From Bugula neritina (lineage: Eukaryota > Animalia > Bryozoa), in the NCBI GenBank assembly GCA_964035545.1, contig CAXIUT010000221.1, positions 1-26,940 of the forward strand: a stretch of DNA of 26,940 bases, read 5' to 3'. A model generated the notes under the pieces. That model was given only the letters and a program-made list of their open reading frames with translations. It did not search any database and was not told the DNA's origin. Below are positions 1 through 26,940 of the stretch, piece after piece (within the stretch, counting starts at the first letter, position 1; the number at the start of each line of letters is the position of its first letter). The position numbers and the translations under genes were made by a program.

Positions 1-69
1 CCCAACCCCAACCCCAACCCCAACCCCAACCCCAACCCCAACCCCAACCCCAACCCCAACCCCAACCCC
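1..69 (+). repeat. Left terminal telomere (CCCCAA)n
   Basis: Perfect C4A2 repeats at the window start, in the orientation expected for a left chromosome end. Same repeat unit as Tetrahymena. Confidence 0.98.
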
Positions 70-730
70 TTAAAAATTATTTTATTAAAATTTAAACATC
101 TTATTTTTAATATTTTAATAAACAATTTATAAATAATTATTGTTATTAACTACGAAATTATTGTTACCTTCAAGTTTTTGAGATTAGTTTTATTCATTTA
201 ATATTTTATCACTTAAAACTATAATCATGAAAAAGAATATCAATCAGAAAGATAAACTTTGACTTCGACTTCTTACTTAAGTCTACATTCCAACTATCAT
301 TCAACTACAGAATCAAATAAATTTAAAAACAAAAGAAATAAAAACCTAAATCAGGATCAAAGAAGTATATCTTTCAAAAAAATAAAGCAGTACTATCTAT
401 TAGATTGTTGTTTTTACCAAATCTCATGATGTATAATCAGAAATAAAAGAGAACAAAGACTACTTTGATGAAGGAAAATAGTGTTATGATACAAGAATAG
501 AAAAAATAATTTATTTATCAAAAATTTGCATTTATAAAAAAGATAACTCAAGTCTAAAAAGTAAAAATAAAATACAAATAATATATTCCATGAAAAAATC
601 GAATATTATGAAATAATTATCTTAACATCCCATATTTAATTGACTTTCAAATGACTATAAATACCATTATTATTAAAAATAAACTTAAATAAATGATTGA
701 AAAATATAATATCAAACACTTAATGAAAAA

Positions 731-2424
731 TCATTTATCAGTTTTTCTGTTGATGAATTGATAAAGACTATTTTTTCTTTTTTTAACATGAATTTAACTA
801 GGATACTAACATTTCATTTCCGAAAGCATTGTATAAAATTATTTCCAAATTAGAAACTATTTGATCGAAGGAACTCCTCTCAAACAAATCAAAGGCTTTA
901 TTGCTTAATGTTCGCACCATTGATAGTTATAATACTATTTCTTTAGAGGAAGATGTTTCCATATATTACCTGTCTTCAAAACATACTAAAATTTCTTCTT
1001 TAATTATTAATCATTGAAAAAGAAATTGTTGTATTTGGCTGAATATGCCTCATAACCCAATCTCGCTAAGTAATACGAGCTGAACTCAAAGCTTTTAGGG
1101 TGTGTGTTGATCATTTGATTGACACATTAAAGAAATTATATGAAGATGGGAGCTTCTTAGTTCATTTTTTATTTTTAAAAACCTAACCTGAAATTAAAAG
1201 GATGTCCGAAACTGACAAACTACTTTTAAACCAATATGCTGAACCCTTTGATAGTTCTATAGAAGGGATCGATGATAAGTTGAGCAAGAGCTGATACTTG
1301 ACAAGTTCTATCAACTCCTAAATTTTAGCAAAGAATCACCTGCGTTCCTGTCTATCTGATAATATAGATACTTTGAGGTGTTCAACAGCCAGATATGCAC
1401 TTTTAAGCAAGTTATTAATATCTTGATACCAAATTTATAACAATTTGAATATTTTCTAATCTTTTGAATACGCTACTATCAACTTCTTGAAAGAACTATT
1501 AACCGCAATATTGGTTTGAAATTTATAGCAGTAATTGATACATCGCATAGATTCTACTTACTTCGAATGGTATTATTCCTACTTCAATTCGATAAACATC
1601 GGTTTGTAACCTATTTCTTTCATGTATGCTTGGTTGTATCTGTTATTTTATTGATATGGCATTAATCTACCCGTCCGCCAGAGACAAGCCTTGCATTCTG
1701 TCCAGTAGTAGGTCGCAATTGGTATCCTTCCACCGTTTCTTATCTTCAAACATTATTATAATAAATTTTGCTACACTTTTTTAGGCACAATCTATATTAG
1801 CAAAGAACATACGAAGTATTTTGGATAAGTAGGACAAAGTGCTCCGTTTTAATTTTTGACAATGATGAGGGAATCCCAGTTAACTCGTATTCTTTGCATT
1901 TAAGCCAGACAATCATAGGTGAGTGATTCTTCCTGTGCAAATATATTTTTAGTAAAGAATGGTATCAACATATATCCTTTCAAAAAATATTGATAAAGCT
2001 CTTGAACTTCATTGACAGTTGATTTGATTCTAAATTTGATACCAGTTTTCAAGAGTATCAAAATATCTGATTTGGAGATATCTATTTCATGCATAAAAGA
2101 GAAAGGAATCGATATTGGTATTCTTACTCTATTATTTCTGATTTATTATTTGATAGATGGCTAGAAATGAAACAAAAAGATGAGGACTCGGTAGTTTGTA
2201 ACTAATGCTTTTGCTTATCCTTGGAAAGTTTTTGAATCTCCCTATACATAGATTTTGAAAAATTGTTTATGAAGGATCATCTCACCGTCGATAAAGTATA
2301 TGTTGTTGCTGCCTTGACTGATCTATTATTGGAAACTGATCTATTCGTTGTAATGATCCTACTCGAAAAGAGTCAACTATTCTAGCTACACGATGCTGGA
2401 AGTAGGTTTGCTTGATGATTTCAT
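731..2424 (-). CDS. Myotubularin-related protein, probably a pseudophosphatase (~557 aa)
   Basis: With TAR=Glu: [85 protein letters not shown]. One 20-nt GT-AG intron (1352-1371) restores the frame. ATG at 2424, TGA at 733-731. Confidence 0.9.
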
Positions 2425-2481
2425 TCTTTTTATAGTTTGTTATTATATTATAAGATTATTCAAATTGAATTATCAAATCAA

Positions 2482-2901
2482 TCAAAGAACTTTTTTACCA
2501 TCTTTTATGTTCAGTATTTTTAGGTATTATTCTTGCTCCACGATACCTGAGTGAGGAGGAAGGGCGAATTTCATGGGATGATTGACTATCAGTTAGTCAG
2601 CTTGACTCAAGGCTCGCTCCATCATATTGCCATAGCACATGTCGTACTGAAAGGCATACATGAAGCCCATGGGCACTAGTGGTATAAGCAAGGCTGGATT
2701 TTTCTTTATGATGGCTCCTATTGTAAGTCCAAAGGCAGCTACATGTACAAACTGAGAATAATACCAAAAACTTTATCGTCCCATAGATATTTGAACAGCT
2801 AGTTGCATTTGTCTTTGTTTGAGTACCATACTTTTTTGGAAATTCTTTTGCTCTTACATGTTAAGTACCATGTTTTTGTTCATAGATTAAGCAATGCCCA
2901 T
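2482..2901 (-). CDS. PLGRKT: Plasminogen receptor (KT)-like membrane protein (139 aa)
   Basis: MGIAESMNKNM..KQRQMQLAVQISMGRESFWYY..GLTIGAIIKKNPALLIPLVPMGFMYAFQYDMCYGNMMERA matches the family pattern. Intronless, ATG to TGA. Confidence 0.85.
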
Positions 2902-2991
2902 TGTGTCACTTAAGAAGATATGTTAGATATATCAAAAAATATTTAAACGAGGGTAAAAGTGATCAAATAAATTAATCGATTAAATTTACAA

Positions 2992-4743
2992 TCATGATGA
3001 GCAGGTAAGTTTCAGAGGAGCTGCAGCTTTTTTCCAATATTTTTATTAGAACCACTAATTTTATTAATAAGGATTTGAGAGGACATCTAAAACTTTTTAT
3101 AAATATTTTGTACTATCTTAAGCAGTCATTTATTTGATTTATAGTTGAATAGCCTTTGCTATGAAATTAAGTAACGTATATTTTGGATTTTTTATAACCT
3201 TATCATGACTTTTACTTCTTTATTCCTTATATATAATAACCCAATCAAACCATAATTTATATTAATACTAAATCCGTTCCTGGCAACTCATCATTCTTAG
3301 CGAATCCTTTCTCTTGATTCTATCTTTTTGTTCAGTAATCAAATAAGGATTAAATCCTGAATCTTATTTAATTATCTCATTGACATCAGCATTGATCAGT
3401 TGATGGAATGCTCGAATATTACTAAGATAAAATTATGTCGGCTATGATTAGTTAGTTATCAACTTTGTTAGCTAATCTTCTTTTTAGATGAGTGAATGCT
3501 TTTATAATATTCTGAAAAAGTTAGTAAAATGAGTGCCACAAATATGCATTATTTCAAACATCTAATCCACTATTTAATGGTTTTGCTATATGTTATTTAT
3601 TCCTAGCTTAGAACACATCAACTAATAGTATTTATTGCTATAAAATTGATTATAATTTTATTTCAAATACTTCAGAGATTCCTCACAAGGAAACAATGGA
3701 TCCATAGCCTCAGCCAACTTCTAGAGATTCCATTCAACTACATTAGGCTGCCTCCGATAAGAATACCTCTCATGCTCATCTGTAAGGTTACTCACATAAT
3801 CTTTAGAAAAATAATCAATAAAAGCAAACGGCCCATAATCAATAGTAAATCCTCCAAGACTCATGTTATCTGTATTCAAAACACCATGCACAAAACCAAC
3901 CGATTGCCAATAGGCTACCATCTAGGCACTTGATTTCACTAGTTTTTTGTATAATTATTCATAGGGATCCTAGTCGTAGATGTTTATTTATGGGAAATGT
4001 TGAGATATAGCATAATCGCAAAGCGGCTGAAGTAATCTTCTGTTGTCCATTGGATTTTGTTTCGTCATGTTGCTTTTTGGAAGACATACTTGGAGACTGC
4101 CAAAGCGGAGAAAGGTTTAGGCTATTCTAAGAACAATAGCTGCCTTTTATATCCTGATTCTACCGTCATAGTATGGATCTCTTTTGACAGGCTAATCAGC
4201 TATTACTAGACTACCTGCTCTCGATGTGGGGATAGATAGAGCTGCCATAAGTTATGATGCTAGATATTATCTGATAGCTGAACTAACTACGCTATTTCCA
4301 TCAGCATGTCTTGAAAAAGGAGTGACTCCACTTCCTTTCAATTGCAACTAATATGATTTTTGACCATTTTTTATAGATCCTAGAAGATGCGCTCTTCCGT
4401 CTCCGAGTTGGCCTGCCCATGATCCAAATTGATATCCACAATAATTATGTGCTAAAGGCTATATTACTATCACAACTACCTCTGAATCAGCAATCAATTT
4501 TGATCCGCTAAGATACTATCCAGTTTTGCTATCTTGTTTGATATCCTAGTAATTTAATCCAAGTAGCTATATTGCTTTTCTTGATAATCCAAATAGTTGT
4601 GGATTGTTTCTTTGTTTGGGTTGGCTTCTGCAGAAATGATGTTCTGGAACTTTATGCGGTTTGTCATTGATTTATGGTTGTATTTTTATTCCTTGGAGGG
4701 TTTTTAGTGGGTTCTCTAGTCTTATACATGAAAAGTTTTTCAT
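2992..4743 (-). CDS. SELENOO: Protein adenylyltransferase SelO/YdiU family, Cys form (~576 aa)
   Basis: [83 protein letters not shown], and C-terminal LTCSS-TGA. Probable in-frame 21-nt intron at 4459-4479. Confidence 0.96.
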
Positions 4744-4844
4744 TTTTTGATCTTTATAATCAGGAAAATAATGCAAAAAATCATATAATCATCAGATAAT
4801 TTTTCAAAAGATAGTTATTAACTATTATATTATTTGAAGTTCAC

Positions 4845-5393
4845 ATGTTAAGTCGATAGAAACTAACAAATATTGATAAACGAAAGCTAACATATGACAG
4901 TTTAAGTGCTTAGACTTATCCATAACCTAAAAAATCAAATCATCCTTTGAATCTTCCTCAATAATTTTAGAAAAAAATCAGTTCTACAGAACATAAAAAA
5001 CTTAAATAAGCTTTCTTTATCTAGGCAGATACTGACCTTTTTATTACTCGACAAAAATTTCCTATTGTCATGCGATCTCTAGGAATTATCCTGAATACAG
5101 CATAGTTTTATAAAATATTTGATGATCTAGAAGAAAAGAAAATGTCATGGAGATAGTTTCTTCAAGCCTATATCGCTAAAAGAGGTTACAAAGGATCATA
5201 TAATGAACTTTCTCATGCAGTTTATGATCTAGCAAAAGAATACAGAGGAAATTGGGACTAATTACTATAAGATCTACAAACTTTAGGAGATGTGATGTCG
5301 AAACAGTAGATCTAGATATTGAAACGAGATATTTTAAAAGGAGGAACACTGACAAGTGAATCTCTAATCAATGGTCTTATCTATTAGAAATGA
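4845..5393 (+). CDS. Divergent calmodulin/centrin/myosin-light-chain-like EF-hand protein (182 aa)
   Basis: Open ATG to TGA under code 30. LKEAF..VMRSLG..EFL..ELSHA..LQTLGDVMSKQEIE follows calmodulin helix spacing, but the Ca-binding loops are degenerate. Confidence 0.7.
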
Positions 5394-5425
5394 TTAGTTA
5401 ATCAAAAATATTACTAACATAATAA

Positions 5426-7900
5426 TCAAACATATGAATAGATATGACATAGTCCTTGAGTTGATGTGCTTGCGAATCCATAGTGATTAGGGGAATTAAG
5501 AAAAGTAGCAAAGACTACTTTATCATCACCTGTATCGTTGTGCTAGTAGTAGAATGGTTAATTGGTTTGATTTTCACTGAAAAGAGCGATATGGCCATCG
5601 AATGAAGCAGTCAATAACGTTTTTTATTTTTTGTGGGATTAAATTGACCTAATTTCCTACTAATGTATTTGAACAGCGTGGATAAGTTGCAGGGTATGAC
5701 TGAAAAATGAAACTGTTCCGTTTTTATGTGAAACGATGATGTCATCTGTCTGCATTTACTTGATATTTACATTATTGGCGATATATGTCAGTTCTGATTC
5801 TTGGTGTTTTGAGGTGGCTACACATTAATTGATTCTGAGATCCCATTTTTTGATGGTTTGATCTTTACTAACAGAGTATAATTCATTTTAATTTTGTAGT
5901 TTGAAGGCGCTAACACTGCTGCTATGACCTTTAAGACTTGAACATTTTTTTATTTTGCCTAAATCCCATACTTTTATTAAACTATCATCGCCACATGATA
6001 GAATCTTAGTCTAAGAAGGTGAAAATTTAACCATTCTAACTGAAGACTCATGCTTGCCAATAACAGAAGTTTTATGATCTGTTAATTTATTTGATAATTC
6101 TGTTATTTTCACCTAAAATATCATCAAAAATACATTAAGATCGTTAGAACAGGTAACAAGTGATCTTTAGTTGCTTCCCCATTGCAAACAGAAAATAGAT
6201 TTGGTATGCAAATTATCAATTTGATAGACAGGCACCATTTATTGATATTTTTTCTTATTAAAAAGATTTTAAACATCAAAAATCTTAAGAACTGAACTAT
6301 TAGTACCAACAGCAAATAGTTGCCCACTATCTGAAAACTGACAAGTTCTTATAGCTTTAGAATCAGTAGTCGATCCCAACTTAGTTATTTTAGTCACTTT
6401 GAACTAAATCTATTATTACTAGTGACGATTGAAGTCAGCACTTTAGTTGATTTATTATTTATTATAAATAACACTATTACTCTGCTACAAATATTATATA
6501 TTTTTACGAACCTATTCCTACATTTATTCTTATTAATTTTTAGCCATTAAATAACTATATTTAGCACGTTAGTTTTTAACTGATTTAGTTGCATCACTAT
6601 GAGCCTACTACTATATCTAATTCAATTGCGATGATTATACCTAGTTAAAATGACCATACCCTCGATGATTTTAAAGCTTTGGTTGATATTTTTTATCAGT
6701 TTTTGATGATTTTGAAAGATTGGAGTAGTTATTAGATGTATTCATCATCTGTGATTTTTATAGTTTTAGATTTTTGTAAGAATTAGGCATGTTCTACTAG
6801 TGATTGCTTTCGTTTTTGAGGAAGTTATCTATTTTTACACTGTTTTATAGCTTGTCGCGATTCATTGGACTATTTAGACTGGCATTTACTCTTGGTCTTT
6901 TCTATTCAACGAAAGAACTTTTATCTTTTAGATTGCTTTTCATTATAACACTTTTATCATCTTTTATTATACTTTTTTAACCAATAACTGAACTACTATC
7001 AATACTACCTTCCATTTTATTTTATATATTTTTCCCATTTTATATTTAATTTTTTTATCCAACTTTTTTATCTTATCTTTTATGACTCAAATTACTTTTA
7101 TTTTTAATTTGACTATAATTTCCACTAATATTCATATTAATAACACTATTTTTTATCATCTATTTTTATCTAAAACTATTCTAATTTTGAATACTAGACA
7201 TATTCTTTTATAACTAAAATTATTGATTATGATAATTTTGCTAATTCCTATTTTTAGTTTTATGAAAAGGATCTAAAACTAAATCAGGATGATTTCTTTT
7301 ATTAAAAGTAAAAGACTATTTCAAAGTCTATTTATTTTTTTGATAAAACTACAAAATATCATCCAACTTATCTTCCTCCTACTCATTTTTAACAACACTA
7401 TTAAACATTTCCAAAAAAGGTATAGAATTTTAAAAACACTAATATCTACCCCTCAAAACAGACCATCTCTACATCCCCTAGATCTAGTTAACCGATCGAT
7501 AAGTCAAATAATTAAATAGTTCCTGAAACTATTACTATGAACAATAATTAACTAGATCTCTTTAAAATAATATTTTTAGTTATTACTAGTTAGGATTTTC
7601 AATAAGTTCACATAATTTTTGACGATAAATATCCAATATTATCTTTTTGAATTGATTTTATTATATCCTATTCTCAAACGTCAACAAAAACGTTATCGCC
7701 TCATTGAAATCCCCCTTCAATATTATTTTACGATAAAAATCTATCTACTTACTATAACTTATCAATCCGATCTACCATACATACATTCGATACCTCTGAC
7801 TATCGCTATAGAGTGATGAAAGATTCGATACAATCATGCTCCTTAAGATATTTCTTGGTTATTTGAGATTTACCATGATTAGTTTGAAATTTGTTTACAT
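5426..7900 (-). CDS. WDR47: WDR47-like LisH-CTLH-WD40 protein (~803 aa)
   Basis: LisH KLIMKYLKEHDCIESFITLERESE; CTLH IDFYRKIILKGDFNEAITFL..IYRQKLCELI; low-complexity linker; WD40 GQLFAVGTNSSVLKI and HTKSIFCLQW..LVTCSND.NVKI. Introns at 7854-7873 (20 nt), 7772-7793 (22 nt) and 6113-6133 (21 nt). The linker was checked only for overall frame. Confidence 0.82.
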
Positions 7901-7951
7901 AGTTTTTGAGGATTTAAATTTAATATAATTTGAGTTATATTTGATTTATTG

Positions 7952-8847
7952 TCATAAAAAGAAATCAGGCATAAGATCTTTCTATTCTACTTTTGGATCT
8001 AATTGATATTTCTTGAAATCTTTTACCCCGTTTTTACGTAGAACTTCATCATCCTAGATAATGTATAGAGTACCACATAGAAGTTACCAGAATTTTATTT
8101 ACTATTCGATGTTAGAATAATATAGGCAGAATCAGCCATGATATCACAATTCCTCGATTTCCTAACACTCTCATCTCCACCTAATAAATTCTTAACAGCA
8201 GCTGTAGCGATAGCAGTCCTCGGCCATAGCGCATTGACAGCAACTCCTTCAGTTTTGAATTCTTAGGCCATACCTAAAACACACAACGACATTCCGTATT
8301 TAGCCATAGTGTAAGCCACATGATTACTAAACCATTTCGGTTGCATACTCAATGGTGGTGAGATGTTGAGGATGTGAGGATTGGATGATTTTAGCAGATG
8401 AGGTAGACAATATTTTGAAACCATGAATGTTCCACGGATGTTTATTTGATGCATCAGGTCATATTTCTTCATTGATTGGTCAATAGTACCCACTAAGTTG
8501 ATAGCTGATGCATTGTTTATTAAAATATCAATACCTCCGAAAGTTGCTACCACTTTATCAAGACATTCTTTTACGCTTTGTTCGTTTCTTATATCGCATT
8601 GTAGAGGAAGACCACGACCTCCAGCTTTGTTGATATCTTCAGCTGCAGTGTAAATAGTACCTTATAAATTGGCCTGAGGAGTAACTGTTTTTGCAATGAT
8701 AGCGACATTGGCACCATCTTGGGCACATTTGACTCCAATTGCTAGTCCGATTCCTCTTGATCCTCCAGTGATGACAACTGTTTTTCCTTTAAGAGGCTTA
8801 TTTTTTTGATTACCGATTTGTTTGGATAGTAATGTCAATCTTTACAT
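7952..8847 (-). CDS. HSDL2: HSDL2-like short-chain dehydrogenase/reductase lacking the SCP2 domain (291 aa)
   Basis: VITGGSRGIGLAI, DGANVAIIAKT, GTIYTAAE, FGGIDILINNASAI, NPHILNISPPL, catalytic YTMAKYGMS, VNALWPRTAIATAA, and C-terminal DLMPDFFL. 20-nt intron at 8054-8073. Confidence 0.93.
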
Positions 8848-8928
8848 ATCTTGATATTATAGATATGACGTATATTAGATATTTTAGTAGATTTATAATT
8901 GAGGAATCAGATAAGTAAATTTAAAAGA

Positions 8929-10461
8929 TCATTATTTTTTTAGTACATTAGTTGCTCTAACTTTTTTGAACCCATCAAGGAAATGTTCAGTCATTAAAAT
9001 TTAGTGTTTTATTGGATGCGCCAAATCGAATACTGTTTCTTGAAGCTCACCTATTGATTTCTTTACATGCTATTTACTCTAGAGAAGAGTTGCTGAAAAT
9101 CTGGAGACATCCAATTGATCATTCATCTTTACAAATTTAGTCACATAATGTGTACTTTATTCCTCTTTGCCCAAACAAAAGAATTTATTTTATCCTACCT
9201 GAACTTCATCACTGTCAAGGGCGATAAGATCGAAAGATGCATCCATAGATTTATCAGTCCATACTCTATATACAGTTTTTTTGCCTGGGAGGGTTGATTT
9301 ATCTGGATCTGCTGAAAATTTCATCCTTGGAACACCATTCAGTGATGTTAGTTTGCATACAAGACCGAGAGCTGGTTGTTTTTTGCAGGTGGCAATATGT
9401 GTGCCAATAGCATATACATCAATTTCACTTTTATTTGCTTACATTTATATTAATCTATCTTCATGGAGATCATCAGAAGCGAAGATGGTGAACTTCAAGT
9501 TAGGAACGAATTTATTCCATGTTGACCTGCATTGTTGTGAGAGTCTGCAAAGATCTCCAGAGTCGAGTCTTATTCCGAAGTCATTTATTCCTGCTTCAGA
9601 GAGAGCTTTTGCTACGATGATGGTATTGAGGATTCCTGATTCGAGTGTGCTGTATGTATCAACAAGGGTTTTGAAGTTGGTGCTGAAAGTGCGAGCATAG
9701 CTCAGAAAAGCAGCTAGTTCTCCTGCATGGGTTTTCCATCCGAGTTATTTTTTTATGGCATGAGCTCTTTTAACAATAGGAATATTATTAATTTCAAATT
9801 CTTAAATCTAGTCTTCAGCAGCGTAAGATGTGATGAAAGCATGAGACATAGTTCCCAAACAAGGTATTTAGTAGATCTGACTGGCTTTCATATTAGATGT
9901 TCCATAGAATCCTCCAAGAAATGCATATGAACTAGCAGATAATCCTCCATCTGGACCCTGAGCTCTTCGAATTCCAAACTAAACACACTTCTTAGGATAA
10001 ATTGCCTTAGCCATTCTGCTTGCGTTAGTTGCTACCAAAGAAGCGAAACCAATGAGGTTCAAGATAGGTGTCTCCAATAATTGAACGAATCCCAAAGGAC
10101 CAGTATAAGAGATCAGAGGCTACCTAGCAAAGACAATAGATCCTTATTTAAAAGCTTTGACTGTTATTTTAGAAGAGAAGTCTTGCCTGAGCCATTCAAA
10201 ATATTATTCGGTTAAGTTTGGAAGAGTAGATTTGAGGAAGCGTTAGTGTTATTTGGTGATTTTCAAGGAATCGATGAACTTCCTAACAGCTTCAAGTCCA
10301 GCGAAGATGGCATACTATCCACCGAAGGGATGCTTTCTGAAGAAAACTTCAAAAGTTGCTTCCTGTTAATGTTTTTTGGCCTGGAAGTAGGTGAAAGAGC
10401 AGGTGAACTGATAGAGGTCGTTGAAGAGAACATCAACGTTGTTGGTAGGTTGTTTTTCCAT
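8929..10461 (-). CDS. NAPRT: Nicotinate phosphoribosyltransferase (510 aa)
   Basis: [91 protein letters not shown]. Single frame from ATG to TGA. Confidence 0.96.
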
Positions 10462-10658
10462 TTTAAGTAGCTTTCTTTTCAATTATAATACTATATCAAG
10501 GCGGGTCTGGCTTTAACATACATTCTATTCAATTTTGACGAAGAAGCATATAAAACCATACTCAACTAAAATAATTATATCACCGAAAAACAAAAACAAA
10601 TACAAATCTATCAAACATAATACTTACAAGTTGACATATTCAATTTATAGATTTACAA

Positions 10659-11018
10659 TCACGATAGATATTTTTGTTAGAGCTCTTTTAGCTAGGCTAG
10701 ATTGGGTGCTCCTGTTTTCTGATAAATTTTTTAGGCTCCCTTGTAAAAAGCTAAAGTAGGCACTCCTGCTATATTATGTTCTCCAACTAGTTCTCCGAGT
10801 TCTTATTGGTCAACATCGATTTTAATCAAAGCCCATTTACCTCCATTTTAACTTTCTAACTTGCTAATGACAGGCCATAGCATTTTACATGGTCCACACC
10901 AATCAGCAAAGAAATCCAAGACATATGGTGTCTTGAGTCCTGACACCAATTTGTTGTACTCTTACATATTTTTAACTGCATGGAATTTAGATGACAATCT
11001 GGTTAGATTTCTGAACAT
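10659..11018 (-). CDS. Thioredoxin, probably mitochondrial (119 aa)
   Basis: LDFFADWCGPCK active site, KIDVD and GVPT. The N-terminus MFRNLTRLSSKF resembles a mitochondrial presequence. Confidence 0.93.
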
Positions 11019-11090
11019 GATATATGATGATGTAATAGATCTTGATCTAAATATTAAAGATGATATTTAAAAGATTCAGGTTGTTTATCA

Positions 11091-11621
11091 TCACTAATTC
11101 TGGAAGTTTTATTCTTTGAGGGCGTCGATGATACTCTATGATGATTTTTCGATCTGAAGTTGAGTCATAAGATTTTCGAGAAATCGCTTTTGGGACATGA
11201 GGTCGATGTATTCTGATGAAGATCCATTTCTCAAGTTTTTCAATTTTTAGTTTACCTCAATCAACTCCTAAAAAATAAATTCTTCATCGACTTCACTTTC
11301 ACTCTACATTGAGAAACTTTTTTGATCTCCCTCGATCTGATCTTCTTTCACATCCACTTATAGAGGCTCTTCGTTCTCGATTTCAGCTTCAATACTTTCT
11401 TCCTTGATCTCTTGGTTGTCAATGAGTTCGATATTTCTTTCTCCTTGCAAGACAATAGGTGCAAACACTGTCTGCTGATGTTCAGTCTGATAACTCTCAC
11501 AGGCAGAAATTTGTTCTTGACTCTTTTCACCTTCCTAAGACTTGACACTGCTGCTTGCACTACTGACGATAGGTTTCGATTGCATGAGTGAAAATGATTT
11601 GTATGAACGACTGCTCAGCAT
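11091..11621 (-). CDS. Hypothetical acidic protein (176 aa)
   Basis: Uninterrupted ATG-to-TGA frame under code 30 that fills the gap between neighbours. Glu/Ser-rich, with no recognised domain. Confidence 0.7.
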
Positions 11622-11678
11622 CGCTTGTCTAATTTAATGAAGTATATATATAGAGCGAGCATATAAAATGTAAAAAAA

Positions 11679-13403
11679 TCATAGAATGGTATTTCGATCA
11701 GTATTATCTGACATTAGTAAATATCTTTATAAAATCTTTTTTAATGGATATTTATTTTTCTTTGTTTTTATGCTAGCAAGTCCATCAGTTGAACTAAATT
11801 TCTTTTAAAGAATAGGTTCATATTTATTTTAACGATTTTATTGTTTTTAGTTGAATGTTGACATTTTACTGTTTGCTTTGAAAAAAGGACTTCTATCAAA
11901 TGTTTTCTTCTTGAAATGGCTACCAGAATGTGCAGAAAGATTTCTACTTTTGTTATCAAATTATTCAGATCGCTATGATGCTTTATCTTGATTAGAAAAT
12001 TGATGATTTTTAGGTTTCTATTTAATAAGATTTTTCTTCTATATTCCTGTAAAATACTAATTCGTATTGTATTTAGGATTCCAATAGGTAGATTTTGTTC
12101 TATTCAACTTCTATTTTTACCCTTTTTCTGATAATAGATCTAATTTACTGACAGATAGCGATTAACTTTCAATCATTCCAAGGTATACCTGCTCTTTCCT
12201 AATCAATTTATCAATAACTGTATTTTTTATTTGCAATTTCTTGTTACATTAAGCCTTTACCCTCAAGACCTCTTGTTTAAAATATTACTCACATCTAACC
12301 AATGATTAAGGATCTGTATTTTATCCTCCTTTTCTTATATACTAATTTTATTATCTTAGCTGTTAAATTTAAAGTTTAAAGTTCTCGATTTTTTGTTCAG
12401 ATATTTGCAAAGATTTTGTTAATTTAATATTATGTTAATTTTTATTTTATAATAACTAACATATCTATTCCCATTTCATTTATATCTAACTATATTATTG
12501 CTCTAAAGCCTACATATTTTATTTTAATTATTGATTCTCTCTTTTTTATTTACCATTTTCATATTATAGTTTTTTAAGCTAAATTTCTTTGTTATTTACT
12601 GTCTCAGAAAGACGATTTATTTCTTAATTGTTTAAGTTATTTTCATTTTATAATTCTTATACTTTTATATTCAACTAATCTATTATTTTTTTTGTGTTTG
12701 CATATTCTTAATTTATTTCTGATAAAACATTCTACTTCTACATCTATAAACTTTTTATCTTACGACTATTTTATTTATTTTGGATCTTCACTATTTCTTT
12801 AAGTTTTGAATTTTATAGGACGATTCTATCGATCTCATTTTCAATTTATTTTTCTTTAAGTTTAATATATTCCTTTTCCTTGCCAATATTATCAACAATA
12901 GCCAACAAATACGATTCTAAATTAGTTAAAATTTCTTTATTTTATTTTTGGAAATCTAAGATCTATGACCTAACTATCTCTCTTTCTTTTCTTAATTTTT
13001 TTATAACCATTTTCAGCAATTTTATCATTTTAAGCAACTACAATCTCCTTAATTTACCATTCAATGGATCTTGCAATTCGATATACAAAGACTATCCTGA
13101 TCCAATTTAACATTGTACCTTTTTATTAGTATATCTAACTTATATTTTATCTTTATTTGACTTATGAAGTTATGCCTTGGTAAAACTTTCACCCGAATTA
13201 CAACTATTTCTCACTTTATCTTTACTACCACATATCTAATTTATTTCTATAAATGAAGTTTATAGAAGATGATCAATTTGTCTACAGATATGCTAGCGAC
13301 TATGACGCTACCCATTTTCTGAGAGGTTTATTTATACTTTGCTGTTATTTGAATCGCTAAGAGAATATATCTAGAGGAGATTCTATTCTGTTTAGCCTTC
13401 CAT
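11679..13403 (-). CDS. Hypothetical Glu/Lys-rich coiled-coil protein (~574 aa)
   Basis: ATG at 13403 and TGA at 11681-11679 are in the same frame, and both ends translate cleanly. The middle was not read codon by codon, so introns are possible. Confidence 0.65.
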
Positions 13404-13540
13404 TTTCTATGAATTAATATATATTGTAATATAGAATAAAAATTGACCATTTAATTTTTTAAATATATATTCATCATACTAGTTTAATAAATCTAGCTTA
13501 TTTATATAATTAATATGATAAGTCATATAGTGATCATGTT

Positions 13541-15760
13541 TCATAGGTTATCAATAAGATCGTCAATGTCATAATTCAAATGCACCGACCAGAACTGCGC
13601 TGGTTCAAATGATTCAGCACTCTAAACTCTTTTCTCATCTTTTTCACTTTCTTTAGTATCGACATCTTTGATGTTCAAGTTGTCTTACAATTCTTTCGAA
13701 AGTTGCTAGACTAGATCTGGACTCCTGATGTCAATTGGTTCTGCTTAGGCTTAGTAGATTGCTCCTGGACATTTTTGCAAGAAACTCATATAATTGTTGA
13801 GAATGTTCTAGATTAGAAGATAGGTACATCTTTTTGGAATTCGATTTAGTGTTTAAGATCTTTTCTTAAAGAGTATCCTGCTAATGATTTTTTTGTATTA
13901 TAGATTTCCTTTTAGACAAATTTGTCATAAATAGTTACAAATTCTTCATCTAAATAAAAATAATAATACTTTAGACTAAAGCTTTAACTTGACTATTTTT
14001 CTCACTCTGTTCTCTAAGTTTGATAAACAAATTGATGATATGAGCAATATATCCTTTCCTTGTCTTATAAACTGAAGCTACACCGCGAAGCTAGACATCT
14101 TCTTTTGCTTCATTGACAATCCAGTTGAGAAGAGTGTTGTTGCTAAGTAGTCTGTTATTAAGAGGTGAGTTTTCAGGTTATTGAAGGGAAAGATCAATCA
14201 TCTTGATGACCTAGTTATGTAGTAAATTGTTCATGCTGTATTATTTTACCAGTTGGAATAACACTGAAAAGACATTTTATTTATCAGCTACAATACCTTT
14301 GGCTTAAAGGATGTTTTCTTTGACAATAAAATTCAAAATTTATATAATTTTTAATCTTCCAACACCTAATTTACCTTTACCTCTTCCTTTCTCTAATTTT
14401 TATAAACTTTTATCGACAAATCCACCCAAAAGTTCTCTAAAACTACTAACCACATTTTAATCTTAAGGCAAAGCAAAGGGAACATTAGTAAGATACATCA
14501 ATAAAATTGGAGCATTATAAACAGAAACATTCTATTCATCACATATGACGTTCTCAATGATAGCTGTAATGACAGCAAAGGTGAAAAAGGTCTCACTGAA
14601 TATCTAGTTTTTGTTTGGACCTTTAAGATTAGCAGCTACTTTTTATATTATCTAGCAAACGTAGGATGAGATATTGCTCATGGTCTGGATAGATTGATAA
14701 GTACACAAACATCTGAATCGGATGATAAAGCTAGTAATAATGATTTGAAGAGTTGTTCTCTTTAGGGTAGGCAAATAGTTGATTCAGTTGTGATTACTTT
14801 GATGAGGAACTAACCAACTGATCGTGATTAGGCGTGTTTGAGGATCGCTTCAGGCATTTTTTATTCGAATATGTATTTTAAAAGCTAGGCTGGTCTTTTT
14901 GTGAAAAGGTAGTTTAGGACTTTGCAGACATAACCAGCTAGTGTATAATTGACTTATCCTTTAAAGTAGGCCAAAAGGTTATGAATCAAAGGTGCAACTT
15001 CTTTTTGGGTTATCTTTTCAACTTGCCTTTTTTATTTGGTAATAATTTTTTTCATATTTTTTATGATTTTGACCTATTCCTATTAGGCTTCTTATTATTC
15101 AGCTTTTTCCTATTTTTATTAGACAGTTTATTTCTTTTCTTCTTATTAAGTGGCTTAATCTTTAGCTTCTTTTTCTACTACTGGTTCTTCTTCCTTAAGA
15201 GTCTAGAAGTTACCATCTTGACTTTATTTTGATTCTTCTTTAGTTTTTTATTCCTTAGAATCTACACTTTCTTCTTATGTTTTTTTCTAAGCCTTTTCCG
15301 GAGATTCTTTTTCCTTTTCTTTCTCTTCTTCATTTGATTAATTATCTTAGACTTCAATCTAGACTTCAACTTCTTCTTCCTCCATAACTCTTTATTAAAC
15401 ATAGATAGTTTTATCAGGTAAAAAGAAGTCCATAGCTATTGAACTGTCAATACATAGTAGATCACAGGCAGCTAAAGGATATCTAAATTTGAAAAGATTT
15501 GTACTTGTAGCTTCTTTTCTTGTCTTATGGATCACCTACAACTGTCAAAAACTCAACTAACTCTAGATATCTTTGATAGGTCATGCTAAATCTAAAAAGA
15601 AGTACAAATTGGTAACTTTAGCACTATTATTTTTGTATTAACTTGTGAATGACTATTCATCAAGTAGTCGTCCAACGGATACTCCTGGTTGGTCAAGCAA
15701 CTAGTTGAGCACTGAGTTGTTCTGGGATCGGAATTGATTGAAAAGAGATGCAAAATTCAT
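13541..15760 (-). CDS. SIT4-associated protein / PP6 regulatory subunit, SAPS domain (~705 aa)
   Basis: LNELLDQPGVSVGRLLDEE, RSYKYPLAACDLL, VNYTLAGYVCKVLNYL, LGVGRLKI, NNLLHN, RKGYIAHI, and terminal AQFWS. Five introns (15586-15605, 15483-15504, 14685-14704, 13950-13969, 13808-13827) give an exact multiple of 3. Long E/K-rich insertion at ~15000-15400. Confidence 0.9.
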
Positions 15761-15834
15761 TACAGATGGCTGTTGATTGTTTAAAATATCAAATATTCTT
15801 AAAAATCAAATATTCTCAAATTTATTCATCAGAA

Positions 15835-15926
15835 GGGTTGGGGTTGGGGTTGGGGTTGGGGTTGGGGTTGGGGTTGGGGTTGGGGTTGGGGTTGGGGTTG
15901 GGGTTGGGGTTGGGGTTGGGGTTGGG
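15835..15926 (+). repeat. Internal telomere tract 1, (GGGGTT)n, right-end orientation
   Basis: About 92 nt of perfect T2G4 repeats. Confidence 0.97.
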
Positions 15927-16775
15927 AAAAATGAGAAGTAGCATCAAATGTTTCAGAAATAAAGAGACCATCGCTACCCTTAGTAGTTGATGCATATTGT
16001 TAGGATATATTAATGAATTTTTACTTGATTTTGCCGCATAGATTCAAAGCACCTTCGATCTCTTGTTCAGGATTGTTTGTTTCAACTGATGTACTAATAA
16101 TAGCAACATATAATCCTTGTTTGGGGTTGGGGTTGGGGTTGGGGTTGGGGTTGGGGTTGGGGTTGGGGTTGGGGTTGGGGTTGGGGTTGGGGTTGGGGTT
16201 GGGAGTTGAGGTAAGATGATTTGAACAGATGGAATGTTCTCTGTTCTAGGAATAGGATGGTCTAGAATGCAAATGCATCTTATGATTTTTTAAACAAATT
16301 TAACTCTTTCTTTTAGTACCTGAACGTAAAGCATATGTTGGATGACAAATTACAGTTTTACATTTAGCAATGCCTTCAGGTCTCTTAACTCCGATAACTT
16401 TACCATCTTCAAATAGAATATAATTGATATCTGTGTTCAACATCAATAGCTAAATATCAAGATATTTACTAACTCTAGTTTTGAGCAATACTTTAACTAG
16501 TTTCCCTCCGTACATGATATATTTAGGTGTAAGATCAATATTCCAATCTCTATTATGTCCAAGATCTTTGCTAGGTTCCTCTTTATCTCTGTACAATTTC
16601 CACAAATTTGTTAGGTTAACTGATGCTCCTTATCCTCCATAAAAACCACTTCTATCAATATGGAGAACTTTCTTTCCTGAATCAATGAAGATATACCTTA
16701 TTGGGAGAGAAGACCAGAGAGGATGCACTCGATGAGACCTGTTCCGCAAACTACTACATAATATAATTACTCCAT
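15927..16775 (-). pseudogene. GDI: Rab GDP-dissociation inhibitor, disrupted as assembled
   Basis: [94 protein letters not shown]. 20-nt intron at 16677-16696. Lesions: a large internal deletion near 16450, a frameshift near 16318, a telomere tract at 16121-16203, and a 3' end that runs into tract 1. The family call is firm; true pseudogene status is uncertain. Confidence 0.85.
16121..16203 (+). repeat. Internal telomere tract 2, inside the Rab-GDI coding sequence
   Basis: About 83 nt of perfect T2G4 repeats flanked on both sides by collinear GDI coding sequence. Confidence 0.97.
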
Positions 16776-16985
16776 GAAAGATCTTATATAATCTGATTGT
16801 TTAAATATGGAATGAATAGAATAACTTGATAAAAAAACAATTGGTAAAGAAATATTTTAGATTGTATGATATTGATTTAATGATTTTTTTAACAATCACA
16901 TTTATCATAAATTGGTTAAAAAAAGTATTATCCATACTTGATAGTATGTTCAGATATCAAGATATTTTATTTTAAAAAGAAAATA

Positions 16986-18245
16986 ATGGGAAGCTCTCAT
17001 GACAAAAAGCCTTAACGGAAAACTCAATACACATAGAACGATGATTCCGATTCCGAAAGTTCAGAAGTTAGTGATAACTAGCAATCATTTGGAGGTGACA
17101 GTCTCTATTAGGTCAAGCCATCTGAAATGAAATCACAACTTCATAGACATATAGGAGTTTTAACTTATTATAATAAGTAGGGATAACTTGGAAAAGGTAC
17201 TGGAATACTAATTTCACCTAATTTGATTTTGACTTGTGCTCATAATATAGTCAATAGAAGAAATTAAGAATAATACTATGACTTCAAATTCTACCCGGGT
17301 CATCATGGAGATTTGAAAAACTTCTATGATATTGAAAAATATTTTTATCCTAATAGATATAAATCTAAAGGAGGTTATAAATATGATTATGCTTTGCTGA
17401 AATTAACAAAAAAGATAAATACTTAAAAATTTATTCCCCTTCATTCAGGATAGATGGAAATAAATAAAGATTTATAAATAGCTATTTTTGGCTATCCTGT
17501 AGATAAATATTCCAAATAAAATCCTAGAAGTGAATTATAAACAGTTAAGCAATGGGGACTAATCAAAAAAGGATTAGTTAAAGATATCGACAGAGAAGGT
17601 CGATTAGTTCATACGATATCAACTAAAAGTGGTCAAAGTGGTGCTCCAGTAATAGGAATCGTATAAAATAAACATTATTCTATAATTGGAGTTCATAAAG
17701 GAGGACATATTTCTCAAAATAGACTTGAAGGAAATGTAGGAAGAATTATTACAAATGATTTGTTAGAGATATTGTAAGAGTAAACTCTCCAACTTGAAGC
17801 CGAAATGTTTTATATTTACAAAGATGGATAATTGATTAAAAAAAATGATGATAAAAGTGGATAGATGAGTGAATTAATTAAACATTAAATTGATCAAAAA
17901 TAAAAAATTATTATAGAAAGATGTTATAATCTTGACCAAAATAATCCATAAACTTTCAATAGATTAGGTGCTGCACTAATAAAAATAAAAAAATATCAAG
18001 AAGCAATAAAATCTTTTAGAAAAGTTCTTGAAATAAATCCATAACATTCTCTTGCTTTAAATAACTTGGGTTTGGCACTTTTGAAAAAGAAAAAAACAAA
18101 TGAAGCGATAAAATATTTTAAAAAGGCAATTTAAATGAATTAGTTTTTTTCACATGCTTATAAAAATTTAGGAATAGCATATAACAGAATAAATTTAAAA
18201 GATGAGGCATAAAAATGTCTTAAAAAGGCTAAATAAATACAATGA
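16986..18245 (+). CDS. Trypsin-fold (V8/glutamyl endopeptidase-like) serine protease with 3 TPR repeats, copy 1 (419 aa)
   Basis: Intact and intronless. MGSS start; GKGTGILISPNLILTCAHN (His); YDYALLKL (Asp); IFGYP; STKSGQSGAP (Ser); IIGVHKGG; then TPRs such as ALNNLGLALLKKKKTNEAIKYFKKAIEMN. Confidence 0.92.
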
Positions 18246-18438
18246 TCACATATTTCAGATAATCTATCTATGTATCAACTTTATTTGTTATTATTCTAGA
18301 TAAAGAATCTTATTGCTATGATCTATTTTTTTAATAAAATAGTTTATTTGAATGATTTATTATTTATTATTGATTATACAATATCTATCTCTTGATATCT
18401 AATAAAAATTAAAAGATTTGATACTCACTGAAATATTC

Positions 18439-19758
18439 ATGGGAAATACTTGTAATCAATAAACATATTGTCAGGCAGGTGACTCTGATTAATAATCCTA
18501 AGATGATTTTTATAGTGATAACTAAGGTGATTTTTTCAGTGAAATTCTCTATCAAGTTCCTCAAAATTAAATGCAGGAGCAACTGTTTAGACATATTGGA
18601 GTTTTGACTTATTACAATAAAAAAATGCAACTCGGCAAAGGAACAGGCGCCCTGATCTCACCTAATCTGGTCCTAACTTGTGGCCATAATCTCTATGACA
18701 GAATAAAAGGATAACAATACTCGAATTTTCAATTTTATCCAGGCCATTCAGGAATTCTAAAAGAATTTTACGAAGTATAATCATTTTTTTTACCTGAATA
18801 ATACAAACCACGAATAACTATCAATATGATTACGCACTATTGAAGTTAAAATAAAAAGTCAATTCAACAGAATTCATTCCCTTAAATTCAGGTTAGATGT
18901 AGGTAAACAATGAAATAGAAATAGCTATATTCGGATATCCTGGAGATGAATACAAACAAAAAAGTGCCAGAAAGAATATGCTATCTGTCGATCTTTTTGA
19001 TTGATAAGAAAAGGGTTGGTATTGAAAACAAATTCAAAGGGAAATTGGTTCATCAAATATCGACTAAGAGAGGTCAGAGTGGTGCTCCAATCATCGGAAT
19101 AGATAAAAAAGATAAACTTGTTATCATTGGGATTCATAAAGGTAGAATTTTACAAAGAAATAACAGTTTTAAGGAAACGTTGGAAGAATGATTACTCCTT
19201 AACTATTAAAAATATTAAAAAATAAACAAAAAAACTTTAAGCCTAAAAATTTGAAATTTATGAAGAATAAGATATTTTTAAAAGAAGATAGAACAAATAA
19301 ACAGTATAAATATCAAGGAGACGAATGTCAAATGTTTTTTCTTTTAGTAAAGTAATCCTAAAACATATTTTAACAAGGGATATTAATATTATGAACAAAA
19401 TAACTATTAACAGGCAATAAAGTGGTATAAAAAAGCAATCAACTATGATCCATATTATGAAATTGCTTATAACAACTTAGGTATAATCTATGATAAGCTA
19501 CATAAGACAGAAGAGGCAATATTTTACTATAAATAGGCCATTAGAATAAATCCCTCTCTTACAGAGGTTCACAATAATTTAGGAAATGTATATAGAAAGA
19601 TATAAAAGATAGATGAGGCAATATAGTGTTATAAAAAAGCAATTAAGTTGGATCCTAGAAATTAAACTGCTTCTTCTAATTTGAAACTAATTTAAAAAAT
19701 CAAAGATAAAAGTATATTTGGATCATATTCTAGAAAAACAAGAGCTATTTCGATTTGA
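18439..19758 (+). CDS. Serine protease-TPR protein, copy 2 (several frameshifts as assembled)
   Basis: MGNTC start; LTCGHN; YDYALLKL; STKRGQSGAP; IIGIHKG; 3 TPRs (AYNNLGIIY, VHNNLGNVY). About 5-6 single-base slips between ~18805 and ~19350, mostly in homopolymer runs. Confidence 0.85.
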
Positions 19759-19990
19759 TTTATTTTTATTTCTTTTAAAACATATATATATTGATGAAAT
19801 ACCATTTTTTTATTCATAGATATTTTAAACTTATCATTAAGTAGAAAATATTATTAACTCTTCAATTTTTATATATTAAAGAGACTAATATTTAGTCATC
19901 ATAATTAATTATCTATGGATATAAATATATTTTATATCATTCAAAATAAGAATAGTTATTAATAAAGATAAATAATTCTTTAAGACATTC

Positions 19991-21466
19991 ATGGGAAATA
20001 CTTGTGGCTTATCAAATAAATAACCTCATCAAAAAGAAAACTCCTAAAATATTATAAATAAAACCAAATAAGATGATTATTGCAATTAGTATCTTTGCTA
20101 AGTGAAAAATAATCAAATGAAATCAAAAATATTTCGACAGATTGGTGTTCTAACTTACTTGAAAAAACAATAACAAGGAAAAGGAACTGGTTTTCTTATT
20201 TCGACTAATTTGGTATTAACTTGTGCCCATCATCTATATGATTTATCAAGAGGATAATATAACGAGAAGTTCCAATTTTATCCTGGCCACTCAGGACAGC
20301 TAAAATAATTTTATTAAGTTGAATCCTTTTTTATACCCCAGTAATATAAAATATCAAAGATTCTAAATATGATTATGCATTGTTGAAGTTGACTTAAAAA
20401 GTAGACATATAAAATGATATTCCTTTGAATTCTGATTAAAAGGATGTGAACAATTAATTGGATATAGCCATATTTGGATATCCTTAAGCTGGTTATATCT
20501 AGAATGTTCAAAATAATAGTGTATTTGTAAATTTATATGGATTGATTCGGAAGGGATTGATTATCAAAATAACTTAAAAAGGTTAATTAGTGCATCAAAT
20601 ATCAACTAAAAATGGTCAGAGTGGAGCACCTATCATAGTAATAGATAAAAATGGTAACTTTACTATAATAGGAATTCACAAAGGCAGACATGTTGAAAAC
20701 GATGGTGTTTAAGGTAATGTAGGAATATTAATAACTCCTGAATTGATATCAATTATGTAGAAATAAGCAAAAACAATGAAAGCAGACATGTTCAAAATAA
20801 ATAATAATAATAATGAAAATAATAATAAAATCAGATAATATTTAGTATATATAATTGATATACAATAGAAAAATAGATTAGAAAATGCTTTTTAATAGAA
20901 TCAAAATGATCCATAACTATATTTTGACCTAGGAATAGAACTGCATCGAATACATAAGTATGAATAGGCAATTACATGTTACTAAAAGGCAATATAAATA
21001 AATCCTCATTCATCATGGTTTTATTTTTGGTTAGGATATTCTTTTTTTAGCATAAAATAATATTAAAATGCTCTTAGATCTTATTAAAAAGCTATATAGA
21101 TAAAAGATAATGATGAAGATTCATATTATGGTTTAGGTAATACACTATATTAACTATCAAGATATGAAGAGGCAATCAAATCTTACTAAAAAGCTATTGA
21201 AATAAACCCCTATAATTCATAATTTTATCATAGTTTAGGTCTAGCTTTTAATAAGATAGATAAATATTGAGTAAGTTCTTAAATGTTATGATAGGATACT
21301 TTAGTTTGACTGTCGAAGTTAAAGTACTTCAGATAATTATAAGTAGAGTAATACTTTTGCTAAGATCGTGATCAAAGAAGAAACAAGTAAACAAAAAAAA
21401 TTAAAATAATAATTTGTTTATAAAAAATAGAAAGTCTTCTAGAAGATGGAATTTCCTTCGATTTGA
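19991..21466 (+). CDS. Serine protease-TPR protein, copy 3 (about 3 frameshifts as assembled)
   Basis: MGNTC start; LTCAHH; YDYALLKL; STKNGQSGAP; IIGIHKG; 4 TPRs (e.g. SYYGLGNTLYELSRYEEAIKSYEKAIEINP). Slips near 20070, 20350 and 21268. Ends with tcg att tga, as copy 2 does. Confidence 0.85.
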
Positions 21467-21566
21467 TATGATTTATTTGAAAACAAAATTATTATAAAAG
21501 ATAAATAGTTTACAATTTATTATTTTTTGATAATACCTAAAATAGTGAATAATTTTAACATCAATA

Positions 21567-22163
21567 ATGAAAGCATTGATGGTAAATTCCACCAGCAATC
21601 ACATAATAAAAGACAAGATGTGGGACTAACAATACATGAAACATCTACGCGAAGTCTAGAAAATAAACAATCGATAAGCCTAGCAAATATCCAAAGACAT
21701 CAAAACTTATAGAAGTATTAATGATTTACATCACAAACATAAACATTATTCTTTTTAATGGCAACATAAAAAACAAAATTAACAGCTATAGTAAAAAAAC
21801 TAAAAAATCAAAATAAAATCACAGAGATCAGACCATATATGAGGTTCAGACATCGATATCAGCCAATTAGCTCTTAGGCTGAGTAAAATAGAAGTAAAGA
21901 TAAGTAAGAAGGAGAAGATAGAAGGGGGTAGACTAGTCCACCGAAATCAAATTAGAAGAAAAGAAGTCGGTATGCTTTGCATTACCAATATCGCAAGAAA
22001 AGACAGGAATAAATCGATCATGAAAATATGAAATTACAAAAGGTATTCTATCACAACGAAGCACCTACCTCCTAAAATCAGACAAACTAGACTAGCAAAC
22101 CATACCGGCCACAGCATGGACATGCGTGGAATCGAATCCGACAAGCTGAAAGGTCCAGAGTGA
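21567..22163 (+). CDS. Hypothetical protein, possibly CFAP97/KIAA1430-domain ciliary protein
   Basis: KMWDEQYMKHLREV..and ALHYQYRKKRQEEIDHENMKLQK resemble the RKK..E.I..EN..L motif. Needs one frameshift near 21815 and probably an intron near 22043. The 3' end is uncertain. Confidence 0.45.
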
Positions 22164-22205
22164 TATTATCTTCAAATAAAATAAATAAAATTATCGAAGA
22201 AGAAG

Positions 22206-23867
22206 ATGTCTTATCCCTTATAACAATCAAAACAATCAAAAGGGAAAGAAATGGTCACCATCGACTATCGAAACGGCAAATATCAAGGCCATGTATCTGA
22301 AACAGACAAGATGAGGACGGGTGTGGGCATGATGATCGACCATAATTACATGTTCTGCCTTGCATAGTGGAAAGAGGGGAAGATCGATGGGTCGGCCTTT
22401 GTCCTGTATCCTGACAATTCTCTGTTCTATGGCTGTATAAAAAATGGAGAGCCGTTTGGTTTTTGTGTGTATGAGGCGAATTGGTTTGGTAAATTATGTC
22501 AATTTTGCATCAGGTGATGATTTCATGATGGTCCAGGATGACACCAGTAACAACAACTTGATATTTGTGAAGATAGATAAAAATAGGATGTAGAAATTGG
22601 TGAAGGGATAAAATACAACATAAAATCACTAGAATAAATAAAAAAGATAACAACCGCCAATCATAGAATAAAAACGATATAATTCACAATAGCAAAAAAC
22701 AAAATTAATATCAACTTATCTAAATACCTCAATAAAACAGAATAGTTATCAATAATTCATCCGTTAAAAATTGATAAAAAAACAACGAAGACATAGATTA
22801 CATGTAAAATCGAGAATAGATCCAACTAAAATACAAAAAATCATCAATAGTTTTAAGATTATCCCAAACCAACCAAAACCAAATAACCCTAAAAGCTCTA
22901 GGATACTACAATTCGATAACAAATTCATTATAAATATCAAAAAAACAAATAAATAACACTACCATCATGGAAACAATCGACAATCAATACACAGACTATT
23001 CTATTTAAGGTAATTAGAGGCCCAAGTAGTGCATTACTGGCTTGCATATATACTATAAACAGTCGCTCAGGTTTATGAATTAGTATCTGAGGGTTGATTA
23101 CTTGTATCGGGTCAAATTTATCTATCACTCGGTTTAGGAATTGTTGGCTAGGGTTAATAATAATAGTCAAGCGCAAATCATACTATAATCCGGGATAAGA
23201 CTGGATTAGAGGTAAAATAATATTATATCATCTAGAAATAATCGATATTAGATAAAATAAAATCAATAAAAAGCATCAAGAAATATGCGATATGAAGAAA
23301 GAGAAAGTAGTCCAGTTGACAACCGTGTATATCCATTGCATAAAGTAAAATAAGAGATCTATCGGGCTATAAAAAGGAAGAGTCTTTCAAACAGTCGAAA
23401 TACATATAGAAAATAACCAGTAGTTAACCATACGCAATCAGTATACTAAAGATTTAAACCCCACAAATAAATCATTTTCATATCATCAGCAAAACACTAC
23501 AACACCAATAAAACCAACAACTGATAAAATGAACAAAACATCCGTGACATCATATACAAGTCCTCCAAAAAAACATAACCAGCCAAAATATCATCCACCC
23601 GTTTCTGTTTCAGAACAGAACAGACCAAAAAGGGCATCAAAGAGTCCGCTTTCGAAGTATGCCTATCTCGATCAGATGTCATAGTAAAGAAATATCAGAA
23701 AAATAGATAATATCAACACTTTGACCCAATACTACGAGGCAGTATAGAAAGATTTGAGAAAAGATAAACCATCAAAACTGCAAAAACCATCTAAAGCATA
23801 CGAATTGTATCCGACCAATACATCACCGCTCGGTCCGAGGAAGATACTTAAGTATGGCTGGGATTGA
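22206..23867 (+). CDS. MORN-repeat-like protein with a long low-complexity tail (frameshifted as assembled)
   Basis: YRNGKYQGHVSETDKMRTGVGMMI..AEWKEGKIDGSAFVLYPDNSLFYGCIKNGEPFGFCVY, and a terminal frame ending KILKYGWD-TGA. Several frame slips lie in between, so this could be more than one gene. Confidence 0.55.
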
Positions 23868-23949
23868 TACTTGTTTTGATTGATCTATCAAATTTATTCA
23901 TCAAATATCAAATAAAAGATAATATACAGAATAATCAGATATCTCTCAC

Positions 23950-24024
23950 GGGGTTGGGGTTGGGGTTGGGGTTGGGGTTGGGGTTGGGGTTGGGGTTGGG
24001 GTTGGGGTTGGGGTTGGGGTTGGG
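23950..24024 (+). repeat. Internal telomere tract 3, (GGGGTT)n, right-end orientation
   Basis: About 75 nt of perfect T2G4 repeats. Confidence 0.97.
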
Positions 24025-26723
24025 TCTAACGCCATAAGTACGAATCGAACATGCGATTATTCCTATTTTTTTTAATAATTGATATTCTAAGAATACTTCA
24101 ATCTCATCTTTTTGATATCCTAATCAAAACTTTTATTCTCTGATCTAAGCCGATCAATTTCAGCACCCAAAATATGTATCCTTCTCGCATAATCCTGATA
24201 CTCCTATAACTGAATTGCCATATTTCTCGTTTATTATTCACTTCTATGCACCTCATTCAAAATCCTATTGAAATCCACCGAAATCTGATTAAATCTATCA
24301 TTACTAGATGATATACTTGTTCTATAAAGATGTTATTTTGGTAACCAGCATATCGATCTACCCATTCTTTGTTTTTATTTTGCCCAGCATGATCTAATAC
24401 TGCTGCTCCATTTAGATAAATTATCTAGATTTAGTTTTAGTAGTAATTGCGCCTTCCTGACTAATTCTATGAATCTAGCAACTCATCATAATAACCCTAC
24501 ACGAAAGATCATTCACCAAAACCCTCTCTTTCTACAACTACTGCTCCATCGCCCTCATCTTTCTCTAGTAACTATCAATTTCACCCATCAGCACCACTAT
24601 ATGATTCTTTATACGATGATTTGTACCTGCTGCTACTGCAAAGCCACCTAAACCTCACTTCTACTTCTACTCTACAACTACAACTTAGCGTATTGGGTTC
24701 TCAACTACTAGTACTAACTATTTTTATTTCGAACTATCGTACTCAATTTCTACTTCTACTGGGTATTTCGAAATAGGATGCTCTCGAATTATTTTGCACG
24801 GTTTTATATCTACCTATTTTTTGTTTGATAGGAGGTTATTTCCTGCTTGAGGATGCTGTTTGATTCTTGTAGTTGTGAAATTGTGTGTTCGCTTTATGAA
24901 ATTTTTTGTTAGTAGTTTTTTAGGTGGGTTATTTTGCTATGAAGCTAGATTTTCTAGGATTAGAGGGTGTTTATCTAGCGGTTGCGGTCTCTTAGTAGGT
25001 CGTTTAATTTGGTAAGTTAGGTTGTCATTAGATTGATTTTGTTCTAGTAATCTCTAACTTTTATCTAGATGTTTTTGTATTATATCATAGTACTTTAGAC
25101 TTTGTTATATTTTATTCTGAATTCATTCAGCTATCCAGCTTGATTCTTCAACAACCCATTCAACCTCTATATTTATTTATTCATATTTCCATTAACTCTT
25201 TCCAAATCTTTCAACTGCCCTTCCCCCTTTCTAAACCCTCCAACCTACCCATTCAATTTCTACACCCTAAACCTCAAATCCTCATTCTCCCTCACAACCA
25301 TCCCAACACGATCCTCAGCAACCTGCTTCTCTTTCCTCACAACATCCATTTCATCAAGCGACACCTGCATCTAATTACACTTACTCCTCCATTCCTAAAT
25401 CTCTCCCAACCGAGATCGAAGTATACCATTCAAACGATCATTTTCTATTTTCAAATTACTTATTTTAGATTAGTAATTATACAATTCATTCTACTGTTTG
25501 GTATATTTTGATAGCTGATTATCGTGTTAGATAATTTTATGTTTCAATTGCTAAATCTAATCCAACTTATTTCTCAATATAGTATTCAACCTCTATAGTT
25601 CTTTAGAGGCCAAATTTAATTTATTACCCAATTACTCATTATAATGCTACAACTATTTTGCACGTACTATTTATTGCTACAATTTATTATTTTTTGATTT
25701 GTATTATTAGAGTTCTTTCATTTTATTTTACAAATTGTTTTTTAGTTGCTTCTATTGATACTACCACTAACTACATTCCTTCAATTTCATATTATTTTTA
25801 TATTACTTCTGTTTGTATTGATAATTCTACTCCTACTTCTAACGCAAGATCTCATTCAACCTTATCAACTACTGGTTCAACAACCTCAACTTGTTCTAGT
25901 GATAATTGATCAAATTCTCATAATTTTTTAGCTACATTATCGCTATCTCGTATTTCTGACATCTCTGCTTGTACTACTACAAATCCAAATTCAGGTTGTC
26001 GAATTCATATCGACTCTTTCTCAACTCATTCTATAAAGTCGATCTCTAATTATGATATCGAAGTGTTATCTATTTTATCTAGCGAGACAACATCGTCTTC
26101 CTCTGATTTTACATCATCAACCTCAAATCTTATAACTATTTTATCTTGCTCTTCTAGGATGCCTGATACCTAGATTTCCATTTCTAGATCTATGAACTCA
26201 ACTACACATTTTTAACTTTCTATGATTAGTATTTTTGTTTCAGTGAATAATCTATATCACTGACCTTATTCTTCAACATCTAATTCTAATGATACAAAGT
26301 CTAACAGATCTTATTCAATTTCTAATACTACTAACGATACTCATATATCTCCTGCTCCTGCTTAAAACATTTCTAAGTGAGCTATCGTATTTGAACCTCA
26401 TGATTTTCATAAAATGATACCAACCTCTCATTCTATTTCAATTTTGATTGAAGTATCTAGATTTGAAGCGATAAACGCTCGATTTATATCGCCTGGAATA
26501 TTATGATAAATTCTTTGTTTATATTCTCATTTGCTCTACGGTAATTCGGTATATTATTCAGTGGAATATGCTCTCTATGGATATTTGAATCGATGTTTGT
26601 TTGAATGAATTGACGTGGATTTATACCAGAATTGGAGACATTGCCTGGGTTTTAGGAAAAAGTACCTGTATTGAAGACGTAGGAAGAACGAAGGGGAGGT
26701 TTGGTTTATTATTATTGATCCAT
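24025..26723 (-). CDS. Large Glu-rich coiled-coil protein (~900 aa) whose 3' end runs into telomere tract 3
   Basis: ATG at 26723. The same frame is open at the start, at a mid spot-check (~25150-25200) and at the end (..SHVRFVLMAL), with no stop before the tract. Possible in-frame 21-nt intron near 26645-26665. Confidence 0.7.
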
Positions 26724-26826
26724 TTCTTTGAATTTTATTTTTTTTATTATAATTTATATATATTCAAATTCAAAATAAATTACTACATAACATCATTGAT
26801 ATTAGTATTAATATTATTTCATAAAA

Positions 26827-26940
26827 GGGGTTGGGGTTGGGGTTGGGGTTGGGGTTGGGGTTGGGGTTGGGGTTGGGGTTGGGGTTGGGGTTGGGGTTGG
26901 GGTTGGGGTTGGGGGGGTTGGGGTTGGGGTTGGGGTTGGG
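26827..26940 (+). repeat. Right terminal telomere (GGGGTT)n
   Basis: T2G4 repeats to the window end, with one irregular G7 unit near 26911. Confidence 0.98.

Follow-up and report, generated by a model that had tools for sequence, protein, structure and literature searches.

What do three adjacent and similar genes, each joining a predicted serine protease to TPRs, do in their host, and are all three of them genuine genes? The window, by which we mean the whole 26,940-nucleotide stretch of DNA that was analysed, carries three co-oriented paralogues head-to-tail on the + strand, at 16986-18245 (gene 1), 18439-19758 (gene 2) and 19991-21466 (gene 3). An initial annotation of the locus had proposed that they encode lipid-anchored, V8-like proteases of an intracellular sensor system, possibly serving defence. 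In the explanation that we prefer, and consider rather probable, the three are old paralogues in tandem that belong to a ciliate-specific family and encode cytosolic S1B-type proteases with C-terminal TPRs, which would work by the mechanism outlined below.

Gene structure, genetic code and frame breaks

The three genes share one architecture, and no intron is needed to read them, just as the initial annotation had it. Each has an MG start (MGSSH in gene 1 and MGNTC in genes 2 and 3, as confirmed in the translations of all three), a linker of about 40 residues, a serine protease domain and C-terminal TPRs. With eight base changes discussed below, they are unbroken ORFs with lengths of 419, 441 and 491 codons, each ended by a single TGA and each containing 26-44 in-frame TAA/TAG codons (26 in gene 1). 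A tblastn search with code 30 found no fourth copy in the window. In genes 1 and 3, no other in-frame ATG lies between the predicted MG start and the preceding TGA. In gene 2, an in-frame ATG further upstream, at 18352, would add 29 codons (18352-18438, + strand) opening with a hydrophobic stretch; this extension is probably untranslated, because the conservation between genes 2 and 3 begins at the ATTCATGGGAAATACTTGT motif. None of the listed sequencing runs recorded as RNA contains the stretch, and the starts given here are predicted ones. The linker had been described as acidic in all three genes. This holds for genes 1 and 2, whose first 50 residues contain 13 acidic versus 6 basic and 14 acidic versus 0 basic residues, respectively, but not for gene 3, which has 8 of each.

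The in-frame TAA and TAG codons bear on the genetic code of the host. Opposite these codons the paralogues show Glu most often (29, versus 12 for Gln), homologues carry Glu at 25% of the TAA/TAG positions (a 3.3-fold enrichment), and a TPR repeat in the related metagenome ORF L002 has TAA/TAG where its sister repeats read GAA/GAG. These alignments indicate that in the host ciliate TAA and TAG stand for Glu, and the earlier choice of translation table 30 was thus appropriate. Annotation under the standard code would fragment all genes of the host organism. The contig also has C4A2/G4T2 telomere repeats and carries eukaryotic genes, including GDI, myotubularin and SelO.

In the window as written, gene 1 alone is a continuous ORF, whereas gene 2 can be read through only with six -1 frame changes and gene 3 only with one -1 and one +1 change, as might be seen if genes 2 and 3 were decaying pseudogenes and gene 1 the sole functional copy. 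However, contigs of two public short-read runs (X1 and X2) have an extra base behind 18804, 18998, 19035, 19166, 19216, 19341 and 20347, while base 21267 is missing from both, and their indels relative to the window fall at exactly these eight sites and no others. A run from a separate study (X3) has the same changes at 18998 and 20347, and across gene 1 the X1 contig and the window are identical. The six bases omitted from gene 2 (18804-19341) are A behind 18804, G behind 18998, A behind 19035, T behind 19166, A behind 19216 and T behind 19341. Gene 3 lacks one A behind 20347, in the same DNA alignment column as the 18804 error of gene 2, and has one surplus T at 21267, by which a spurious TGA arises at 21265-21267; with this base taken out, the fourth TPR runs on in frame. 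Seven of the eight sites lie within or adjoin runs of A or T, and at 18998 a single G following a T run is doubled. Because the public short-read contigs repair all eight breaks, these are assembly errors and not marks of pseudogenes. After repair, genes 2 and 3 each read through from ATG to TGA and keep their triads intact, and we regard pseudogene decay as highly improbable. The assembly therefore has single-base homopolymer errors that disrupt real genes.

Protease domain and TPR arrays

The protease domains lie at 17112-17810 in gene 1 (residues 43-275), 18556-19249 in gene 2 and 20102-20793 in gene 3. The motifs LTC(A/G)H, YDYALLKL and GQSGAP occur in all three, with His, Asp and Ser in that order, and the full catalytic triad expected from the first reading is thus present in every gene: His86 (17241-17243), Asp134 (17385-17387) and Ser218 (17637-17639) in gene 1; His83, Asp131 and Ser215 in gene 2 (codons at 18685, 18828 and 19078); and His80, Asp128 and Ser211 in gene 3 (codons at 20228, 20371 and 20620).

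The window proteins were scanned against Pfam as pieces of 26-50 aa and not at full length, and these pieces gave collinear matches below the cut-off: to Trypsin_2 at both ends of the model, around His and around Ser (18.7 and 14.0 bits), and to Trypsin (14.0 bits). Four metagenome homologues (P0012, P0016, P0023 and P0084), on which as proxies of 34-45% identity across 240-264 aa of the protease domain the fold and family assignments partly rest, pass both Trypsin_2 (32-43 bits versus a cut-off of 27.6) and Trypsin. A family profile (A4) matched the glutamyl endopeptidase 1p3c over the whole domain (E 1.4e-30), followed by V8 (E 2.2e-15) and Esp (E 8e-14), whereas S1A enzymes matched only partially at about 1e-8 or weaker; the profile contains four bacterial sequences, and its scores against bacterial proteins may be inflated. 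P0012 is 45% identical to gene 1 over 259 aa, and its AlphaFold model (pLDDT 83.5, and >90 over most of the domain) has 1p3c as its best structural match (Z 28.0, with 210 residues aligned at rmsd 2.2). Next come V8 and Esp at Z of about 24-25, exfoliative toxins at 23 and S1A proteases at about 21. The top 17 ranks (Z 22.9-28.0) are nearly all S1B, with E. coli YdgD at rank 8 as the exception, and at least 500 PDB S1 matches argue, by proxy, for a double beta-barrel chymotrypsin fold. The sequence profile and the predicted fold of the 45%-identical homologue place the protease with the bacterial glutamyl endopeptidases (MEROPS S1B), in agreement with its description as V8-like.

The predicted S1 pocket contains Thr213/210/206 (190-equivalent) and His237/234/230 (213-equivalent) in genes 1/2/3, encoded in gene 1 at 17622-17624 and 17694-17696, and in the alignment the counterparts of the GIHKG/GVHKG motif are GVHNAG in BIEP and GIHWGG in V8. 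Equivalents of Thr/Ser190 and His213 are associated with a P1 specificity for acidic or amide residues, and the pocket of the triplet resembles in this respect that of V8, BIEP and the 3C/NIa proteases. From these two aligned residues only, we infer that cleavage after Glu or Gln would be favoured. All three products are predicted to be active endopeptidases. Their activity may nevertheless depend on a processing step, because an uncleaved linker precedes the domain here, whereas secreted S1B enzymes require a freed N-terminus.

The TPR arrays are located at 17946-18236 in gene 1 (units at residues 323-354, 357-385 and 391-415), 19357-19668 in gene 2 and 20908-21319 in gene 3, where a Lys-rich tail follows. 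The last two residues of this tail are Ser-Ile, as in gene 2. Pieces of genes 1 and 2 matched Pfam TPR_1 with 38.8, 35.8 and 37.5 bits (cut-off 27.8), at 6.6e-10 and 6e-09 for gene 1 and 1.8e-09 for 19411-19533 of gene 2. Three, three and four repeats had been counted originally; a profile built from the L002 repeats finds three units in each gene, and the fourth of gene 3 is recognised by eye.

Identity between the paralogues is 53-63% in the protease cores, 37-41% in the TPRs and 26-44% in the linkers, as expected from the claim that the cores align closely while linkers and repeats are more divergent. The TPRs are also the more variable part by dN (0.54-0.58 versus 0.24-0.37 for the protease). 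The further claim that the repeats are diversifying found no support: they evolve faster than the protease, but dN/dS is <1 in every domain, with dS saturated.

Cellular location, relatives and possible roles

No signal peptide was detected, with no hydrophobic stretch in residues 1-50 (Kyte-Doolittle 12-residue maxima of -0.84 to 0.29), which upholds the original observation, and hydropathy revealed no transmembrane segment in genes 1-3. Because a signal peptide is absent, the predicted products are most likely cytosolic. The proposed acylation signature of Gly2 with a nearby Cys is found in two of the three copies. The PROSITE PS00008 context fits gene 2 (GNTCNQ, with Cys5 and Cys11) and gene 3 (GNTCGL, with Cys5), but not gene 1 (GSSHDK), where an Asp at position 5 after Gly breaks the context and residues 1-12 contain no Cys.

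Protein and literature searches yielded no named protein or paper with a combination of V8-type protease and TPRs, in line with the remark that no characterised ciliate family was recognised. Of the best 150 of 164 hits (E<=0.001), none comes from a named reference proteome, and on this ground a broadly conserved eukaryotic housekeeping enzyme was rejected. The metagenome relatives (P0012, P0016, P0023, P0084 and the L002 ORF) are on ciliate-like contigs, and none is named or studied. They share with the triplet its motifs and its C-terminal helix, with 34-45% identity over the whole protease domain, but most of them are without an MG start (M-S-K, M-E-G, M-E-A). The L002 ORF (9824-11854) also shares the protease-TPR order and the TAA/TAG=Glu code, with the protease and at least 8 TPRs within one TGA-bounded ORF. 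The C-terminal partner differs among relatives: P0012 has none, L005 a coiled coil, L007 an LRR and L002 the TPRs. A second, far more distant group (E 6e-8 to 2e-4, Ser block) consists of the ciliate-like proteins P0047, P0081, P0088, P0094, P0111 and P0136, on gene-sized AT-rich contigs. These resemble the triplet in their MG start with MG(I/N)C-type N-termini, their lack of a signal peptide, the GSSGSP and IGIHKG motifs and the Pfam Trypsin_2 match, but their Trypsin_2 domains come in tandem, as two or three copies, and TPRs are lacking (in P0111 there are DUF285 repeats instead). Many partial contigs align to the stretch with 85-95% likeness, and by this sequence evidence the triplet family is multi-copy in the host genome. 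The nearest ESM Atlas clusters are bacterial; a bacterial origin of the protease domain is plausible, because the characterised and the atlas neighbours are all bacterial.

These features suggest a mechanism for our preferred explanation, the ciliate-specific cytosolic S1B-type family. In copies 2 and 3, N-myristoylation at Gly2 and palmitoylation at Cys5 would probably tether the enzyme to the cytosolic face of a membrane. The TPR array may dock substrates or a regulator, or it may restrain the protease. Exchange of the C-terminal module among relatives (TPR, LRR, coiled coil or none) would fit a scheme of constant protease and variable recognition module.

A tenable but clearly less probable alternative is that the three are lineage-specific housekeeping or regulatory proteases of the cytosol, acting for example on cortical, ciliary or membrane-associated substrates, with TPRs that would engage an unchanging set of host partners, for instance chaperones or C-terminal peptides. 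Docking of proteins is a generic function of TPRs, all domains are under purifying selection, the paralogues are old with saturated dS, and the genes are located among housekeeping genes; P0047, P0081 and P0094, as MG-start tandem Trypsin_2 proteins, suggest in addition that cytosolic S1 proteases are widely used by ciliates. However, no orthologue of known function was found in the searches, the best 150 hits include no named reference proteome, and a fixed housekeeping role seldom goes with module swapping.

Rather unlikely, in our assessment, is that they are intracellular sensor proteases of ciliate innate defence or conflict, in which ligand recognition by the TPR or LRR module would release the protease activity, comparable to Avs, Lamassu and VMAP-type effectors. 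The multiple copies, the exchange of C-terminal repeat modules, the faster divergence of the repeats and the matches of homologue domains to PADLOC LmuA and RT-Protease_XI are consistent with such a role, as is the frequency of trypsin-like effectors in bacterial conflict systems (PMC7159879). But the TPR dN/dS values are below 1 with saturated dS, the PADLOC matches span the generic protease domain only, the surrounding genes are ordinary housekeeping genes, and an NTPase switch, a Death-like adaptor or a partner gene is missing, which leaves the idea speculative. Slightly less likely again would be a eukaryotic, NTPase-free version of the sensor: a membrane-tethered, Glu/Gln-specific protease unleashed when a pathogen or prey ligand binds the variable TPR/LRR module, maybe releasing itself by a cut in the Glu-rich linker, and forming a bacterial-derived module of ciliate immunity.

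It is very improbable that the genes are bacterial contamination, or that they encode digestive proteases which a bacterivore secretes or uses in its food vacuoles: although the proteases closest to them among the characterised ones are bacterial and secreted, and the nearest atlas clusters are bacterial, a signal peptide is lacking, the TPRs and MG start are cytosolic features, and the in-frame TAA/TAG codons, the telomere repeats and the eukaryotic genes on the contig all argue against it.

Comparison with prokaryotic conflict systems and S1B proteases

In NTP-dependent bacterial conflict systems, trypsin-like effectors are common and an NTPase switch is central (PMC7159879). The protease domains of the homologues match the protease-type LmuA of PADLOC at 1.2e-17 to 1e-12 (the first 171 of 425 positions at best match) and RT-Protease_XI at 1e-8 to 4e-10, and they have a Trypsin_2-type domain in common with the prokaryotic defence effectors LmuA, RT-Protease class XI, Avs2 and VMAP/iSTAND/STAND. 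A further general parallel with the prokaryotic conflict systems is that the triplet, too, couples a protease with a recognition module of repeat type (PMC7159879). In those defence systems, however, an NTPase/SMC switch and operon partners are essential, and the triplet has neither: genes 1-3 contain no NTPase/SMC switch, for which the protease-TPR gap of about 35-50 residues is too short, and no obligatory partner gene is present among the identified neighbours (GDI, SDR, SelO, myotubularin and WD40). Judged by sequence, the triplet is not a member of the prokaryotic conflict systems, and the connection drawn by the initial annotation reduces to a likeness of the protease domain.

The closer comparison is with the S1B (V8-type) proteases, which are secreted bacterial enzymes and toxins, among them BIEP of Bacillus intermedius (1p3c), V8 of Staphylococcus aureus (1qy6, 1wcz), Esp of S. 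epidermidis and the exfoliative toxins. Judging from the P0012 model, which is only about 20% identical to these enzymes, the triplet has the same double-barrel fold, and it has the same His/Asp/Ser order. Also common to both are the motifs FYPG, D-Y/F-A-L/V and GYPGD, a Thr five residues ahead of the nucleophile Ser, and G-I/V-H-x-G/A-G behind it. S1B enzymes are secreted by means of a signal peptide and propeptide, and their freed N-terminus helps shape the S1 site, whereas the triplet has no hydrophobic N-terminal segment, but an MG start (in an acylation context in genes 2 and 3), a hydrophilic linker and C-terminal TPRs. Ciliates appear to have adopted the S1B catalytic domain as a cytosolic, probably lipid-anchored enzyme, multiplied it and joined it to interchangeable repeats. 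If active, the triplet would offer a candidate way into ciliate proteolytic signalling or immunity, which to our knowledge are almost unexplored, and would show clearly how a protease of bacterial, extracellular type has become intracellular and eukaryotic.

Genetic code and gene integrity

The window (26.9 kb) is somatic DNA of a ciliate. Its GC content is 23-37%, telomere-type repeats are found at its start ((CCCCAA)n, 1-65) and at its end ((TTGGGG)n, 26831-26935), and its genes use TGA as the sole stop, with TAA and TAG in frame throughout. The GDP-dissociation inhibitor (GDI) gene lies directly upstream of the protease triplet on the opposite strand, and the other identified neighbours (a short-chain dehydrogenase, SelO, a myotubularin-like phosphatase and a WD40 protein) are ordinary eukaryotic genes. 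Three (TTGGGG)n tracts inside the contig (15838-15921, 16121-16198 and 23954-24019) look like telomere sequence overwriting real sequence, or alternative chromosome ends; two of them fall within the minus-strand GDI frame and translate as PNPN and PQPQ runs. Scans of the window for tRNAs and with Rfam gave no matches.

TAA and TAG encode Glu, as in the peritrich code (table 30). When the three paralogues (genes 1, 2 and 3) are aligned, the residue opposite a TAA/TAG codon is Glu in 29 cases and Gln in 12; for example, L-E-A-E-M-F in gene 1 faces L-z-A-z-K-F in gene 2, where z is a TAA/TAG codon. Across 14 homologues from other organisms, Glu makes up 25% of the positions facing TAA/TAG (3.3-fold enriched), and Gln opposite these codons shows no enrichment in the same 14. 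Furthermore, the near-identical TPR repeats encoded by the ciliate-like metagenome contig L002 have TAA/TAG precisely at the Glu codons of sister repeats. The choice of table 30 in the initial annotation was therefore correct.

Gene 1 (16986-18245, plus strand) is a continuous ORF in the window. Gene 2 (18439-19758, plus strand) shows six frame changes, all -1, and gene 3 (19991-21466, plus strand) a -1 change near 20347 and a +1 change near 21267. To check these breaks, Logan contigs of four public sequencing runs were compared with the stretch. Contigs from two runs, X1 and X2, have one additional base behind 18804, 18998, 19035, 19166, 19216, 19341 and 20347 and do not have base 21267; these eight sites are exactly the indel differences listed between contigs and stretch. 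A third run from a separate study (X3) agrees at 18998 and 20347, at low depth. A or T runs contain or adjoin seven of the eight sites, and 18998 is a single G doubled after a T run. With the eight corrections applied, genes 1, 2 and 3 are intact ORFs of 419, 441 and 491 codons. X1 and X2 may be the source sample of the assembly, and they serve for detecting consensus errors, not as independent evidence of occurrence. In the public run search, none of the runs recorded as RNA contains the stretch.

Because the public contigs mend every break, genes 2 and 3 are intact in the organism and damaged in the window text, and the description of three intact intronless paralogues holds for the organism. 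Readings of genes 2 and 3 as pseudogenes, or as genes with programmed frameshifts or tiny introns, are rejected on this basis. All eight single-base indel errors lie within 2.5 kb (18804-21267) in genes 2 and 3, and gene 1 is free of them. The tandem repeat region was probably poorly polished in the assembly. A six-frame search of 21467-23960 found no clean ORF, and Rfam found no RNA family there; this segment has a GC content of 33-35%, a strongly positive AT skew, and open frames that overlap and change phase, and it may be a gene disrupted by more assembly errors. The myotubularin-like gene (734-2472, minus strand) is present as two ORFs in different frames with a break near 1339-1381; the break is due to a small intron or else to a further assembly error.

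Protein architecture and assignment of the protease

Each protein starts with MG (MGSSH in gene 1, MGNTC in genes 2 and 3). A hydrophilic linker (about 40 residues) comes next, then the protease domain (about 230 residues), and a connector of 35-50 residues leads to the TPRs. The linker, originally called acidic, is strongly so in the first two genes, but gene 3 has a neutral one. The full catalytic triad is present in all three, as had been proposed (His86/Asp134/Ser218, His83/Asp131/Ser215 and His80/Asp128/Ser211, respectively). TPR counts of 3, 3 and 4 had been given; genes 1 and 2 do have three each, and gene 3 has three to four. In agreement with the absence of a hydrophobic signal peptide noted earlier, no hydrophobic segment sufficient for a signal peptide or membrane span was found in genes 1-3. 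No fourth family copy is present within the window.

An acylation signature, Gly2 with a nearby Cys, had been ascribed to the whole triplet. All three genes encode Gly2, and genes 2 and 3 also have the PROSITE myristoylation context and Cys5; gene 1 has neither that context nor a nearby Cys. Membrane anchoring is thus reasonable to propose for two of the three genes only, and we give a lipid anchor on genes 2 and 3 roughly even chances. An in-frame ATG at 18352, upstream of gene 2, would lengthen the product by 29 residues (18352-18438), with a hydrophobic stretch at the start of the extension; it has no counterpart in genes 1 and 3. Nucleotide conservation between genes 2 and 3 starts just ahead of the MG codons.

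Sequence searches used stop-free pieces of genes 1-3 together with homologues. The pieces gave collinear Trypsin_2 and Trypsin matches below threshold and clear TPR_1 matches; NCBIfam gave no useful match. MAFFT fails to span columns with TAA/TAG in all three paralogues and misplaces the IAIFGYP pieces. A single chained profile of all stop-free protease pieces was dropped, and the profile of the Ser block (A1; 68 profile positions out of 85 columns) was alone usable; in it, two tails are slightly misaligned and a TTG codon was translated as Met. Against 1.84 billion proteins, A1 gave 164 matches at E<=0.001. The majority (judged on the best 150 of the 164) are short metagenome fragments without names, which is expected since ciliate genes are cut at reassigned stops. 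The best full-length proteins among the matches listed (P0012, P0016, P0023 and P0084) have 34-45% identity to gene 1 over 240-264 residues and pass Pfam Trypsin_2 and Trypsin.

In a PDB sequence search, A1 alone gave weak NIa/TEV and V8 matches (E 0.09-1.3). The wider family profile of the protease domain (A4) matched the Bacillus intermedius glutamyl endopeptidase 1p3c over the full domain (E 1.4e-30), followed by V8 protease (2e-15) and Esp (8e-14); chymotrypsin-type enzymes matched over part of the domain only (about 1e-8). The AlphaFold model of P0012 (pLDDT 83.5) also has 1p3c as its best structural match (Z 28.0), with V8 and Esp at 24-25, exfoliative toxins at 23 and S1A at about 21. 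Two residues, the GIHKG His and the Thr five positions ahead of the nucleophile Ser, align with the S1-pocket residues of S1B enzymes, and these aligned enzymes (1p3c and the V8 group) are Glu-specific. The weak matches to 3C and NIa viral proteases arise because the GIHKG-type S1-pocket motif is shared. Together, the A4 profile, the P0012 fold and the S1-pocket alignment bear out the label V8-like at subfamily level.

Close alignment of the protease cores, with more divergent linkers and TPRs, was also confirmed: identities among the paralogues are 53-63% for protease domains, 26-44% for linkers and 37-41% for TPRs. The suggestion that the repeats are diversifying is not supported by these data. 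The TPRs do evolve faster than the protease domain, yet no domain has a dN/dS of 1 or more, and with dS saturated (0.7 to above 2) these values are uninformative on positive selection.

Relatives and exchangeable C-terminal modules

None of the 20 clusters examined is a named ciliate protein; two are labelled generically as V8-like Glu-specific endopeptidase and one as hypothetical protein, with an NCBI source only for a bacterial one. A word-index search with P0012 returned itself, P0084 and one weak match, with no further relatives. Literature searches on ciliate trypsin-like-TPR proteins and ciliate glutamyl endopeptidases found nothing relevant. No characterised ciliate family with this architecture had been recognised earlier, and none appeared in the clusters and literature searched.

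Contig L002, from another organism (GC 41%, TAA/TAG = Glu), carries at 9824-11854 a single TGA-bounded ORF for the protease and, after it, at least eight nearly identical TPRs; the gene call behind the database entry (P0017) ended at a TAA, so that the entry covers only residues 1-207. Two other ciliate-like contigs encode the protease with LRRs (L007, 1-940) or a coiled coil (L005, 1966-3221), in frames that run on through TAA/TAG codons, and P0012 terminates shortly after the protease domain. Across these four cases the protease thus stays constant, and what is exchanged is the C-terminal recognition module. For P0012, P0084 and L002:9986-10621, the PADLOC protease-type LmuA (Lamassu) model scores higher (58-62 bits) than Pfam Trypsin_2 (36-43 bits). 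Many partial contigs with 85-95% likeness to the stretch in the public-run comparison indicate that the family is multi-copy in this genome.

Starts of the MG(I/N)C type and two or three tandem Trypsin_2 domains characterise a set of more distant ciliate-like proteins, which look like a second ciliate family of cytosolic S1 proteases. Those with tandem Trypsin_2 include P0047, P0081, P0088, P0094, P0111 and P0136, on gene-sized AT-rich contigs (e.g., L006, 1.6 kb, GC 21%); P0111 additionally has DUF285 repeats.

Possible role and comparison with known systems

The triplet is a genuine, correctly described gene family: three intact genes, read with the Glu code, encode an S1B-type protease with a complete triad and TPRs and without a secretion signal. 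We lean towards the products being active cytosolic endopeptidases that would prefer Glu or Gln at P1, and we give about even odds to the TPRs having a docking or autoinhibitory function. As for biological role, ordinary regulated proteolysis is possible, if doubtful. A role as defence sensor is improbable: homologous protease domains match the PADLOC protease-type LmuA model (up to 1.2e-17) and RT-Protease_XI, and NTP-dependent bacterial conflict systems often have trypsin-like effectors (PMC7159879), but those systems are defined by an NTPase/SMC switch and partner genes, both absent from the ciliate triplet. The proposed link to prokaryotic defence is therefore retained as a resemblance of domains and not of systems. 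The closest ESM Atlas clusters are bacterial, which is consistent with an ancient bacterial origin for the protease domain. S1B enzymes are secreted and have a removable propeptide, whereas genes 1-3 lack this defining property, and they are best classed among the S1B glutamyl endopeptidases as a new variant that is eukaryotic, cytosolic and fused to repeats.
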